In this document: positions 1 to 64,000 of the stretch, piece by piece | How positions within the stretch are numbered: position 1 is the stretch's first letter | Layout of the letters: the number at the start of each line of letters is the position of its first letter | Assembly: GCA_937996665.1 (NCBI GenBank) | Contig: CALKUU010000263.1 | Coordinates: forward strand, 1,337-65,336 | Direction of reading: 5' to 3' | Length of the DNA stretch: 64,000 nucleotides | Origin: an uncultured Xenococcaceae cyanobacterium | GTDB lineage: Bacteria > Cyanobacteriota > Cyanobacteriia > Cyanobacteriales > Xenococcaceae | Notes under the pieces: model-generated | The model's database searches: none | What the model saw: the letters and a program-made list of their open reading frames with translations, nothing else | What the model was told of the DNA's origin: nothing | Position numbers and translations under genes: made by a program

Positions 1-868
1 GTTTGGGTGCTCCCGTAATTGAGGCACAAGGAAACAAAGCCGTCATAATTTCTGGTAAAGTTGCTTTGCTCTGGGCTGTAACTGTTGAGGTCATTTGCCA
101 AAGAGTAGGATATTGCTCAACCTCAAACAAACTCGGAACTTTAACTGTATTTGGTTCGGCAACTCGGGCGAGATCGTTGCGAATCATATCCACAATCATC
201 ACATTCTCAGCGCGATTTTTAGCTGAAGTTTGCAACCATTTAGCTGATTGGCGATCGCCGTCAATTGAATAACCTCTAGCAACTGTTCCTTTCATGGGGC
301 GAGTTGTAATTGTCTGGTCTTGCCAGCGAAAAAATAATTCTGGTGAAGCCGAACAGATTACAAAATCTTCTAAATCTAGGTAGGCAGAGTAGTTTGCTTG
401 TTGACCTTGGGCAAGTTGCAAAAAGTATAACCAGGGATCGGCGGTGAAATTTGCTTGCAACCTCATTGTGTAGTTGACTTGATAGGTATTTCCTTGGCGG
501 ATGTTTTGTTTGATTTCGGCGATCGCCTGGTTATATTCTGCTGGGGTGATTGTCGGCGACCAGTCAAGATCGAACTTTTGGCTGTTTGCTTGTTCTGGTA
601 GGGTGATTATTTCTGGTTCGCTGAAGAGTCCAAACCAGAGCAGGGGAAAAGTATCTGTTTTGTGGGCATAGAGCGCACTATCAAAAGCGGGCGTAGCCTC
701 ATAACTAAGAAACCCAGCAGCATAAAGTTTTTTTTCTTCAACTAGTTTGTTTACTAGTTTGAAGTTGGCTAACACTGAAGTTAAATCATTAGTCGTAATG
801 ATTTGCTGGGGTTGACTAAATCTCAGCCAATGCTGTTGCTGTGCATCATAAAGAATAATCTGATTCAT
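1..868 (-). CDS. pabB: Aminodeoxychorismate synthase component I (runs off the window start; 3' end missing)
   Basis: Not in the ORF track. Manual translation from the ATG at 868 gives MNQIILYDAQQQHW...GNTYQVNYT...SASPELFF...TRPMKGT...KNRAENVIIVDMIRNDL...LFPCASITGAPK, which are chorismate-binding PabB/TrpE motifs. Confidence 0.9.
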   Translation of the reverse strand, partial: MNQIILYDAQQQHWLRFSQPQQIITTNDLTSVLANFKLVNKLVEEKKLYAAGFLSYEATPAFDSALYAHKTDTFPLLWFGLFSEPEIITLPEQANSQKFDLDWSPTITPAEYNQAIAEIKQNIRQGNTYQVNYTMRLQANFTADPWLYFLQLAQGQQANYSAYLDLEDFVICSASPELFFRWQDQTITTRPMKGTVARGYSIDGDRQSAKWLQTSAKNRAENVMIVDMIRNDLARVAEPNTVKVPSLFEVEQYPTLWQMTSTVTAQSKATLPEIMTALFPCASITGAPK

Positions 869-1107
869 TGGCTTTGTGGTTCGAAATCTAGTCAGCAAAT
901 GGCTTGATTCGCTTAGTTAAAATATACAAACTTATTGGTGCTCTTGATCTGCCAAAAATAATAGGTAGAGATTTGTTTCCTAAATCACTACCAGTATGTC
1001 CCTAAACTAAATTGCCAGGGTATTTATTTTTAAGCTAATTTAAATCCTTTTCTGCAAATATCATGTCAAGCCAATCTCATCCAAGTTGGCATGATTTTGG
1101 CTATAAC

Positions 1108-1464
1108 TTACATGACACGGAAAATGAAAGGATAGCGGAATTCAGAATCGGGATCTTGGAGGCAATGAAAGACCGCCCAGATCGAAAATCCCCACTGATA
1201 TAAAAACCAGATAGGTGCGAGGATAAATCCAGTTATCCCAAAAGTCAAAAAGGATATAGCCCCAAAAATCGCCCCAATCACCCAAATATTGAGGTGAAAA
1301 TTAATTGCCTCTTTGGCATTAGCTTGCGTAATCGAGTCGTCTGAAATGAAGTAAATAACAATGGGAATGGCAATGGAAACTACCAGTGAACTGATGAAAA
1401 TCGAACCGTGAGAAATTGCGGAGAGCAGTTTTCGTTTGTCTGCGTTAGAAGAGTCTGTTTGCAT
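1108..1464 (-). CDS. DUF4870 family membrane protein
   Basis: 118 aa with three hydrophobic segments; KEAINFHLN and FRYPFIFR are typical of the family. Confidence 0.8.
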   Translation of the reverse strand: MQTDSSNADKRKLLSAISHGSIFISSLVVSIAIPIVIYFISDDSITQANAKEAINFHLNIWVIGAIFGAISFLTFGITGFILAPIWFLYQWGFSIWAVFHCLQDPDSEFRYPFIFRVM

Positions 1465-1609
1465 CTTATTTTTAGATTTAACTCAACGTTGAATACATTT
1501 TTATAGTAACTTTCCTTGGTGCAAGGGCAATAGTGCTGTTTTTGCTCTTGTTTTGGCAAGTTTTCCGTACCTTGTCTCGGTTTGGATAAAGAATTTATTG
1601 CTTTTTAAG

Positions 1610-2419
1610 CTAATTTTGATCCGACTCTGAAATTGACCAACCTAATTTGCTTGGTTGCTGATAGATTTTTTTGAGAGTGTTGATATCTCTGGCTGAGATT
1701 GGTGGGGTATTGCGAACCTGAGAAAAGTAGAGTGCATCGCTTTCTAAATCACTATGCCCCCAAATTCCCAAGGCATGACCCAACTCATGGCGAGCTGCTG
1801 ATAAAGTTGCGATCGCTGATAAATCGGGGCTAATTTTTAGAAACATCCGATGGGCTAGTTTCTTCTGTGCTGCTTCTGCTTGGAGGTAAAACTCGTAACT
1901 AGTTTGGGCGGTAATAGTACGGGGAATGTCATACAATCCCGTATCAGGGTTGAGTTTCGCTTTTCTAGGCACTTCGGATCGCTTTATTAGAATGTCCGCA
2001 GAGTCTGGATTGTTAACTATTTGTAGTGGTAGATAGTTACCCCATTCGGCGATCGCCTCTTTAATTGCTTTCTCCCACTGCTGGGAGCGAATTAGGTTAG
2101 CTGTCGATTCTTGATTTGCCTGCTCTGGAGATTGCTCAAAATAGATCTTAATCGGGAATTGCGACCATACCAAATAACCGACAGGGGTAGTTTCTATTAA
2201 CTCAAAATAATCATCAGTGGCATTCGGATCTTGCCATTTAGCAAGGGAGTTGGGCAGTGGGTGGATTTGGCTTGCTGGTAAAGAGTTACTAAACGCTGGA
2301 AATTCTCTAATTGTTGATAAAGAAAAGAGGAGAGCGATCGTAATTAGAGAAATAATCCAAGATTTTTTGTGGAATGATTTTTTCTTGAGTAACCTACCTT
2401 CTAATTGCTTTTTTCTCAT
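1610..2419 (-). CDS. Matrixin-like (M10-type) zinc metallopeptidase
   Basis: HELGHALGIWGHS zinc motif (HExxHxxGxxH); N-terminal hydrophobic anchor. Confidence 0.8.
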   Translation of the reverse strand: MRKKQLEGRLLKKKSFHKKSWIISLITIALLFSLSTIREFPAFSNSLPASQIHPLPNSLAKWQDPNATDDYFELIETTPVGYLVWSQFPIKIYFEQSPEQANQESTANLIRSQQWEKAIKEAIAEWGNYLPLQIVNNPDSADILIKRSEVPRKAKLNPDTGLYDIPRTITAQTSYEFYLQAEAAQKKLAHRMFLKISPDLSAIATLSAARHELGHALGIWGHSDLESDALYFSQVRNTPPISARDINTLKKIYQQPSKLGWSISESDQN

Positions 2420-2462
2420 TGAAAATTTTTTTACAATCTAAATCAGTTGAGTTTCAAAACAA

Positions 2463-2499
2463 AGCAGGCTAGTAACTTGATTGTTAAGACTAGCCTGCT
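2463..2499 (-). terminator. Stem-loop downstream of the DUF3386 gene
   Basis: AGCAGGCTAGT / ACTAGCCTGCT perfect 11-bp inverted repeat. Confidence 0.5.
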
Positions 2500-2575
2500 A
2501 ACTATTTATCTAGTATTTTGAATGCTTCGTTGCTCTAACTCTGTGGTTGTTAAGTTAAAAAATATTTTTTACCGA

Positions 2576-3220
2576 TTACGCTAATAGTTCAATATCAGTA
2601 AAATTATATTCCACGACTGAAGTATTCCCTTCTGCATCTAAGCTTTTAATCGTTCTTTTTACCAAAAGGTAGTAGTTGCCAACTTTTTCAAAATCATCAA
2701 CAAAATTAGTTTTGGATGTGTTTGGTTCTCTAGTTTCAGGATCAAGGTAAAAAGACTCGTATTCTGCTGATAAATAGCCACTTTCAGTCATGAATGTTTT
2801 CAAAGTGTTGATATTAACTATTTTGTCTCTGATGCGACGATTGACAAAACAAACAGTATTATCTCGCACTTTATAACTATTCCCTTCCGAAGCACCCCCG
2901 ATTAAAATCTCTTTGGCGCCTGTTTCATCTTCAGCTCCAAAAGAAAAAGTATTTTTGCCATGAGATTCTTCAAAGCTATGCTTTACTCGGTGAATAGTCA
3001 TTTCCCAAAGCTGACCTTGGATTGACTTTTTGGCTTTAGGATCTTCAACTCCAGAAACCTCAAAGGATAAATCAGCTTTTACAAGTGCCTGAGCTGTAAA
3101 CTGCTCTTCGCCACTTTTCATGGTTACGTTAGCGCGATAACCAGGAAAATCTTGATCCCAAGTGTAGCGATTTTCGTAAGCAGCACGAAAAAAATCTTGG
3201 GCAGTTATAGTTTGAGTCAT
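2576..3220 (-). CDS. DUF3386 family protein
   Basis: N-terminal FFRAAYENRYTWDQDFPGY is the conserved cyanobacterial signature. Confidence 0.85.
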   Translation of the reverse strand: MTQTITAQDFFRAAYENRYTWDQDFPGYRANVTMKSGEEQFTAQALVKADLSFEVSGVEDPKAKKSIQGQLWEMTIHRVKHSFEESHGKNTFSFGAEDETGAKEILIGGASEGNSYKVRDNTVCFVNRRIRDKIVNINTLKTFMTESGYLSAEYESFYLDPETREPNTSKTNFVDDFEKVGNYYLLVKRTIKSLDAEGNTSVVEYNFTDIELLA

Positions 3221-3349
3221 AGCTTTTTTGTACTAGTCAGAAATAAATACTTAACAATTATCAATTCTAGCGTTAAGGACAACTTTAACGTCTTGTCAAT
3301 TTTTGATGTGTTTAGTCAACACTATCAATAAATTGTTTGTCCACCACTG

Positions 3350-3817
3350 TTATTTACTTTTATTGAGTAAGTTATTAACCACTGTATCTAGGGAAAATAA
3401 ACCGCCGCCATTAACTGCAAAAAGCAAGTAACTTAAGCAGTAGAGTGATGCTGTCTCTAAAGGTCCGACATTTAGTCCATCAACTTTAAGATGGAAATAA
3501 ATAGCAACAATCATAGTTGCAACTAGGGATAGGGCGCTAAATCTGGTCAATAATCCTAGGGCTAAAAGAATCGCCCCGACTATTTCGGTATAAGCTGCAC
3601 AATATGTAAATAAGACAGGAAAAGGCAAGCCAATTACCGCAACAACATGTTCGGCAAATCCAGAAACATCAGCTAATTTGTCCAAGCCGTTATGAATCAT
3701 TAATAGACCAACTAGAACTCTCGCTACAAACCAGATCGCTTGAAATAAGTAGCTATCGCTAGATCCAGATCCGAAGAGACTGTTGCCTAAAGAGGCAGAT
3801 TTTGAAATATTAGTCAT
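3350..3817 (-). CDS. DoxX family membrane protein
   Basis: RVLVGLLMIHNGLDKL and AAYTEIVGAILLALGLLTR; four TM segments. Confidence 0.85.
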   Translation of the reverse strand: MTNISKSASLGNSLFGSGSSDSYLFQAIWFVARVLVGLLMIHNGLDKLADVSGFAEHVVAVIGLPFPVLFTYCAAYTEIVGAILLALGLLTRFSALSLVATMIVAIYFHLKVDGLNVGPLETASLYCLSYLLFAVNGGGLFSLDTVVNNLLNKSK

Positions 3818-4000
3818 TTTTACAAGTTGATTTTAATGAAATTGAAATTTAGTACAGTTTGAATTTGAGATTAAGCTTAGCAATGGTCTCTTGTCTAATT
3901 ATCTAATTTATTGACCAAATAATTCTCAAGAATTGCTATTGTTCTTTTTTTTGTTGAAATTGATAGTTTTTTCTCTGCTAATGTTTGGATCTTAAAATAA

Positions 4001-4432
4001 TTAGCGATCGCCAATTATCGCATTTTTAATAGGTTTAAAAATAGCTTCTTGATGAGTATAGAATTTAAACTCCAAAAAGTTATAAAAAGGATCTTCTAAG
4101 AAAAAAGTCCAATGCTCTATTTCTGTTCCTGAAAAACGCAATCTTGGTTCTTGATAAAAAGATAGCTGCCGATCTTTTGCTTTGATAATTAAATTATCCC
4201 AGTCATTTTTGTTCTCGAAAACTAAACCAAAATGTCTAGGATAAATTCCCTGCTGCCGATTTAGTTGCTCTTTGGTGATATGTGCTACTAATTGGTTGCC
4301 ATAAAAGTTGAAAATAATTGCATAAGCAGTTACTCTGCCAACCTGACAACCTAATCCCTGGGCGTAAAATTCTTTTGCCAAACCAATATTATTAATCGGA
4401 ATTGCTAGGTGAAAAAATACTTTGTTTTGCAT
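4001..4432 (-). CDS. VOC/glyoxalase family protein
   Basis: FHLAIP, FYAQGLGC, HFGLVF and FFLEDPFYNFLEFK motifs. Confidence 0.85.
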   Translation of the reverse strand: MQNKVFFHLAIPINNIGLAKEFYAQGLGCQVGRVTAYAIIFNFYGNQLVAHITKEQLNRQQGIYPRHFGLVFENKNDWDNLIIKAKDRQLSFYQEPRLRFSGTEIEHWTFFLEDPFYNFLEFKFYTHQEAIFKPIKNAIIGDR

Positions 4433-4726
4433 ATGGATTTACAAAAATATCAAATCTAATTTGTCTACTTTTAGTAATAAAATTGATGCTGTTTGATTGA
4501 TTTTTTTTACTTATAAATGGTGTTTAAAATTGCTTAATAAAAAAATAATATTAAGACAGGCCAAATTCCGTAAACCATTACTAGTCAAGACTTATTTCTT
4601 AAAAATTGTTAAATTTTTGTTCGAAAAGGGTATATTCTAGTCTATGGCGATTAATTTATCTTGCTATTGATTATGGATATCTAAATCGTCATAAGTTTAT
4701 AAAAGTATATTAATTGATTAAAAAAA

Positions 4727-5257
4727 ATGGGACAACGTGGAGTAGCTGTTTGGTTTACAGGATTTAGTGGTGCAGGTAAAACGACTATTGCAGAGGCTTT
4801 AGCTGCGGAGTTAACCAAGCAAAATTTTGGTTTTGAAATTTTAGATGGCGATGAGATCAGAGAAAATTTAACCAAGGGTTTGGGTTTCTCTAAAGAAGAT
4901 CGTGACAAAAACATTCGGAGAATCGGTTTTGTTGCTAAGCTTTTGGCTCGCAATGGCGTAATTGTTTTAGTCCCCGTTATTTCTCCTTATCGTGAGATTA
5001 GAGACGAAATGCGTGGTCAGATTGATAATTTTATTGAAGTCTTTGCTAATGCGCCCATTGAAGTATGTGAAGAGCGTGATGTCAAAGGACTATACAAAAA
5101 AGTAAGAGCTGGTGAAATTAAGCAGTTTACTGGTATTAGCGACCCTTACGAACCTCCTTTGAATCCTGAAGTTGAGTGTCGTACCGACCTCGAAGAATTG
5201 GATGAAAGCGTTGCCAAAATTATGAACAAGCTTAAAGAGTTAAACTATATCGACTAA
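4727..5257 (+). CDS. cysC: Adenylyl-sulfate kinase
   Basis: VWFTGFSGAGKTT P-loop; LDGDEIR, RDVKGLYKK, FTGISDPYEPP. Confidence 0.95.
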   Translation: MGQRGVAVWFTGFSGAGKTTIAEALAAELTKQNFGFEILDGDEIRENLTKGLGFSKEDRDKNIRRIGFVAKLLARNGVIVLVPVISPYREIRDEMRGQIDNFIEVFANAPIEVCEERDVKGLYKKVRAGEIKQFTGISDPYEPPLNPEVECRTDLEELDESVAKIMNKLKELNYID

Positions 5258-5407
5258 CATTCCTGTCAAGTAAAACTCGTTTTTGATTTTTGGATAGCTA
5301 CTTGCTAATTTGCTTGGATGTTGATCATTAATGATCACTGTCCTTCGCACTTGTAAGGCTATCCGTTTTTTTGTTTTATCGTTTGTAAGTAAAAAGTACG
5401 AAATAAT

Positions 5408-5779
5408 TTGAGACAAGAGATATTCAAACCTGGTCAAATAGTTTGCCTAGAAACCGAAGACTCTACTCTTTATGGTGAAGTTATCCAAATAGTACCTCGT
5501 CGTCAGTTGTGTTGGGCAAGACCTCTAACTATTGTTTCTAGGCAGGCGATCGCAAATTCTTCTTTTAATCCTGATTCAAATCTAGAAATGATTGATTTGC
5601 GTTCTGCCTCAGATTTATTGTTACCGATCGCTCTTTTTAGATCTAGCTATGATACTGAAGCTATTGGGATCTTAGCTGAGCTATCTTCTCTGGAATTGGT
5701 AAGCGATCAACACCAGGAATTTTTCAACTTAAATAATTTTGTCCGAGAACTATGCAAAAATAATCAGGACAAATTTTAA
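5408..5779 (+). CDS. Conserved cyanobacterial hypothetical protein
   Basis: 123 aa ORF with a TTG start; LYGEVIQIV...CWARPL and DLRSASDLLLP resemble a cyanobacterial hypothetical family. Confidence 0.6.
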   Translation: MRQEIFKPGQIVCLETEDSTLYGEVIQIVPRRQLCWARPLTIVSRQAIANSSFNPDSNLEMIDLRSASDLLLPIALFRSSYDTEAIGILAELSSLELVSDQHQEFFNLNNFVRELCKNNQDKF

Positions 5780-5991
5780 TTAGAGTATGGCATTCTAAAT
5801 CTTGAGTATTTAAAGCTCTAACTTGATATCTAACAAAATGAACTTGAGCTGGCGTATTTCTTTATACTCAGAAAGCAAAAGAAAACAACTAATAATTAGC
5901 ATCTCGATCGGGTTTTGAAACCAAACCACTATCCTAATCATTAATTGTTTCCTCTGATAAATAAGGTCAAAATAGTTGATTCTAAATTGAG

Positions 5992-6753
5992 TTATTTTGT
6001 TGCCGTTTGACGGTAAGGAACGCTGCTCAAACTAACATTTGCCGCAGAAACCTTAGGTGTTTCTCTTCCACTAATATCAAGACTTCTTGCCATGTTCATA
6101 TACAAAGCGGGATCTCCAGCTTTGGGTTTTTGCTCCTGAGGAGTAAAACGACGAACCTGACTTTGCCAGATAGTTTTGGGAAATCCTAAAACTGCTCTAT
6201 AGTAGCTGTCATAACGAGGAGACTTAATATTAAATGGTAATTCTCCTCCATCTCTAGAGGGCAATACTCGACGACGTTGGTATGGAAGGGTATCGTAACC
6301 AAAATTATCTAAGTACTCTTCGCTTTCTAATAAACTATCGACAAAACCTTCTTTCCCTTTAGTTGCAACTATAATTGACCAAGCAAGTTTCTCTTGTTCA
6401 TTGTAAATATCTCTTCCGAGTATTCTTTGAACACACTGCTCTACAAAACGATAGTTACTATTTTTTGAGTAAAAGCTATTGTTAAACGTATTAGATAGCA
6501 TTAAGCCACGAACAAAATCTCTAACCGTAATTTGACCATCACGTAATTGAGATTCTAAAAATGGCTCTCGATCAGCCTTAAATGCATGAAAGAAAATTTG
6601 ACGATAAGCTGCCTCAATCAGATCGTCCATATCAGTCGAAGAAAGTAGGTTCTCCGCTGAGTAAATTCTGGGTTGGTCATCACCAGAAACCTCATATCCC
6701 GTAACCCGAGAATTTTGAGTAACTGGCTTATAACCCAATAGAGGAATAGACAA
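5992..6753 (-). CDS. cpcG: Phycobilisome rod-core linker CpcG (hydrophilic C-terminus, not CpcL type)
   Basis: [10 protein letters not shown]...[14 protein letters not shown]...[15 protein letters not shown]...PYQRRRVLP; no C-terminal TM helix. Confidence 0.95.
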
Positions 6754-6833
6754 GTCAAGACCTCCGCCTAGTTTGTATAATATAAAATCTTAATCTCGAT
6801 ACTACCTTAGTCACGTACTTAAAATTAAGGATA

Positions 6834-6851
6834 GTAACAAAATATTACAGG
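6834..6851. promoter_or_regulatory. Possible HLR1-like (RpaB) direct repeat upstream of cpcG
   Basis: GTAACAAA-AT-ATTACAGG loosely fits (G/T)TTACA(T/A)(T/A)-N2 repeated; several mismatches. Confidence 0.25.
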
Positions 6852-6897
6852 ATCTCAGATTTTATTATCATACTATCAAAATGCCTCGTTGATTCTT

Positions 6898-7488
6898 TTA
6901 CCAACCGCAAATTGCATGGGCTTTGCTTGTTGTGGTTTGATCGGGTTTTGTTTCTTCTACTACCCTAACTTCAGCGCAAAAAGTAGCTGTATTAAAGCCT
7001 CCAAATCTTTGAACTGTGCTGCTTCTCAAGCGAAGATTTGGGTTAATAAACCAAAATCTTTCATAGATTGTCATGGTTTCATATTCAGTAATTAAAACCA
7101 AGCCATCTTCGTCATCCATTGAAAACTCTCCAGCGACAGGGACAATCTCCGCATAGCCCCTTTCTCTCAAAAGCTTTCCTTTTCTGGGATCTTCTTGGTC
7201 GGGAATTAGGGCAAAAACTGTTGTTCCTTTGTGGTCTTCATTATCTTTATCCCAAGCCATCGCGCCATCCCAACTAACAAAGGCGCCTCCACTAGATAGC
7301 TTTGCATCCACTGAATGCATCTGACAGATTTCGATGATTTTGTCATCATTTGCTGCTAATGATTCAACTTGAATGTCCGAGGTTCCACTCTCAGCTCTTC
7401 TAAAAGGTAGATGATGGGTGGTTCTCTGTGAATTCCAATGACCTGCACTACGCTGGAAAAAATCCACTGCGTCTTTTATTTTTTCCAT
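6898..7488 (-). CDS. cpcS: Phycobiliprotein lyase, CpcS-I type
   Basis: FFQRSAGHWNSQRTTHHLPFRRAESG, LLRERGYAEIVPVAG, ERFWFINPNLRLR. Confidence 0.9.
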   Translation of the reverse strand: MEKIKDAVDFFQRSAGHWNSQRTTHHLPFRRAESGTSDIQVESLAANDDKIIEICQMHSVDAKLSSGGAFVSWDGAMAWDKDNEDHKGTTVFALIPDQEDPRKGKLLRERGYAEIVPVAGEFSMDDEDGLVLITEYETMTIYERFWFINPNLRLRSSTVQRFGGFNTATFCAEVRVVEETKPDQTTTSKAHAICGW

Positions 7489-7867
7489 TTGATTTGCTGA
7501 TTAAGCGTAAAATTTTTACTTCAATATTCTGGCTATCTATCCTTATATCTAATATACAGATTATTCCTAACTCTTGAGTTTAGTTAGGGATAATTCTGCT
7601 GCTCCAAAATTATTCTCATAATTCGCGAAATTTTTTTTTTGAGGAGTTGATTTTTTCTCATTTTTTGGCGCCTTCTGTAGCTAATCATGCCAAATAATGA
7701 TTTTATTTCTCTGTTTTGTATTAAGAATTATTAACTAGATTAGTTTTAGCTTGACAAGTTCGACAAAGTATAGGTGCTATGCTAGATTTGTTAGCAACTG
7801 GAATTCTACAAGCAAATCAAAATTGCCTGTAATATTCCGCTTAACTACATGCTGAGGAGGTCCGGTT

Positions 7868-8035
7868 ATGAATTTACCTGCAAACTTAACTTTAGAGCAG
7901 CAATTCAAATTACAAGTTCTTACTGAACAAGTAGAAACTCTCTCTAAAGAACAAGCCCAAGAGTACTTGTTGGAAATGTTTCGTCAAATGATGGTGAAAG
8001 ACAATTTAGTCAAACATTTGATGAAAAACGCCTAA
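7868..8035 (+). CDS. nblA: Phycobilisome degradation adaptor NblA (55 aa, below the ORF-track cutoff)
   Basis: GGAGG RBS at about 7856-7860, then MNLPANLTLEQQFKLQVLTEQVETLSKEQAQEYLLEMFRQMMVKDNLVKHLMKNA*, with the NblA signature LTLEQQF...LSxEQA...QMMVKDN. Confidence 0.92.
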   Translation: MNLPANLTLEQQFKLQVLTEQVETLSKEQAQEYLLEMFRQMMVKDNLVKHLMKNA

Positions 8036-8245
8036 GCTCTAAACTTGTGTCTAAAAAAGTGTGTTGTTAAACATAAAAGATTTTGGTTAAGAAGATTGGT
8101 TAGTAGAAAAATTTACAAATCATTTTAGGAACGATTCAAATAAATCTTTTGTTTTCTAGCTTCACTCTTCAAAAGATTCTCAATACATTATTGATATATA
8201 GAGTTATTAAGTCTTGCTTAATTGTCGTTACTGCTCTTTTTTGTT

Positions 8246-9007
8246 TTAAGGCAAATGTTGAATTAGATAGTAGATTAATGGTGCAATTGCGATCGCTGGA
8301 ATAAAAGACGCAACCTTAATTTGAGTAATTTCCAGAAGGTTTAGTCCGATTCCTACTACCAAAAGTCCTCCTATTCCCGAAGTTAGTAAAATAGCAGGGT
8401 CTGAGTCTGGAGCGGTTATCTGAGAAGAGATGCTTCCTGCTGCCAAAGATAGACTCCCTTGGTAGAAAAAAATAGTCAGAACCGAAAACCCGACTCCAAT
8501 CCCATAAATATTGCTTAAGGGTAGGGAAACTAATCCATCCATAGTTGCCTTAACTGTGAGCAGAGAATTATCTCCTGTCAAACCATTATGTAGGCAGCCG
8601 ATTAAAGTCATCGGTCCTATACAAAATAGTAGGCTACTTGCGACAAACCCTTCTGTAAATAATCCTTGTCCGTTAAATCTTTTTTTTAAACTGTTGCCCA
8701 AATTATGGAGATGATTTTCGATTAACAATAATTCCCCGATAATTCCTCCTATTACGATTGCAAGAAGACCTAAAATTACTCCCGCTAGACCTTTTACTTC
8801 AATGGAGTTAAGAGAATTTGCCATGCTCAAACCAATCCAGATTGTAATTAAGCCAATTCCTTGTGTAATAACTAATCGGATTTTTTTACTAAGTTGGTTT
8901 TTTAAAGCCAGACCCAAGGTAGTCCCAACTATCACCGCCAATATATTTATCCAAGTTCCACTCGTTTTGACCCAAAAATCAATCATTAAAAAATTCGCTA
9001 ACAACAA
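8246..9007 (-). CDS. DUF554 family membrane protein
   Basis: GTWINILAVIVG, EGFVASSLLFCIGPMTLIG, KATMDG. Confidence 0.9.
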   Translation of the reverse strand: MLLANFLMIDFWVKTSGTWINILAVIVGTTLGLALKNQLSKKIRLVITQGIGLITIWIGLSMANSLNSIEVKGLAGVILGLLAIVIGGIIGELLLIENHLHNLGNSLKKRFNGQGLFTEGFVASSLLFCIGPMTLIGCLHNGLTGDNSLLTVKATMDGLVSLPLSNIYGIGVGFSVLTIFFYQGSLSLAAGSISSQITAPDSDPAILLTSGIGGLLVVGIGLNLLEITQIKVASFIPAIAIAPLIYYLIQHLP

Positions 9008-9134
9008 ATAGCCCTGAAAACCCGATAACGATTCAATACTAAACCGAAACCCAGCTTCTAGAGCTATTTATTAAGCCTATTGGTACGACAGATTTTAGTT
9101 AGTTAAAAATGCCATTGCAATTAGTCACTAACAA

Positions 9135-9851
9135 TTATTCTGCTGTTGCTAATTCTGTGCTGCCCCGAGTGCGTCGGCGAGTCAAGGTATTGAAAAGCAT
9201 AGTGCCGATCGCTTTAACTAGATTACCTTCTAATTCTTGGAATACTCGCATATTTAAGCCAAAAGCATCATTGGCTTCTTCCACAATTAGCTCAGCCATT
9301 TCCATATCTACAGGCAAATCATTCATTGCTTGACGATAGGTATCTTTAAAAGCTTTCTCATCACTGATGTCATCGAATTCGTAAAAGGCAGTTCCTTCTC
9401 CATCGGAAAGATTCATTGCTTTCTGTGAAATTTTCTTGAGAATTTGACCTCCAGAAAGATCTCCTAGATACCGAGTGTAAGAATGAGCAACGAGAAGTTC
9501 TGGTTGAGTCTTAGCAATCTCATGAATTCTCTCAACATAGTCTTTAGCAGAATCGGAAATCCTAATTTCATCTTGCCAATTTTTGCCAAAGTAGAAATGT
9601 AAATCACTCTCCAATGTTTGCTTACGATTCAACTTGGGAAAATAGATTTTGGAAATGATCTCATGATCTTTCAATTTTTCCATTTCCTCTTCCATTGCAG
9701 AATATACGAAGTATAGGTCTGCTACTAGTTTCCGATAAGACTTCTTCTCAACCACTCCTTTGAGAAAGCATTTTACAAAACCTACATTCTCAGCCATCGT
9801 GTGAGACTTTTTCGTTCCTTCACGCAACATTGTCGCTAAATTAACGCTCAT
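9135..9851 (-). CDS. ho1: Ferredoxin-dependent heme oxygenase (biliverdin producing)
   Basis: LREGTKKSHTMAENVGFVKCFLKG; HSYTRYLGDLSGGQIL. Confidence 0.95.
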   Translation of the reverse strand: MSVNLATMLREGTKKSHTMAENVGFVKCFLKGVVEKKSYRKLVADLYFVYSAMEEEMEKLKDHEIISKIYFPKLNRKQTLESDLHFYFGKNWQDEIRISDSAKDYVERIHEIAKTQPELLVAHSYTRYLGDLSGGQILKKISQKAMNLSDGEGTAFYEFDDISDEKAFKDTYRQAMNDLPVDMEMAELIVEEANDAFGLNMRVFQELEGNLVKAIGTMLFNTLTRRRTRGSTELATAE

Positions 9852-10461
9852 ACTAAAAATATCCTGCTTCTAAAAAACTAACGATCTGTTGTTAAAGATC
9901 TATTCTTATAACCTTTCATTCTTTAAGAGAATTGATCCAAAGGCTTATCTGGTTAGATTAAACCTATTTAATAAGAATTTTCATTAAGAATTTTTACATC
10001 AGGCTAGTTGTAAGTTAACAATTTGTTGTTTTTGCGATTTTTCCTCACTTAAATTTTCTGAACAGAAGCTCAATACTCTAATCTTGCCTAAATTTGCCCT
10101 TGAATCTCTTTGCCTCCATCGCTTCTTTCTTCCTAGCATCTCGATTCTAAAAAACCCATTTTTCTTGCCTGTCTAGCCACTATTTTGACAATAATTCTCT
10201 AATTTTTCACCTTGATAAATTAGGATTGGCTAAAATTGTAAATGTGTGCTCAAAGTTACGAACTTCAAAGAAACATTACCTGAATAATAAGGATTGTATT
10301 AAGTGAATAAGTTTTTGGTAGGTAAATAGCATATTATCTTAGACAGGCATTAATGCTTATCAATTGGGTAGAGATGTTGATTTAGTCTATTAAAAATATT
10401 TTGGCTTAAATTGAATCCAAACTTTATTCAAATAATCACATAAAATAACTTATAAAAGAGA

Positions 10462-11205
10462 ATGCCACGAATACTAGTAATAGACGATGATCCGGCGATT
10501 TCTGAGTTGGTTTCTATCAATCTAGAAATGGCTGGTTATGATGTTAATCAGGCAGAAGATGGGATCAAGGGTCAGGCTCTAGCTGTTCAATTACAGCCCG
10601 ATTTAATCATGCTAGACCTCATGTTGCCAAAAGTAGATGGTTTTACCGTTTGTCAGAGAATACGTAGAGATGAAAGAACATCTGATATTCCTGTCTTAAT
10701 GCTTACCGCTTTGGGTCAAACCCAAGACAAAGTCGAGGGATTTAATGCAGGTGCTGATGACTATTTAACTAAGCCCTTCGAAGTTGAAGAGATGCTAGCA
10801 AGGGTAAGAGCTCTTCTGCGGAGAACAGATCGTATTCCTCAAGCCGCAAAACATTCTGAAATCTTGAATTATGGACCTCTGACTCTAATTCCTGAGAGAT
10901 TTGAGGCTGTCTGGTTCGATAATACTGTTAAACTAACTCACCTCGAGTTTGAACTACTTCATTGCCTATTGCAGCGTCACGGACAAACTGTAGCTCCCAG
11001 TGAAATTCTGAAAGAGGTTTGGGGTTACGATCCTGATGACGATATCGAAACGATTCGTGTTCATATCCGCCACCTTCGTACAAAACTAGAGCCTGATCCG
11101 CGCCATCCTCGTTTTATTAAAACCGTTTATGGTGCAGGTTATTGTTTAGAGCTTCCTAGCGTTGAACAGATAGATTTGAATAGTATTGATCAAGCTAGTG
11201 CTTAA
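10462..11205 (+). CDS. rpaA: OmpR-family response regulator RpaA
   Basis: [26 protein letters not shown]; [20 protein letters not shown]; [25 protein letters not shown]. Confidence 0.92.
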
Positions 11206-11305
11206 TTGTTCAATATTTCAGTTATTGATAACCTTCTGATTTGGGTAGTCAAAGAAAGTCAATGTTTAGGTTGACCTTGTATTGCTAGTAAGTAAAAAAA
11301 TCAAT

Positions 11306-11352
11306 AAAAAAACCAAGGGACTTAATCTCAAAGTTCCCTTGATCGGTTTTTT
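11306..11352. terminator. Bidirectional stem-loop between convergent rpaA and the DUF3155 gene
   Basis: AAGGGACT...AGTTCCCTT stem flanked by an A-run and a T-run. Confidence 0.5.
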
Positions 11353-11408
11353 ATATTGAAAGATGGATTAGTATATGGAATTAATATAATTTCATCTAGT
11401 AAGATCCA

Positions 11409-11735
11409 CTAACGAGCTGCAACCGTCGCTGCTGCTTTGCTATTGTCGACCTCTTCTAAGTCGAAAGATTGAAGGCTAGGGAAAAGGAAGTGGTTCTCTT
11501 CGACGTATTGAGCTCCAAAGAGTCCTTTTTCTGCCCAAAAATACCTATCGGTCGTATGCTCATTTCTCCTAACTACTAAAAGTGCAGGAGGGATTATTCC
11601 CGATGAAGCAATATGTTTACGAGCTGCCGTTACTGGCTTATCTTCTCCACTCTCAATATTATGCTGAGGAATGAGCTCTAATATCTTCCTGCCTTCTTGG
11701 CGACGACGACTTTTGCGCTTACGTTTCCTTGCCAA
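11409..11735 (-). CDS. DUF3155 family protein (start revised to TTG at 11735)
   Basis: GGAGG RBS precedes TTG-ARKRKRKSRRRQEGRKIL; RRNEHTTDRYFWAEKGLFGAQY is conserved. The track's longer N-terminus looks spurious. Confidence 0.8.
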   Translation of the reverse strand: MARKRKRKSRRRQEGRKILELIPQHNIESGEDKPVTAARKHIASSGIIPPALLVVRRNEHTTDRYFWAEKGLFGAQYVEENHFLFPSLQSFDLEEVDNSKAAATVAAR

Positions 11736-11906
11736 ATCATTAACCTCCAAATCTACTTTATACAAAAGCATATTAATGTTAGTTATTGTAATGTTAGTTA
11801 CAAAACTGCTTCGAATTGTATCGTAAATATCAAAAAAAAGCAACTCCTTGTTATCCACATTTGATGAGTTCTTGAGGTTGTGGATTCATATCAAATAATA
11901 TGATTC

Positions 11907-13298
11907 ATGATTTTTACAGATCAAATGGATAGACAAAAATCATTAATTGATACGGTGTTCATGTCTTATTCTTATCCTGTTGCTAGTAATGAATTTGCTG
12001 CTTTATGTCAGTCTCAAATTAAGTTGTTAACTGATGGCTTAGGTGCCGTTTCAAGTGCTATCTATTTGACAATTGATGTGCCAGAGAATCAAGAGAGTAA
12101 TTTGCTTCTTTTTGTTGTGAACCCTAGCTCTGGCAATAAGTTTCCTTCGCAAATTAAAGGATTTGAATTGTTGGAAATTATCGAAAAAATTTCTTCTCAA
12201 AATGAATCTTTTTCTAACTATTATTTGCCAGGTATAGATCAAGAAGAGTCAAATTTTTCTGTGCAAATAAATCAGAATGATTTGTTGAATAAGCAGATTG
12301 TTCTTCCTCTGATTCATGATGATGTTGCTATGGGGTTGCTGTTAGTAGGAAGGGATGATCGTCCTTGGGCTCATCATGAATTGGATCAGATAAAATTAGT
12401 TTCTAGTACCTTGGCGATCGCCTGTTTTTTTGAAAAGCAATCTCAGTGGTATCAATCGCAATTAAGGCTTCAGCAAGGTATTCATTATTGGAATCAAGAA
12501 CAAATAGGTAATTTACTTCATCAACTCAAAAATCCTCTCACTGCATTAAGTACCTTTAGTAAACTATTGCTGAAAAGAATTTTGCCTGAAGATCGCAATC
12601 GAAAAGTAGTAACAAACATTTTAAGAGAAAGCGATCATCTTGCCAGTTTAATTGAACAGTTTTCCCAGGAGATAGAGGTTGACCAATCACTAGAGGAAGT
12701 GTCTATTGAGTTGGCTACAACCTCTAAGCTTATTGCGGGAGAAGTAAGTACAAATGCTGCTACTTCTGGTAATTTTTTGTTGCCAGCGAATCAAGATAGC
12801 TTGGAGAGTCTTGATCTTGCTGTTGTTTTAGAACCATTACTATTAACTAGTAGCACGATCGCTCAATCTAAAGGATTGAAATTCAGCTCAAATATTGATT
12901 GCGAGTCAACTTTGATTATGGGGAATGCGAATGCATTAGGTGAAGTTCTCAGCAATATTTTAGACAATGCGATTAAATATACTCCTAATCCTGGTCAGAT
13001 TAAGGTGAGTACTCAATCCAAGACCGATGTTGGCAACGGGAAGTTTCTTGGTGTTGTTATTGCTGATACTGGATATGGAATTTCTGAAGAAAATCAACAA
13101 CATCTTTTCACTCGCTATTATCGTGGTTCTCAGGCGCAAAGTGATATCCCAGGAACTGGTTTAGGTTTGGCGATCGCTAAACAATTAATTAACAACATGG
13201 GTGGAGAGATCGAAGTAATTAGCCCCAATCATAATTCTTCTGATAGTCGTTTTCCCGGAACTACAATGATTGTTTGGTTGAAGACAGTTAGTAGTTAA
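11907..13298 (+). CDS. GAF-domain sensor histidine kinase
   Basis: H-box LLHQLKNPLT; N-box NILDNAIKY; G boxes DTGYGI and GTGLGLAI; N-terminal GAF-like region. Confidence 0.9.
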   Translation: MIFTDQMDRQKSLIDTVFMSYSYPVASNEFAALCQSQIKLLTDGLGAVSSAIYLTIDVPENQESNLLLFVVNPSSGNKFPSQIKGFELLEIIEKISSQNESFSNYYLPGIDQEESNFSVQINQNDLLNKQIVLPLIHDDVAMGLLLVGRDDRPWAHHELDQIKLVSSTLAIACFFEKQSQWYQSQLRLQQGIHYWNQEQIGNLLHQLKNPLTALSTFSKLLLKRILPEDRNRKVVTNILRESDHLASLIEQFSQEIEVDQSLEEVSIELATTSKLIAGEVSTNAATSGNFLLPANQDSLESLDLAVVLEPLLLTSSTIAQSKGLKFSSNIDCESTLIMGNANALGEVLSNILDNAIKYTPNPGQIKVSTQSKTDVGNGKFLGVVIADTGYGISEENQQHLFTRYYRGSQAQSDIPGTGLGLAIAKQLINNMGGEIEVISPNHNSSDSRFPGTTMIVWLKTVSS

Positions 13299-13302
13299 TG
13301 CC

Positions 13303-14295
13303 ATGAGAAAACTATATTTTTTGCTACCAGGGACAAAAGGAAAATTTGGGGGAGGTGGCTTATGGGCAGAACTAAAAACGGTTCAATTAGCCCAGAAAAT
13401 CTGTGATGCGGCGATCGTTACTTATAAACAACGGGAGTCAGATCATCTTTTTTTAGCAGATATTTTGGATTCAGTAAATCCTCAAGATCATCTATTTGTG
13501 ATTAGTTGGGGCTTTGATGTTCCTAAATTAATTACTCGGCTTAAAAATCAGGCTGTAATTTATCATGCTCACAGTGCGGATTATGGCTTTAAAATTCCTG
13601 CAAATATTCCCATTGTTGCCGTTAGTCGCAACACCATGGGCTATTGGGGAGCGCAGGCTGCAAATTCCTTAATCTATTATTTGCCTAATCATTTGGGAAC
13701 TGAGTTCTATGATTATGGTCAGCCAAGAGATATTGATGTCTTGGTGCAAAAACGTAAGTCCTCTCGTTATTTATTAACAAACCTGCTTCCAGTCCTTCAG
13801 GCTCGTTGCAAGGTCAAGATAGTAGATAGTTACGTTGAAGATTTAGCTGCTCTATTTAATCGTAGTAAAGTTTATTTGTATGACTCTGCTGAATATTGGC
13901 GGGTAAGCGATGTTACTGAAGGATTTGGTCTGCCGCCACTAGAGGCAATGGCTTGTGGTTGTCAAGTTTTTGCTAGCTTAAACCATGCCCTTGCTGACTA
14001 TCTTGATCCTGGTTTTAATTGTCATAAAATTGGCTGTTATAGTCCGCAATATGATTTGGAACAGATTTTAAAAGTTCTTGATTCTTCGGCTAAATTTAAC
14101 CACCCACCGTCATTTTGGTCTCAATATCAAGAAGAAAATTTAGTTATTAGATTTCAGGTGATCTTAGCTGAAATCAATGACTTCTTCGATCGTCAAGCAG
14201 AACTAAACCCTTTAATTAGAGGGCTTGATTTTTGGTTAATCCAGAGATTAAAGATGCAGCGAGTACTACAAAAAATTCAGAAAAAACTAAGTTGA
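13303..14295 (+). CDS. Glycosyltransferase (GT-B/GT4-like)
   Basis: EGFGLPPLEAMACGC motif. Confidence 0.85.
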   Translation: MRKLYFLLPGTKGKFGGGGLWAELKTVQLAQKICDAAIVTYKQRESDHLFLADILDSVNPQDHLFVISWGFDVPKLITRLKNQAVIYHAHSADYGFKIPANIPIVAVSRNTMGYWGAQAANSLIYYLPNHLGTEFYDYGQPRDIDVLVQKRKSSRYLLTNLLPVLQARCKVKIVDSYVEDLAALFNRSKVYLYDSAEYWRVSDVTEGFGLPPLEAMACGCQVFASLNHALADYLDPGFNCHKIGCYSPQYDLEQILKVLDSSAKFNHPPSFWSQYQEENLVIRFQVILAEINDFFDRQAELNPLIRGLDFWLIQRLKMQRVLQKIQKKLS

Positions 14296-14305
14296 TAGAG
14301 GTCTT

Positions 14306-14340
14306 AATTTAGAGATTTTACAAAAGCTAATCTCTAAATT
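14306..14340. terminator. Stem-loop between convergent GT and ppc
   Basis: AATTTAGAGATT / AATCTCTAAATT perfect 12-bp inverted repeat. Confidence 0.55.
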
Positions 14341-14396
14341 TCTACACTCTTCTTTCTAAACTCTTTATTGGCTGACTTACTTGCTTGCTGAAGAAA

Positions 14397-17300
14397 TCAG
14401 CCTGTATTCCTCATTCCTGCTGCAATTCCATTGATAGTTAGCATTGCTCCGCGTAGCAGTTCTTCTTTGCTAAAGGGACGGAAATGCATCAAGTCATCAT
14501 CCTTACTGTATTGTCGTAGACGCTCGATTAGCGCTACTTGCAGAAAACCCAGAGGGACAATTGTGCCATTTCTAAGTTGAACTGATCGCTGTAGTTCTGG
14601 GTCTCCATCCAACAATTTTTTCTGTCCATTAATGGTGAGGATGATCTTTTTGGTTAGGTTATATTCTTCAGAGATCTTGGCAAATAGTTTTTGAAAACGT
14701 TCTTTATCTTCTGCTGGTGATAGTTTGTTTACGTAGTGTTCAGCTATCTGTAAATCAGCTTTTGCTAAGGTCATTTCTACTTTAGAGATAACCATCCGAA
14801 AAAATGGCCATTTGAAGTAAAAGTAGCGGAGTAGATTTAAATTTTTATGGGGTTCTTGGACTAGAAACTCTTCGAGTGCTGAGCCAATTCCATACCAGGC
14901 AGGCAGTAGAAAACGACTTTGAGTCCAGCTAAACACCCAAGGAATTGCTCTTAAGCTACTGATATCTTTTTTCTTGTTGCTACCTTTTTTGCCAGGACGC
15001 TTGGAGGGACGAGACCCGATTTGCAACTGGCTAATGACATCTATGGGGGTAATTGCTAAGAAAAAATCAACGAAATCTGGTTCTTCGATTAGAGATCGAT
15101 AAGCACTTCGCGATCGCGCCGATAATTCTTCCATCACCTGATTCCAAGGTTCAACCCGATCAAAACCACTCCCTAGCAAGCTAGATTGGATTACTGCGGT
15201 GGTCATTGTCTCTAGATGATACATCGCCAATTCTGGCAACGAGTACTTTGAGGCTAAAACCTCTCCCTGTTCTGTGATTTTGATTCTTCCTTTAATCGTG
15301 TCTGTGGGTTGAGCCAAAATCGCGGCATAGGCTGGACCTCCACCTCTACCAACAGAACCACCTCTGCCGTGAAATAAGCGCAAAGAAACCCCATATTCTG
15401 TTGCCACCTTTTCTAAAGCTTTTTGGGCTTTATGAATTTCCCAATTACTACTTAGAAACCCTGAATCCTTATTACTGTCGGAATAGCCCAACATGACTTC
15501 TTGCAGATGGGAAGGGGTTAGTGACGGCAGCGAAATTTCTTGAGGTTTGTTACTTTTGTCCGATTCTGAAGATGCTAGTTTGTCGTATCCTCCCGCTAGG
15601 GCTGCTCGATATAGTTTTGATTCGAACAATTTTTTCATTACTGTGGGCGCGCTTTTTAAATCGTCTACTGTTTCGAACAGAGGAACAATCCGTAGCGTGA
15701 TCCGACCACTACCAGGGTCATATAGACCAGCTTCTTGAGCCAACAACATGACTTCAAGTACATCGCTAGCATCATTGGTCATGCTGATAATGTAAGTTTG
15801 GCAAATACCCACTCCAAACTCGCGTTGGAGTTTCTTGAGCATGTGGAAAGTTTCAACCACTTCTTTCGTTCTCTCAGAAAAAGGCATTTCTCTGGGGATC
15901 AGAGGTCGACGAGTTTTTAGTTCTTGGATCAGCCAATTGACCTTATCCTCTTCACTAAGGTCGTTGTAAGAACAATCTAGAACTCCTAGATAATCGGCAA
16001 ATTCACTAATTGCATCAGAATGAACTGATGATTCTTGGCGAAAATCGAGTTGAGTGAGGGTGAAAGAGAATACTTCTACTTGGCAAATTAAGTTATCTAG
16101 TTCTCGGCAATGAAGTGCAGTCTTCGCAAGACTATTTTGAATTAACTTTAAATCGGCAAGAAATTCATGTTCATTGGCATAAAAGTTTTCTTGTCTGGGT
16201 TTTCCTTCTTGATTGGCTAGGACTTGATTGCGATCGCTTGTATTTTGCAGCTTTTGAGCGATGTAGGCTAGTTTTAAGCGATAAGGCTCTTGGCGATAAC
16301 GCATTGCTAGCTTTTCATAGATTTCTGGCATTTCTTGACGACTCTGCTCTAAAGAGTCCAATAACTCGGGGAGTACCTTACTCCAATGGAGGGATAGACT
16401 TAGCAACTCTTGTAATTGCCCAATCGAGTCGAGATATTTCTTTAAAACAATATTTCTTTGGTAGCAAGCTGTTTGCCAAGTTACTGCGGGGGTGACAAAC
16501 GGGTTGCCATCACGGTCGGAGCCTACCCAAGAGCCAAAATAACAAAAGTTATGGGTAGGCGCTGTTAATTGCGGGAAATTAGCTTTTAAAGTTTGCTTAA
16601 GACGATTAGCTAATTGAGGGATGACTTCAAACAATACTTCTTGAAAATAATGGAGAGCATAGTCAACCTCGTCTAAGACATCGGGCTTGAACTGATGTAA
16701 TTCATCGGTTCGCCACCATAAACGAATCTCTTCTGTTAATTCGGCGATCGCTTCATCTACTTCCCAAGAGTTGTCCTCGCCAGTTTCCTTATTGTGATCT
16801 TCAACAATATCCAATCGACTGAGAATATTAGAAATTCGGCGCTGTTTCTTTCTGATCGTATGGCGGACAATTTCGGTTGGATGGGCTGTGAATACTAAGC
16901 GAATATCAAGTTGCAATAACAATCGCTGTAGCATTTGTGGCGGCATATTTATCTTCTTCAGATAGGGGAATAACCACTGAAATGTTCCTGCCTTACTAAA
17001 GTTATTATTCTGCTCAATCCATGATTCTTCTAAATTTTTCGCCCCTAAAGAATTATCAACCGCAGTTGATGTCTCTTGCTGTTCCTTAAATGTCTTAAAT
17101 TCAGTCTCTTCTATTTTCGCTTGTTGTTCCGAAATAGGTTTAGATTTCCGAGCTACCTTTTGTTCTTGCTGCTCATAGTGCTGCTCGACAATATTGATGA
17201 GTTGAAAGTAGAGCGCAAATGCACGAGCCGCTTGGATAGCATCCTCAATTCTAAGACTTTCAATTACTTGGGGAACCGAAGATTGGGGTAGATCTTGTGC

Positions 17301-17483
17301 CTGACCTTCTGGAGAGGATACTTGGCGCATTTTTTGAAGCAAGTCCACCATTTCCTGACCATATTCAGAACGAAGAACTGACTCCCAAAGTTGATCAATT
17401 AGCTTTAATCGCTTACGCAATAGGAGGTGAGATTTTGAAAGTTGATTTACCTCTGAAGCAGAAACCTGAAGCAGCGAACTCAT
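14397..17483 (-). CDS. ppc: Phosphoenolpyruvate carboxylase
   Basis: [61 protein letters not shown]-terminus. Confidence 0.98.
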
Positions 17484-17643
17484 AAAGACTCCAACTATAA
17501 AAACTTTAACTCTCTTTTAGCTACTTAACCCAAAAAACCGATGATGGTAATGAATTTGATAATCAATATCAAGAAGTAATATACTTCATAATCGCTTCCT
17601 TGTTACGCAGATCCGTAATTACCTTAAGCTTTTGAAGCTTAAA

Positions 17644-17865
17644 TTAATTGAGCTGTTTATCTGAGGCTGTTTGAGTCAAAGATGAATGGTCGGAAAAACT
17701 CAATAATGGTAGCTGCTCAGCTCTAAATATTTCCTCGCTAAATTTACCAAGCTCCAACAAATACTTTTCCCAAGTTTTTAAAAGCAAAATTGTGAGCAAA
17801 AAAGGACTAATCGCCAAACTTAAAACCATAAGTGTGGATAAAGGGAGTTGTTGATTTTGTTTCAT
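17644..17865 (-). CDS. Small conserved membrane-associated hypothetical protein
   Basis: 73 aa, hydrophobic N-half, SEEIFRAEQLPLL resembles a cyanobacterial small-protein motif. Confidence 0.55.
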   Translation of the reverse strand: MKQNQQLPLSTLMVLSLAISPFLLTILLLKTWEKYLLELGKFSEEIFRAEQLPLLSFSDHSSLTQTASDKQLN

Positions 17866-18273
17866 GATTAATTAGGCTTGCTCCATCTGATGTGAATAGT
17901 TTGGCTGAAGTCTCTCAGTTACTTGATTACGAGATAATTGAACTTAAATCTATAACCTCTTTAAAGTTGTCTCAGTTTTTGACTATTCAGTTGTCGTGAC
18001 TCGAACTGAGTAGTCTTCTCTCATCTTATGCTGGATCTTCTTAACTAGTTATAAGTTAGTTGCTTTTCGTTTTATCTTTGCTTCTCTATTAAAAGAAATT
18101 ATCATTAACTATTGGCATTTATTATTAATAAGTAGTAAGCTTCTTCTTAGTGTTCTCCTCTTGAGGGATCGGCAGGTGAGTTTTTCCGCTTAGGAAGTTT
18201 TCTCCCCTGTTTTTTTTGCCGATATAATGGCCTTTGTTGTGGTTGAATTCCGTTAAGTAATTCAGAGTAATTT

Positions 18274-19782
18274 ATGGCTACGAAATTTAGTCATTATGAT
18301 GTGATTGTGATTGGTTCTGGAATTGGTGGACTTGTTACTGCCACACAGCTTGTCGCCAAAGGTGCGAAAGTTTTGGTTTTGGAAAGTTACCTGATTCCTG
18401 GTGGTAGTGCTGGTTATTTTACGCGGGAAGATTATGTCTTCGATGTTGGGGCTTCCATGATTTTTGGTTTTGGGGAGCAAGGTACTACTAATCTGTTGAC
18501 TAAGGCTTTAGATGCTGTTGGGCAAACACTGCCAACCATTCCTGACCCAGTGCAAATTCACTATCATTTACCCGATCAGCGACAGCTTAAAGTTCATTAC
18601 GATTATGAGAAATATTTGCAAGAACTGGTTAGCCTTTTTCCTAATGAGTCTCAAGGCATTAGGGGTTTTTATGATGAATGTCGCTATATATTCGATTGTC
18701 TCAATCAAATTGAGCTTCTTTCTCTAGAAGATCCTCGTTATGTAGCCAGAGTATTTTGGCAAAAACCCTTAGCTTGTCTAGGTTTAGCAAAATATCTACC
18801 CCAAAATGTTAATAATCTAGTAGCTCGTCATATTCGTGATCCGCTGTTAAAAAAGTTTATTGACTTGGAATGTTATTGCTGGTCTGTAATGCCTGCTGCG
18901 CGGACTCCTGCTATTAATGCGGGGATGGTTTTTAGCGATCGCCACTATGGAGGGGTTCGTTATCCTCAAGGTGGGGTGGGGCAAATTGCCCAAAAGCTAG
19001 TGGCGGGTTTACTCAAGTTTGGCGGAGAAATCCGTTACAGGTCGCGAGTAAATAAAATTTTGCTGGAAAATAAGCGAGCAGTAGGGGTAAAACTTACTAC
19101 TGGAGAAGAATATTTTGCTCGAAGGATCGTTTCTAATGCTACTCGTTGGGATACTTTTGATAAATTATTGCCTACTGAGGCAAAACCTCGGCAAGAAATT
19201 AGGTGGCAACAAAGGTATAAAAAGTCTCCGAGCTTTGTCAGTCTCCATTTAGGTGTGGACGCCAATGTGATTCCAAAAAACTGCGAATGTCATCATGTTT
19301 TGCTGGAAGAATGGCAAAATATGGAAAAATCTTTGGGTACTATTTTTGTTTCGATTCCGACCTTATTAGACCCTAACTTAGCACCACCAGAACATCATAT
19401 TATTCATACCTTTACCCCTAGCTATATATCTGAGTGGCAAAATTTAACTCCTCACCAGTATCAAGCTCGCAAAGAATTAGTTAGTGGGCAAATTATTGAG
19501 CGGTTAGAAAAGATTTTTCCAGGATTATCTGCTGGTTTAGACTTTCAAGAAGTCGGAACTCCTCGTACTCATCGGCGATTTTTGAACCGAATTGATGGCA
19601 CTTATGGCGCAGTTGCTAATCAAAGACTATTCGGTTTACTGGGGATGCCTTTTAATCGAACTGCAATTCAACATCTATATTGTGTTGGCGATAGTACTTT
19701 TCCTGGACAAGGATTGAACGCAGTTGCTTTTTCTGGAATGAGCTGTAGTCACCGTATTGCAGGTGATTTAGGATTTAGATAA
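18274..19782 (+). CDS. crtH: Carotenoid isomerase
   Basis: VIVIGSGIGGL FAD motif; FDVGASMIFGFG, FSDRHYGGVRYPQGG, CVGDSTFPGQGLNAVAFSG. Confidence 0.92.
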   Translation: MATKFSHYDVIVIGSGIGGLVTATQLVAKGAKVLVLESYLIPGGSAGYFTREDYVFDVGASMIFGFGEQGTTNLLTKALDAVGQTLPTIPDPVQIHYHLPDQRQLKVHYDYEKYLQELVSLFPNESQGIRGFYDECRYIFDCLNQIELLSLEDPRYVARVFWQKPLACLGLAKYLPQNVNNLVARHIRDPLLKKFIDLECYCWSVMPAARTPAINAGMVFSDRHYGGVRYPQGGVGQIAQKLVAGLLKFGGEIRYRSRVNKILLENKRAVGVKLTTGEEYFARRIVSNATRWDTFDKLLPTEAKPRQEIRWQQRYKKSPSFVSLHLGVDANVIPKNCECHHVLLEEWQNMEKSLGTIFVSIPTLLDPNLAPPEHHIIHTFTPSYISEWQNLTPHQYQARKELVSGQIIERLEKIFPGLSAGLDFQEVGTPRTHRRFLNRIDGTYGAVANQRLFGLLGMPFNRTAIQHLYCVGDSTFPGQGLNAVAFSGMSCSHRIAGDLGFR

Positions 19783-19932
19783 TCTGCGTTTTTTGCTTAG
19801 ATGGTCTAAGGGAAATGCGGAAAAGTCTAGATGAATTTGATTTATTACGGTTTCTATCACTGCATAGTGGCACCTAAACGAGGTACATTAATTGCAAATG
19901 GTAAACAAATGTTAATAAGATTAAATTGATCT

Positions 19933-22296
19933 ATGTTTGAATACTTTAACGAAAAAGCTATAAAAACAGTAGTCCTTTCCCAAGAAGAGGCGAGAAGAGC
20001 TGGATATAATCTAGTTGGCAGTGAACATCTATTGCTGGGCATTATTGGCGAGGGTTCATCTGCTGCCGCGAAACTTTTAGAAGCTAACGGTATTAACACT
20101 AAGCAGACTAGGCAAGTTATTGAACAATTGGTAGGTAGGGGTGGTGGTTTTAGTCCGACAAATATTCCCTTTACACCTAGGGTTAAGAAGATTTTTGAAT
20201 TGGCTTTCGAAGAGTCACGCCAATTAGGTGACAATTTTATTAGTCCTGAACATTTGCTGTTAGCAATTTTGAAGGAAGTTGATACTGTAGCGGCTAAGAC
20301 CTTACTTAATCAAGGAATTGAGCTTGAGGATTTGCGAGTAGAACTTATCAAAAAATTGGGCGAAAAAGAACCATCTCTAGCGGGTGAGAATAAACGTTTT
20401 AACCCATTTGGAATGGGTGAAGAGCGTTCTGCTAAGCCTCGTTTGGCAGAATTCAGTACGAACTTAACTGAGTTGGCAAAAGAAGGAAAGCTCGATCCTG
20501 TTGTCGGCAGAAAAGCAGAAATTCAGCGAGCTATTCAAATTTTGGGACGTAGAACCAAGAATAATCCAGTTTTAGTTGGCGAACCTGGGGTTGGTAAGAC
20601 AGCGATCGCTGAAGGTCTTGCCCAAAGAATTGTGGCAGGCGAAGTTCCTGACTTGATGGAAGATAAGGAAGTAATCAGTCTTAATATGGGTTCTTTGTTA
20701 GCCGGAACCAAGTTTCGGGGAGAATTTGAAGAACGCCTTAAATCGGTTATCGAAGAAGTAAAGAAAGCCGGAAATATCATTTTAGTTATCGATGAAATTC
20801 ATACGATGATGGGTGCTGGTGCTATGGGCGGAGCGATGGATGCGGCTAATATGCTCAAACCATCTTTAGCTCGTGGTGAACTTCAATGTCTTGGTAGCAC
20901 CACTCTTGATGAATATCGTAAGCATATTGAGAAAGATGCTGCTTTAGAGCGTCGATTCCAAAAGGTTTTGGTGGGTGAACCTTCGGTAGAAGATAGCATC
21001 ATTATTCTGCAAGGACTACAAAAAACCTATGAGGAATTTCATAAGGTTAAATTCACCGATAAAGCAATTGAGTCTACGGTTATTTTTTCGGAAAGATACA
21101 TTACGGATCGCTTTTTACCCGACAAAGCCATTGATTTGCTTGATGAGGCTGGATCGAGAGTTCATCTCAGACATTCAATGGTTAAAGATGTCGTAGAGCC
21201 TGAAAACACACCTATTGATCCTCAGGCTTTGACTCCTGTGGTTGATGAGACTGAGATTGCAGAGATAGTTTCTGCTTGGACTGGGATACCTGTTGCCAAG
21301 ACTGATGCAACTGAAGCTGAAGCACTAGTTAACTTAGAAGTTAATCTTCATGAGCGAGTGATTGGTCAAGATGAAGCGGTTAAGTCGGTTGCTCGTGCTT
21401 TGCGCCGTTCTCGTTCTGGCTTAGGCGATCGCGATCGCCCAATTGCTAGCATGATCTTTTCTGGCCCTACTGGAGTAGGTAAAACTGAATTGGCTAAGGC
21501 TTTAGCTAGTTTAATGTTTGGCAAAGAAGATGCCATGATTCGCATCGATATGTCCGAATATATGGAACCTCATACGGTTTCCAAACTAATTGGTTCTCCT
21601 CCAGGATTTGTTGGTTTCGATGAAGGTGGACAGTTAACTGAAGCAGTTAGACGTAAACCCTATTCAGTAATCTTGTTTGACGAGATCGAAAAGGCTCATC
21701 CTGATGTCTTTAACCTCTTTTTACAATTGTTGGATGATGGAAGGATTACTGATGCGAAAGGTCGGGTGGTCAATTTTAAAAATACTGTGATCATCATGAC
21801 TTCCAATATTGGCGCGAAAGCGATCGAGAAAGGAGGCACTGGTCTGGGATTTGGCTTAGCCGATGATTCTGGTGAAGCAGAATACCAAAAAATTAAAGGG
21901 CTAGTTAATGACGAATTAAAAAACTACTTTCGTCCCGAATTTCTCAACCGTTTAGATGAAGTGATTGTCTTCCGCCAGCTTAGTAAGCTTGAGGTTGCGG
22001 CAATTTCTGAGATCTTGTTAGCTGAGATTTCTGCTCAGTTAAAAGAACAAAGAAACATTACCCTTGAGGTTACTAAAGCTTTTACCGACAAGGTTGTTGA
22101 TGAAGGTTTCGACCCTAGTTATGGAGCAAGACCGTTACGTCGAGCGATTATGAGATTACTTGAAGATAGTTTGGCTGAAGCTATTCTCTCAGGGAGAATT
22201 GTTGACGGCGATCATGCTTTAGTTGATGTTGGTGGTGAAGGTAAAACTATGATTTCTGCTGCTAGACAATCTGCATTAGTTGAATCAACTACTTGA
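19933..22296 (+). CDS. clpC: ATP-dependent Clp protease ATPase, ClpC-like paralog with short middle region
   Basis: [11 protein letters not shown] double Clp-N domain; Walker A motifs GEPGVGKT and GPTGVGKT; LGF loop (GGTGLGFG). Confidence 0.8.
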
Positions 22297-22618
22297 TTTG
22301 TCTCAGCTTAAATTTTGATGCCAATCGGCAATCATTAATCGCTGCGAAAAAGTTTTGACAGCGACTTGCTATCTGGCAAGAACTTGTTAAAACTATTTTC
22401 TTCTCTGTGAATCAATAAGTTGATCTTGATTTTTAGGTTTTTTAGCTTGTATGGCAACTGAGTTTGCTTCTGAATTCAGTTTTGAGACTCGACTTTAAAA
22501 CTTTCCTAGTTAGAGATCTGAAATTTTTAGAGATCTGGAATTTACTAAAAATCTGGGTTTACTTAGAGGTTGATTTTTTGAAACGGAGCAAGCCTAAATT
22601 AGCAAATCTGATTAATAA

Positions 22619-23461
22619 TTAATAGTGTAAGGGAACTGTTGCCCAAGGGATTAAGAGTAGTAGTAACCAACTCCAATAAAAGAAATTGGGAGAAGTTGGC
22701 AAGGGCTTATTGTTAATTAAGGCATCGATTCTTTGCGCTAGGCGATTGTCGGCGATCGGTAAGGAAAAACAAGCCGTAAAACAATTGTTTCCTGTCAAAG
22801 GATTTTGAACAACTTTTAGCAAAGATTCTGCTAGGGTCAGGGCATCAACCCTTTTTGCTGCTTTAAGGTCGGCTCTAATTTCTCTTAACAGCAAGAGTTC
22901 TTGCCATAGTATCTCTGTGCTTTTAAGCCAGCAAGTACTGTTTTTAAGCCAACCCAACCAAAAGAAATAGAACGTATCGCGATAATAGTAGTGAGCTTGT
23001 TCGTGCTCTATAACTGCGTTTAATTGGGGTTGATCGAGGATGTTTACCAAACTTTGACTGATAACTAGTTGTGGTTGCCAGAAGCCAATTTGGGCAATAT
23101 AGGGCAAATCTAGGGGGATAAGCCTGACTTCTTGATCTTGGATTCTTGTGAGTGGATAAGTTTGAATTTGACGCTGCGAAATGAAGACCTGTCGAGCTAG
23201 GATCACTAACTTGAATAACAACCAAGCGGTAAACAGTAGAGCTACACCATAGCCAAATTGACTGGCTTTGAGACCAAGCATATGACCTTCTGCACCCATC
23301 AACAGAACCGAACTGATCGTAGTGATCAAGATTAAGGGTGGGAAAAGAAATAGAAAAAGCGATCGCTGCCATCTTGTTTGCCAATCCCCATTTAGGGGAA
23401 TCGGGACGAGTCGCAAGCCAACTGCAAGGGCTAGAGCCGCTAAAATCATCATCAAGTGCAT
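22619..23461 (-). CDS. M56 (BlaR1-like) metallopeptidase
   Basis: HEQAH motif, REIRAD, TM segments; stop/start overlap with the BlaI gene. Confidence 0.88.
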   Translation of the reverse strand: MHLMMILAALALAVGLRLVPIPLNGDWQTRWQRSLFLFLFPPLILITTISSVLLMGAEGHMLGLKASQFGYGVALLFTAWLLFKLVILARQVFISQRQIQTYPLTRIQDQEVRLIPLDLPYIAQIGFWQPQLVISQSLVNILDQPQLNAVIEHEQAHYYYRDTFYFFWLGWLKNSTCWLKSTEILWQELLLLREIRADLKAAKRVDALTLAESLLKVVQNPLTGNNCFTACFSLPIADNRLAQRIDALINNKPLPTSPNFFYWSWLLLLLIPWATVPLHY

Positions 23462-23892
23462 CAGTGCTGCTCCTCCCTTTGCTGTCTAATTACTTTAAGC
23501 TTGGCGGCAATCTTTTCGATTTGTTCGAGACTAGCATTATCTAGTTGATCGGCAAAAGCAGCAACCATTTCAGCATTGCCAACAGCTAGGAATTTGTTTA
23601 AGTGGTCGTATGCTTGCAAAGATTGAGCTTGGTGTCGGGATACTTTAGCTTCCCACTGAAAGGCTCTCCCTTTTTTTTCCTGTTTTTGACATACTAGCCA
23701 ACCCTTTTCGGTTAGACGACGTAAAACTGTGGTGACAGAAGTATAGGCTAATTCTCGGTTAGGGTCAGTTAAGATGCGATCATGGACATCTTTTACCGTT
23801 ACTTTTCCTAGTTGCCAAATAATGGCTAAAATCTCTTTTTCTAGGTTCCCTAGTGACATTTTATGGGGGCGATAGTTAGGCAGTGGGGTCAT
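23461..23892 (-). CDS. BlaI/MecI/CopY family repressor
   Basis: LGNLEKEILAIIW, LAYTSVTTVLRRLTEKGWL winged helix. Confidence 0.92.
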   Translation of the reverse strand: MTPLPNYRPHKMSLGNLEKEILAIIWQLGKVTVKDVHDRILTDPNRELAYTSVTTVLRRLTEKGWLVCQKQEKKGRAFQWEAKVSRHQAQSLQAYDHLNKFLAVGNAEMVAAFADQLDNASLEQIEKIAAKLKVIRQQREEQH

Positions 23893-23899
23893 ACTTTGT

Positions 23900-23926
23900 C
23901 AATATGTAGTGGGCAATATGTAGTGG
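23900..23926. promoter_or_regulatory. 13-bp direct repeat immediately upstream of the BlaI-family gene
   Basis: CAATATGTAGTGG at 23900-23912 and 23914-23926. Confidence 0.5.
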
Positions 23927-24031
23927 TTAAAGCTAAAGAAAGCGTGTTCAAGAAAATAGGCTCAAAAATGTAATTATTTCTGGTTAGATTGTTTTGAGAA
24001 AACATTGTTTATTTGTTTTATTCGGCTTTTT

Positions 24032-24517
24032 CTAAAGTCCCTCCCCTTTGAGGTAAGCTATTCCCATTACGAGAACCAAGCAGCCGACAAAGGTGCAGCC
24101 CAAAAGAACCAACACAAAAACTTCACCTGAGGAAAGGGGGCGATCTGTTGGATCTAGGTAGGCGTGATTAGATTGTGGAATTTTGGAATTTTCTCTTTCC
24201 CAACCTTGAGGTGCTTGAATAACGTTGAGACGAGAATAGCCAATTTTGAGATCGTATAAAGATCGCTTTTCTGGTCTACTGAGAACTGCATAAGCTTCAT
24301 TCAGTCTTTGAAATTTGGCGGTGGCAACTGAAGGAGCTAATTCTGTGGTGTCGGGATGGTATTTTTTGCTCAATCGACGATAGCTACGCCGAATCTCAAC
24401 TGCCTCGGCAGCAGGATGTAGCCCTAGTAAATCGTAATGAGTCTTGGCTAGGCGGGAATTTTTGGGTAGGTTTTTACCTCTTACCCTCGTTTGTTGCTGT
24501 TGGCGATCGCTACTCAC
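24032..24517 (-). CDS. J-domain protein with C-terminal TM helix
   Basis: THYDLLGL, KKYHPDT, FQRLNEAYAVLS. Confidence 0.9.
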   Translation of the reverse strand: MSSDRQQQQTRVRGKNLPKNSRLAKTHYDLLGLHPAAEAVEIRRSYRRLSKKYHPDTTELAPSVATAKFQRLNEAYAVLSRPEKRSLYDLKIGYSRLNVIQAPQGWERENSKIPQSNHAYLDPTDRPLSSGEVFVLVLLGCTFVGCLVLVMGIAYLKGEGL

Positions 24518-24774
24518 GAAAAAATTTATTTATAACCTAAATTTCCAATACTCCTATAGTTAACGAATTCCTACCCATAAATCAACTATTGTTGCAGGAT
24601 GGATAGGAATTAATTAAGGATCTGAGACTAGCTGGCTATATCTTTTTAGTAAGGGACTTACGATTATCTATAGATTTGGATCTTAAATTTCTACTTATTT
24701 ATTTTGATTAGTTTTCATTCGTCGCATACTACGAGTACAGCGCAGCTTACTCGCTAGTTAGACGAGGCGATAAC

Positions 24775-25188
24775 TCACGCTTTAGGGGGCTGTGGTTTTT
24801 CTTGGTTTTGAATATATTTAACTATTACATCGAACTCAGCACCTTTGGAAATCGATTTTAATCCATAGCTGCTAGACCAAAAATAAGGTTTCCAGAAATA
24901 GTTAGCTAGATATTCAGAATACTCCTTTCTAATTAGCCTAGAGCTAACTGTTTTTAAGTTGGCTATTAGTTGTGACAAATTTAGTGAAGGATGAGCCTCA
25001 AATAGCAAATGGACATGGTCTGTTTCTCCTGAAAAACTAACAATGCTACACCGCCATTTACTCAACGTGTCTCTAAATATAGATTCTAGTCTTTGCAAAA
25101 TTTCTTCAGTGATTAATTTGTGTCTATACTTAACCTGTAAAGTAAGATGATAATATATCTCAAAAGCTGCATGATTCATGCTTCTCAT
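24775..25188 (-). CDS. tnpA: Y1 (HUH) transposase TnpA
   Basis: YHLTLQVKYR, GETDHVHLL (HUH), LKTVSSRLIR, FWSSSY, KYIQNQ catalytic Tyr. Confidence 0.95.
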   Translation of the reverse strand: MRSMNHAAFEIYYHLTLQVKYRHKLITEEILQRLESIFRDTLSKWRCSIVSFSGETDHVHLLFEAHPSLNLSQLIANLKTVSSRLIRKEYSEYLANYFWKPYFWSSSYGLKSISKGAEFDVIVKYIQNQEKPQPPKA

Positions 25189-25228
25189 GGTTTAACTTTA
25201 GCATTAAGTAAATGGTAATGTAAGCATT

Positions 25229-26596
25229 ATGCCAAAGATAATCAGAACAGACAAATGGGCATTATCGCCTGATAAAAATCAGTTACTAATCCTTGAAGAT
25301 ACAGTAACGATTTATCGCGACATGGTTCGTCGTCTGATTTCGATTGTCAACTTGCGTTGGAAAGAGATAGCCATAGCTGAAGCGCAGCAAAGATATGTGG
25401 AGCAGTTGTTTCAAGCCACGAAAAACAATCCAATCCCCAAGTTTGGCAAGTTTTTTGGACTAGGAACGAAGCTATACAAATTTCCTTCCTACTTAAGACG
25501 GGCAGCAATCAACGATGCTATTGGGCATGTCTCCTCGTTCCACACCAGATATCATGATTGGCAAGGTGGCAGAAGAAAAAGAAGAACTGCTAACCCACCA
25601 GGGTTAAACACTAGTTGTGGCGTCTATCCTGACTTGTACAAAAATCAGTGCATCAAAGTAACTGCCAATTACTCACAGGCAGAAATCAAAGTCTACAAAG
25701 ATAATGATTGGGTATGGGAAACAATCAAGATTGGCAGCTTATCTCGTCGTCATTTAATCCCAGGAGTAAAGCAATTATCACCTACTTTGGTTGTTAGAAA
25801 TGGCTCAGCTAGCTTGTCTGTTCCCTATTGGATACCAAGAGTAAAAGGCAATCAAACCGACAAGTACTGTGGGGTAGACATGGGGATAAATACCACTGCT
25901 GTTTGTTCAATAGTAGATGAGTCTGGATTAGTTCATGCTCGAAAGTTTATCCATGATGGCAAATCTCTAGATAAACGAGACAAGCACCTTGCCCGTATCA
26001 GAAGAAAAGCTAAATTGACCAAGAAGCTACATAAAGGATTTGCTAAAACAAACTATCGTAAGGCAGCTAATATCAGCAAAAATATAGCTAATCAAACAGC
26101 TAAGCAGATAATTAACTTTGCTATTGCCAACGATGCTACGACAGTTGCAATAGAGAATCTTCGTAACTGGAAACCAAAAGGAGGAAAAAGAAAATCTAGT
26201 CTCAAACAAAGATTCCATGGATGGGTCAAGTCTGCTATTGCTGACAGGCTAGAGCAGCTAGGACAAGAATATGGAATTAAGATAGTATTAGTCTACGCAC
26301 GAGGCACATCAAGCACAGCCTACGACGGAACTGGTAAAGTCAAACGAGATAAAGATAACTATGCACTTGGAACATTTTCAACTAAGAAAAGATATTCGAT
26401 AGACCTGAGTGCTTCGTACAATATTGCAGCTAGATATATAGCGCACAAACTTAAGCTTGCCACTAAAGGGGGTAAGTTACTTGTCAGCAAAAGTTCTGGC
26501 AGTAAGCCTAGAAGTTGGGCTAGTTTATCAACATTGTGGAGTAAGACCTATGATAATGATAAACCAGATACCTCGACTACAGCACTTAGTGCTTAG
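25229..26596 (+). CDS. tnpB: RNA-guided endonuclease TnpB
   Basis: RuvC triad GVDMG (D), VAIENL (E), IDLSASYNIA (D); 455 aa. Confidence 0.92.
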   Translation: MPKIIRTDKWALSPDKNQLLILEDTVTIYRDMVRRLISIVNLRWKEIAIAEAQQRYVEQLFQATKNNPIPKFGKFFGLGTKLYKFPSYLRRAAINDAIGHVSSFHTRYHDWQGGRRKRRTANPPGLNTSCGVYPDLYKNQCIKVTANYSQAEIKVYKDNDWVWETIKIGSLSRRHLIPGVKQLSPTLVVRNGSASLSVPYWIPRVKGNQTDKYCGVDMGINTTAVCSIVDESGLVHARKFIHDGKSLDKRDKHLARIRRKAKLTKKLHKGFAKTNYRKAANISKNIANQTAKQIINFAIANDATTVAIENLRNWKPKGGKRKSSLKQRFHGWVKSAIADRLEQLGQEYGIKIVLVYARGTSSTAYDGTGKVKRDKDNYALGTFSTKKRYSIDLSASYNIAARYIAHKLKLATKGGKLLVSKSSGSKPRSWASLSTLWSKTYDNDKPDTSTTALSA

Positions 26597-26647
26597 TCGC
26601 TGGAGGCTTCATAATTGCTAGTGTTTTTTTCTTACAGGATCTTAAAT

Positions 26648-27145
26648 TCAATTTTGCCAGGAACTATATAGTTTTTGCCAAATTGAGCTAAATGTTTGTT
26701 TAACCTCATTGCGAAAGCTCCAGCGTTGGAATGCTCTTTCGTAATCTTCTTGCTTGCTATGGAAAGTTTTCCACCAGCTTAGAGAAATCCCCAAGCCCCA
26801 GAAAAGCAAAATATACAGAGACCAGGAAATTCCCCCTGTCGTGATTAGGTTGAGGGATACAAAAAAGGCATTAACAATTGCATACTTAATGGTTTTTTGC
26901 TTGAAAATATTTCGACGATACAAATCGAAAGCATGACGCTTTTCCGAAACGCCCTTATATTGTAGCCATTGATTTTCGGAAGCTTGTAGGGTTTGGATAT
27001 CAATTTCCAGTTCGTCAGCAATTTCCCAAAGTTGCTTTCTGGTTAACTCATCCTCCTCGCCTTTGCGAGCCAGGGCGATCTGAATTATCTGTTGAATATC
27101 TTCGGAGCTATAAACTTCTGGGTATTTTATGGGAGAATCAGTCAT
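26648..27145 (-). CDS. 2TM domain-containing protein
   Basis: YSSEDIQQIIQIALAR, ELWEIADEL-like segment, two TM helices with LFWGLGI. Confidence 0.85.
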   Translation of the reverse strand: MTDSPIKYPEVYSSEDIQQIIQIALARKGEEDELTRKQLWEIADELEIDIQTLQASENQWLQYKGVSEKRHAFDLYRRNIFKQKTIKYAIVNAFFVSLNLITTGGISWSLYILLFWGLGISLSWWKTFHSKQEDYERAFQRWSFRNEVKQTFSSIWQKLYSSWQN

Positions 27146-27467
27146 GGTTTTTGCAGTTATCTCTCATCTTAAATATTATGCTGAAAAAGCAATATTTGTA
27201 ACCGTACCAATCGTGACGGTTTTTACTATAACTTAGGGAGATCTCTTAATCGTCATAATTCGTTACAATCATGTCAACTGTAATAAATGTGATTATCGCT
27301 CGGATTGGAGAAGCTTTAAGATTAGAGAAGAAGGAATAGGGGATAATTGGTAAATATCTCGGCTAAGAGAAATTTTATTCTTAATTTTCGCAATTTTCTG
27401 AATTTTAGAGGCTAAAATTCATCCTCGATAAAAAAAAGAATTCAAAAAAGGATAGGAGAAAAATCCT

Positions 27468-28607
27468 ATGAATAATAACGGTAATAATCTTCAAATCGGG
27501 AATCTATTTGGTATCCCCTTTTTCATAAATCCCTCTTGGTTTTTCGTTTTAGGGCTAGTGACATTGAGTTATGGAAGCGATTTGGCTCGTTTTCCTCAGC
27601 TAAGTGGTGCTGTCCCCTGGTTATTGGGCTTAGTTGCGGCTTTGCTGCTGTTTGCTTCTGTTTTAGCCCATGAGTTGGGTCATAGTTTCGCTGCGATCGC
27701 TCAAGGAATTAAGGTTAAATCGATCACTCTCTTTATTTTTGGTGGTTTAGCTTCTTTAGAGAAAGAGTCAGAAACTCCTTTTCAGTCACTATTAGTTGCG
27801 ATCGCCGGTCCCTTGGTCAGTGTTTTGCTCTTCGGTATTTTTCTGCTGATTAATACTACTTTGTCTTTACCCGCACCGATTAGTGCTATTTGCCAATTGC
27901 TCGCCTCAATTAATTTGGTGTTGGCACTGTTCAATATGATTCCTGGTCTTCCTTTAGATGGTGGCAATGTTCTTAAGGCGATCGTCTGGAAAATTACAGG
28001 CAACCCTAACAAAGGCATCATCATCGCTGGTCGAGTTGGTCAGTTCTTTGGTTACTTGGCAGTTGGTTTTGGTATTTTAGGAATTCTCAAAATTCTTCCT
28101 TTTGGTAGTTTTTGGACATTGCTAATTGGTTGGTTCTTACTGCAAAATGCTGGTTTTGCTGCTCAATCGGCAACTGTGCAAGACAAGTTAGATGGCTTTA
28201 CTGCTGAAGATGCGGTCATTCCTGACAGTCCTATTGTTCCTGCTGATTTAACTCTCAGAGACTTTGCTAATGAATATGTAATTGGTAAACAGAAATGGCG
28301 CAAATTCTTGGTTGTGGATGAAACTAGACATTTGCTTGGGGAAGTTTTTGTTGATGATCTCAAGACTGTCCCTACCTCAGAGTGGACACAGGTCAGACTT
28401 ACTGGTCTAATCAAGCCTGTTAGCGAAGTTACTAAAATCGCTGCTACTCTTTCCCTGCTCGAAGTTGTCAAACTAATCGAGACTCAAAATATCAAGGAAA
28501 TGGTGGTAATTAAGGAAGATCAAGAAGTTTTAGGCTTGCTAGAGAAAACCTCAATTTTTGAGTTACTTCAGCAAGATGCGCAGGGTGAAGCTATCAAAAA
28601 AGCTTAG
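27468..28607 (+). CDS. Site-2 protease (M50) with C-terminal CBS-like domains
   Basis: HELGH, VAIAGPLVS, FNMIPGLPLDGG. Confidence 0.92.
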   Translation: MNNNGNNLQIGNLFGIPFFINPSWFFVLGLVTLSYGSDLARFPQLSGAVPWLLGLVAALLLFASVLAHELGHSFAAIAQGIKVKSITLFIFGGLASLEKESETPFQSLLVAIAGPLVSVLLFGIFLLINTTLSLPAPISAICQLLASINLVLALFNMIPGLPLDGGNVLKAIVWKITGNPNKGIIIAGRVGQFFGYLAVGFGILGILKILPFGSFWTLLIGWFLLQNAGFAAQSATVQDKLDGFTAEDAVIPDSPIVPADLTLRDFANEYVIGKQKWRKFLVVDETRHLLGEVFVDDLKTVPTSEWTQVRLTGLIKPVSEVTKIAATLSLLEVVKLIETQNIKEMVVIKEDQEVLGLLEKTSIFELLQQDAQGEAIKKA

Positions 28608-28648
28608 AGTTAGATCTCTTAAGTTTTGCCCTCTTGAAATTAGAGTCA

Positions 28649-28695
28649 AAAAAACCTGATGAACTGTTTTTTACAAACTAGGCATCAGGTTTTTT
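28649..28695. terminator. Bidirectional stem-loop between the M50 gene and ndhN
   Basis: AAAAAACCTGATG / CATCAGGTTTTTT 13-bp inverted repeat. Confidence 0.55.
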
Positions 28696-28724
28696 AGTAA
28701 GTTTTTTGGTCTTATTTTTTTTCG

Positions 28725-29201
28725 TTAAGCTGCTTTGAGGGTTTCTGCTAAAGGTTGCCAATGGATACGGCGATCGCCTCCAACTTCGAGGACTACCTTA
28801 ATTTTGGGTTCTTTTTTAGTTAAGCTAATCAAATCTTCTTTCTCTTGGCGAGATAGAATATGACCTTCAATAATCCACAAAACCAGCCCTTTAGAATCAG
28901 CAGGCAAAGATTCTAATTCGTAAGTAGCGATGGGTGGTACGAAGTAAACTTGTCCAACTGCTGCATCTTGTCCAATCGTCTTTTTGCCTAGATGAGGTGG
29001 TCTGATGCCATGGATTGTAGTCAGGTAAGCCGCAATATCCCCTAATCCTCTGGCAGTTATGTTCAAAGTTTGATAGCCAGCAGCTCGAACTCTTCTTTGG
29101 AATCGTCCTTCGATTCCACCTTCGAGAGGCACATAGATCCCTAATGCACCAGATTTTTCGAGATCGCGAATAAATGATTTACCTGTAATGATTAATGGCA
29201 T
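28725..29201 (-). CDS. ndhN: NDH-1 subunit N
   Basis: MPLIITGKSFIRDLEKSGALG; GIRPPHLGK. Confidence 0.95.
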   Translation of the reverse strand: MPLIITGKSFIRDLEKSGALGIYVPLEGGIEGRFQRRVRAAGYQTLNITARGLGDIAAYLTTIHGIRPPHLGKKTIGQDAAVGQVYFVPPIATYELESLPADSKGLVLWIIEGHILSRQEKEDLISLTKKEPKIKVVLEVGGDRRIHWQPLAETLKAA

Positions 29202-29593
29202 AGGAATTTTACTAAAGTGAAAAACGGCGCGCTACAAGTTTGGCTAGAACTATATTGTACTTAACCACAGGCTAATTTTAGTGGGCTTTGAGGGATTATC
29301 TCAAGTAAAATCGATTATTTTTTGATATTTTGGTGACAACATTTGGCGAGTACACAATTAGCATTCCCAACTGTTTTAAAGTGAACTATCTGATCAAGGA
29401 TATGCTTTTCTTGTTTTTATGATTTTAAAAACAACCTTAATTTATATAGTTTGGTAATTTTTACCCTCAGCTAGAGAAATAACTATTTTGCGATCGTCAG
29501 ATAACGTGGCGATCAAGAACTGAAATTAGATCATCTAAATATTATTATCAACCCTCAAAGTCATGATTGATGATACTTTTGGCGATCAAATAT

Positions 29594-31300
29594 TTAAAGT
29601 TTCAGAATGCATTTTGCATCCATAACAGTGAGTTCATCACTAATAAAAGTCGTGCAAAGATCTTTATTTTTCAGAAGTGCAGAAGTTTGATTATTTTTTA
29701 AATCATAGACAACCCGGTTGTACTCTTCTCGATACTGCTTTATCCAGCGATTTTTAGTAACAAAGTCTAGATTGAAACTACGATCTTCAATTATCCAGTG
29801 AGTAATATGATGTTGCTGAATAAATGTTTTTACTAGATTGAGGTCAGGACTATATTGAGCAGTAATTAAAGCTTTAACTTTATCGGCAAAAGGTTTGTAA
29901 TAACCCAATTGATAGGGAACTGCATATTCGCTACTTACTAGCACAGAACGTTTGCTAAAAGAGGGCAAATAATTAGTTTCTTTAGTGAGAGAAGCAATTA
30001 CAGTATCCTTTGGTTGCTGTTTTAGATACTCGTATAGCTTGGGATGACGACCAATTTCGTAACCTGTAATTTTATAAGCTCTGGTAAGACTATAGTCAAA
30101 AAAACTACTATGAGAAAATAGGATGACCGCAATTACGGTGACAGAAATAAATAGTTTGCTTTTTTGCGGTGAGTGCTTTTTTTGCCAATATCGCCAGCAA
30201 GAATCTAAGATAATTGCGATTGCAATTCCACCGCAAAGATTCACCATAATTCTTAAACTATGACTCGTATAGCGAGATGGTAAATGTAGCTTAAATAATA
30301 CTAACTGAGCTAACAAGTACATTGCTAAAGAAGCTATTACTAGCTTGCTAACACAATTGAATTGAGGCGTAATTTTTCTGACTAAAGGGAATTGATTTGG
30401 CTTTTTTCTCAATAAAGGCAAAAGCAAACCGACGTATAGAATCGATGGTCTAAATGCTGTTTTCGAAATCATGATTCCTCTGCCGCTCCCAAAAAGATAT
30501 CCCCAAATAGTATCTTTGAAAAAATCCGCTCTTCCTTGAGAGTGAAATTCAGGCATGGCAAAAGCTTCAGCCCGAGTGATTATCGGGGCGTAATCAGAAG
30601 TTTTAACTGCGTAAGGTAATAAGACGAGAAAACCGATGATTAAACCAATAATGGCAAAATTACGTTCTTTAATATTCGGTGTAATACTGGGTGCAAACTT
30701 ATGCCAACGAATTAATTTTAGTAGCAACATTACCCAAGCAATCATTACCATTTGAGGGTAAAACAAGCTCAAAATAATTAGGCTAATCAAGCAAGGGATT
30801 AATTTCTGGTGGTTGAAGTATAAAAGAAATGCTAGAAAAAAAGGGTTCAAAAAAGCTCTGGGAGTTGCCGAAACTATATCATCCTTGAGCCATAGACTAT
30901 GGTTAATTAATAAAGTAGTCGTCAAACAACCCAGTGGGACAGGAAAAATAGTACGACACCATAAAAAAAAGTAGTAAGCGGTGATAATTCTTAAGGGAAT
31001 AGGAATTAACTTACCAAAAACAAAAGGATCGATGCCAAGCGCAAGACCAAGTCTATATAAAGATGTATAACCCCAAGGTGCAACTGACTGAAAATAATCG
31101 GCAATAAAATCGTTAGGAAACAATCCTGGTTCAGCATAGCGATTTAACCAAAAAACGTGTTGTCTCGCATCATCTTGTACGATCCAGTCTGTTGAAAAAG
31201 CTGTTTGTAAATCTAGCAACCCATAAAGTAAAGCTGACAGTAAGCTTGCTAGAAGAAAAACTTGCCATTGCCAAGATAGGTTGCTGATTTTTTTGCGCAC
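29594..31300 (-). CDS. Polytopic membrane protein, possibly GT-C-like
   Basis: About 10-12 TM segments; N-terminal luminal loop VQDDARQHVFW; soluble C-terminal domain. Confidence 0.55.
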   Translation of the reverse strand: MRKKISNLSWQWQVFLLASLLSALLYGLLDLQTAFSTDWIVQDDARQHVFWLNRYAEPGLFPNDFIADYFQSVAPWGYTSLYRLGLALGIDPFVFGKLIPIPLRIITAYYFFLWCRTIFPVPLGCLTTTLLINHSLWLKDDIVSATPRAFLNPFFLAFLLYFNHQKLIPCLISLIILSLFYPQMVMIAWVMLLLKLIRWHKFAPSITPNIKERNFAIIGLIIGFLVLLPYAVKTSDYAPIITRAEAFAMPEFHSQGRADFFKDTIWGYLFGSGRGIMISKTAFRPSILYVGLLLPLLRKKPNQFPLVRKITPQFNCVSKLVIASLAMYLLAQLVLFKLHLPSRYTSHSLRIMVNLCGGIAIAIILDSCWRYWQKKHSPQKSKLFISVTVIAVILFSHSSFFDYSLTRAYKITGYEIGRHPKLYEYLKQQPKDTVIASLTKETNYLPSFSKRSVLVSSEYAVPYQLGYYKPFADKVKALITAQYSPDLNLVKTFIQQHHITHWIIEDRSFNLDFVTKNRWIKQYREEYNRVVYDLKNNQTSALLKNKDLCTTFISDELTVMDAKCILKL

Positions 31301-31469
31301 ATCAGTAAGTATTAGAGAACAGGTAATAGTTAGTAAAACACATCTGACTCGAAGTTTTTTAACGATTGCGATTATTGGCTAATTACTAAAATTCTGTTCC
31401 CATAGCGGTTTCTCGCCTATCGAGAATTTCTTTGTCTAAGGTTAAAAACTCCCAAAGATAAGCTCGTCA

Positions 31470-31560
31470 AGGCAATTCCTGAATTAGCATCAAGTCTAAA
31501 GGTTCAAGCTATTTACTGGAATCTGGATGTCGAACCCTATTCTCAAGAGCGCGATCGCCA
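31470..31560 (+). pseudogene. Duplicated internal fragment of the photolyase gene
   Basis: 85/91 nt identical to 34088-34178; encodes AIPELASSLKVQAIYWNLDVEPYSQERDR; homology ends just after HIP1 at 31551-31558. Confidence 0.9.
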
Positions 31561-31593
31561 CAACATCTAGTAGATCTAACAGCAACAGTAAAT

Positions 31594-33693
31594 TCATTTC
31601 TCCAAGACTTTTAAGATAAAAGCATAATCAAAAGCCCTTTCTCGTAGTTTGGTATAACGAGCAGAAGAACCAGCATGTCCAGCAGTCATCTTCATTTTTA
31701 ACAGAAGCAAATTATCGTCTTTTTTAAGCTCACGCAGTTTGGCTACCATCTTGGTTGGTTCCCAATAGGTAACTTGCTCATCGGTTATCCCCGAATTAAA
31801 AAGCATGTTGGGGTAATCTTTGCTCTCCACATTATCGTAAGGAGAGTAGCTCAACATATATTTAAAGACCTCCTTACTTTGCAGCGGGTTTCCCCATTCA
31901 TTCCATTCTGGTGGAGTTAAGGGTAATGTTTCATCACAAATGGTACTGATAACATCGACAAAAGGAACATCCAGAATAACCGTTTGAAAGAGTTCGGGAG
32001 CTATATTGGTAATCGCACCCATGAGTAGTCCTCCTGCACTCCCACCATTAGCGACAATTTTCCCTTTGGAACTATATTGATGCTTAATTAAATATTCACA
32101 GCAAGAAATGAAATCCTTGAAAGTGTTGATTTTTTTGTCCATCTTGCCATCTAGATACCATTGATAGCCTCGATCTGATCCTCCGCGAATGTGAGCAGTA
32201 GAACAGGAAAACCCTCGATCTACCAAGCTGATGATATTGGCTGAGAAATAGGCTGGCATCGAGTAACCATAAGATCCGTAGCCATAGACAAATCCTGGGG
32301 CTTTACCATCTTGGACAAATCCTTTTTTACTAATAATCGTCAGCGGAATTTCCTCCCCGTCATGAGCTGGGGCAAAGACTCTTTTAACTTGGTAGTTATC
32401 GGGATTGAAGTTAGGACATTCCCCTGGTTTAACCACCGATATTGCCCCTGTTTCCAGATTGTACTCTTGGGTTTCACTGGGTCTAATGGGTGATTGATAG
32501 CTAAACTGAATCGTTTTACTATCAAACTCCAATGCTCCTATATAGCCAAGGGAGTATGCTTCATCCTTCATCTCGATTTCACTGGTTTTCCCAGTATCAA
32601 GATTGCGGATCACAATTTTGGGAAGTGCTAGTTTATTGTCGTTAATGTTCATGACCAGATAGTCATGATAGAGATCGATGTCTTCAATGTAGAAGCGTTG
32701 ATCGTGGGCAATCAATTCCGACCAATTCTCTTTCTCCCTCTGCTCTGGGGAACAGGTCATAATCTTATTGTTCGGACATTGATCGGCGTTGCTAAGAATA
32801 TAAAATCGACCTTGCCCCGAATCTAAGGAAATGAGGGTATCTTGTTCAAGCTCGTGGAAGAGGGTCGGCTGGGCTTTGGCATCTTGGGCATCCAGAAGAT
32901 AAATTTGGTTGGCGTTAGTATCACCAAATTCCAAAACGAGATAATTTTTATCGCTGGTCAAGTAAATCGACATAAAAAGATTGCTCAACTGAGCTGGTCG
33001 CTCAAAGACCAATTCTCTTTTCTCTGGTCCTTCGTGCAAGGGAAAACGATAGAGTGCTTGTCCTCTCCCATCTTGAGGATCTCGTTTAATATAGTAGAGA
33101 TGGTTATAGTCCTGACACCAAACTACGCTCCCTGTTGTCTCTGTTGCTTCCCAAGGAAAATCTTGACCACTTTCGAGATCACGTACTTTGACCGTATATT
33201 CCATCGAACCAGTGGTATTTTCTGAATAAGCGAGATAGCGATCGCCTTCGCTTCTACTCAGAGTTCCCAGACTATAGTATCCCCTGCCCTGAGCCTCGGC
33301 GTTAACATCAAAGTAGATTTCTTCTGTGGCTTCTAAGCTTTCTTTTTTACGACAATAGTAAGAGTAGTCTTTTCCCTTTTCAATCCGACCGTAATAGAAA
33401 TATTGTCCATGTTTCAGTGGGGCACTACTATCATCTTCTTTGAGACGAGAGAGCATTTCCTGATAAAGATCTTCTTGGAGTTGTGAAGTGTCCTCCATGA
33501 TCGACTCGGTATATTCATTTTCAGCGTTTATATAGTCACGGACTTGCTGATTTTTAAAATCAAGATCCCCTTTGATAAATTTTTGCCAGTTTTGATCACG
33601 CAACCAGTGGTAGTTATCAATGCGCTCAATGCCGTGATTACTTGCTATGAAAGGAATCTTTTGGGCACTAGGGGGTTGAATTTTTTCTGTCAT
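31594..33693 (-). CDS. ptrB: Oligopeptidase B (S9A serine peptidase)
   Basis: DNYHWLRD, YVYGYGSYG, AHIRGG, GGSAGG nucleophile, DEQV, AGHAG. Confidence 0.9.
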   Translation of the reverse strand: MTEKIQPPSAQKIPFIASNHGIERIDNYHWLRDQNWQKFIKGDLDFKNQQVRDYINAENEYTESIMEDTSQLQEDLYQEMLSRLKEDDSSAPLKHGQYFYYGRIEKGKDYSYYCRKKESLEATEEIYFDVNAEAQGRGYYSLGTLSRSEGDRYLAYSENTTGSMEYTVKVRDLESGQDFPWEATETTGSVVWCQDYNHLYYIKRDPQDGRGQALYRFPLHEGPEKRELVFERPAQLSNLFMSIYLTSDKNYLVLEFGDTNANQIYLLDAQDAKAQPTLFHELEQDTLISLDSGQGRFYILSNADQCPNNKIMTCSPEQREKENWSELIAHDQRFYIEDIDLYHDYLVMNINDNKLALPKIVIRNLDTGKTSEIEMKDEAYSLGYIGALEFDSKTIQFSYQSPIRPSETQEYNLETGAISVVKPGECPNFNPDNYQVKRVFAPAHDGEEIPLTIISKKGFVQDGKAPGFVYGYGSYGYSMPAYFSANIISLVDRGFSCSTAHIRGGSDRGYQWYLDGKMDKKINTFKDFISCCEYLIKHQYSSKGKIVANGGSAGGLLMGAITNIAPELFQTVILDVPFVDVISTICDETLPLTPPEWNEWGNPLQSKEVFKYMLSYSPYDNVESKDYPNMLFNSGITDEQVTYWEPTKMVAKLRELKKDDNLLLLKMKMTAGHAGSSARYTKLRERAFDYAFILKVLEK

Positions 33694-33843
33694 ATCAACT
33701 ATTTGGTTGGTTATTGCTTGGCTATTGCAGAGGAAAGTAAGCTTAATTATCCTAAGATAAATTATTCAAGGTCAACAACATCTATAGACTTATGGATTTT
33801 TGTTAGTCTTTTCACTACAAGTATTTAAGGTATATGACCTGGT

Positions 33844-35262
33844 ATGTCTGATTCGATTTTATTTTGGCATCGTTGCGATTTGCGTATTACAGACAATATT
33901 GGTCTAAGTGCAGCCAGGCAAATAAGTCCTCAAATCATAGGTGTATTTTGCTTAGATAAAAATATTTTGAGTCGCGATGACATAGCTCCAGCAAGGATCA
34001 AATATATGCTGGGTTGTTTGGCTCAGTTGCAGCAGAGTTATCAGAGTTTGGGTAGTAGACTTTTGATTATCGAAGGTAAGCCAGCCCAGGCAATTCCTGA
34101 ATTGGCAGCAAGTCTAAAAGTTCAGGCTGTTTACTGGAATCTGGATGTCGAACCCTATTCACAAGAGCGCGATCGCCAAGTAAAGACCGCTTTAGAGAAT
34201 AACAACATAGAAGTCAAAACCTTTTGGGATAAGCTGCTTCACTATCCAGGCGAAATTTTAACCCAATCAGATTTACCCTACAAAGTCTATACTCCCTTTT
34301 GGCGAAACTGGATTAAGCAAACCAAAGTGAGCATCGCCAGCCCTATTAATGCTCTAGAAGATTTCACGAATAATCAGCAAGTAGCCGCAGAAATTAAGCT
34401 ACCTACTCTTGCGGAACTCGGTTTTGAATGGTCACAAGATTTATTGTTAGCTCCAGGAGAAGATTCGGCGCGATCGCAACTAGAAAAATTCTCTCAACAG
34501 CAAATCTATGAATACGATCAACAGCGAAATTATCCTTGGCAAGCTGGCACATCTTTGTTGAGTGCTGCTCTTAAATTTGGCGCGATTGGTATTCGCACAG
34601 TCTGGCTCGCCACCACTGAAGCTTTAACAAACTGTCAGAGCGAAGAAGCACAAGCAAATATTATTACGTGGCAAAAAGAACTAGCTTGGCGCGAATTTTA
34701 TCATCATTGTTTATATTTTTTTCCTGAACTTGCCCAAGGTCCTTATCGTCAGGATTTTCAGGATTTTCCTTGGGAAAATAACTCAGAACATTTTCAAGCT
34801 TGGTGTCAGGGTCAAACAGGTTATCCCATAATCGATGCAGCAATGCGACAACTTAATCAAACTGGTTGGATGCACAATCGCTGTCGGATGATCGTAGCTA
34901 GCTTTCTCACCAAAGACTTGATTATTGATTGGCGTTGGGGTGAAAAATACTTTATGCAAAAGTTATTTGACGGTGACTTAGCTGCTAATAATGGCGGTTG
35001 GCAATGGAGCGCTTCTAGTGGCATGGATCCCAAACCTCTGCGGATTTTTAACCCTGCTTCTCAAGCTCAAAAGTTTGATTCTGAAGCCGAATATATTCGT
35101 CAATGGCTACCCGAACTTAGCTCGATCGCCACAGGACAGCTAGTATCAGGAAAAATACCCGATCTAGAGCGCTATCGCTGCAATTACCCTCAACCAATTG
35201 TCGATCACAGCGTTCAACAACGCCGCTTCAAAGAACTATATAAGCAGCAAAAAGGTAGGTGA
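33844..35262 (+). CDS. phr: Deoxyribodipyrimidine photolyase (class I)
   Basis: [52 protein letters not shown]. Confidence 0.93.
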   Translation: MSDSILFWHRCDLRITDNIGLSAARQISPQIIGVFCLDKNILSRDDIAPARIKYMLGCLAQLQQSYQSLGSRLLIIEGKPAQAIPELAASLKVQAVYWNLDVEPYSQERDRQVKTALENNNIEVKTFWDKLLHYPGEILTQSDLPYKVYTPFWRNWIKQTKVSIASPINALEDFTNNQQVAAEIKLPTLAELGFEWSQDLLLAPGEDSARSQLEKFSQQQIYEYDQQRNYPWQAGTSLLSAALKFGAIGIRTVWLATTEALTNCQSEEAQANIITWQKELAWREFYHHCLYFFPELAQGPYRQDFQDFPWENNSEHFQAWCQGQTGYPIIDAAMRQLNQTGWMHNRCRMIVASFLTKDLIIDWRWGEKYFMQKLFDGDLAANNGGWQWSASSGMDPKPLRIFNPASQAQKFDSEAEYIRQWLPELSSIATGQLVSGKIPDLERYRCNYPQPIVDHSVQQRRFKELYKQQKGR

Positions 35263-35369
35263 AAAAATCAACTAGAATATCTACTCAATTTGCCCCTATC
35301 TAAGCAAAAATGATTGTCAGTAGACTCGAACAACTATGTTCAAAACCTTTCAATGCTTACGGCAGGGGT

Positions 35370-35522
35370 TTGGGGAGGTCGTAATCCTCCCCAATATCTG
35401 GGGGCGCGGGGGAAGAATCCCCCGATTGAAGTTTGGCTTTAGCAGAAAACTTTAAGGGTTTGTCTGAGAAGTGTAATTTGTGACTTTAACGCCCCCTAAA
35501 TCCCCCAAATTTGGGGGACTTT
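35370..35522. repeat. Cluster of GC-rich REP-like palindromes
   Basis: TTGGGGAGG/CCTCCCCAA (35370-35394); CGGGGGA/TCCCCCG (35407-35424); TCCCCCAAATTTGGGGGA (35501-35518) in a CCCCTAAATCCCCC...GGGGGACTT context. Confidence 0.7.
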
Positions 35523-35628
35523 TAAGTTAACCCACTCTTATTTTCCCTTAATATTAGGATGCGAGTAAAAAATGTAAAAACTTTTCAGATGTCTTCAAAG
35601 AGTCTAACGAAGTTCTCATAAAGACTAT

Positions 35629-36330
35629 CTAAACAACTAACCCAAAATAAATACTCAAAGGCACAACAATAAAACCAAGAGTTATCAAGATTGCAATAAC
35701 TAAAGAAATTGTATAGAACAGGCTACTAGCCTTACCCTCCAAAACTCCCAACGATTGGGCTGCACTCCAAACACCATGACGCAAGTGAACCCCCAAAAAC
35801 AAAATAAAACCCACATAACTTAGGGTATAAAAAGGATTATGGAAAGTTTCGATTACCAAACTTGCTAAATCCCTAATTGCTTCTCCATTTGCGATAATGC
35901 TTTGGGTATCACCAAACTTGAATGTGATCAGATGCCAACCTAAAAAAGCTAAAGTCAGTAAACCCGTAAGCGCCATTGAACGAGAACTAAGAGATTGCTT
36001 ACTAGGAGAACCCGCACTCTTCATTTGTTGATAAGGGAGCGATCGCGATCGCCAAGCTTGCAGACGAATAGAAATACCAACTACAAGATGTAAAACAATT
36101 GCCAAACCAAGAATTAACTCAACGCCATTAAAGATAAAACCCCAACGATCAAGATTATGCGCCAATTGATTGTATGCCTGGGGCTTCTTAAGAAGTAGTA
36201 AGTTTCCCAAAGCATGGAAAACTACAAATAGGATTAACCCAAAACCAGTTAAACCAGTAATAAATTTTTTCCCTAGTGAAGATTGGAAAAATTTTAACCA
36301 AGACGTTTGACTGTCATTAGAAAGGTTCAT
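35629..36330 (-). CDS. sdhC: Succinate dehydrogenase cytochrome b subunit (b558 family)
   Basis: SSLGKKFITGLTG, FHALGNL, HLRHGVWSAAQSLG; five TM helices. Confidence 0.85.
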   Translation of the reverse strand: MNLSNDSQTSWLKFFQSSLGKKFITGLTGFGLILFVVFHALGNLLLLKKPQAYNQLAHNLDRWGFIFNGVELILGLAIVLHLVVGISIRLQAWRSRSLPYQQMKSAGSPSKQSLSSRSMALTGLLTLAFLGWHLITFKFGDTQSIIANGEAIRDLASLVIETFHNPFYTLSYVGFILFLGVHLRHGVWSAAQSLGVLEGKASSLFYTISLVIAILITLGFIVVPLSIYFGLVV

Positions 36331-36569
36331 TAACTTAGTTTGATTGCTTTAAACTGTATAACCTGTATAACTCATATTTAGATTTTAGCTATATATACGA
36401 AGTCAAAATAAATAGCCAAATCAAATATTTTCTAGGCAATCAATATTCTGATCGCTCAAATTAAGTTCCCAATTTGAATTAAAAAAAATTGCCTCTGTAA
36501 ATTTTATAAATACCCGTTTTTGTAGTATGTGCTAGCATTCTTCAATAAAACAGTATCCATCGTAATCAT

Positions 36570-37064
36570 ATGGGTAAAGTGTTAGTTTTGAATGCTTCCT
36601 ATGAGCCACTCAATATTACGAGTTGGCGTCGGGCGATCGTCTTATTGATTAAAGGTAAAGCCGAACAACTTGAGCATAGTAATAAAATCCTTTATGCTGA
36701 TTTACCTTTTCCCACCGTAATCCGACTTCGCTACTATGTCAGGATTCCTTACAAAGAAATCCCTCTAACCAGGCGCAATATCCTAGAGCGCGATCGCAAC
36801 ACATGTCAATATTGCAAAGCGAGGGAGAAACTTACCCTAGACCATATTGTTCCTCGTTCTCGGGGAGGAGTTGAAAGTTGGGAAAATTTGGTTGCAGCCT
36901 GTGTGCGTTGTAATGTCAAAAAAGGCAATCGTACTCCCAAAGAAGCTGATTTAGTCCTACTGAAAAAGCCGCGTAGACCGCACAGTAGTTTGCACTTTGA
37001 ATTAATTAAGTGCACCCAAAATAACCATAATCAAGAATGGAAAAAATATTTAATTGGAATATAG
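36570..37064 (+). CDS. HNH endonuclease (conserved cyanobacterial type)
   Basis: VLVLNASYEPL, RDRNTCQYC, TLDHIVPRSRGG, ACVRCNVKKG. Confidence 0.9.
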   Translation: MGKVLVLNASYEPLNITSWRRAIVLLIKGKAEQLEHSNKILYADLPFPTVIRLRYYVRIPYKEIPLTRRNILERDRNTCQYCKAREKLTLDHIVPRSRGGVESWENLVAACVRCNVKKGNRTPKEADLVLLKKPRRPHSSLHFELIKCTQNNHNQEWKKYLIGI

Positions 37065-37235
37065 TCAAATCGCTTTTCTTTCTTGATACTCGGAGCGCTG
37101 ATAGTATAAATACCTACCTCTAAGTGATAAGCTTATAGACTATTCTAAATTCCTTCTCTAATAAAGTACTTATTTTTATCAGTTTATTTTCGTTGCCAGT
37201 TTACTTAATATCTTTAATCCTCCTCTCCCAAAAAA

Positions 37236-38468
37236 ATGTCGTCCAAATTAACAGCTTTTTCTCAAAATAGTGCAGACAAAGGTTTCCCAAAATCTCCTGT
37301 CGAGTTAGTCGATATATCCAAAGATGATGCTTTGAACTCTTCTCCCTCAGATGATAGTAAAAGTTTTTCTAAAATTATTCAGAGTTTTCAAGACACTCTT
37401 AAAAAGCATCAGGATGAATCACAAATTATTGTTATTCAGGACTTTCCCGATCCAGATGCTCTTTCTAGTGCTTGGGCATACAAATTGATAGCAGAGAACT
37501 ACAATATTCGTTGCGATATAGTCTATGGGGGGAGACTGTCTCATCAAGAAAATATTACCCTTGTTAAGCTAACTAATTTGCCTGCTCAAAGGCACACTGC
37601 TGAATCTCTTCAAAAACTTGATTTGTCAAGTTACCAGGGTTGTGTCCTAGTAGACAGTCAGGGTACTAATAGTCAGCTTTACCCTATCTTGAGAGAAGCT
37701 CAAATTCCCTTAACTGTGGTCATAGATCATCACAGTAAGCAAAAAGAGCTGGATGCTGAATTTATAGATCTTCGTCCTCAAACTAGAGCTACGGCAACGA
37801 TCCTCACCCAATATCTTCAAGCTGGGATTTTAAAGCTTAATAATAGTAATCAGGTTCATGTTAAATGTGCGACGGCTTTAATGCATGGTCTTCGCTCCGA
37901 TACCAATCGTTTAATGTATGCAGAGGAAGAGGAGTTTTTAGCTGCTGCCTATCTAAGTCGTTTATACGATTCTCAATTACTTAGTGCTGTTTTACAATCT
38001 GCAAGATCTCGTCGGGTCATGGATATTATTGAGCGTTCATTACGTAACCGAATGAACAAAAATAACTTCTCTATCTCTGGTGTCTGTTATCTCCGTTATG
38101 ATGACCGCGATGCCATCCCCCAAGCGGCAGATTTTCTAGTAACGGAAGAAGATGTTCATACTGCGGTTGTGTATGGAATTGTTCATGATGAAGATCATGA
38201 TATTGAACTGGTTATTGGCTCGCTAAGAACTACTAAACTTACCCTCGATCCTGATGAGTTCATCAAAGAGGCTTTTGGTCATGATACTCAAGGTAGGTTT
38301 TTTGGTGGAGGAAGGCATATGGCAGGAGGCTTTGAAATTCCTATTGGTTTCTTAGGTGGTTTTAATGATAATTCCGATTATGCCAAGCTCAAATGGGAAG
38401 TTTTTGATCGGCAAATTAAGCAAAAACTGCTGCGTTTAGTTCATCCTGATGACAATTTAACAATTTAG
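37236..38468 (+). CDS. DHH family phosphoesterase (NrnA-like)
   Basis: QDFPDPDALSSA, LVDSQG, VIDHH, GLRSDT, GGRHMAGG. Confidence 0.88.
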   Translation: MSSKLTAFSQNSADKGFPKSPVELVDISKDDALNSSPSDDSKSFSKIIQSFQDTLKKHQDESQIIVIQDFPDPDALSSAWAYKLIAENYNIRCDIVYGGRLSHQENITLVKLTNLPAQRHTAESLQKLDLSSYQGCVLVDSQGTNSQLYPILREAQIPLTVVIDHHSKQKELDAEFIDLRPQTRATATILTQYLQAGILKLNNSNQVHVKCATALMHGLRSDTNRLMYAEEEEFLAAAYLSRLYDSQLLSAVLQSARSRRVMDIIERSLRNRMNKNNFSISGVCYLRYDDRDAIPQAADFLVTEEDVHTAVVYGIVHDEDHDIELVIGSLRTTKLTLDPDEFIKEAFGHDTQGRFFGGGRHMAGGFEIPIGFLGGFNDNSDYAKLKWEVFDRQIKQKLLRLVHPDDNLTI

Positions 38469-38783
38469 TTGCGATCTCTTGGCTATGGCGCTAGCTATAT
38501 TTATCTTGTTTGAGCCTTTAATACTGTTGTCTTACTTAGAGGTATTTACAGTTAAGTTTAAATAAATCTATCTAGATCGCCTTTTTCTGTAATTGGCGAA
38601 TGTTTTGCGTAGTTTTAGCTATTATTAGTCTTTTTAACTTTTTTTGGTGATCTTACTATCCAGTTTGGGTAATTTAAGATCACGACTATCCTTTTAAAGT
38701 TTATATTTTACTTTTTTATTATTTAGTAAACATCAAGGAACCTAAAAAGCTCTAAAGCTCCTAACTACCTTAATAAAGATTAC

Positions 38784-40025
38784 ATGTCTCACCCTGACTC
38801 TCTATCCCAAATAACAAGTGAATATGAAGCAGCGTTTAAACTAATCGATGTCGTGTTTTCTTTGGAGTCTTGTTTACATCACCAAATTCTACCTCTAGAA
38901 CTCTTCGATAATCATCTTGTGGTAGGGATGGTAGATCCAAAAAATATCAATACAATTCAATTTATTCGTCCAATTTTGCAATCTTTGGGGTATGGTTTTC
39001 ATGTTCAGGCAGTCGATATCCAAACTCACCAACTAGTTATTGCTTCTTATTTACAGCGTTCTCCTAATAGCGATTCTAGCTCTGTAGAGTCCAATTCCAG
39101 TAATTATAATGCTGCTGATTTGCGTCCTGGTCGGTTTCTAGAAGAGCAGAATAAGAACATTCCTCTTCCAGTAGGTTCTGATGGGCATTCTGCTCCTACT
39201 CTATTCGAAGACTATCTTGACGATGAAGAAATAGAGGAGCCAAAACCTTTAAAACATCACTCTCATAATCTTCATGATCGACCTACTTTAATTGTTGATG
39301 ACGTCAAATCTTCGCTAGATGCCATTTCTTTTGAGTATGATAATTCCAGAATTTTTTCTAGTCAGCCGCAGATAGATAATACTGTACTTAATCAAGTCTT
39401 AACTGATAAAAGTGCTGGTGAACCTGTGATAGAGAGCAGTTCTTCTGTCGCCGTTGATCATGTTGAGGAAGTTCCTGACAAATCAATTCAAGGGTTAATG
39501 GATTTACCGCCAAAACTCTTGTGGCAAGAGTTATTATCTGGGGCGATCTCGGGTGGGATCGGGAGACTTTTTTTTCGCAGACTTGCTACTCATGGTCATA
39601 TAATGTGCAGTCGAGATGGCGTTATTCAATCTTCTTTGGAAGATGTGTCCCTTGAAGTTTTTAGTGAGGTGGTTCAAGAAATTAAGAAAATGGCTAAGTT
39701 GCCACTATCTAAGCTGAAAAAAAATAAAAAAGTTGCTCTCCAGAAGTTTCATGACGGGGAAAGGGTTCTCTTACGAGGTGAGTTCTTTATTGGTGAGTTT
39801 GGTGATGAGATTACTCTTCAGGTTTTAAGAGGTCAGGCCTTGCATTTTTATGAGCAAAGACAGGTTGATAAAACCTTAAAAAAGGCTATTTATCTGGGTC
39901 GGCAACTTGAAAAAACTCTCAGAAAAATAAAAATGTGTAGTACTTCTGCTGAGCTTGGAGATTTAAATGCTCTCAAAGAAACTCTCAAGCAAGTCGATAA
40001 GCGATTACGACTATTAGATTCGTAA
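38784..40025 (+). CDS. GspE/PilB N-terminal-domain protein without an ATPase core
   Basis: CLHHQILPLEL...LVVGMVDP resembles the T2SSE N-domain; C-terminal DGVIQS...ERVLLR...EITLQVLRG; no Walker A found. Confidence 0.6.
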   Translation: MSHPDSLSQITSEYEAAFKLIDVVFSLESCLHHQILPLELFDNHLVVGMVDPKNINTIQFIRPILQSLGYGFHVQAVDIQTHQLVIASYLQRSPNSDSSSVESNSSNYNAADLRPGRFLEEQNKNIPLPVGSDGHSAPTLFEDYLDDEEIEEPKPLKHHSHNLHDRPTLIVDDVKSSLDAISFEYDNSRIFSSQPQIDNTVLNQVLTDKSAGEPVIESSSSVAVDHVEEVPDKSIQGLMDLPPKLLWQELLSGAISGGIGRLFFRRLATHGHIMCSRDGVIQSSLEDVSLEVFSEVVQEIKKMAKLPLSKLKKNKKVALQKFHDGERVLLRGEFFIGEFGDEITLQVLRGQALHFYEQRQVDKTLKKAIYLGRQLEKTLRKIKMCSTSAELGDLNALKETLKQVDKRLRLLDS

Positions 40026-40054
40026 AGAGCAATTCTTGGCTCATCTGATTTTGG

Positions 40055-42622
40055 CTAATCGATATTAATTGGATCGACATCTATTGTGATGCTGACCGAT
40101 GAAAGACAGTGTTTTTTGAGAACTTTTAATTGTGATAGGTCGCGGTTAGATGATTCTTTATTGGGGACGGTGGTGTTTTTAAGAAGTATTTGCCAGCGAT
40201 AGCGGAGGGCAACTCGAAAAATACTGGCGGGTGCTGGGCCTAAGATATCCCAGGAGTCGTCGAGAAGGTCTATGCAGGCAGAAGCGATCGCCTCTGCACT
40301 CTTTTGAACATCTTGTTCTTTGGTGCTGCTTAAACGAATTAGAACTAGACTGCCATAGGGCGGATAATTGAGTACTGATCTTTGTTCCAGCTCATTGCTG
40401 CTAAAGCTGAGATAATCATGATTTTTAACTGCTTGAATGACTGGATGTTCTGGGGAATAGGTTTGGATAATTACGCGCCCTGCTTCTGAGCCTCGTCCTG
40501 CTCGTCCTGCTACTTGAGTTAGGGTTTGAAAGGCTCTTTCCGCTGCGCGATAGTCGGAACGATGCAATAGTCCATCGGCAGAAACAACCCCTACCAAGGT
40601 AATTCCTTCAATATCTAGACCTTTGGTAAGCATTTGGGTACCAATTAAGATGTCTGCTTCTTTGGCTGTGAACTGGGCGATTAGATCCCGATGGGCATTT
40701 TTTCTGCTGGTAGTGTCGCTATCAAAGCGGATCGTTTTAAGATCGGGAAATAGCCTCTGAATTTCTTGGGTTACCTTTTGGGTGCCACTCCCAAAGAATT
40801 TTAGATAGGGAGATGAGCATTCAGGACAGATTTTTGGTTGTAAGCTACTGAAGTTGCAATAGTGACATCGCAAAAGTTTGGCAGAGTTTTCATGGGCGTG
40901 ATGGAACGAGAGAGAAACATCGCAATGAGGGCATTCCATTACAAATCCACAACTACGGCAAGAAACAAATGTGCTGTGACCCCGACGAGGAATAAATAAA
41001 ATTGCTTGTTGCTGTTTCTCCTGAATTTCGAGAATTGCTTGTTGTAGATCTAGGCTAAAAATCGATTTATTGCCTCGACTTAGCTGATCTCGCATGTCGA
41101 CGATTTTAACTGGGGGGAGCGATCGCGAGGAAATTCTGTTGGGCAGAGATAGGTAATGATTGTGATTATTTTTAGGTTCGGGTATAGATGCGTTATCTTT
41201 TTTAGCCTGATTAGTAAAGGTTTCCCAATAGGTTTCTAGTGAAGGAGTCGCAGAACCTAGGATTAAGGTGCAGTCATTTAATTGCGCTCTCCAGTCAGCA
41301 ACATTGCGAGCATGATAGGTAGGAGTAGGTCGATTTTGCTTGAAGCTAGAATCGTGTTCCTCGTCAAGAATGAGCAGTCCTAAGTGGGGTAAAGGCGCAA
41401 AAACAGCCGATCTTGTGCCAATGATTATTTGGGGTTCACCCAAGAGTGTTTGTCGCCAGGTGTCATATTTTTCGCCAGCAGAAAGCTTACTATGATAAAC
41501 ACAAACTTGCTCGCCAAAGCGGGCGCGAAAACGATCTGTTAGCTGAGGGGTTAAGCCGATTTCGGGGACTAGAACTAAAGCTGATTTGCCTTGATCTAAA
41601 ACAGGTGCGATCGCCTGTAAATAAACTTCTGTTTTTCCCGATCCCGTAACTCCGTGTAAAAGTATTTTGCCATAACCCACTTGGTTATTAATCTGCTTGA
41701 GTGCCTTAGCCTGATCTGGGCTAAGTTTTTTGGGAAGATCCCGACCCTGATCGTTGCCCTGCTCTTTACGGAGAACTTCTCGTTCAGAAAAGGCAAGATA
41801 TTCTAGTTCTGCCAGTTTTTTGAGAGTAGTAGTTGTTGTTTTTGCTTTTTGAATCAGGTCGGTTTTGTCCATAGCTCCTCCCTGACTTTTGAGGATCTGC
41901 AAAATTTCTGCTTGTCTGCTGGTCAAATCCTCAAGCCAGACTTGCTTAACCAAAGTCACTACCGTGGTTAGTTTTGCTTGAACTCTTTGTGGCTCCTCTA
42001 AATAGCTTTCTATCCACTGACGCTTTGTTAACTCTTTAATCCCTTGGGTTGCCTTGCGAACTTTTTGGCGAAGATATCTAACACTGTAATCCCCAGTCTT
42101 TTGTCTTTGCAGAAGTTGGAGAATGTCTTGCGCCGCAGGAGAGCAATAAGTCTCGGCTTTGGGTGGTAATTTGGCTGTACACAACCTAATTCTTCTTTGC
42201 GATCGCCCCAGAAAACCGGGAGGTAAGGCAACCTTTAAGGTACTCATCAGGTCTGTTAAATAATATGTTGAGACCATTTGTAATAGAGACCAGTAGCGAT
42301 CAGGCAGGAGCTGAGAGCTGATTACTTCCTCAATCTTCCGAATCTCTTGATTTTTTAGGTCTTCTGAATAAATATTTTTTATTCTAATTACTAGTCCGCA
42401 AGTAGTTTGATACCCAAAAGGAACACTAACTATATCTCCTGTTCGAACCTGTAAATTTTCAGGAACAGAATATGTGTACAGTCCCTGGAGGTGAGGTACA
42501 TCAACCAAAACCTCCACTAAAGATTGATCGAGATCATGAGTTTTCTTGTCATTCTCTGGCAAACTTTTCTGCTCAAAAGATAAAGAAAGTTGATCTGCGA
42601 TCGGCAAATGATTGTTATCCAC
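40055..42622 (-). CDS. priA: Primosomal protein N'
   Basis: LHGVTGSGKTEVY, LDEEHD, four CxxC pairs, GTQMLTKGLD, QVAGRAGR. Confidence 0.97.
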   Translation of the reverse strand: MDNNHLPIADQLSLSFEQKSLPENDKKTHDLDQSLVEVLVDVPHLQGLYTYSVPENLQVRTGDIVSVPFGYQTTCGLVIRIKNIYSEDLKNQEIRKIEEVISSQLLPDRYWSLLQMVSTYYLTDLMSTLKVALPPGFLGRSQRRIRLCTAKLPPKAETYCSPAAQDILQLLQRQKTGDYSVRYLRQKVRKATQGIKELTKRQWIESYLEEPQRVQAKLTTVVTLVKQVWLEDLTSRQAEILQILKSQGGAMDKTDLIQKAKTTTTTLKKLAELEYLAFSEREVLRKEQGNDQGRDLPKKLSPDQAKALKQINNQVGYGKILLHGVTGSGKTEVYLQAIAPVLDQGKSALVLVPEIGLTPQLTDRFRARFGEQVCVYHSKLSAGEKYDTWRQTLLGEPQIIIGTRSAVFAPLPHLGLLILDEEHDSSFKQNRPTPTYHARNVADWRAQLNDCTLILGSATPSLETYWETFTNQAKKDNASIPEPKNNHNHYLSLPNRISSRSLPPVKIVDMRDQLSRGNKSIFSLDLQQAILEIQEKQQQAILFIPRRGHSTFVSCRSCGFVMECPHCDVSLSFHHAHENSAKLLRCHYCNFSSLQPKICPECSSPYLKFFGSGTQKVTQEIQRLFPDLKTIRFDSDTTSRKNAHRDLIAQFTAKEADILIGTQMLTKGLDIEGITLVGVVSADGLLHRSDYRAAERAFQTLTQVAGRAGRGSEAGRVIIQTYSPEHPVIQAVKNHDYLSFSSNELEQRSVLNYPPYGSLVLIRLSSTKEQDVQKSAEAIASACIDLLDDSWDILGPAPASIFRVALRYRWQILLKNTTVPNKESSNRDLSQLKVLKKHCLSSVSITIDVDPINID

Positions 42623-43107
42623 AAATTATAAACTTTGCTGTTTTAAATTATTACTTTTATGAGTAAGATTTCTTCGGTTGCTACTCAGGAAAAATTCATA
42701 GATTGAGAAAGTCTAAAATTTAGCTTTTAAAAAAATCTACAATCGAAAAAAATTTATATTTTTATAATCTATATATCCTCTAATTATTTAATAGGCGTTG
42801 CCAGATTGCCAAAAAACTAACAGAAATTTTAAGGGTTTGTTAAATAGCTAAAAATAACTTACTTAATTAGTCTGCAAATCGATAACTAATTAAGTTATTT
42901 TCTCTGTATTTTCTATAAATGTTCTTGTTGTAAAATACTGTGCTCTTCTTAAGATTTTATTTATATTGTGCTTCTTAATATCTAAGCTTTGTAAGAGTAA
43001 ATTCATGGACTTATTCGCTGAAACCCATTAGTAAAGGGATTTTCTCTTTTTAGAAGATAACTTTTTTAGCTGAAAACTTATTAAGCAAACATTTTAATTA
43101 TCATTTT

Positions 43108-43148
43108 GTAACTGTTTTCACAAAATCCTCAACTTTTTTTGTTATTGT
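43108..43148 (+). promoter_or_regulatory. Possible NtcA-type promoter upstream of sigE
   Basis: GTA-ACTGTTTT-CAC (one mismatch to GTA-N8-TAC), followed 21 nt later by TATTGT (TAN3T). Confidence 0.3.
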
Positions 43149-43512
43149 TAATAAATCAAGACAAAGAAAATAACAGTATTGTTTACTAACATAAATTGCT
43201 TCTGAAAATAGTTAAGATAATCTTTAGAGATTTAGACAAATTAACATTCATTAAGTCATAAACTAAGTTTAAATTACGGTTATCATCTTTAGCAACTAAA
43301 GATAGCTTCCCGTTTTTTACTTAGGGTTAGATGCATTTAGTTTTGCTACTTTTTCTAAGTAAATGGTTTCAAGCCTTGTTACTTAGAACTGTGAACTGCA
43401 ACTCATTCATTTTAATAAAAGCTATAGATTGTCCGAGAAATGATGCATCTTTGAAAGTTCTTTATTTCTTAACAAGTCGGCAATTTATTCTATAGATACC
43501 TAAAGAAAAACC

Positions 43513-44628
43513 ATGAGTACTACCAAAACAGCAGAACGAACCAATTACAATGGTTCCAATCGTCAATCTGATTATGAACCAGTTGATATCGATCTTAAGT
43601 TAGTTGAGGTTGAATTTTCTCCGGAAAATGAAAAAGGATTTGAATTAAAGGCGAGCAAGAGAAGTAAAGCAAGTTTAGAAGATAATATTGGTGCCTTTTT
43701 TAAGGAAATGGCTCGCTATCCTTTACTACAGTCAGATGAAGAAGTTACCTTGGCTCATGATGTCAAGTTAATGGTTGCGGTAGAGGATACTCGTCGGGAA
43801 CTTACTGAAGAGTTTGATCGTAAACCGTCCACAGCAGAATTAGTAGCTGCTCTTAATCTAGAGTCCGAACGTCAGTTGGAGCAGCGTCTATATCGCGGCA
43901 AAGTTGCTAAACGGAAGATGATTCGCTCTAATTTGCGCTTAGTCGTTTCTATTGCTAAGCGATATTTAAATCGAGGCGTTCCCTTTCTAGATCTCATTCA
44001 AGAGGGTGCGATCGGCTTAAATCGGGCTACAGAGAAATTTGATCCCAACAAAGGCTATAAATTTTCTACCTATGCTTATTGGTGGATTCGACAAGCGATT
44101 ACTCGGACGATCGCTAACGATGCGAGAACAATTCGTCTTCCAATTCATATCGTCGAAAAGCTCAATAAGTTGAAGAAAGCTCAAAGAACTCTTAAGCAGA
44201 CTCTACAACGCAATCCTACTGAAGACGAAATAGCAGAGGAGTTGAAAGTTTCTCCTGCCCAGTTGCGACAGTTGTTAGAGCTTCGTCGTCAGTCTCTATC
44301 TCTAAATCATCGAGTAGGTAAGGCTGAGGATACTGAGCTTGTCGATTTATTGGAAGATGGCGATTTACAACTTCCTGAAGAGAAAATGAGCGAGGCGATG
44401 ATGCAACAGGAGATTTCTTTGGTTTTGGATGATGTCCTTACCCAAAGAGAAAAAGATGTTATCTCCTTGCGCTACGGTTTATGCACTAGCCAACCTTATA
44501 CCTTAGAGGAAGTTGGGGGGATGTTTAATCTCTCTAGAGAAAGAGTTAGACAGATTCAAAGTAAGGCGATGCGTAAACTCCGTCGTCCACAGGTTGCTCG
44601 CCGTTTACGTGGCTGGCTAAACAATTAG
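43513..44628 (+). CDS. sigE: Group 2 RNA polymerase sigma factor, SigE type
   Basis: [56 protein letters not shown]; divergent from priA. Confidence 0.85.
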
Positions 44629-44681
44629 TTGGAGTGTTGAGAGAATTTAATATGGAAAAAAAGTTTTCTCCTCGCTCTACT

Positions 44682-44709
44682 GCCCCTACATCTGTAGGGG
44701 CTATTTTTT
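44682..44709 (+). terminator. Intrinsic terminator of sigE
   Basis: GCCCCTACA-TC-TGTAGGGGC followed by TATTTTTT. Confidence 0.65.
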
Positions 44710-44746
44710 TAGGATGGTTAAGTGACTTCTAATTAAATTATGTCAG

Positions 44747-45700
44747 TTAAAAACTATAGGATAGTCCGATAGAGACTATTGGGAAGATGTTGAACCCCTC
44801 TAGTTCATCTTCAATATCTCTTTCTTCTTCTTCAATACCATCTTCAATGTCTTGTCTGACCTCATCAGATATTAAACTCTCGTCAAGTTGAAAATTTGGA
44901 GAAAGATCTACATCTGGTGATCCAGGGAACATTACTCCTACATTTGCCCAAAATCTTAACCCTCCAGCGATCGGATTCCCCCAGCCTATGCCTATATAGG
45001 GAGCAAAGTTTCGCGAAGTAGAAACATCTGCATTCACGTCCAGTAAGTCGTCGACTGCGATATCAAATGTGCCAAGATCTACATCCTCAATAATGTCTGA
45101 AGCTGTTGCTACTCCATCCGCATTATTGTTGTTATAAACAACACCTAAACTGGTGTGGAAACCAGAGTTTTTGGCAGGGTAATAATCGATGGCAGTTAGA
45201 ATATTAAACAGGTTTACTTCAGAATCATAGGATGCCCTAGTCTCTTCATAGGTCAGATCAAAGCTAAACGCATTAATTCCCACTCGGGCATTGAGATTAG
45301 GATTTATTTTTGCCACAAGGGCACCACCAAGACCTAAGGTGCTTGCATTGGTCAAAATAGCCCAGTTATCGCCACTGCGAACTTGAGAAGGATCGGTTGG
45401 AGCTGGATTTGTTTTTTGAGTATCTGTGTCGATCGCTTCAGGTTCTTGCCCTTCACAGCGAGAATTAAAGGGGTAATTCCTACAGAATTTTTCCAAGTCT
45501 AGAGGTCTTTGTGCAATGGTATATTGATCTCTCAAATCCCATGTGGCTGATTGTACAGAGTAATTGGCTAATTTGACCTGTGTATTTAGTTGATTGCCAA
45601 AGTTAATTTCGGAAGCGATCGCTTTTTGGGTAGTAAAAGTCCCCAACCCAGCAGCTAGTGCCATCAATGAAATTCTAAGGATGCAGTTTTGATAACTCAC
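44747..45700 (-). CDS. Secreted/outer-membrane beta-barrel protein
   Basis: Signal-like N-terminus, LEKFCRNYPFNSRC segment, amphipathic strands (STLGLG...ARVGIN...PYIGIGWG), C-terminal GLSYSF. Confidence 0.7.
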   Translation of the reverse strand: MSYQNCILRISLMALAAGLGTFTTQKAIASEINFGNQLNTQVKLANYSVQSATWDLRDQYTIAQRPLDLEKFCRNYPFNSRCEGQEPEAIDTDTQKTNPAPTDPSQVRSGDNWAILTNASTLGLGGALVAKINPNLNARVGINAFSFDLTYEETRASYDSEVNLFNILTAIDYYPAKNSGFHTSLGVVYNNNNADGVATASDIIEDVDLGTFDIAVDDLLDVNADVSTSRNFAPYIGIGWGNPIAGGLRFWANVGVMFPGSPDVDLSPNFQLDESLISDEVRQDIEDGIEEEERDIEDELEGFNIFPIVSIGLSYSF

Positions 45701-46153
45701 TATAATTTCCTCTGGATTTTTAGATATCGAGTACAGTCGACTATTTGTTCATCAAATTTGATTTTTGGAGATTCTTCGTTGTCAGTAATAGCAATAATTT
45801 ATTGCTCGGAAATTCTACTTGAAAAAAAGTAAAAACTTTAGCAAGGCGCCAGTGAATGTCAGCCTTGATCGATGCATAAAATCTTAAGTCCGATTTGATC
45901 CATGTTTTATTTTTGCTAATTGGTTAAATTGTTTTTGAAGAGATACTTCCCAATCAGCTTGCAAACAAGGTGCTTTGATTACCTTTAGTTTGAGCTTTCT
46001 AACTTGACTATATAGTATATATACGGACTGAGCTGACGAGGATATTGTGTCTGCTCGATACAATAATTAATGTTTTGCGGCTAAACAAATTGGGTTTGAT
46101 TTCGGCACTTAAGCTAGCCACAGGTGAATATGGTCGATTGTATTCTCCCCAAA

Positions 46154-46197
46154 AATTTGAGTTCTTAGCTTAGTCCAGCAAGCTAAGAACTCAAATT
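46154..46197. repeat. Perfect 18-bp inverted repeat
   Basis: AATTTGAGTTCTTAGCTT-AGTCCAGC-AAGCTAAGAACTCAAATT. Confidence 0.85.
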
Positions 46198-46318
46198 AGG
46201 ATTGATGATAGCTCTGATTTAAGAGCTTAACCGAATCCCTAAACCTAAAAACTCAAGGACGATATCCTGAGATCGTTAAGGTTACTAGAATCTGCCAAAG
46301 TTAAGAAGGTGTTGCTTA

Positions 46319-48634
46319 CTACAGACTAGTGTCTTGGGTGGCAAAGATACTTTGCTCACTTGGGGTGCTTTCGATAATATTGCTATCGGTAAGACTGATC
46401 GGAGAAAGGGATTCAAAGGCAACACCCTGATTAGTAAAGATATCAGCTAAAAGGATATTACTTTCTATTGCAGCAGTCTCTACCTGATCTGTAAATAGGA
46501 ATGTTCCATTTTGGTTATTTTGTAGTTGATTGATCTCTTCTCCTGTTCCTGTGCCAGGTGCTGTGGCATAAAATTCGGGGATGTCTTCGCCTAATTCATT
46601 TAAACCTTGTCTGGCAAAACTATTTATCTGTGCCGAATCTTCTGCAAAAATTTCAGCTACTTCTTCTGCGGTTGCATATAAGAAAGTGCCTGGGTTTTCT
46701 AAACTGACAAGGCGGAAAAAGGGTATTAAGTTTTCCCCAGGAACAGCACTTGCTGTAAATGCAGGGTTAACGGAGCCATCTGCTTGTTGCCCATCAAGGG
46801 TAAAAATCTGATTTAAAGTGGGGTCATTGAGAATATTATTTCCTTCTTCAGCTTCAACAAAAACAAAAGCCCCTGTCTCAAAATTATTATTGCGAAAGCG
46901 AAATAATTCGATGGTATTAGGATTTTGATCTGAATCACTCAAGCCGATATTTGTTGCTGTTGCTTCGGTAATGAAGTTATCGGCATCACCCAAAATAACT
47001 CTACTGGTTGCACTTGGAGTATCGATCGCGTTCGAAACTGGATTTAAAATAATCTCATCAATACCATCTCCATTGAGATCTGATAAATCAGCAATACCAT
47101 TATTTGCTTCTGTTCCTGATATTTCAAGTGCGTTTGCTGTCGAACTACTCAGATCGATAGAAGATGCAAATCCTTCTTGACTGCCTAAAAGTACGAAACT
47201 GCTATCCGTTTCTGTCGTGCTACTAATTACCAAATCATCAATGTTATCTCCATTAACATCACCGACGATATCGCTCTCAAGAGTACTATTGGAGATAATA
47301 AAACCATTGCTGCCGTCTAAGCTATTCAAATCAAGGTTGCTTGGGAGCGTGGCTGCACCGAAAACCACAAAAGTTTGGTTTGTACTAGAATCTTGAAAAA
47401 CAAGATCTTCTAAACTATCTCCATTAATGTCGAGAGTCGTTGCAAGTTCTGCCGCTGAGTTAATTGCAAAACCAATGTTGCTACTAGGATCGTTGCTAAT
47501 GCTCGCTAAATCTAAACTAGACTGAATAAAATTTTCTGACCCAAAAACAACAAAGGTTTGATTCGTGACGAATTCTGTTCCTGGAAAATTATTGGGGCTG
47601 GATCTTTGAATTAGAATCTCACTAGTCCCATCGCCATTAATGTCTGCTATCAAAGAACCATTAAGGCGATCGCTACTTGTTGTTGACGAATCGTTAATTG
47701 CTAAACCTTCGCCGACTGCTAAATTGCCTAAGTCTAACTCAGCAGAAAATTGATTTTGCCCAAAAACAACCGTAACTTCTGGTTCAAGATCGTTAGTAAA
47801 AATCAAATCATCGAAATCATCTGCGGTTACATCCAATAACTCTCCGCTTAGAGTTACTGGGTTGTCGATTGTAAAACCATTGCTGCCGTCCAAATTGTCG
47901 ATATCAAAGTTGGCAGTAAAGATCTCAGGTCCAAAAACGACTCTAATTTCCGACTCATCTTGATCGATATCTGGAACTGGTGTTGGTTCGACAGGAATGA
48001 GGGGATCTAATGGCTCTGCTGGTTCTTCGGCTGTGGTGGGATCTATTAACTCACTGGTGACCACGAATACAAAGTCATCGATCCCATCATTATTAATATC
48101 TCCTTGTAGGGTTTGATCGCTACTCAATACAGAACTGTTACCACTGGTGACAACAAAGCCATTTGTGCCATTGATGGTATTCAGATTTGTTGTAGCCGAA
48201 AATTGATTATTGCCAAATAAGACACTAACTAAACTTTCTTCTCCATCAAGATCAGGAACTATAAAGCTAAGATCTTCTGAGCCATCTCCGTCGATGTCGT
48301 TGAAGTTGCTGAGGAAAGCTAGGTCATCGCTAAATATAAAGCCATTACTACCATTTAGATCAGCAAGATCTATTCCTGCTGGTAAAAAAGTATTGCCGAA
48401 GATAACAAATTGTTGTTGCGAAAACTCTGTTGCTGAACTTGGGGAAGTTATTTGACCGAATAGGTCATTGTTCCCGTCTCCATTAAGATCCGCCGGCGCG
48501 GCTAATACTAAAGCGGGGAGATTTCCCAAAAAAGGAATAGCTATTTCTGCATTAGCTTGGCTAGCTGCAATTCCGCTAATTAAAAGACTATTACTACTAT
48601 TAAGATCGTTTGTATTTATAGAGAATGTGGTCAT
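46319..48634 (-). CDS. Acidic FG-GAP/integrin-like repeat protein
   Basis: About eight DxxxDG-type Ca-binding motifs (DLNGDG, DIDGDG, DINNDG, DINGDG, DVNGD) alternating with DLxxLxGxNGF segments; C-terminal xxLFRFRN/PFFRL repeats. Confidence 0.75.
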   Translation of the reverse strand: MTTFSINTNDLNSSNSLLISGIAASQANAEIAIPFLGNLPALVLAAPADLNGDGNNDLFGQITSPSSATEFSQQQFVIFGNTFLPAGIDLADLNGSNGFIFSDDLAFLSNFNDIDGDGSEDLSFIVPDLDGEESLVSVLFGNNQFSATTNLNTINGTNGFVVTSGNSSVLSSDQTLQGDINNDGIDDFVFVVTSELIDPTTAEEPAEPLDPLIPVEPTPVPDIDQDESEIRVVFGPEIFTANFDIDNLDGSNGFTIDNPVTLSGELLDVTADDFDDLIFTNDLEPEVTVVFGQNQFSAELDLGNLAVGEGLAINDSSTTSSDRLNGSLIADINGDGTSEILIQRSSPNNFPGTEFVTNQTFVVFGSENFIQSSLDLASISNDPSSNIGFAINSAAELATTLDINGDSLEDLVFQDSSTNQTFVVFGAATLPSNLDLNSLDGSNGFIISNSTLESDIVGDVNGDNIDDLVISSTTETDSSFVLLGSQEGFASSIDLSSSTANALEISGTEANNGIADLSDLNGDGIDEIILNPVSNAIDTPSATSRVILGDADNFITEATATNIGLSDSDQNPNTIELFRFRNNNFETGAFVFVEAEEGNNILNDPTLNQIFTLDGQQADGSVNPAFTASAVPGENLIPFFRLVSLENPGTFLYATAEEVAEIFAEDSAQINSFARQGLNELGEDIPEFYATAPGTGTGEEINQLQNNQNGTFLFTDQVETAAIESNILLADIFTNQGVAFESLSPISLTDSNIIESTPSEQSIFATQDTSL

Positions 48635-49180
48635 GGTGGTTGTAGGTAATTATAGGTATTATTTCTTCTATCTTTAGTAATACATTATCCTGGCTAAGGA
48701 AATGGATGATAAATATTGATTACAAATAATCTATTGAATAAGACAAAAGCTATGGAGTTGTTTGGCGACTACTGATTTACAATCTAATTTGCCATAGGTA
48801 CTATTTTCCTTATTCTTTTGCGAAGAAGTTTGAGTTAGTTATGGCCGTTTTTTTTGTAATCAAACCAACCATAACTTAGGAATTATTCGGTAACAACTAT
48901 TCTGTTTTCTGCTCTGGCTAAGTTTTGAGTTAGTAATTTTTGAAAGATTCTGGTAATTGGTTAATCTTTAATGGGTAAAGCGATAATTTTTGATCTAATC
49001 TGAAGATGCGATCGCTGGCCGCGAAGCTTTACTTTTCGTTATTTTGTTACATTTTTGTTCAGTTAAATTGCTCAATTAAGCTATCTGCTATCTTTGCGGT
49101 TTGTCTTGTTTACTTCCTTTAGGGCGAGAGGTGTTCTCGAACAAGCTGTATTTTGAGTCGAAATTCAAAATTAATAATTT

Positions 49181-50440
49181 GTGATGGCTTATTATCTGGG
49201 AATCGATTTTGGCACATCGGGTGCGAGAGCAATTGTTATTAATCAAGATCGGCAAATTTGTCTGCAAGTCAGTCTTACTTTTGGGCAAGCGAGCTATGAT
49301 AATTTGTCTACTCATTGGCAAGAATTTTTAGCTTCACTTTTGTCCAAAATCGGCTTAGAAATTAGACAGCAAATTAGAGCGATCGCTATCAATGGAACTT
49401 CCTCGACTGTTTTGCTTTGCGATTCCCAAGGCAAGGCGATCGCCGAACCACTCTTCTATAACGATAGTCGTGGCAAATCTTGCTTAGATCAGATTCAGCA
49501 AATTGCTCCTGCTAATCACGTAGTTAATAGCTCTACTTCCAGCTTGGCAAAACTATTGTGGTATCAACAACAAGACTATTGGCAAGAGGAAAAATATTTT
49601 TTGCATCAAGCTGATTGGTTAGGCTTTTTGTTGCACGGCAAACTAGGTGTTAGTGATTATCACAATGCTTTGAAGTTGGGCTACGATCCTCAACTACTTA
49701 CCTATCCTAATTGGCTTCAGCAGCAGAGTTTTTATCCGCTTTTACCCGAAGTTTTCGCCCCGGGAACGCCTATCAAAGAAGTGACTCCTGAAATTAGCGA
49801 TCGCTTTGGCTTTCCCTCTGATTGTTTGGTTTGCACAGGAACAACAGATAGTATTGCTGCCTTTATTGCTAGCGGCGCAAATCAACCAGGAGAAGCTGTC
49901 ACTTCACTGGGTTCGACTTTGGTTCTAAAACTGTTGAGTAAAACGCCTGTTAGTGCTAGTCAGTATGGTATCTATAGCCACAGATTTCAAGATCTCTGGT
50001 TGACTGGTGGTGCTTCAAATACAGGTGGGGCAGTGCTAAAGTATTTTTTCTCTGACCCGCAATTAAAGCAACTCTCTGCTCAGATCGATCCCACCCAACT
50101 GAGTGACTTAGACTATTATCCTCTTCTTGAGCATGGAGAGAGATTTCCTGTTAATGATCCTAATTTAGCTCCTCGCTTAGAGCCTAGACCCAAGAGTGAT
50201 TCTGACTTCTTAGCTGGTTTACTCACTAGCATGGCAAGAATTGAAGCTCAAGGATATGCCAAATTGCAAAAGCTGGGAGCAAGTAAGCTCATCAAGGTCT
50301 ATACTGCTGGAGGTGGCGCTCAAAATAATACCTGGACAAAAATTCGGCAAAATCAACTGCAACTTCCTGTTTTAGTCGCTCCAGAAACTCAAGCGTCATA
50401 TGGCACGGCTTTACTAGCAATGCAAGGATCACATTCATAG
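49181..50440 (+). CDS. FGGY-family carbohydrate kinase
   Basis: YLGIDFGTSGAR, GTTDSIAA, SLGSTLVLK, TAGGGA. Confidence 0.9.
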   Translation: MMAYYLGIDFGTSGARAIVINQDRQICLQVSLTFGQASYDNLSTHWQEFLASLLSKIGLEIRQQIRAIAINGTSSTVLLCDSQGKAIAEPLFYNDSRGKSCLDQIQQIAPANHVVNSSTSSLAKLLWYQQQDYWQEEKYFLHQADWLGFLLHGKLGVSDYHNALKLGYDPQLLTYPNWLQQQSFYPLLPEVFAPGTPIKEVTPEISDRFGFPSDCLVCTGTTDSIAAFIASGANQPGEAVTSLGSTLVLKLLSKTPVSASQYGIYSHRFQDLWLTGGASNTGGAVLKYFFSDPQLKQLSAQIDPTQLSDLDYYPLLEHGERFPVNDPNLAPRLEPRPKSDSDFLAGLLTSMARIEAQGYAKLQKLGASKLIKVYTAGGGAQNNTWTKIRQNQLQLPVLVAPETQASYGTALLAMQGSHS

Positions 50441-50466
50441 TCTCAAAAGGAACTTAAGCTGTATTT

Positions 50467-51705
50467 GTGTTGCTTATTGATACAGATATATATATGTCTC
50501 GTAATTTAGAAAAAAATTTTTATTTAGAGCTAAAAAAAAGAAAACAGCAGCGGAAAGATAAGTTAGCTTCTCAGATTCCATTTCGCCTACGTGCTTTCTT
50601 TTCTCGACTCAAACGAATTCAACCTAGATATTTATTTGGGCTAACACTACTATTTATCGCGATCGCTCATCAATATAATCTAAACTTCATCACTAACCCA
50701 TTTCATAGTTTAGTTACTAACTGGCGTTATCAACCCGCTCCCCCTATTTCTCAATCACCTTGGTCTTGGCAAGATCATAATCAGCTTCATCCTTTGATTG
50801 CCAACATTAATCCTCAGACAGAAAAAAGTATTAAATCGGTTGCTGACTATATTGCCAGCAACGAATCAGATCCTTATTTACGAGTTAAAGCAGCACATGA
50901 CTATGTCATCAGTAGAGTTGATTATGATCTTGATGTCTTGACCACTAGTCGTCGTCCAGCACAAGATGCACTTACGGTTTTTAAGACTCATAAAGCAGTT
51001 TGTGAAGGTTATGCCAGACTTTTTAAGGCTTTAAATCAAGCAATGGGTTCGGAAGCAGTTTATGTAAGAGGAAGGGTTCGCCGCGATCTTGCGCCGATTG
51101 ATTTAATTCCTGCTAATTTAAGACTGGGTACCTCAAGATATGATTGGACGCTTCACGCCTGGAATGCTGTCAAAGTAAATGATAGCTGGCAATTAGTCGA
51201 TCCAACTTGGGACGATAATAAGCAGAACAAATATAGTGCTGATTATTTAATGATCTCGCCAGAAGCGATGATTTCTAGTCATCTTCCTGATCTTGCTAGT
51301 TGGCAACTTCTAGTGAAAACTATCAGCCCAAAAAACTTTGAAAAAGCGCCAATTCTGCAACCACAATTTTTTGCTCAAAATTTAAACCTAATTTCTCCCC
51401 AAGAATATGAAACCGATGTTGAAAATTCTGCTCTAATCAAGATCCAAAAGCCTGACAATTATCAATCAGAGATTACTGCTTTTGCTACTCCTATTGCTAA
51501 AGAGAGTTTTTTGGCGATCGATTTGTTTAAGAAGGATCAAAAGAAGTCGGCAAGAGAGAACAATTTCCGTCGGTGTAGTAGCGTTAACCAAGGTTCAGGA
51601 AAGGTGGAGATATCTTGTGATTTTCCACAGCCAGGAAAATATAGAGTGTTGTTATTCAGCGAGGGTGAGGATTCGACCATGTTAGGAGAACTAAAATTTA
51701 GCTAA
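50467..51705 (+). CDS. Transglutaminase-like domain protein (true start may be the ATG at 50494)
   Basis: Catalytic triad AVCEGYA (C), HAWN (H), LVDPTW (D); N-terminal TM helix. Confidence 0.85.
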   Translation: MLLIDTDIYMSRNLEKNFYLELKKRKQQRKDKLASQIPFRLRAFFSRLKRIQPRYLFGLTLLFIAIAHQYNLNFITNPFHSLVTNWRYQPAPPISQSPWSWQDHNQLHPLIANINPQTEKSIKSVADYIASNESDPYLRVKAAHDYVISRVDYDLDVLTTSRRPAQDALTVFKTHKAVCEGYARLFKALNQAMGSEAVYVRGRVRRDLAPIDLIPANLRLGTSRYDWTLHAWNAVKVNDSWQLVDPTWDDNKQNKYSADYLMISPEAMISSHLPDLASWQLLVKTISPKNFEKAPILQPQFFAQNLNLISPQEYETDVENSALIKIQKPDNYQSEITAFATPIAKESFLAIDLFKKDQKKSARENNFRRCSSVNQGSGKVEISCDFPQPGKYRVLLFSEGEDSTMLGELKFS

Positions 51706-51781
51706 CTGAGATAAAAGAGATGGGCTACTATCAATAAGCAATTATCCGTAAGGTGAGAAATCCTCTACATATTAGAAATTC

Positions 51782-53332
51782 GTGGACATTGAAAAATTAA
51801 GAAAGCAAGCTGGAGATGAAAATACGGCACCAGAAATACTCACGAAATTAGCCAAATCCAAAGATCTCAAAATTGGTCAAATAATTGCCAAACATAAAAA
51901 CACTCCGTCTAAGGCATTAGAGCAATTAGCCGTTAATCAATATCATCCAAAACAGCCAGCAGATTTTTACTACAGGATTATCAAACATCCTAATATTTCC
52001 CCTAAAATCCTAGATTTAATTATTCGTAACTGCCAATATAGTTCGGTTCGTCAATTAGTGTTGAAGCATCCAGGTACTTCCCTGACTACCCTAGAAAGAT
52101 TTATGTTTTTTTGGGATTTTATAGTATTGTTTAACGACTTTATGAGTGATCGCGATAACTATAAGTTATTAAGAAGCCATCCCAATGTTTCTTCAGATGT
52201 CATTAAAGTTGTTGATTTTATTAAACTCGATCAAAATCTTCCTTATGGCGACCAGAATATCTCTCAAGGTATTTTAGATGAACTATCTCAATATGTACCT
52301 AGTTCAATTGGCGATTCTATATTCCAACTCCCCACGCGAAGGTTTACTGCTTTAGATGAGGTAAAAGACAAAATCCCTCAGGTAATTAGAGATAATCCGC
52401 TTATGAACTTGTTATTAGTTCATAATCCTGCAAGTAAATTTGTTCAATTAGCTTTAGCTAAAAATCCTCAAACACCAATAGAAATATTAAAAATTTTAGT
52501 AGAATCTGAAGATCATGAAGTATTGACTATATTGGCAAACAATTCCGATACGCCTAATCTAATTTTGGAAAAACTATTTAATTTTGATAATAGTATTATT
52601 AATGGCTTTATAGCTAAGAATCCTAATACTTCTGGAGAAATTCTAACTAAGCTGGCTGATAAAAACACCGACATCTGGATTTTAGAAAGAGTAGCTCAAA
52701 ATTCTAATACTCCACAGAAAGTCATAGATTGGTTGAAAAAAAGCGATTCCTATAAAATTCGTACTGCGATCGCCAAAAATCCTCAAATCTCAGAAACAAC
52801 AGCATTATTCTTAATTCAAGATTCCTCTCGTAAGGTGAGAAAATATTTAGCCACAAATCCTAATATTGCGCTTAAAATCCTTCAAATATTAGCTAAAGAT
52901 CGAAGTCCCTATGTCCAAGTTGGAGTAGCTCAAAACCCTAATACTCCGCCAGAAATATTAGCCAACTTAGCTACCAGTAAAAACTGTAAAGTACGTCGCG
53001 GAGTTGCGAAAAATTCTCAGGCAACCTTAGAAACATTAAAGCAATTACAACAAGATGAAGATCGACTAGTTCTTGCTAAATTAGCAAATAACCCTAATAT
53101 TTCTTTGAACATTGCGGAGTATTTATCGGGGAAGAGGATCGCTTTTGTTCGTCAAGAACTAGTTAAGAATTCTCAAGTTTCTGCAATAGTTTTAGATAAG
53201 CTAAAAGGTGACCATAACAAAAAAGTCCTTCAGTATCTGGTGAATAACCCGAATACTTCGCTCACTACATTAAAACAACTTTCAACTCATAAAAAGAAAT
53301 CCATTGCCAAGGAGGCAAGAAAGAAATTGTGA
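51782..53332 (+). CDS. LRV/HEAT-like helical repeat protein
   Basis: Many ~24-aa VRxxVAxNPNTPxxILxxLA repeats. Confidence 0.8.
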   Translation: MDIEKLRKQAGDENTAPEILTKLAKSKDLKIGQIIAKHKNTPSKALEQLAVNQYHPKQPADFYYRIIKHPNISPKILDLIIRNCQYSSVRQLVLKHPGTSLTTLERFMFFWDFIVLFNDFMSDRDNYKLLRSHPNVSSDVIKVVDFIKLDQNLPYGDQNISQGILDELSQYVPSSIGDSIFQLPTRRFTALDEVKDKIPQVIRDNPLMNLLLVHNPASKFVQLALAKNPQTPIEILKILVESEDHEVLTILANNSDTPNLILEKLFNFDNSIINGFIAKNPNTSGEILTKLADKNTDIWILERVAQNSNTPQKVIDWLKKSDSYKIRTAIAKNPQISETTALFLIQDSSRKVRKYLATNPNIALKILQILAKDRSPYVQVGVAQNPNTPPEILANLATSKNCKVRRGVAKNSQATLETLKQLQQDEDRLVLAKLANNPNISLNIAEYLSGKRIAFVRQELVKNSQVSAIVLDKLKGDHNKKVLQYLVNNPNTSLTTLKQLSTHKKKSIAKEARKKL

Positions 53333-53406
53333 GCTTGTTCTTTATTCCGTCACTAAATTTCTAAACTTCATAGGCAGGAATTAGCCTGAATTCAAAATTA
53401 TTTTGA

Positions 53407-54294
53407 TTAGGAGTTATTTTGTTCAAATTCTTTTTGGCGCTGACGATTAATTTGGCGCTCTATTTTTTCGGGAGTCAGATCTTCATAGCAATAAGGACAA
53501 GAAATCATATCCTTGTATTGAGGTGAATTTTTGTCGGCTTCGGTAATCGGATGTCCGCAAGCAAAGCACATATCATAAGTGCCAATTTCTAAACCCTCTT
53601 TAACTGTTACCCGCTTATCAAAAACAAAACATTCGCCATCCCACAGGCTTTCCTCGGCAGGAACTTCTTCTAGATATTTAAGAATTCCACCTTTGAGGTG
53701 ATAGACTTCCTCAAACCCTTGAGAAAGTAGGTAAGAAGAAGCTTTTTCGCAGCGAATTCCTCCTGTACAGAACATTGCTACTTTAGGATGTTGTTTAGGG
53801 TTTATATTTTGAGCAATATATTCAGGGAAATCTCGAAAGGATTCGGTTTCAGGGTTAATCGCTCTTTGAAATGTGCCAATTTCAACCTCATATTGATTGC
53901 GAGTATCGATAACTGTGATCTCAGGATCACTGATAATCTGATTCCAATCTTGGGGTCGGACATATGTCCCTACTTTTTGATTGGGATCTACTTCTGGCTT
54001 GCCAAGGGTGACAATTTCTTTTTTGAGTCGTACCTTTAAGCGTGTAAAAGGGAGCTTGTCGGCATTTGATTCTTTATGCTCTAAGTCTGCAAAGGATTCG
54101 AGCGATCGCAGATAACCCAAAATATTATCTATTCCCTGACGTGTTCCTGCAATGGTGCCATTGATTCCTTCTGCTGCTAAGAGAACAGTCCCTTTAATTT
54201 CTTGTGATTTACATTCGGCTAAAATCGGTTGACGTAAATCTTGAAACTTGGGTAGCGCAACGAATTTATAGAAGGTAGCAACGATATACGACAT
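53407..54294 (-). CDS. trhO: Rhodanese-related tRNA uridine(34) hydroxylase
   Basis: [49 protein letters not shown]. Confidence 0.9.
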
Positions 54295-54373
54295 TTTTTG
54301 ACTTGGGACAATTGGTAATTATTATAGATTCTTTAGTTACGTTCTCTTTCGTCAACTTAAATTCTGACAAACT

Positions 54374-55156
54374 TTATTCTGATGGGGGAAATTTCTGGTT
54401 AGCCACATCTTGAGCGAATTCTTGAACTGTATTCGTAATTATTTCTCGTAAATTAACATAGGCTTTGGCAAAGGGCGGAACCCGATCTGATAAGCCCAGT
54501 AAGTCCGAAGTGACCAAGACTTGACCGTCACATTCTACCCCAGCTCCGATTCCGATCGTTGGAATGTTAACTGCATCAGTTATTATGGCGGCAATTTTAG
54601 TCGGAAGGTGTTCTAATACTATGGCAAATGCTCCAGCCTCAGCTAAAGCGATCGCTTCATTAATAATTCGTTCTGCTTCTTTCGGGGTTTTTCCCTGTTG
54701 TTTATAACCCAAAATATTTACTGATTGTGGAGTTAAACCCACATGTCCCATAACAGGAACCCCAATCAAGGTAAGTTCCTTAACCAATTCAATTATTCGC
54801 GGATGACCTCCTTCGAGCTTGACCGCAGTTACCCCAGTTTCTTTGAGAATTCGACCAGCACTTTCAATTCCTTGCGCAAGACTTTGTTGATAACTCAAAA
54901 AAGGTAAATCACAAACCGTTAAAGCTCTTTTTACTCCGCGCTTAACCGCCTTTGCATGGTGAATCATTTCCTCAAGAGTTACTGGCAGGGTTGAACTATG
55001 ACCCAGTGCCACCATAGCCAGAGAGTCTCCGACCAAAATGATATCTACCTCCGCCTCATCCAAAACTTTTGCCAAACTATAGTCCCAGGCAGTTAGAGAG
55101 ATGATTGAGCGTTGTTGCTGTTTCCATTTAAGTAACTGTTGTATTGTTATTGCCAT
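54374..55156 (-). CDS. panB: 3-methyl-2-oxobutanoate hydroxymethyltransferase
   Basis: [37 protein letters not shown]. Confidence 0.97.
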
Positions 55157-55381
55157 TTAACTTTTCGGGAGATTTTATGAGGATGAATTGCCTCATTGTA
55201 AAAATTTTTTGCTGAGATTGAATTTTGAAGTAATTTGATTTGTTGATTTTTGACTTTGGCAATAGGTTTTCTTACTTATTTAAATAGTTAAATAAAGAAA
55301 AATAAAAGTTACTAAAGCCTATATTTTTTGGTGATCTTCGTATAATGGACAGGTTAACTAAGCTGCCAGGATCTGTTCAGA

Positions 55382-56332
55382 ATGAGCCCTGTAAAAACTT
55401 TAGCTAAATCTCAACTAAATACATCTTTGGCTAAACCTTTTTTAAAATGGGTCGGTGGTAAGTCTCAATTAAGAGAGCAGTTTTCTTCTTTGTACCCGAC
55501 ACAATTGAAGACAGGGGAAATTAAAAAATATTTTGAGCTTTGCACCGGAGGAGGAGCAATATTTTTTGATGTTATTCAAAAGTTTGATCTAAATCAGATA
55601 TTCCTTAATGATGTCAATCAAGATTTGATTCTTGCCTATCGGGTAATCCAGTGTCATCCTTGGGAATTAATTGCTGAACTAGTTCACTTAAAAGAAAAAT
55701 TATTTCAACTTGAGATTGAGCAAAGATCTGAGCTTTTTTACCAAATTAGAAAAGAGTATAATCAGCAGCGGATTAATTTTGATTATCAAAAGCTATCGAC
55801 AGAAGCGATTAAAAGAGTAGCTTGGTTGATCTTTATTAATAAAACTTGCTTCAATGGCTTATATAGAACCAACAAGAAAGGTGATTTTAATGCACCTTTT
55901 GGGAGATATAAAAACCCGAAAATTTGCGATCAGGAAAATCTTCTCAGAGTTTCTGAAATATTGCAGGGGGTGACTCTCGTTTCTGGTAGTTATCGCAGTT
56001 TAGATAAATTTATTGATTGTCAGTCCTTTATATATATAGATCCTCCCTATCGTCCTATTACAAAGACCGCTAATTTTACTGCTTATGCCAAGTCAAGATT
56101 TAATGATGCTAGCCAAGTCGAACTAAGTCATTACTATGCTCATTTAAGTGAAGACTATGGGGCAAAGGTGATGCTGAGTAATTCTAATCCTCATAATAGC
56201 GATCCTGTCGACGATTTTTTTCACGACCTTTATTGCGACTATAAAATTAGCGAAGTGTATGCAACTCGCATGATTAATAGCGATGCTAGTAAAAGAGGCA
56301 AAATTACTGAACTAGTAATTACTAATTATTAG
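55382..56332 (+). CDS. Dam/DpnM-family DNA adenine methyltransferase (orphan)
   Basis: KPFLKWVGGKSQL, NKTCFNGLYRTN, FNAPFG, YIDPPY, MLSNS, ELVITNY; no adjacent endonuclease. Confidence 0.88.
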   Translation: MSPVKTLAKSQLNTSLAKPFLKWVGGKSQLREQFSSLYPTQLKTGEIKKYFELCTGGGAIFFDVIQKFDLNQIFLNDVNQDLILAYRVIQCHPWELIAELVHLKEKLFQLEIEQRSELFYQIRKEYNQQRINFDYQKLSTEAIKRVAWLIFINKTCFNGLYRTNKKGDFNAPFGRYKNPKICDQENLLRVSEILQGVTLVSGSYRSLDKFIDCQSFIYIDPPYRPITKTANFTAYAKSRFNDASQVELSHYYAHLSEDYGAKVMLSNSNPHNSDPVDDFFHDLYCDYKISEVYATRMINSDASKRGKITELVITNY

Positions 56333-56467
56333 GTTTCTGGATCGTTTCGGTTTAGGTTGTTTCAAAGGTTATGGATTAAAAAAATAGGGCGATCGCCTTG
56401 AATCTTTATCTCTATCTTGGCTCTCTAAAAATAATTCTCAAAATAATGTAGTGTCCTCAAGAATCTA

Positions 56468-57343
56468 ATGTCTTTGAAGAAAACGACTCTGACCATTATT
56501 AAGTTAATGGTGCTGACTCCTCTGCTTTTTTATACTTGGCGATTAGCTCTCCGTCCTCTTCGCAAAGATAGTGAACAAACTTTAGCCCCTGGAGTTCATT
56601 ATCAAAAGAAAATCTATTCCCAACCTAGACCCTACATAGTTCATACCGTAGAAATTGATCTGGTTAAATCTCAAGCCAAACCCTTAGTCACTCCTGCGGG
56701 AGTTAATGGAGAAAGTAGTCTCCATAAGGCAATGTTGACCTCTAGCTTTGTTCGTAAATTCAATTTGGAGTTAGGGATAAATGGTAGTTTCTTCTATCCT
56801 TTCTACTCAAAGACTCCTTGGGAATTCTATCCGAGAAAAGCAGATGAAGTTAATGCCCTAGGCGAAAGTGTTGCTGATGGTCAGCGTTACGGCAAAGAAG
56901 AGCATAAATGGAATGTTATCTGTTTTGATCAACTGCAAAGAGTGCAGATTCCTCTGCTTAGCAAATGTCCTCAGCAGACTCCTCAGGGAATTGCTGGTTT
57001 TCAAATTTTAGTTAAAGATGGCAATTCTACTGTTGAAGATCAAGAATCCCCCTCTTATCCCCGAACTGCGATCGGGATAAATCGCCAAGGGAATAAACTT
57101 TGGTTGATTGTCGTTGATGGGAAACAACCTTTTTATAGTGAGGGGGTTACTATTTCTGAGTTGGCTAAAATCGCTGTAAATTTGGGTTGCGATCGCGCCT
57201 TAAATTTAGATGGTGGTGGTTCTACCACCTTGGTCGCTAAGCGCAAGGATCGGGTACAAGTGCTTAACTCTCCAATTCATTCCAGAATACCTATGAGAGA
57301 AAGATTTGTTGCTAATCATCTTGGTTTCGATCTAAATCCCTAA
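56468..57343 (+). CDS. Phosphodiester glycosidase (NAGPA-like) family protein
   Basis: INGSFF, YPRTAIG, VVDGKQ, ALNLDGGGSTTL. Confidence 0.9.
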   Translation: MSLKKTTLTIIKLMVLTPLLFYTWRLALRPLRKDSEQTLAPGVHYQKKIYSQPRPYIVHTVEIDLVKSQAKPLVTPAGVNGESSLHKAMLTSSFVRKFNLELGINGSFFYPFYSKTPWEFYPRKADEVNALGESVADGQRYGKEEHKWNVICFDQLQRVQIPLLSKCPQQTPQGIAGFQILVKDGNSTVEDQESPSYPRTAIGINRQGNKLWLIVVDGKQPFYSEGVTISELAKIAVNLGCDRALNLDGGGSTTLVAKRKDRVQVLNSPIHSRIPMRERFVANHLGFDLNP

Positions 57344-57769
57344 GGAAATACCTTAATCATGAGTAGAAATATCTATTCTTTTAACGGTTCGCTATTGAAC
57401 TATCTGTTTGAATTTAAGGAAGATAGTCACCCTTTGCAAAACTATTTTTTTTGTTTGTTATTTTCTCATCTAATTATTATTTGTTTTTTATCTAAAAACA
57501 GTCATTTTCTCAGCTTTTTCTCAGCTAAAAATCATGAAAAAATAAGATTGCCTGTGAGATTTAAATAACTCTTGATTGCTATTGTTATTTCATTTATTCT
57601 TTTTGCTGAATTTTTATCATTAATTGGTTGATTGCACGCTGTATTTTTTAGGTAAAATTAAGTTTATTTTGTTGTTAAAGAAGTCGGTAGGAAATCTCTC
57701 TATTTCTTGTTTAACAAGGATCTTGTTTGCCAATAGATAAAGATTAATGATTTATTTATGGGAAAATGA

Positions 57770-57887
57770 TCACTCTATTTATCAGTATTAGATCACTGAA
57801 TAACTTGTTCTTAATTACGGTTGGAATAAGTCTATAATCACTAATTTTTTGCTCTAATAATCACAATTTAAAGCAACATTAAATCAC
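57770..57887 (+). promoter_or_regulatory. Phased TCAC array (22-23 bp period) upstream of lyase copy 1
   Basis: TCAC at 57770, 57793, 57838, 57861, 57884; TTAC at 57815. Confidence 0.65.
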
Positions 57888-57967
57888 CGTAAAGTTATTG
57901 TGAAACTTTTATAAAAGTAACAAGTTAATTAAAGAAAACTTCACACGTTACTAATTAAAAGTTATTT

Positions 57968-59698
57968 ATGAGTACTCCGGTTAGCAATTCAAGTCTTTTT
58001 ACAAACGCGACTATTACTAATAGTTGGAATGGTGGTTATCGATTGGAAGTTGATATCTCCTCCGATGCTTCTGCTGAAGATTGGGAATTAAATTTTGACC
58101 TTCCATACACAATTAGAGGTGCATTCGGTGGCGTAGATTTAGTTGAAAATGGCAATGGTAGCTACAGTATTAGTGGTAATAACGCTAGAAGAAGAGATTT
58201 AGACCCCGGTGAAACGGCTAGAGCTGTATTTATCATTGATGATTTGGGTGGCGATGACATTATTCCTGAATTTAATATCTCTCCTGTTGATAGCAGTGCA
58301 GCACCTTTAACTAGTAGTGCTACAGCAGTAACAAGCTCTTTGCAGGCAGAAGATATTGTCTCAAATGCAGCAACCTCAAGTAGTCCAACTCCAGCTTCTA
58401 GCTCCACAGATACAATTACCCAGGATGTAGATACCTCAACTGATATCACTACCGAGTCATCTGATAGTTCTGTTTCCGCTTCTTCCCGTATTACTAATGA
58501 TTGGAATGGTGGCTACAGAATTGAAGTAGATATTTCCGCAGAATCAGCCGCTAGTGACTGGACATTAGATTTTGATTTTCCTTATCAAATTAGAAATGCT
58601 TTTGGAGTTGATCTAACTGATAACGGTAACGGAACCTACTCTATTAGCGGACAACGTAGTGGTCAGGATCTAAGTGCAGGTGAATCAACTAGAGCAGTAT
58701 TTATTATTGACGATGGTGGTAATAGCGCTATTGACCCTACTTTTGGTGGTGGTTCAAGCTCTGCCCCTACGGTTGCTGCTTCTCCAGTAAGCACTTCTTC
58801 TGCAAGTCCCTCACCTTCTGTAAGTACTACTCCTACAGGAAGTACACCACTTATTCCGGTTGCACAGACTCCTTTGGCAGTTGCTCAATCACCTCTAACT
58901 CAGGGTCAAGATCAGGATTTGTCTGATCAAAATCTTAGTTCTAGTGCTATTACCGTCGGATTTGAAGACCATGCTGCTGGAATTAGATATACTCAGGCAG
59001 TTCAAAGACAAGACTGGACGAATGTTCGTTTCTCTACCAATGGCATGAATGAACTTTCCCAAATCTCGAATAGATTTGCTCGTTCGGGGAATCAATCTTT
59101 GAGAATTACCTACCCTGCATCCGAGTCTAGCGGTCGGAATGCTGCGTGGATAGTTCCTGAAGAAAGAGAATACTATCTATCTTATTGGGTAAGACTAGAC
59201 GAAAACTTTGACTTTGATGGAGATAGATTTAGTGGTGGTAAGTTACCTGGACTAGGTTCTGGTGATTTATGTTCTGGTGGTCAAACCTGTGATGGCACCA
59301 ATGGATTTACATCTCGTCCACACTGGCGTGAAAATGGTAGAGCGGTTCTTTATCTATATCACCAAGATAAGCCTGGACAATTTGGTGAAGATATTCAGCT
59401 TGTTGGTCAAGACGGAGAAGATATTTTCTTCGAGCGTGGTAGATGGACAAATATTACTCAACGCGTAAGAATCAACGACCAAGGTCAGGCTAATGGTGAG
59501 GTAGATGTTTACTATGATGGCGAACATGTACTCTCTAGAGATGGGATCCGCTTTGCTAGTGATGGTTCTGGAATTGATACCGCTTACTTTAGTACTTTCC
59601 ATGGTGGAAGTGGTCCTGGTTGGACTCCTGGACAAGATACTAACGCTTACTTCGATGATTTCATTGTTTCCACTAATGCCGCTGATGTCGGTCTCTAA
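57968..59698 (+). CDS. CBM2-like x2, Ser/Thr/Pro linker, PL14-like polysaccharide lyase (copy 1)
   Basis: Two NxWNGGYxxEVDI...WxLxF...GE domains; catalytic domain FDF...GGKLPGL...GFTSRPHWR...GRWTNI...FSTFHGG. Confidence 0.75.
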   Translation: MSTPVSNSSLFTNATITNSWNGGYRLEVDISSDASAEDWELNFDLPYTIRGAFGGVDLVENGNGSYSISGNNARRRDLDPGETARAVFIIDDLGGDDIIPEFNISPVDSSAAPLTSSATAVTSSLQAEDIVSNAATSSSPTPASSSTDTITQDVDTSTDITTESSDSSVSASSRITNDWNGGYRIEVDISAESAASDWTLDFDFPYQIRNAFGVDLTDNGNGTYSISGQRSGQDLSAGESTRAVFIIDDGGNSAIDPTFGGGSSSAPTVAASPVSTSSASPSPSVSTTPTGSTPLIPVAQTPLAVAQSPLTQGQDQDLSDQNLSSSAITVGFEDHAAGIRYTQAVQRQDWTNVRFSTNGMNELSQISNRFARSGNQSLRITYPASESSGRNAAWIVPEEREYYLSYWVRLDENFDFDGDRFSGGKLPGLGSGDLCSGGQTCDGTNGFTSRPHWRENGRAVLYLYHQDKPGQFGEDIQLVGQDGEDIFFERGRWTNITQRVRINDQGQANGEVDVYYDGEHVLSRDGIRFASDGSGIDTAYFSTFHGGSGPGWTPGQDTNAYFDDFIVSTNAADVGL

Positions 59699-59976
59699 TT
59701 TTCACATCAAGAAAGAAGTTAATTTAGTAGAGAGTAACTACTTTCAATTTGAGAGAGCCTATACCGAGTTTTAAAAAATTCAATGGAATAAAACATCGCT
59801 TAACTCTCTAATCGTCTGCTTTTAGACTTATTTTAAAATAAAGACTAGCGATCGCAGTTGTCGTTATAGTCAATGAACAAGGTTTACTCGGTATTTATCA
59901 AGTTATTAGATATAGAGGGAATGTAGATTGGAATTCTCTCCCTCTATTGCAACTAATGAGTAGTCCAGACTAAAAG

Positions 59977-60082
59977 TTATTCGGTATAGACTTCTTGTTT
60001 GTAATTTTTGAGAAAAACATCTGCAAGTCGTCTTAGAGTAACCTCCCCTACTAATGCTAATTAGTGATTTTGCAATAAATGC
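59977..60082 (-). pseudogene. Remnant of the 3' end of the GT2 gene
   Basis: Aligns to 62596-62703, including the stop context AAAAGTTATTCGGTATA and a 33-bp identical block (60050-60082 = 62671-62703). Confidence 0.8.
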
Positions 60083-60203
60083 ATATATACCCTCGATAGG
60101 TTTTAGCTTCTTCTCTATATCTAATGAGCTAACTTGCTCTGATTGATAAATGATTTTGGTTGTAATACGTTGTGATTTAAGTCAGTTTTTTTTACTGTTC
60201 TTG

Positions 60204-60502
60204 TCACTTGCAAACTAGTTTGAAATCACTTTTTTGTCTGATTTTAAATACTCATGAAGTCGAACATTGATCACTATTTTAATATTTGTTCTGTCACTAT
60301 TTAATTGAGTTTTTAATCACAAAAAAAAGAGATGTTGATTACTTCTTTCGAGAGACTTGTCGCACATCAAGAATGAGATTGCAATCATTATCTCTATTGC
60401 TTGCTGTCACTGCATTTCTGCTTTTCAAATCACGATTAAAATAAGCTTTTGGTCACCTTTATTTTGTCTTGATAATCACAACTTGAAACAACATCAAATC
60501 AC
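60204..60502 (+). promoter_or_regulatory. Phased TCAC array (22-23 bp period) upstream of lyase copy 2
   Basis: Exact TCAC at 60204, 60226, 60271, 60294, 60317, 60407, 60430, 60453, 60476, 60499; in-phase variants at 60248, 60339, 60362, 60385. Confidence 0.8.
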
Positions 60503-60582
60503 CGTAAAGTTATCGTAAAACTTTTATAAAGGTAATAAGTTAATGAAAGAAAAATTCACAAGTTACTAATTAAAAGTTATTT

Positions 60583-62292
60583 ATGATTACTCAAGTAGAT
60601 AATTCGAATCTTTTTACAAACGCTACTATTACTAATAGTTGGAATGGTGGTTATAAGTTAGTAGTAGATATTACCTCAGACTCTACGGTTGACGATTGGA
60701 TCTTGAACTTCGACCTTCCCCACACGATTAGAGGCGCATATGGTGGAATAGATTTAGTTGACAATGGCAATGGTAGCTATAGCATCAGCGGAAATAATGC
60801 AAGAAGAAGAGATTTAGACCCAGGTGAAACTGCTAGAGCTGTTTTTATTATTGATTATGCTGATGGTGAGGACATAATTCCTGAATTTAATATTGATCCT
60901 CTTTTAAACCGTTCTTCAGCAGTAACAAGCTCCTTACAAGCAGAAGATATTGTTTCAAACGCAGTAGCCTCAAATAGTTCAACTCCAGTTTCTAGTTCCA
61001 CAGATACAATTACCCAAGATGTAGATACTTCCGCTGATATAGCTACTGAGTCATCTGATAGTCCTGTGTCCGCTTCTTCTCGTATTACTAACGATTGGAA
61101 CGGTGGTTATAAAATTGAAGTAGATATTTCCGCAGAATCAGCTACTGATGACTGGACATTAAACTTTGATTTTCCTTATCAAATTAGAAATGCTTATGGA
61201 GTAGATCTGACTGATAACGGAAACGGAACCTACTCTATTAGTGGTCAACGTAGTGGTCAGGATCTAAGTGCAGGGGAATCAACTAGAGCAGTATTCATAA
61301 TTAATGATGGTGGTAATGATGCTGTTGCACCTACTTTTGGTGGTGGTTCAAGCTCTGCCCCTGCGGTTGTTGCTTCTCCAGTAAGTACTCCTGTGGCTAG
61401 TCCTGCTCCTTCTGTAACGACTACGCCAGCAGTAAGCGCACCAATTATGCCAGTTGTACAGGCTCCCTTAGCAGTTGCAGAGTCGCCTCTAGCTCAGGGT
61501 CAAGATCAGGATCTATCAAATCAAAATCTTAGCTCTAGTGCCATCACAGTAGGGTTTGAACGCCATAACGTAGGAACAAGATATACTCAAGCCGTTCAAA
61601 GACTGGATTGGGCAAATCCTCGTTTCTCTACTAATGGAATGAATGACCTTTCTCAAATCTCGAATAGATTTGCTCGTTCTGGGAATCAATCTTTGAGAAT
61701 TACCTATCCGTCATCTGAGTCTAGCGGTCGGAATGCTGCTTGGGTAGTTCCTGAAGAGAAAGAATACTATCTATCCTATTGGGTAAGACTAGACGAAAAC
61801 TTTGACTTTGATGGAGATAGATTTAGTGGTGGTAAATTGCCTGGACTAGGTGCTGGTGATTTATGTTCTGGTGGTCAAACTTGTAATGGAACTAACGGAT
61901 TTACATCTCGTCCTCACTGGCGCGAAAATGGTAGAGCGGTTCTTTATCTATATCACCAAGATAAGCCCGGAAGATTTGGAGAAGACATTCAACTGGTTGG
62001 TCAAGATGGTAACGATATCTTCTTTGAGCGTGGTAGATGGACAAATATTACTCAACGAGTAAGAATCAACGACCAAGGTCAGAGAAATGGTTCTGTCGAT
62101 GTCTATTATGATGGCGAGCATGTTCTATCGAGAGATGGTTTACGCTTTGCTAGTGATGGTTCTGGAATTGATACCGCTTACTTTAGTACTTTCCATGGTG
62201 GAAGTGGCCCTGGTTGGACTCCTGGACAAGATACTAACGCTTACTTCGATGATTTCATTGTTTCCACTAATGCGGCTGATGTCGGTCTCTAA
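60583..62292 (+). CDS. CBM2-like x2, Ser/Thr/Pro linker, PL14-like polysaccharide lyase (copy 2)
   Basis: Same architecture and motifs as 57968-59698; high amino-acid identity. Confidence 0.75.
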   Translation: MITQVDNSNLFTNATITNSWNGGYKLVVDITSDSTVDDWILNFDLPHTIRGAYGGIDLVDNGNGSYSISGNNARRRDLDPGETARAVFIIDYADGEDIIPEFNIDPLLNRSSAVTSSLQAEDIVSNAVASNSSTPVSSSTDTITQDVDTSADIATESSDSPVSASSRITNDWNGGYKIEVDISAESATDDWTLNFDFPYQIRNAYGVDLTDNGNGTYSISGQRSGQDLSAGESTRAVFIINDGGNDAVAPTFGGGSSSAPAVVASPVSTPVASPAPSVTTTPAVSAPIMPVVQAPLAVAESPLAQGQDQDLSNQNLSSSAITVGFERHNVGTRYTQAVQRLDWANPRFSTNGMNDLSQISNRFARSGNQSLRITYPSSESSGRNAAWVVPEEKEYYLSYWVRLDENFDFDGDRFSGGKLPGLGAGDLCSGGQTCNGTNGFTSRPHWRENGRAVLYLYHQDKPGRFGEDIQLVGQDGNDIFFERGRWTNITQRVRINDQGQRNGSVDVYYDGEHVLSRDGLRFASDGSGIDTAYFSTFHGGSGPGWTPGQDTNAYFDDFIVSTNAADVGL

Positions 62293-62595
62293 TTTTCACA
62301 TCAAGAAAGAAGTTAATTTAGCAGAGAGTAACTACTTTCAACTCAAGAGATTCTTTATCGAGTTTTCAAAAGTTCAATTGGAATAAAACATCGCTTAATT
62401 CTCTAGTTATTCCTTTTTACACTTAGACGTTTACGTAAATTTAAAGACTAGCGATCGCAGTTGTCGCTATTGTCTGTAAAGCAGGTTTATCCGGTATTTA
62501 TCAAGTCATTAAATAATAGAGGGAATGTACCTGGAAATTGTTTCCCTCTATTAAAACCACAACTATTACAACTAAAAAATAGTACAAGCAAAAAG

Positions 62596-63528
62596 TTATT
62601 CGGTATACACTTCATGTTTGTAGTCTTGATAAAACACTCCCACAAGTCCCCCTAGGGTACCCATTCCCTGACTAATGCTAATTAGTGATTTTGCAATAAA
62701 TGCTTTACCCATTACCAATGAAGGAATTAAGCGAAAGATACCGATAAAAATGAGAGCAAATCCTTTGAGAAGGCGTATGAATTGAGTTGCAATTGAAGGA
62801 TACAATTCCATTTCAAAAGCACTGTAATTACTCCACATACGATAAGAGCGAAATAAAATCCACTTTAACTTGGTACGAGAAGCGGGGATATCATCATAAA
62901 CAACTGCATTATCTGCCCAAACTATTTTGTGACCTGCTTTAGTCAGATTCAAAAATAAATAAGAATCAGAGCCTCCAGATAAAGCGAAACGATGATCAAA
63001 GACGGGATTTAACTCCCGCAGGATATCGGCTTTGATCATTACGTTATTCGTGAAGGCTACTTCCTTCTCTTCCCCATCCTGATAACGTGGAGCCTCAAAA
63101 TATCCACAATTAAGAATCCATTCAGGAGCATGATTATCCTCAAAAATTGGCACTGCTGGACCTGTCACAATAGCTGCACCATGCTCTTGCTGTGCTACCA
63201 ACAGCTCTTCTAGCCAATTCTTCTCTGGAATTTCATCATCGTCAACAATAACTATAAAGTCGGAATTTTCAGAGGTCAGGGATATTGATTTATTCCGTGC
63301 ATAAGTTATCCCTCGCTGGGGTTCAACATCTGTCTTGAGAGTCCACTGAAATTCTGGTTCGATCTCAGCACAAACTTTTTTTGCTATCCCAGCATTGTCA
63401 TTATCAACAACTATAACCTCAATGTCGGGACGTTCAATTTTAGTAAAGGTCAACTTATTTAATCCCTTTAGTAAAAGCTTTAATCCTTTTTCCCTTTTGT
63501 AAGTTATTACGCATACCGAAATTAGCAT
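62596..63528 (-). CDS. GT2 family glycosyltransferase (start revised to the ATG at 63528)
   Basis: MLISVCVITY, VIVVDND, GITYARN, FIVIVDDDE, GGSDSYLF. Confidence 0.88.
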   Translation of the reverse strand: MLISVCVITYKREKGLKLLLKGLNKLTFTKIERPDIEVIVVDNDNAGIAKKVCAEIEPEFQWTLKTDVEPQRGITYARNKSISLTSENSDFIVIVDDDEIPEKNWLEELLVAQQEHGAAIVTGPAVPIFEDNHAPEWILNCGYFEAPRYQDGEEKEVAFTNNVMIKADILRELNPVFDHRFALSGGSDSYLFLNLTKAGHKIVWADNAVVYDDIPASRTKLKWILFRSYRMWSNYSAFEMELYPSIATQFIRLLKGFALIFIGIFRLIPSLVMGKAFIAKSLISISQGMGTLGGLVGVFYQDYKHEVYTE

Positions 63529-63941
63529 AGCAGTTAATTTTTGTTGTTGTTGATGTTGGTTCTGATGAATATATTTTAGTTCAAATTTCGTTGGAATTAA
63601 GTAGGCATTATGTAAATTACTATACAAAAAGAACAATCTATGAATCTAGAAAATCTAGTAAATATCCGCTTGCCTAAATCAACATAATTTGAATCAATAA
63701 ATGATCCTCAACCTTGTCTTTAATGTTCTGCTGAAGAATAATCAACAATCACCAAGAAATCTAAGACGATTTCCGCAAAATCAGATTAAATGTCAATTAT
63801 TTTTTGCGGCTTTTATTTTTCAGAAGAATTATCCTCTGTTACTTTTACTATCAAAGATAATGCAAGTGAAGTAACTATAAATAGCTGACTGTGTTGTTGC
63901 TTATTTATGTTGAAAAATTTTTCTTGAGAAAAGCCTACAAT

Positions 63942-64000
63942 TTAAAAATCAAAAAATATCCAAATTGTCTCCAGAATACCAACAATTAGGCGCTGAATAT
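63942..64000 (-). CDS. Possible 3' end of an upstream gene entering from the window edge
   Basis: Open frame ...IQRLIVGILETIWIFFDF* ending at 63942; too short to confirm. Confidence 0.25.
   Translation of the reverse strand, partial: IQRLIVGILETIWIFFDF

What the first reader, a model, noticed from the sequence alone, without database searches (positions are those of the whole stretch)
31470..34178. Photolyase fragment duplicated 2618 bp upstream and cut off at HIP1: footprint of ptrB integration
31470-31560 matches phr 34088-34178 at 85/91 nt, and homology stops 2 nt after GCGATCGC; weaker similarity extends about 17 nt further 5'. Four of the six differences are synonymous and two are conservative (A/S, V/I), so the copy diverged while still coding, as a second allele would. 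The layout [phr fragment|HIP1]-ptrB-[intact phr] is what Campbell-type integration of a ptrB + 5'-phr circle, or a HIP1-anchored recombination, would leave (inference). The function of HIP1 is still debated, so a breakpoint exactly at HIP1 is useful evidence.
Basis: partly seen in the sequence, partly recalled or inferred. Interest (0 to 1): 0.7.

Follow-up and report, generated by a model that had tools for sequence, protein, structure and literature searches.

The report
Photolyase gene scrap joined at HIP1
A decaying 106-base leftover of the photolyase gene lies on the far side of a neighbouring protease gene and ends at the cyanobacterial palindrome HIP1; it is one of several such scars in this genome, which shows that DNA is joined at HIP1 when genes are inserted or duplicated.

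Summary
Window 31455-31560 copies phr 34073-34178 (95/106; core 85/91). It is a direct repeat with only two copies in the genome, and the match ends 2 nt past GCGATCGC. Two independent public assemblies and contigs from runs of three studies carry the same relic-ptrB-phr layout in strains up to about 7% diverged, so it is neither an assembly artefact nor recent.

The "second allele" argument fails. Strain comparison shows that three of the six core differences arose later in the intact phr and two more in the relic. The 5 synonymous / 6 non-synonymous split fits one decaying copy beside one constrained copy.

The HIP1 part holds. A same-genus relative has a HIP1 31 nt after its ptrB stop; here it is 35 nt. 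Genome-wide, 9 of 143 ends of low-copy repeats sit at HIP1, against 1.5% expected. Three other loci show the same layout: gene-end relic, HIP1, cargo, intact gene. Two of them have allele-like, mostly synonymous divergence.

This ptrB type sits in a different context in every other assembly examined. The relic covers only phr nt 230-335, so a later trimming step is needed.

Best reading: a HIP1-to-HIP1 illegitimate joint made during import or duplication of ptrB plus the phr 5' part. It is a natural instance of a known kind of event.

The parts
29594..31300 (-). 568-aa membrane protein gene (no Pfam domain). It is the left neighbour of the relic.
   Evidence: Orthologs in genus relatives are 55-61% identical and lie in other contexts. 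The next-best protein in the large database is 66% identical.
31301..31454 (.). Intergenic stretch 'X' upstream of the membrane-protein gene. Its right end (31454/31455) is the left junction of the relic and carries no HIP1.
   Evidence: It is conserved in strains X2 and X4 (1 substitution in 57 nt in X4; a 3-nt insertion in X2).
31455..31560 (+). Relic of phr nt 230-335 (codons 77-112), in sense orientation, with no start codon. The frame closes just past the joint (ERDRHNI**).
   Evidence: All strain copies share six derived letters, which indicates a single origin. Conserved residues G and P of the 'GKP' motif are lost.
31551..31558 (.). HIP1 octamer GCGATCGC at the right junction. It is read as a hybrid of the phr-internal HIP1 and a HIP1 that lay behind ptrB.
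   Evidence: G001 has a HIP1 31 nt after its ptrB stop, against 35 nt here. The site is mutated in some strains: X2 variant 31557 G>A and X4 31552 C>T.
31561..31593 (.). 33-nt spacer between the junction and the ptrB stop codon. It is hypervariable between strains.
   Evidence: 11 of 33 positions differ, plus a 9-nt insertion, in L070/X3, while the relic beside it differs at 3/78 positions from the window's relic.
31594..33693 (-). ptrB, an oligopeptidase B / S9 peptidase of 699 aa. This is the 'cargo' gene.
   Evidence: Pfam PF02897 + PF00326. Homologs of 75% identity or more are found only in a handful of marine cyanobacterial assemblies; every context that could be read (nine) differs, and none has phr adjacent. 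Homology to L065 (91% nt) stops at 31593 and 33694, the ends of the ORF.
33694..33843 (.). Intergenic region between the divergent ptrB and phr genes. It contains no HIP1.
   Evidence: It is shared by L069 and L070, and 33694-33775 is shared by the X8 organism.
33844..35262 (+). Intact phr, a deoxyribodipyrimidine photolyase of 472 aa.
   Evidence: Pfam PF00875 + PF03441 over the full length. Its downstream synteny phr-sdhC-like-orf164-orf410 is kept in both same-genus genomes.
34073..34178 (+). Source copy of the repeat inside phr. It ends 2 nt past the phr-internal HIP1 at 34169-34176, within codons R-D-R (CGC GAT CGC).

Best explanation
The 106-nt stretch is a non-functional, decaying relic of the resident phr 5' region. 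It was displaced when a DNA segment with the structure [HIP1-spacer-ptrB-intergenic-phr 5' part] was joined in.

Shown:
- The relic comes from this lineage's phr.
- It arose once, before the sampled strains split.
- It decays like non-coding DNA.
- Its right end is a joint at HIP1.
- Joints at HIP1 are over-represented at repeat ends in this genome.

Inferred mechanism:
- One end of the incoming segment recombined homologously within the phr 5' part.
- The other end was joined illegitimately through the 8-bp identity between a HIP1 behind ptrB and the HIP1 inside phr (codons R-D-R).
- This could have happened as an excised circle integrating Campbell-style, or as homology-facilitated illegitimate recombination of DNA from a close relative.
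- The product would be U-phr(1-334)|HIP1-spacer-ptrB-intergenic-phr(full).
- A later deletion removed phr nt 1-229 and its promoter from the upstream copy. That promoter would have driven antisense transcription into ptrB. The deletion left X-phr(230-335).

The donor must already have had ptrB next to phr. The relic therefore marks the arrival or duplication of that block in this chromosome, not the first union of the two genes.
For: - The repeat is real, has two copies, and ends at HIP1.
- It is present with the same junctions in independent assemblies and in runs of three studies.
- All relic copies share six derived letters. F-derived changes hit the conserved G and P residues. The syn/nonsyn split is 5/6, against 62% non-synonymous expected for one decaying plus one constrained copy.
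- G001, of the same genus, has a HIP1 31 nt after the stop of its 83%-identical ptrB, against 35 nt here.
- HIP1 occurs 3757 times in the genome, once per 1104 bp. Of 143 ends of low-copy repeats of at least 85% identity, 9 lie within 4 nt of HIP1 in both copies, against 1.46% expected (p = 2.8e-4). Shifted HIP1 maps give 0-3, against 11 observed on one side. Ends of high-copy repeats score 4/974.
- The same layout occurs at C154 (ccdA 5' relic|HIP1, 5.6-kb nitrile-hydratase-like operon, ccdA), at C177 (HNH gene 5' relic|HIP1, 317-aa gene, HNH gene) and at C81 (host gene tail, mazEF-like pair, HIP1|relic tail).
- At C154 and C81 the two copies differ almost only synonymously (12:3 and 11:1; p = 0.0016 and 8e-5). 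This indicates a relative's allele came in with the cargo.
- ptrB is in a different context in every other assembly whose flanks could be read, and phr's downstream side is the conserved one.
- The divergence between strains across the locus is patchy, which shows ongoing inter-strain recombination.
- comEC and dprA are present.
- Literature: HIP1-flanked excision at smtB and HIP1-promoted excision (Gupta 1993 and Robinson 1997, as cited in PMC13756078, PMC5861425 and PMC4390886); HIP1 raises transformation and recombination efficiency (bioRxiv 10.1101/2024.09.10.611283).
Against: - The relic lacks phr nt 1-229, so one more event has to be assumed. Its left junction has no HIP1 and no traceable parent sequence.
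- No strain with the empty site, or with a full-length 5' relic, was recovered. The only hint is one 196-nt contig at 2x depth in run X10.
- For phr itself the divergence pattern does not distinguish an imported allele from an in-place duplicate.
- The HIP1 behind ptrB is shared only with G001. Three other homologs (G012, G036, L065) have their nearest downstream HIP1 163-289 nt away. A chance HIP1 at that offset has a probability of about 2-3%.
- The genome is a 349-contig metagenome-assembled genome. Identical repeats would have been collapsed, so the repeat census is biased.
- Some of the 9 HIP1-ended repeat ends are not independent; about 7 are.
Confidence: 0.5

Rival explanations
1. This would be purely intragenomic. 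An unequal exchange between sister or polyploid chromosome copies, at the HIP1 behind ptrB and the HIP1 inside phr, made a 2618-bp tandem duplication of [spacer-ptrB-intergenic-phr 1-334]. A later deletion removed the left ptrB copy and phr nt 1-229.
For: The repeat spacing equals the HIP1-to-HIP1 distance of 2618 bp. There is a HIP1 behind ptrB in G001. The syn/nonsyn pattern fits in-place divergence. HIP1-mediated excision, which is the reciprocal product, is documented (cited in PMC13756078). No foreign DNA is needed.
Against: It needs a large, precisely placed second deletion that removes a whole ptrB copy. The three parallel loci of the same genome each have single-copy cargo, and two show allele-like synonymous divergence that an in-place duplicate would not give. 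ptrB-phr adjacency is unique to this lineage.
Confidence: 0.25
2. The relic would be templated filler at a rearrangement joint. While a break or stalled fork behind ptrB was being repaired, the nascent end paired at HIP1 with the nearby phr HIP1 and copied about 100 nt of phr. It then switched again to the membrane-protein gene's upstream region, joining two previously separate regions in one complex event.
For: This explains in one event why only an internal piece (nt 230-335) is present. It also explains why one end is at HIP1 and the other is not. HIP1 is a palindrome that could stall forks or pair out of register (inference).
Against: There is no direct evidence. Templated insertions of this size are poorly documented in bacteria (own knowledge). 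The other HIP1-ended relics in this genome retain gene ends and upstream DNA, which fits displacement better than filler.
Confidence: 0.1
3. The fragment would be maintained for a function. For example, read through from ptrB on the minus strand, it would give a 3' UTR antisense to phr mRNA codons 77-112. Alternatively it could serve as promoter or leader DNA of the membrane-protein gene.
For: No terminator-like hairpin lies between the ptrB stop and the relic on the minus strand. The relic has persisted in all strains sampled.
Against: Its divergence between strains (up to 4/106) is not lower than that of neighbouring DNA. The fold is no better than shuffled sequence (z = 0.47). There is no Rfam match and no RNA run to test transcription. 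The relic has also lost letters that matched phr (31465 and 31469 in the window strain).
Confidence: 0.03
4. The fragment would be an artefact or a chance match: a chimeric metagenome assembly, a dispersed repeat or a mobile element.
For: The genome is a fragmented metagenome-assembled genome. The two copies share an exact 31-mer, at which Logan unitigs break.
Against: There are only two copies in the genome, with E = 1e-34. Independent assemblies and runs from three studies carry both junctions, including strains 4-7% diverged.
Confidence: 0.02

Closest known systems
HIP1-flanked illegitimate recombination in Synechococcus: the 352-bp smtB excision of Gupta et al. 1993 and the excision assays of Robinson et al. 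1997 (as described in PMC13756078, PMC4390886 and PMC5861425)
   Same: A rearrangement joint lies exactly at GCGATCGC, and HIP1 is present in both parent sequences. The 8-bp repeat acts as the site of a RecA-independent type of exchange.
   Different: Those cases are deletions selected or assayed in the laboratory. This one is a natural joint, fixed in a population, that duplicates or inserts DNA and leaves a gene relic next to a cargo gene. This genome also gives statistical support (9/143 repeat ends).
Homology-facilitated illegitimate recombination (HFIR) during natural transformation of Acinetobacter and Streptococcus pneumoniae (de Vries & Wackernagel 2002; Prudhomme et al. 2002; own knowledge, not read here)
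   Same: One side is anchored by homology to a resident gene. The other side is joined at a short G+C-rich microhomology, which traps foreign cargo next to the anchor gene.
   Different: HFIR products usually delete recipient DNA. Here the resident gene end is kept as a displaced duplicate. The microhomology is always the same hyper-abundant octamer, and transformation of this organism has not been shown.
Campbell-type single-crossover integration of a circular molecule
   Same: Direct repeats of the homologous segment flank the inserted DNA. One copy is truncated and the other is attached to the intact gene.
   Different: The upstream copy lacks the first 229 nt of the gene. The circle itself would have to be made by HIP1-to-HIP1 excision. 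No circle or naive strain has been observed.
HIP1 as a Chi-like or uptake-enhancing sequence in Synechococcus PCC 7002 (bioRxiv 10.1101/2024.09.10.611283; Akiyama et al. 1998, cited in PMC4390886)
   Same: It links HIP1 to the integration of incoming DNA.
   Different: Those data concern the efficiency of homologous integration and plasmid recombination. They do not concern illegitimate joints that leave gene relics.

Membership tests
HIP1-mediated illegitimate recombination joint | An exact GCGATCGC lies at the point where homology ends | tested here: met
   Homology ends 2 nt past HIP1 (31551-31558 / 34169-34176).
HIP1-mediated illegitimate recombination joint | HIP1 was present in both parent sequences before the joint formed | tested here: inconclusive
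   The phr parent has it: 34169-34176 in all strains, and in G002's phr. The ptrB-side parent is not available. G001 has a HIP1 31 nt after the ptrB stop, against 35 nt here, while G012, G036 and L065 have their nearest one 163-289 nt away.
HIP1-mediated illegitimate recombination joint | The coincidence of joints with HIP1 exceeds chance | tested here: met
   9/143 repeat ends against 1.46% expected, p = 2.8e-4. Shifted maps give 0-3 against 11 observed. Ends of high-copy repeats score 4/974.
Campbell-type integration of a ptrB + 5'-phr circle | Direct repeats of the homologous segment flank the insert | tested here: met
   The two repeat copies flank ptrB (31594-33693) at a spacing of 2618 bp, and only the downstream copy belongs to the intact phr.
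Campbell-type integration of a ptrB + 5'-phr circle | The upstream copy retains the gene's 5' end up to the crossover region | tested here: not met
   There is no similarity to phr nt 1-229 left of 31455. A later deletion must be assumed.
Campbell-type integration of a ptrB + 5'-phr circle | A naive relative exists with the empty site (phr without ptrB, in the same left context) | tested here: inconclusive
   G001 and G002 have phr without ptrB upstream, but with other left neighbours, and they are only 70-75% identical. No close strain lacks the insert.
Homology-facilitated illegitimate recombination (import from a relative) | The two copies differ as two functional alleles do (excess of synonymous changes) | tested here: not met
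   For phr the split is 5 syn / 6 nonsyn, p = 0.40 against the decay model. Three differences arose later in phr and two in the relic. The feature is met at the parallel loci C154 (12:3) and C81 (11:1).
Homology-facilitated illegitimate recombination (import from a relative) | The organism can take up DNA | tested here: inconclusive
   comEC and dprA homologs are present, but they are widespread and do not prove competence.
Dispersed repeat / small mobile element | Many copies in the genome | tested here: not met
   There are two copies only. The next-best hit is 24 nt with E = 0.0017.
Tandem duplication by unequal exchange | A second copy of the duplicated unit (ptrB) exists, or a trace of one | tested here: not met
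   There is a single ptrB of this type in the genome and no ptrB-like sequence left of the relic.

The most novel reading that the evidence does not exclude
HIP1 would be the standard 'illegitimate end' of a general gene-import route in cyanobacteria. In this route a cargo gene travels with a piece of a neighbouring conserved gene. That piece recombines homologously, and the far end is stitched to the recipient at a HIP1 inside the same gene. The result is the recurring scar [gene-end relic|HIP1]-cargo-[intact gene]. If so, the abundance of HIP1 would set where accessory genes can land, which would give the 30-year-old motif a role in gene flow.
Probability: 0.3. Interest if true: 0.75.

Novelty: new member of a known kind. 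Interest (0 to 1): 0.5.

Why it matters
What HIP1 does has been debated since the 1990s. Laboratory work showed that it can mediate excision and that it boosts transformation, but natural rearrangement joints at HIP1 are scarcely documented.

This locus is a fixed, multi-strain example of such a joint. The same genome supplies a simple quantitative test: repeat ends against HIP1 positions, with shifted controls. It also supplies three sister loci, two of which show that a relative's allele came in with the cargo.

Together these turn 'HIP1 is a recombination site' into something that can be counted across genomes. It can also be rebuilt in a transformable model strain.

Tried and rejected
- Synteny in 40 relatives. 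The nearest genomes are only 70-75% identical in phr and are rearranged on the upstream side, so the ancestral left context could not be recovered.
- Search for an empty-site or relic-less strain. No joint skipping ptrB was seen in eight runs. The membrane-protein gene has no close homolog in the protein collection.
- A paralogous source for the DNA behind G001's HIP1. None was found.
- Relic-type repeats around ptrB in the other eleven loci. None was found.
- Functional readings. There is no terminator, no Rfam family, no fold signal and no RNA run.
- Compositional sign of foreign origin of ptrB. There is none: its GC is 0.40-0.45, like phr, and one HIP1 inside ptrB is conserved in several lineages.
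- An integron-cassette idea for ptrB, prompted by homology ending at the ORF ends. It was dropped because phr of other species also loses homology exactly at its start codon. The pattern therefore reflects fast-diverging non-coding flanks plus different contexts.
Full report
**Observation**

The window carries a direct repeat of 106 nt, at 31455-31560 and 34073-34178. The copies are 95/106 identical and 2618 bp apart.

The downstream copy is codons 77-112 of an intact 472-aa photolyase gene, phr (33844-35262; PF00875 + PF03441). The upstream copy lies between a 568-aa membrane-protein gene (29594-31300, minus strand) and the 3' end of a 699-aa S9 oligopeptidase B gene, ptrB (31594-33693, minus strand).

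Identity ends 2 nt after GCGATCGC in both copies. The relic frame closes immediately afterwards (ERDRHNI**), and the stop-to-stop frame of the relic is only 54 codons. In the organism's own genome (4.15 Mb, 349 contigs) these are the only two copies, with E = 1e-34; the next-best hit is 24 nt. The fragment is therefore not a dispersed repeat.

**The relic is real and older than the strains**

Two independent ENA assemblies carry relic-spacer-ptrB-intergenic-phr. L069 is 99.3% identical over 31458-35111, and L070 is 95.7% identical over 31483-34876. Logan contigs of runs from three studies span the junctions:
- X1 and X2: identical and near-identical strains.
- X3: about 95% identical.
- X4: about 93-95% identical.
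- X6 and X11: also carry the junctions.

All relic copies share six letters that differ from every phr copy: 34076A, 34082T, 34085T, 34104A, 34129A and 34161T. The relic therefore arose once, before these strains split.

**The 'second allele' argument**

The strain table polarises the 11 differences seen in the window.
- 34108 (A/S), 34119 and 34125 are changes in the intact phr of the window lineage. X4's phr still carries the relic's letter at all three sites, and L070's phr does so at 34108.
- 31465 and 31469 are changes in the window's own relic. L069 and X4 carry the phr letter there.
- Of the six older differences, at least three are relic-derived by comparison with G001 and G002. They destroy the conserved G and P residues of the 'GKP' motif and change V to I.

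Overall there are 5 synonymous and 6 non-synonymous differences. One neutral copy beside one constrained copy would give 62% non-synonymous (p = 0.40). The synonymous bias in the core simply reflects continued evolution of the working gene. It is not evidence that the fragment was once a second coding allele.

**HIP1 at the joint**

HIP1 occurs 3757 times in this genome, once per 1104 bp. Comparable palindromes occur 1-46 times. A random point lies within 4 nt of a HIP1 with probability 1.46%.

Two further results make a coincidence unlikely.

First, in the same-genus genome G001 the 83%-identical ptrB is followed by a HIP1 31 nt after its stop codon. In the window the junction HIP1 lies 35 nt after the stop. 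G012, G036 and L065 have their nearest downstream HIP1 163-289 nt away. The junction octamer can therefore be read as a hybrid of a HIP1 that already lay behind ptrB and the HIP1 inside phr (codons R-D-R, CGC GAT CGC).

Second, I ran a self-comparison of the whole genome. Among 143 ends of low-copy repeats of at least 85% identity, away from contig ends, 9 end within 4 nt of a HIP1 in both copies (binomial p = 2.8e-4; about 7 are independent). Shifting the HIP1 map by 25-200 nt gives 0-3 hits, against 11 observed on one side. High-copy repeats, which are likely insertion sequences, show 4 of 974. In the alignments, homology stops at the outer edge of the octamer in 6 of the 9 cases and 2-4 nt beyond it in the other three, this locus included.

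**Sister loci in the same genome**

Three other loci have the same layout of gene-end relic, HIP1, cargo and intact gene.
- **Contig C154.** A 357-nt copy (95% identical) of the ccdA 5' end stops at a HIP1. It is separated from the intact ccdA by a 5.6-kb block. By sequence motifs the block looks like a cobalt nitrile-hydratase operon with a CobW-type GTPase and a HupE-like transporter. I made these gene calls by eye and did not run them through Pfam.
- **Contig C177.** The first 13 codons of an HNH-type gene stop at a HIP1. They are separated from the intact gene by one 317-aa gene.
- **Contig C81.** A 117-nt copy of a host gene's 3' tail begins at a HIP1, on the far side of a mazEF-like pair.

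At C154 and C81 the two copies differ almost only at synonymous sites: 12:3 and 11:1, with p = 0.0016 and 8e-5 against the decay model. Those relics were working alleles until recently, and the intact copy came from a diverged relative together with the cargo. A fourth place, C214, shows a chimeric A-HIP1-B element whose two halves recur separately nearby.

**ptrB as cargo**

Homologs of at least 75% identity exist in about ten marine cyanobacterial assemblies. The next relatives, at 50-64%, are from Bdellovibrionota and Endozoicomonas-like bacteria.

Every other context I could read is different. The neighbours seen were:
- DUF4351
- hsdR and hydantoinase
- acetyltransferases and a zinc-ribbon gene
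- PEMT and GH3
- PBP2 and GGDEF-EAL
- NMT1
- LysE
- a VOC-like gene in G001

phr is adjacent only in the window's lineage. By contrast, phr-sdhC-like-orf164-orf410 is conserved in both genus relatives, and the synteny break lies just upstream of phr in all three genomes. ptrB shows no compositional anomaly and carries a conserved internal HIP1, so it has long resided in HIP1-rich genomes. Divergence between strains across the locus is patchy, which indicates ongoing homologous exchange.

**Mechanism**

The joint phr-335|ptrB-3'-flank sits upstream of an intact intergenic-phr. This requires that ptrB-intergenic-phr 5' were already contiguous on some molecule. The relic therefore records the arrival or duplication of that block here, not the first union of the two genes.

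The reading I favour (0.5) is as follows. A segment [HIP1-spacer-ptrB-intergenic-phr 5'] entered by one homologous exchange within phr and one 8-bp HIP1-to-HIP1 joint. The segment most likely came from a close relative, given the sister loci. It could have entered as a circle excised at two HIP1 sites or as a linear fragment. The entry displaced the resident phr 5' part upstream. A later deletion then removed nt 1-229 and the promoter, which would otherwise fire antisense into ptrB.

One low-depth contig in run X10 (196 nt, 2x) shows a longer, frameshifted phr piece (34018-34174). It also stops inside this HIP1 and runs on into other DNA. It lacks the relic-specific letters and is weak evidence, but it hints at longer or independent relics at the same site.

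The rival readings are:
- a purely internal unequal exchange followed by deletion of a whole ptrB copy (0.25);
- a templated filler at a rearrangement joint (0.1);
- a functional antisense or leader role (0.03; no terminator, fold z = 0.47, no Rfam match, no RNA data);
- an artefact (0.02).

**Comparison with what is known**

HIP1-flanked excision (Gupta 1993) and HIP1-promoted excision in E. coli and Synechococcus (Robinson 1997) are described in PMC13756078, PMC5861425 and PMC4390886. A HIP1-dependent rise in transformation, with a proposed Chi-like role, is reported in bioRxiv 10.1101/2024.09.10.611283. Homology-facilitated illegitimate recombination (own knowledge) is the closest mechanistic model.

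The present case is a natural, fixed instance of this known kind. What it adds is the relic architecture, the genome-wide count, and the allele-like sister loci.

Earlier notes of this scan describe the same scar in other cyanobacteria. I used them as leads only.

**Verdict**

Novelty: new member of a known kind. Interest: 0.5.

Noticed in passing
own genome G000, contig C154:2423-8814 (outside the window): A 357-nt copy (95% identical) of the ccdA 5' end stops exactly at a HIP1. It lies 5.6 kb from the intact ccdA. Between them is what looks, by motif, like a cobalt nitrile-hydratase operon with a CobW-type GTPase and a HupE-like gene. The copies differ 12 synonymous : 3 non-synonymous, which is allele-like.
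   Followed up: partly
own genome G000, contig C81:605-1518 and C33:1-442: A 117-nt copy of a host gene's 3' tail begins at a HIP1 on the far side of a mazEF-like toxin-antitoxin pair. The copies differ 11 synonymous : 1 non-synonymous. A third copy on C33 ends at the same HIP1.
   Followed up: partly
own genome G000, contig C177:13181-14514: The first 13 codons plus upstream DNA of an HNH-type gene are duplicated 1.27 kb away and cut at a HIP1. One 317-aa gene on the opposite strand lies between the copies.
   Followed up: partly
own genome G000, contig C214:295-3072: An element A-HIP1-B (1271-1423) is chimeric. Its half A-HIP1 recurs at 2985-3072 and its half HIP1-B at 295-371. Genes that look defence-related lie between, so this may be a cassette-like array with HIP1 at the joints.
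   Followed up: no
window 31561-31593: The 33-nt spacer between the junction HIP1 and the ptrB stop is hypervariable between strains: 11 of 33 letters differ, plus a 9-nt insertion. The relic beside it differs at 3/78 positions from the window's relic. In the window strain most of the changes are to A.
   Followed up: partly
window 31593-33694 versus locus L065: A 91%-identical ptrB from another metagenome shares no flanking DNA at all. Homology stops within 1 nt of the stop and start codons. This ptrB type sits in nine different contexts in other assemblies.
   Followed up: yes
run X10, laid on window 34018-34174: One 196-nt contig at 2x depth holds a longer phr piece with a 1-nt deletion. 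It also ends inside the phr HIP1 and runs on into unrelated DNA. This may be a second or older relic at the same site.
   Followed up: partly
window 21425-21438 and 36039-36052: Two overlapping HIP1 octamers form GCGATCGCGATCGC at each of these two places.
   Followed up: no
locus L065, last 16 nt: This public metagenome contig ends in what I recognise as a Nextera-type adapter sequence, so adapter was left in the assembly.
   Followed up: no
window 29594-31300: The 568-aa membrane protein has no Pfam domain. It belongs to a family with about five paralogs in this genome and several in each relative. One source names a relative a glycosyltransferase.
   Followed up: no

Follow-up and report, generated by a model that had tools for sequence, protein, structure and literature searches.

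What is a row of evenly phased TCAC tetramers doing in front of a gene for a polysaccharide lyase, and which protein would read it? The question is raised by a stretch of 64,000 nucleotides (hereafter "the window") from the genome of a Pleurocapsales/Xenococcaceae cyanobacterium, in which two lyase genes, here called copy 1 and copy 2, each stand downstream of such a row. The PanB protein of this genome shares 82% identity with its counterpart in Hyella patelloides. The answer put forward in this article is that the row is a real, selected and phased regulatory array, best described as a variant of the CRP-type promoter, and no description of phased half-site promoter arrays was found in the searchable literature. 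The regulator itself is proposed with moderate confidence.

The array upstream of copy 1 and its history

The initial annotation had placed TCAC or TTAC tetramers upstream of copy 1 at 57770, 57793, 57815, 57838, 57861 and 57884, with gaps of 23, 22, 23, 23 and 23 bp, and these coordinates proved exact (Table 1). It had also pointed to a further TCAC 57 bp past the proximal slot (57941) and to a copy 2 pair with the same +57 offset (60499/60556), and both are found in the sequence. Upstream of copy 2, that pair was correct while the extent of the array was understated, since it has 15 slots. The base before each copy 1 slot is an A (6/6 slots). In an alignment of the 15 perfect slots from the two lyase promoters, the information is confined to R-TCAC (position -1: A 11, G 4), and the 18 spacer columns carry almost none.

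Table 1. Features of the two lyase loci, in coordinates of the window.
Feature	Position	Strand	Remark
Slot 1, distal: near-palindrome tGGGA-aaatga-TCACt	57759..57774	+	read from the sequence; 7/8 core bases of GTGA-N6-TCAC
Slot 2: aTCAC, TCAC start 57793	57792..57796	+	23 bp past slot 1
Slot 3: aTTAC, TTAC start 57815	57814..57818	+	one mismatch; copy 2 counterpart at 60430 is TCAC
Slot 4: aTCAC, TCAC start 57838	57837..57841	+	
Slot 5: aTCAC, TCAC start 57861	57860..57864	+	
Slot 6, proximal: aTCAC, TCAC start 57884	57883..57887	+	pseudo-dyad near -41.5, taking 57910-57915 as the -10 box
Predicted -10 box TATAAA, copy 1	57910..57915	+	26 bp past the start of the proximal TCAC; in block TTTTATAA, invariant in four paralogues
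Predicted transcription start, A	57922..57922	+	7 nt past the -10 box; placed from the position of that box
Extra TCAC inside the predicted 5' leader	57941..57944	+	at +57 relative to the proximal slot; 2.5 periods away, not in phase with the row
Lyase copy 1, 576 aa: CBM2 module and PL14 lyase domain	57968..59698	+	Pfam PF21294 (E = 3e-34) and PF00553 (E = 9e-11)
Copy 2 array, 15 slots: distal TGTGA-tttaag-TCAG, followed by 14 slots ending with the proximal TCAC (60499)	60171..60502	+	proximal six slots homologous to copy 1
Predicted -10 box TATAAA, copy 2	60525..60530	+	26 bp past the proximal TCAC
Lyase copy 2, 569 aa: also CBM2 and PL14	60583..62292	+	protein 86% identical to that of copy 1

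Chance is a poor explanation for this regularity. There are 7 TCAC in the intergenic region of 624 bp, for an expected 1.4. If a chain is defined as TCAC on a 22/23-bp lattice with one skipped slot allowed, the observed chain counts 5, and in 20,000 first-order Markov shuffles the longest was 3 (reached twice), never 5. In the whole 4.15-Mb assembly there are only three chains of at least 4 TCAC, all of them within the two lyase promoters, and the lattice scan gave no further array outside these. Genome-wide, the distances between TCAC tetramers mostly follow codon periodicity, and GTGA-N6-TCAC is not enriched over other spacings. The phased six-slot TCAC/TTAC array upstream of copy 1 is confirmed as real, far beyond chance.

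The two promoters share a history. The segments 57793-60082 and 60407-62703 are 84% identical, and the identity between the promoters, taken at a fixed offset of 2615 bp, falls from 22/23 in the proximal slot to 12-14/23 in the three distal slots and to none upstream of 57770. Judged by this alignment, copies 1 and 2 derive from one tandem duplication. That both copies have the +57 TCAC follows from the overall identity of the proximal 115 bp, about 90-96%. The nine distal slots of copy 2 (60182-60362), for which copy 1 has no counterpart upstream, sit in the roughly 300 bp separating the duplicated segments. From 60182 to 60499, 10 of the 15 copy 2 slots are perfect, the rest reading TCAG, TACT, TTAC, GCAC and TCAT, and the distal site TGTGA-tttaag-TCAG (60171-60185), with its one mismatch, is in phase with the array that it heads.

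A promoter core of about 90 bp is common to four lyase paralogues of this genome, namely copy 1, copy 2 and one gene each on contigs C14 and C312. The proximal slot is kept in three of the four, and the +57 TCAC is kept as well. On the first of these contigs (L023, G000:C14, 1-110) the sequence begins 18 bp before the proximal TCAC; on the second (L024, G000:C312, 1340-1462) there is no array, the proximal slot reads TCGC, ATC stands in place of the ATG of the others, and the N-terminal CBM modules are missing. A further paralogue, on C144, has an unrelated upstream region. In related organisms, no array was found upstream of the lyase homologues.

Could the array then be a decaying tandem repeat, or a pattern without any function? 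Since both promoters come from one duplication, part of what they share is certainly shared by descent. A tandem repeat, minisatellite or iteron should however show likeness across its whole unit, and here the units are dissimilar from slot to slot: Tandem Repeats Finder reported nothing over the array, a self-comparison with the motifs masked gave no peak at 23, 46 or 69 bp, and a slot-by-slot matrix of the spacers gave a mean of 6.2/18 identities (34%), which is background at every register, with the sole exception of the diagonal joining the homologous slots of copies 1 and 2. A repeat identity was rejected on these grounds. The initial annotation had proposed that at the distal slots tetramers and phase were kept while the spacers diverged between the two promoters, and had taken this as selection on the phased motif itself. 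The alignment of the six slot pairs bears this out, with 2 differences in 24 tetramer positions against 37 in 93 spacer positions (Fisher p = 0.003, the slots having been defined from copy 1). Even stronger support comes from independent cyanobacterial promoters, spread over 47 genera, whose spacers are unrelated and whose downstream genes differ, yet in which both the RTCAC lattice and its distance from the -10 box stay constant. The pattern of substitutions shows purifying selection on the tetramers, and a functionless relic or chance pattern, which shuffled sequence does not reproduce, is for practical purposes excluded.

Some other features of the region may be recorded here. Within the AT-rich region upstream of the array, Tandem Repeats Finder reports a perfect 2 x 11-bp tandem repeat of TTTTCTCAGCT at 57505-57526. 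Three slots read GATCAC (57768-57771, 57791-57794 and 60269-60272) and hence contain a GATC site, and a gene for a D12-class adenine methyltransferase (55382-56332) lies 1.6 kb upstream; methylation at the GATC-containing slots, overlapping the half-sites, could occur. A G at -2 is not enriched in the 108 internal and proximal slots examined in other genomes.

Promoter anatomy and the same layout across cyanobacteria

A consensus scan found no sigma-70 -35/-10 pair at copy 1, and no -35 hexamer. With TATAAA taken as the -10 box, the proximal TCAC would occupy -38 to -35 and the pseudo-dyad of the 16-bp site would fall at -41.5, a geometry that follows from the fixed distance of 26 bp between slot and box. 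The ATG at 57968 is at +84 from the proximal TCAC. In cyanobacteria, promoters that depend on an activator are marked by a -10 box without a -35 box. The stretch from the proximal TCAC to the -10 box contains an 11-bp direct repeat in copy 2, CGTAAAGTTAT / CGTAAAACTTT (60503-60524); at the equivalent place (57888-57909) copy 1 reads CGTAAAGTTAT / TGTGAAACTTT.

Three features were missing from the initial annotation: the distal CRP-type (near-)palindrome, the class II end point of the row, and its membership in a widespread layout. The last emerged from a search with the pattern TCAC-N18/19-TCAC-N19-TCAC-N18/19-TCAC in a sample of 401 genomes from across Cyanobacteriia, representing 170 genera. 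This four-slot pattern has matches in 83 of the genomes and 47 of the genera; the reversed control pattern gave about 15 genomes, mostly with low-complexity repeats. Twenty-eight informative loci were examined, all chosen by their TCAC chain alone, without regard to any palindrome, and duplicate sequences were dropped for each count (leaving 27 for the palindrome and 25 for the -10 box). These arrays have 4-6 slots, so that the 15 of copy 2 make the longest among those examined, and their 22- or 23-bp intervals come in variable order, four of them adding up to 89-91 bp.

In these loci the first slot differs from the rest. It reads tGTGA-N6-TCACa, with the left half conserved at G-10 (23/27), T-9 (24/27), G-8 (26/27) and A-7 (24/27). 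The other 108 slots show R-TCAC alone (A 71%, G 22%), and their left half has at most a weak G at -8 (38/108). In 19 of 25 loci a -10-like nATnnT stands exactly 26 bp downstream of the last TCAC, and it is almost absent at other distances. Seven of 25 comparable promoters also have a further TCAC between +47 and +59, where about 1.3 would be expected. In 11 of the 25 loci (within L120-L142) there is also a GAGTTC-like hexamer 41-43 bp past the proximal TCAC, just beyond the predicted start; the promoter in the window has the +57 TCAC and no GAGTTC.

The copy 1 promoter has two traits of this class, at least four RTCAC at 22-23 bp (six slots, five of them perfect, with unique spacers) and a -10 box at +26 with a gene on the same strand within about 150 bp; its first slot reads GGGA-N6-TCAC, which matches 7 of the 8 core bases of the palindrome. 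By its shared geometry, it belongs to a recurrent cyanobacterial layout. Its gene is another matter. Elsewhere the arrays mostly precede genes for small proteins, that is, a family of about 71 aa, a second small family, and DUF4278 proteins, none of which was found in this genome. The commonest is the ~71-aa family (LLPGA.SE...TLADRYGLMAA...GR.RVV.E.S; loci L127, L128, L135-L137, L140, L142 and L143), which carries the motif TLADRYGLMAA and has 760 homologues, all annotated as hypothetical and mostly from filamentous cyanobacteria. As all the small proteins carry this annotation, they give no clue to the signal. In the 61 Xenococcaceae genomes, three-slot matches stay at control level with the exception of this genome. 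With the family at background and the lyase homologues of relatives devoid of arrays, the use of the layout for lyases in this lineage is unusual.

A candidate regulator, its proposed mode of action and the rival readings

CRP, and SyCRP1 in Synechocystis, have the established consensus TGTGA-N6-TCACA (PMC2633013). Tested against it, the distal sites of copy 1 (tGGGA-N6-TCACt) and copy 2 (TGTGA-N6-TCAG) show one core mismatch and one mismatch, respectively, with half-sites at all remaining slots. Some ten genes of the CRP family are present in the genome, and only one of them (G000:C184:3766-4470, 235 aa, hereafter C184) encodes an R-E-x-x-x-R helix (RETVTR). The other helices include one NtcA (RVTVTR), three NtcA-like and three of the RRTGVTE type. 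The C184 protein has the cNMP-site residues FGEMA...RST, its nearest solved relatives in the PDB are the CRPs of T. thermophilus, M. tuberculosis and E. coli, and it is probably the orthologue of SyCRP1. All 42 of the array-bearing genomes checked have an orthologue of C184 (E <= 1e-87). This co-occurrence discriminates poorly, because the type is near-universal (about 88% of the sampled cyanobacteria, with absences concentrated in small-genome lineages), and it is confounded by phylogeny; it therefore serves only as the test of a necessary condition. The RRTGVTE-type paralogue was also considered as the general binder and rejected, being present in just 14 of the 42. The single class III nucleotide cyclase domain (G000:C34:42555-43085) is a possible source of the signal. 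Upstream of the C184 gene, where autoregulation was looked for, there is no CRP-like site. An exact search with the slr1667 site, a validated SyCRP1 target in Synechocystis, found only unrelated genomes among the matches listed, and the same site combined with a TCAC at 22-23 bp had no Synechocystis match, so that the layout is not tied to a proven CRP target.

How would such a row work? We lean, with measured confidence, towards an ordered row for a CRP-type dimer, most probably the C184 protein, acting as a cooperative class II activator. A CRP dimer has a footprint of about 22 bp, and slots at 22-23 bp would thus correspond to back-to-back footprints. The full or near-full 16-bp distal site (57759-57774 in copy 1) would nucleate binding, and further dimers, covering some 22 bp each, would align side by side, each held by one RTCAC half-site and by its neighbour. 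The last dimer, at about -41.5, would overlap the missing -35 element and recruit RNA polymerase to TATAAA in class II fashion. Expression of the lyase would then depend steeply on the level of active regulator, and with 6 slots at copy 1 versus 15 at copy 2 the paralogues could have different thresholds. Since the internal slots are half-sites only, dimers could bind them only with cooperativity, and the variable order of the 22- and 23-bp intervals argues for spacing from neighbour to neighbour rather than for fixed absolute positions. In this scheme we infer the identity of the binder, its cooperativity, activation and not repression, the transcription start, and the signal (cAMP).

Two features sit uneasily with this scheme. 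The distal site of copy 1 has GGGA, not GTGA, which is a point against CRP. The mean period of 22.5-22.8 bp amounts to 2.15 turns of B-DNA, and successive sites are rotated by about 50 degrees; as the period is not a whole number of turns, a simple one-face model fails, and the row would have to wind around the helix, or the DNA to be bent or untwisted.

The main rival accepts the array as real and assigns it to another factor, an uncharacterised DNA-binding protein that would contact an RTCAC once every two turns of the helix, either as a monomer or as an asymmetric dimer. We consider this rather unlikely. It would account for internal slots that give a 5-bp signal on one strand only and for a period that misfits an arrangement on one face, and it gains from the lack of a proven CRP target with this layout and from the uninformative co-occurrence of a near-universal CRP. 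The first slot is nevertheless hard to reconcile with it, for in 23-26 of 27 arrays it is the symmetric tGTGA-N6-TCACa, exactly the CRP/SyCRP1 consensus; the A preceding TCAC and the T following GTGA agree with the CRP consensus too. The proximal site is moreover at the class II position, a LytTR-domain protein is absent, and there is no 11-bp sub-repeat of the Pho-box kind.

The same array of proteins might instead silence the gene, a filament growing from the palindrome to cover the -35 region and keeping the lyase off until the regulator is inactivated. The proximal slot does overlap that region, and a length of 15 slots recalls spreading repressors. Promoters that have a -10 box alone and no -35 speak against silencing, and a -10 box placed at exactly 26 bp in 19 of 25 loci is more readily explained by a defined contact with RNA polymerase than by simple occlusion, which leaves repression improbable. 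More remote still is the idea that the motifs act in RNA, as UCAC repeats in a long 5' leader that would be bound by a protein or structured. Every motif is indeed on the coding strand, and the predicted leader contains another TCAC (57941). Against this stand the conserved -10 box, placed at a fixed distance past the array, and a distal palindrome with the two-fold symmetry of a DNA site; there is no Rfam match, and the leader hairpin of the four paralogues is weak and without covariation. We regard an action in RNA as very improbable.

Returning to the row of CRP-type dimers, a wider proposal can be made, although only tentatively. The arrays may represent a cyanobacterial promoter class in which CRP dimers polymerise from a full site along a 22.5-bp ruler of half-sites up to RNA polymerase, the number of slots (mostly 4-6, and 6 or 15 here) setting the steepness or threshold of the response. 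In this genome, two duplicated lyases of extracellular polysaccharides would have come under promoters of this class, and lyases controlled in this way could digest sheath or wall in a timed burst, for instance at baeocyte release.

CRP serves as the textbook example of an activator, with promoters that are classed by one to three separated full sites. A back-to-back row of half-sites, if bound by CRP, would be a new usage of this protein, that is, a cooperative nucleoprotein switch coded by length, in a layout shown by about one in five of the cyanobacterial genomes sampled. Shared control by arrays offers a handle on uncharacterised small-protein genes and, here, on polysaccharide lyases, and array promoters could become tunable parts for cyanobacterial engineering.

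Comparison with known systems

Several known systems place short repeats at similar distances. The iteron arrays of R6K, RK2 and F have 17-22-bp repeats at 22-23-bp spacing, with several copies on one strand, as seen here. Iterons however conserve the whole unit, while the present array conserves 5 bp only, and they lie at plasmid origins, in contrast to an array that stands in a chromosomal promoter, at a fixed distance from the -10 box and with no rep gene. Response regulators of the LytTR type recognise repeats of 9 bp separated by a 12-13-bp spacer; this candidate was rejected, PF04397 having no match in the 96.7%-complete genome.

The Pho box is made of two 11-bp direct repeats per 22-bp box. 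In the PhoB arrays of E. coli pstS and ugpB, 22-bp direct repeats abut the -10 region, replace the -35 box and run upstream in register, much like the slots described here. The array here differs in beginning with a (near-)palindrome, and the cyanobacterial Pho box, PyTTAAPyPy(T/A), is unrelated to RTCAC. A Pho box (PhoB/SphR) was rejected as the identity of the array, with no signal found 11 bp from TCAC either in the window or in the 108 slots elsewhere.

The other cyanobacterial TCAC arrays share with copy 1 their motif, their period, the distal palindrome and an end near -38. They differ in having a full palindrome where that of copy 1 is imperfect, and in driving proteins of about 70 aa instead of a 576-aa polysaccharide lyase.

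With class II CRP promoters (E. coli CRP; SyCRP1) the likeness lies in a distal slot that comes within one core mismatch of the 16-bp consensus, in a site about 41.5 bp before the predicted start, in the missing -35 box, and in a genome that encodes a CRP with the R-E-x-x-x-R helix. Known CRP promoters have one full site or, in class III, two to three well-separated ones. Set against these one to three full sites, the lyase promoters display one full or near-full site together with 5 to 14 half-sites at 22-23 bp.

What the first reader, a model, noticed from the sequence alone, without database searches (positions are those of the whole stretch)
60182..60560. About 14-slot, 300-bp array of TCAC tetramers phased every 22-23 bp with unique spacers
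Exact TCAC at 60204, 60226, 60271, 60294, 60317, 60407, 60430, 60453, 60476, 60499, with the empty slots filled in phase by ATAC (60248), TTAC (60339), GCAC (60362), TCAT (60385), and TCAG at 60182. Gaps are always 22 or 23. About one TCAC would be expected by chance in 300 bp of this composition; here ten occur, all in register and on one strand. The spacers are unrelated to each other, so this is neither a tandem repeat nor CRISPR. A period just over two helical turns puts sites on nearly the same face with a slow twist, as expected for a protein polymerising along or wrapping the DNA. Possibilities are a cooperative regulator or silencer platform, a nucleoprotein enhancer that counts occupancy, or a centromere/iteron-like site (all inference). 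Several slots (TTTTGGTCAC, TTGATCAC, TTGATTAC) loosely resemble the TTTTG(A/T)TNAC motif I recall for Synechocystis LexA, which should be verified. I know of no described cyanobacterial promoter with this architecture.
Basis: partly seen in the sequence, partly recalled or inferred. Interest (0 to 1): 0.85.

Follow-up and report, generated by a model that had tools for sequence, protein, structure and literature searches.

The report
Giant phased TCAC promoter array
A row of fifteen evenly spaced TCAC docking sites sits in front of a polysaccharide-lyase gene; it is the longest example seen here of a promoter layout found in many cyanobacteria that I could not find described, and it probably lets one regulator switch the gene on cooperatively.

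Summary
Ten exact TCAC and five one-mismatch slots lie on the + strand from 60182 to 60502, with a period of 22.68 bp. The best of 20,000 shuffles gave a chain of 4, against 10 observed. Apart from a six-slot copy before the tandem paralog (57770-57887), no other such chain exists in the 4.1-Mb genome.

It is not a tandem repeat, a CRISPR array, an iteron set or an RNA family. Both arrays share three features. They start at an imperfect GTGA-N6-TCAC palindrome. They run on the sense strand. They end with a TCAC exactly 26 nt before a -10 box (TATAAA), which would centre a 22-bp CRP-type site at about -41.5.

The same layout, with 3-6 slots, occurs in 61 of 401 sampled cyanobacterial genomes and never in a reversed-pattern control. 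It mostly precedes small-protein genes. TCAC cores are conserved while spacers drift: 0/28 against 37/235 variable positions here, and 0/12 against 28/53 in 29 Microcoleus genomes. Orthologous lyase promoters keep the proximal TCAC and -10 box but have only 1-3 slots.

Best reading: a cooperative activator platform, probably for a CRP-family regulator, greatly expanded in this lineage. The LexA and centromere ideas are not supported. The binding protein and the transcription start site were not determined.

The parts
60172..60185 (+). Distal imperfect palindrome GTGAtttaagTCAG (GTGA-N6-TCAG), the upstream boundary of the array
   Evidence: GTGA occurs only twice in 59700-60600, and once exactly 10 nt before slot 1. 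All 52 arrays inspected in other genomes start with GTGA-N6-TCAC, but that is by construction: the palindrome was part of the search pattern for 50 of them, and it was seen independently only in L025 and L076.
60182..60502 (+). 15-slot array of RTCAC half-sites, period 22.68 bp (10 exact, 5 with one mismatch)
   Evidence: Among diverged strains, 0 of 28 core positions vary against 37 of 235 other positions (Fisher p=0.011), and there are no indels.
60499..60502 (+). Promoter-proximal half-site TCAC, about -38 to -35. A 22-bp CRP-type site with this right half would be centred near -41.5.
   Evidence: It lies 26 nt before the -10 box, as in 32 arrays of other genomes. It is conserved in three paralogs and in orthologs of 44-49% protein identity.
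60525..60530 (+). Predicted -10 box TATAAA. The transcription start is inferred near 60537 and has not been mapped.
   Evidence: TATAAAGG is conserved in all PL14 ortholog promoters. No sigma-70 -35 consensus lies upstream.
60556..60559 (+). Out-of-phase TCAC in the predicted 5' leader; not a slot
   Evidence: It lies 57 bp after the last slot and downstream of the -10 box. Its counterpart is at 57941.
60583..62292 (+). Lyase gene copy 2 (569 aa; two CBM2-like modules plus a PL14 domain)
   Evidence: Pfam PF00553 and PF21294.
57760..57773 (+). Distal imperfect palindrome GGGAaaatgaTCAC of the copy-1 array
57770..57887 (+). Six-slot array before lyase copy 1: TCAC at 57770, 57793, 57838, 57861, 57884, and TTAC at 57815-57818 (within the ATTAC that I logged from 57816)
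   Evidence: The four proximal slots are homologous to 60430-60502. Further out the spacers diverge but the phase is kept.
57910..57915 (+). Predicted -10 box TATAAA of copy 1, 26 nt after the last TCAC
57968..59698 (+). Lyase gene copy 1 (576 aa, 86% identical to copy 2)

Best explanation
The array is the upstream control region of an activator-dependent promoter. A dimeric helix-turn-helix regulator, most likely a CRP/FNR-family protein that recognises TGTGA-N6-TCACA, would bind first at the distal near-palindrome. It would then fill, cooperatively and in one direction, a row of abutting 22-23-bp sites in which only the promoter-proximal half-site (RTCAC) is specified. The last site is centred at about -41.5, where such a protein contacts RNA polymerase at a promoter that has a -10 box but no -35 box. 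Many weak sites filled cooperatively would give a sharp, high-threshold switch for the two polysaccharide-lyase genes. What is shown: the phasing, its uniqueness in this genome, conservation of the cores, the fixed geometry relative to the -10 box, recurrence of the design in other cyanobacteria, and its expansion here from 1-3 slots to 6 and 15. What is inferred: that a protein binds, that it activates, that binding is cooperative and directional, and that the protein is CRP-type. I put the CRP identity at about 0.4 on its own.
For: 1. Statistics and uniqueness of the array.
2. Geometry: both arrays end with TCAC 26 nt before TATAAA. In 32 arrays from other genomes, the same offset shows a conserved sATrnT -10 box (A27 in 26/32, T28 in 25/32, T31 in 26/32).
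3. The design GTGA-N6-TCAC plus two or more TCAC at 22/23 bp is found in 61 of 401 cyanobacterial genomes, with 0 hits of the reversed control. It is always on the sense strand of a downstream gene.
4. Flanks match the CRP consensus GTGAT....ATCACA: T after GTGA in 69%, purine before TCAC in 85% of inner slots, A after TCAC in 48%. The unit length equals the 22-bp CRP site.
5. Cyanobacterial CRP-activated promoters are reported to carry a TAN3T box about 22 bp after the site (PMC2633013).
6. Constraint: cores versus spacers give p=0.011 here and p=4.6e-4 in an orthologous Microcoleus array whose slots 3-5 were not used to find it; there are no indels in either array.
7. The proximal RTCAC and TATAAAGG are conserved in PL14 orthologs with 1-3 slots.
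8. The genome encodes a CRP-family protein with an RETVTR recognition helix. It also has a small excess of canonical TGTGA-N6-TCACA (3 against 0-1) and GTGAT-N4-ATCAC (8 against 1-3).
9. A precedent for activation by abutting low-affinity dimer sites that reach the -35 region is MntR at mneP (bioRxiv 10.1101/2024.06.28.601288).
Against: - No binding, transcription-start or expression data exist for this locus; no RNA run holds it.
- CRP dimers are not known to polymerise along single half-sites, and the left half-site position in inner slots is near background.
- Both distal palindromes here carry one mismatch.
- This genome has no other array and no homolog of the small proteins that dominate the design elsewhere. 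No array was found in 60 other genomes of the same family.
- The RETVTR protein has orthologs in almost all non-picocyanobacteria, including lineages without arrays, so its distribution does not discriminate.
- In PL14 orthologs the proximal site reads TCAC-N-GTGA, a different symmetry from CRP sites.
- RNA-run contigs in Microcoleus are ambiguous: one run's contigs begin 10-12 nt after the predicted start at two arrays, while other runs span the array.
Confidence: 0.55

Rival explanations
1. The architecture and logic are the same, but the binding protein is not CRP-type. It could be a lambda-CI/XRE-like or LexA-like dimer, whose operators have one conserved ATCAC-type half and sit 23-24 bp apart. 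It could also be a winged-helix or AraC-type protein binding head-to-tail as monomers, with the distal palindrome acting as an inverted cap.
For: Only one half-site per slot is conserved. The PL14 core promoters carry TCAC-N-GTGA, and paralog C14 carries ATCAC-N6-GTGAT; both are everted relative to CRP sites. A LexA homolog is present in the genome. The published LexA-associated word TTTTG(A/T)TNAC ends in TNAC. From my own knowledge, lambda OR/OL operators are spaced 23-24 bp, and CI at OR2 activates PRM from about -42.
Against: The distal palindrome has CRP orientation, spacing and flanks. The LexA word fits 0 of 21 slots exactly, and its T-run is absent from arrays in other genomes. No regulator gene is linked to any of the 52 arrays inspected.
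Confidence: 0.27
2. Only the proximal one to three sites work. The other slots are relics of local duplications of a 23-bp unit that are decaying, or they act as a passive sink or silencer, and they do not contribute to activation.
For: Orthologous promoters manage with 1-3 slots. Four of the five degenerate slots are central (60248 and 60339-60385). Two of these, 60248 and 60362, also change in other strains. The spacers share a weak common pattern (z=5), as old duplicates would.
Against: The distal exact cores (60204-60317) show no substitution in strains that are 11-15% diverged, and the phase is kept without indels. The distal end carries the palindrome typical of the design. No pair of units aligns better than chance, and adjacent units are no more alike than distant ones.
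Confidence: 0.12
3. It is a plasmid-type iteron set or a partition centromere.
For: The 22-23-bp period is typical of iterons (my own knowledge). An inverted repeat shares the repeat's core.
Against: The neighbours are chromosomal housekeeping genes (panB, a sigma factor, a rhodanese-domain protein), and there is no rep or par gene. Two copies each abut the -10 box of paralogous enzyme genes. The units are not alignable outside 5 nt. The same design precedes more than 50 unrelated genes elsewhere.
Confidence: 0.02
4. It is an RNA-level element: UCAC repeats in a long 5' leader that are bound by an RNA-binding protein.
For: All motifs lie on the sense strand.
Against: The array lies upstream of a conserved -10 box at a fixed distance. 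There is no Rfam match. No promoter-like site was found upstream of the array. In one RNA run, contigs start after the -10 box at two arrays of the design.
Confidence: 0.03

Closest known systems
CRP/FNR class II activated promoters (E. coli CRP; Synechocystis SyCRP1, Anabaena AnCrpA; NtcA promoters)
   Same: The half-site is (A)TCAC(A). The distal element is a GTGA-N6-TCAC palindrome. The unit is 22 bp. The last site is centred near -41.5, with a TAN3T-type -10 box about 22 bp downstream and no -35 box (PMC2633013).
   Different: Known promoters have one full palindrome, or a few that are well separated. Here up to 15 abutting units carry a single specified half-site, all in one orientation. 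Binding by a CRP protein has not been tested.
MntR activation of mneP/mneS in Bacillus subtilis
   Same: An array of abutting low-affinity dimer sites whose last member overlaps the -35 region. Cooperative filling gives a high-threshold switch (bioRxiv 10.1101/2024.06.28.601288).
   Different: MntR has four full 18-bp inverted-repeat sites with a 19-bp period, and it belongs to the DtxR family. Here the period is 22-23 bp, only half-sites are specified, there are up to 15 units, and a distinct nucleating palindrome sits at the far end.
Lambda OR/OL operator triplets
   Same: The conserved operator half contains ATCAC. Centre-to-centre spacing is 23-24 bp. Neighbouring dimers bind cooperatively, and activation occurs from about -42 (my own knowledge).
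   Different: Lambda has three sites, the repressor gene is adjacent, and the half-sites are everted (TCAC...GTGA). None of these apply here.
Plasmid iterons (RK2, pPS10, F, P1)
   Same: Direct repeats spaced 22-23 bp, plus an inverted repeat that shares the repeat's core (my own knowledge).
   Different: In iterons the whole 17-22-bp unit is conserved, and they lie next to a rep gene and an AT-rich unwinding region. Here only about 5 nt are conserved, the locus is chromosomal, and the array is tied to a promoter.
PhoB pho boxes in tandem (E. coli pstS, ugpB)
   Same: 22-bp units containing TGTCAC/T replace the -35 box and can be repeated in tandem (my own knowledge).
   Different: Each pho box has two 11-bp direct repeats and no palindrome. 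Cyanobacterial Pho boxes have a different sequence.

Membership tests
   Gaps in other genomes are 22 (60 times) and 23 (39 times).
   TATAAA at 60525 and at 57910.
   Each array has one mismatch: GTGA-N6-TCAG at 60172 and GGGA-N6-TCAC at 57760.
   Here there are 15 and 6 slots, the start codon is 84 nt after the last TCAC, and the genes encode enzymes of about 570 aa. I therefore call it a variant.
CRP/FNR class II promoter | Site with TGTGA-N6-TCACA symmetry centred at -41.5 relative to a mapped transcription start | tested here: inconclusive
   The proximal slot has only the right half-site. The position relative to the -10 box fits, but the start is not mapped.
CRP/FNR class II promoter | Bound and activated by a CRP-family protein | not testable with these tools
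   A candidate with an RETVTR recognition helix exists (C184), but its phyletic profile is uninformative.
Plasmid iterons / partition centromere | Alignable repeat units of 17 bp or more, next to rep or par genes on a replicon | tested here: not met
   units not alignable; chromosomal neighbours.
Tandem repeat / minisatellite | Head-to-tail copies at least about 70% alike | tested here: not met
   TRF reports 0 rows. The maximum spacer similarity is not above that of shuffles.
CRISPR array | Conserved repeats of 23 nt or more separated by unique spacers | tested here: not met
   The conserved part is only 4-5 nt.
Synechocystis LexA-associated motif TTTTG(A/T)TNAC | Slots match the 10-mer | tested here: not met
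   0 of 21 slots match exactly, 3 of 21 within one mismatch, and the median is 3 mismatches. The motif itself comes from MEME on four fragments.
Known RNA families (Rfam 15) | Covariance-model match | tested here: not met
   Only two chance-level hits, E about 0.7.

The most novel reading that the evidence does not exclude
Cyanobacteria may use an undescribed mode of promoter control. A CRP-type regulator would nucleate at one palindrome and then polymerise in one direction along phase-locked single half-sites, spaced 22.4-22.7 bp and rotating about 58 degrees per step, until it reaches -41.5. The number of slots would set the threshold and steepness of the response. The 15-slot lyase promoter would be its extreme form, a nucleoprotein filament making more than two superhelical turns. 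The 1-, 2-, 6- and 15-slot versions of one core promoter would form a natural series for testing this.
Probability: 0.3. Interest if true: 0.8.

Novelty: new variant of a known kind. Interest (0 to 1): 0.62.

Why it matters
If the reading is right, a simple and countable DNA feature, the number of phased half-sites, tunes how a regulator switches genes in a major group of photosynthetic bacteria. The design marks a regulon of mostly uncharacterised small proteins and sensor proteins. In this organism it controls enzymes that cut extracellular polysaccharide next to an EPS-synthesis locus, so it bears on surface, biofilm or sheath remodelling. The natural 1-, 2-, 6- and 15-slot versions of the same core promoter make cooperative, threshold-setting promoter architecture directly testable. 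They could also supply tunable parts for cyanobacterial synthetic biology.

Tried and rejected
- TRF and Rfam found nothing.
- The scan of 60 genomes of the same family for four phased TCAC found none.
- PL14-homolog loci of relatives showed no chains within 1.5 kb.
- The JGI metagenome scan for lyase relatives found none.
- No RNA run holds the locus, so the transcription start could not be mapped.
- Logan contigs from Microcoleus RNA runs gave only a weak hint about the start.
- The five-TCAC scan of all genomes was swamped by true tandem repeats, but it yielded the first two cyanobacterial arrays.
- The phyletic profile of the RETVTR CRP homolog is too broad to discriminate.
- The cluster look-up gave no organism names. 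Lineage hints come only from the names of lyase homologs (Pleurocapsales/Xenococcaceae-like).
- The small proteins downstream of arrays have no Pfam or NCBIfam family.
- The TAACTGA heptamer repeats of PMC4679880 are a different phenomenon.
- Five literature searches found no description of the design.
- I considered transposon-end (Tn7/CAST TnsB) sites and parS, and rejected both because of the fixed promoter geometry and the lack of transposase or ParB context.

Full report
**Observation**

The + strand between 60182 and 60502 carries ten exact TCAC and five in-phase one-mismatch tetramers. Every gap is 22 or 23 bp. A linear fit gives a period of 22.68 bp with residuals of 0.5 bp. The 884-bp intergenic region holds 12 TCAC where 2.9 are expected. 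The in-phase chain of 10 compares with a maximum of 4 in 20,000 shuffles. Scanning both strands of the whole 4.15-Mb assembly, this is the only place with four or more TCAC at 22-23 bp. Control spacings (18-34 bp) gave at most isolated chains of 3-4.

TRF finds no tandem repeat and Rfam finds nothing. The spacers share a weak positional bias: T-rich, a purine at -1, and G at -8 and -10 (z=5). No two units align better than shuffled ones, and neighbouring units are no more alike than distant ones. The observation therefore stands, and the 'decayed alignable tandem repeat' refutation fails.

**A second array and the promoter geometry**

Allowing skipped slots, the genome scan found one more chain, 57770-57887. 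It lies in front of the neighbouring gene. The two genes are 86% identical paralogs of about 570 aa, each with two CBM2-like modules and a PL14 polysaccharide-lyase domain. Their upstream regions align well for about 190 bp. Further out, the tetramers and the phase persist while the spacers diverge.

In both genes the last TCAC lies exactly 26 nt before TATAAA (60525 and 57910). No sigma-70 -35 consensus is present. A third paralog, at the start of contig C14, has the same TCAC-26 nt-TATAAA core. Both arrays begin with a near-palindrome: GTGA-N6-TCAG at 60172 and GGGA-N6-TCAC at 57760.

**The same layout elsewhere**

A scan of one genome per species for five phased TCAC returned mostly true tandem repeats. 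Two cyanobacterial MAGs, however, had unique spacers, and both arrays started with GTGATTTGAATCAC.

I then searched 401 genomes of the phylum for GTGA-N6-TCAC-N18/19-TCAC-N18/19-TCAC. It occurs in 61 genomes, up to about ten times per genome, and the reversed control pattern never occurs. The richest genus is Microcoleus (named through).

Across 52 arrays inspected:
- Slot numbers are 3-6.
- Gaps are 22 (60 times) or 23 (39 times).
- The base before TCAC is a purine.
- GTGA is followed by T, as in the CRP consensus GTGAT....ATCACA.
- The last TCAC is followed at +26 by a conserved sATrnT -10 box.
- Where a downstream ORF was called, its start codon usually lies 57-69 nt after the last TCAC (about two-thirds of cases); the rest lie 40-300 nt away.
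- Downstream genes are mostly 60-90-aa helical proteins without any Pfam or NCBIfam family, plus some PAS or GGDEF-type sensors.

**What is special here**

This genome has no other array, no enrichment of bare GTGA-N6-TCAC, and no detectable homolog of the small proteins. No array was found in 60 other genomes of its family.

Lyase orthologs of 44-49% identity come from genomes whose names suggest Pleurocapsales/Xenococcaceae. They keep the lyase-GT2-flippase synteny and a strikingly conserved core promoter, RTCAC(n)GTGA ... TATAAAGG, but they have only 1-3 slots. The link between a TCAC site at this position and the lyase gene is therefore old. The 6- and 15-slot arrays are expansions in this lineage and are the longest seen here.

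**Evidence of constraint**

Contigs from other metagenome runs (X4-X7) carry a strain that is 11-15% diverged across the array. Of the positions that differ, 37 fall in 235 non-core positions and none in 28 exact-core positions (Fisher p=0.011). There are no indels in the array. Two degenerate slots (60248 and 60362) do change.

For an unbiased test of the design, I collected one orthologous five-slot array from 29 Microcoleus genomes, using a pattern that covers only slots 1-2. Slots 3-5 show 0 of 12 variable core columns against 28 of 53 other columns (p=4.6e-4), again without indels.

**Mechanism**

With the -10 box at -12 to -7, the last TCAC occupies about -38 to -35. A 22-bp CRP-type site with that right half would be centred at -41.5, the class II position. 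Cyanobacterial CRP-activated promoters are reported to have a TAN3T box about 22 bp after the site (PMC2633013).

The genome encodes ten CRP/FNR proteins. One has the CRP-like RETVTR recognition helix. There is also a small excess of canonical TGTGA-N6-TCACA palindromes.

I therefore favour a CRP-family dimer that nucleates at the palindrome and cooperatively fills abutting units specified by one half-site, with the last dimer contacting RNA polymerase. A documented precedent for activation through an array of abutting weak dimer sites reaching the -35 region is MntR at mneP: four 18-bp sites, 1 bp apart, giving a cooperative, high-threshold response.

All of this is inference. No binding or expression data exist for this locus. 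The left half-site is at background in inner slots. The RETVTR protein is nearly universal in non-picocyanobacteria, so its distribution cannot confirm the link. The proximal TCAC-N-GTGA in lyase orthologs has a symmetry that CRP sites lack. In one RNA run, contigs begin 10-12 nt after the predicted start at two Microcoleus arrays. Other runs span the array, and contigs cannot show depth.

**Rivals**

- A different regulator family (CI/XRE-like, LexA-like, or monomeric winged-helix) remains quite possible.
However, no slot matches it exactly, and its T-run is absent from arrays in other genomes.
- A reading in which only the proximal sites work and the rest are relics is weakened by the intact distal cores and the preserved phase.
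- The iteron/centromere and RNA-leader readings are contradicted by the chromosomal context and by the fixed distance to a conserved -10 box.

**Novelty and verdict**

Five full-text searches found no description of a palindrome followed by phased single half-sites in cyanobacteria. Absence from the subscription literature cannot be excluded. I class the finding as a new variant of a known kind, namely activator-dependent class II-type promoters with cooperative site arrays. It is of clear but not exceptional interest. Its value lies in the extreme slot number and in the natural 1-, 2-, 6- and 15-slot series on one conserved core promoter.

Noticed in passing
L231-L235 upstream regions; G000 contig C14:1-110; window 60499-60512: The core promoter of PL14 lyase orthologs carries a tight palindrome TCAC-N-GTGA (gTCACtGTGAa). 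Paralog C14 has ATCAC-N6-GTGAT. The window copies read TCACcGTAA. This symmetry differs from the distal GTGA-N6-TCAC and remains unexplained.
   Followed up: partly
Loci L146-L201 (for example L151, L162, L168); window 60537-60545: About 10 nt after the -10 box, arrays in other genomes show a conserved TCGAGTTCA motif at +39 to +47 from the last TCAC. The lyase promoters have AAGTTAA about 3 nt closer. This could be the context of the transcription start, a second protein site, or a leader motif.
   Followed up: no
Loci L146, L151, L163, L166, L168, L183, L189, L200 and L025: A superfamily of 65-72-aa proteins (...ADRYGLMAA...EE..IDRLLR...GR.VV) without any Pfam or NCBIfam model is the commonest gene behind the arrays in other cyanobacteria. 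No homolog was detected in this genome.
   Followed up: partly
window 56468-63636: The two lyase genes sit between a phosphodiester glycosidase (NAGPA) gene and a convergent GT2 glycosyltransferase. In orthologous loci the order lyase-GT2-Wzx flippase is conserved, so this is an EPS locus. The lyase N-termini show no obvious signal peptide.
   Followed up: partly
window 55382-56332: A D12-class N6-adenine DNA methyltransferase gene lies 1.4 kb upstream of the first array. Three slots read GATCAC (57769, 57792, 60270), so adenine methylation could overlap some half-sites.
   Followed up: no
window 60556-60559 and 57941-57944: A TCAC lies in the predicted 5' leader of both paralogs, 57 bp (2.5 periods) after the last slot. 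It is conserved between the copies but out of phase.
   Followed up: no
G000 contigs C25:8319, C279:1422, C239:14322: The genome contains three perfect canonical CRP palindromes TGTGA-N6-TCACA (controls give 0-1). They are candidate ordinary targets of the RETVTR CRP homolog.
   Followed up: no
window 59925-59956: An inverted repeat, AGAGGGA...TCTCCCTCT, lies in the spacer between lyase copy 1 and the array, near a HIP1 site (59849-59856). It may be a terminator without a T-run.
   Followed up: no
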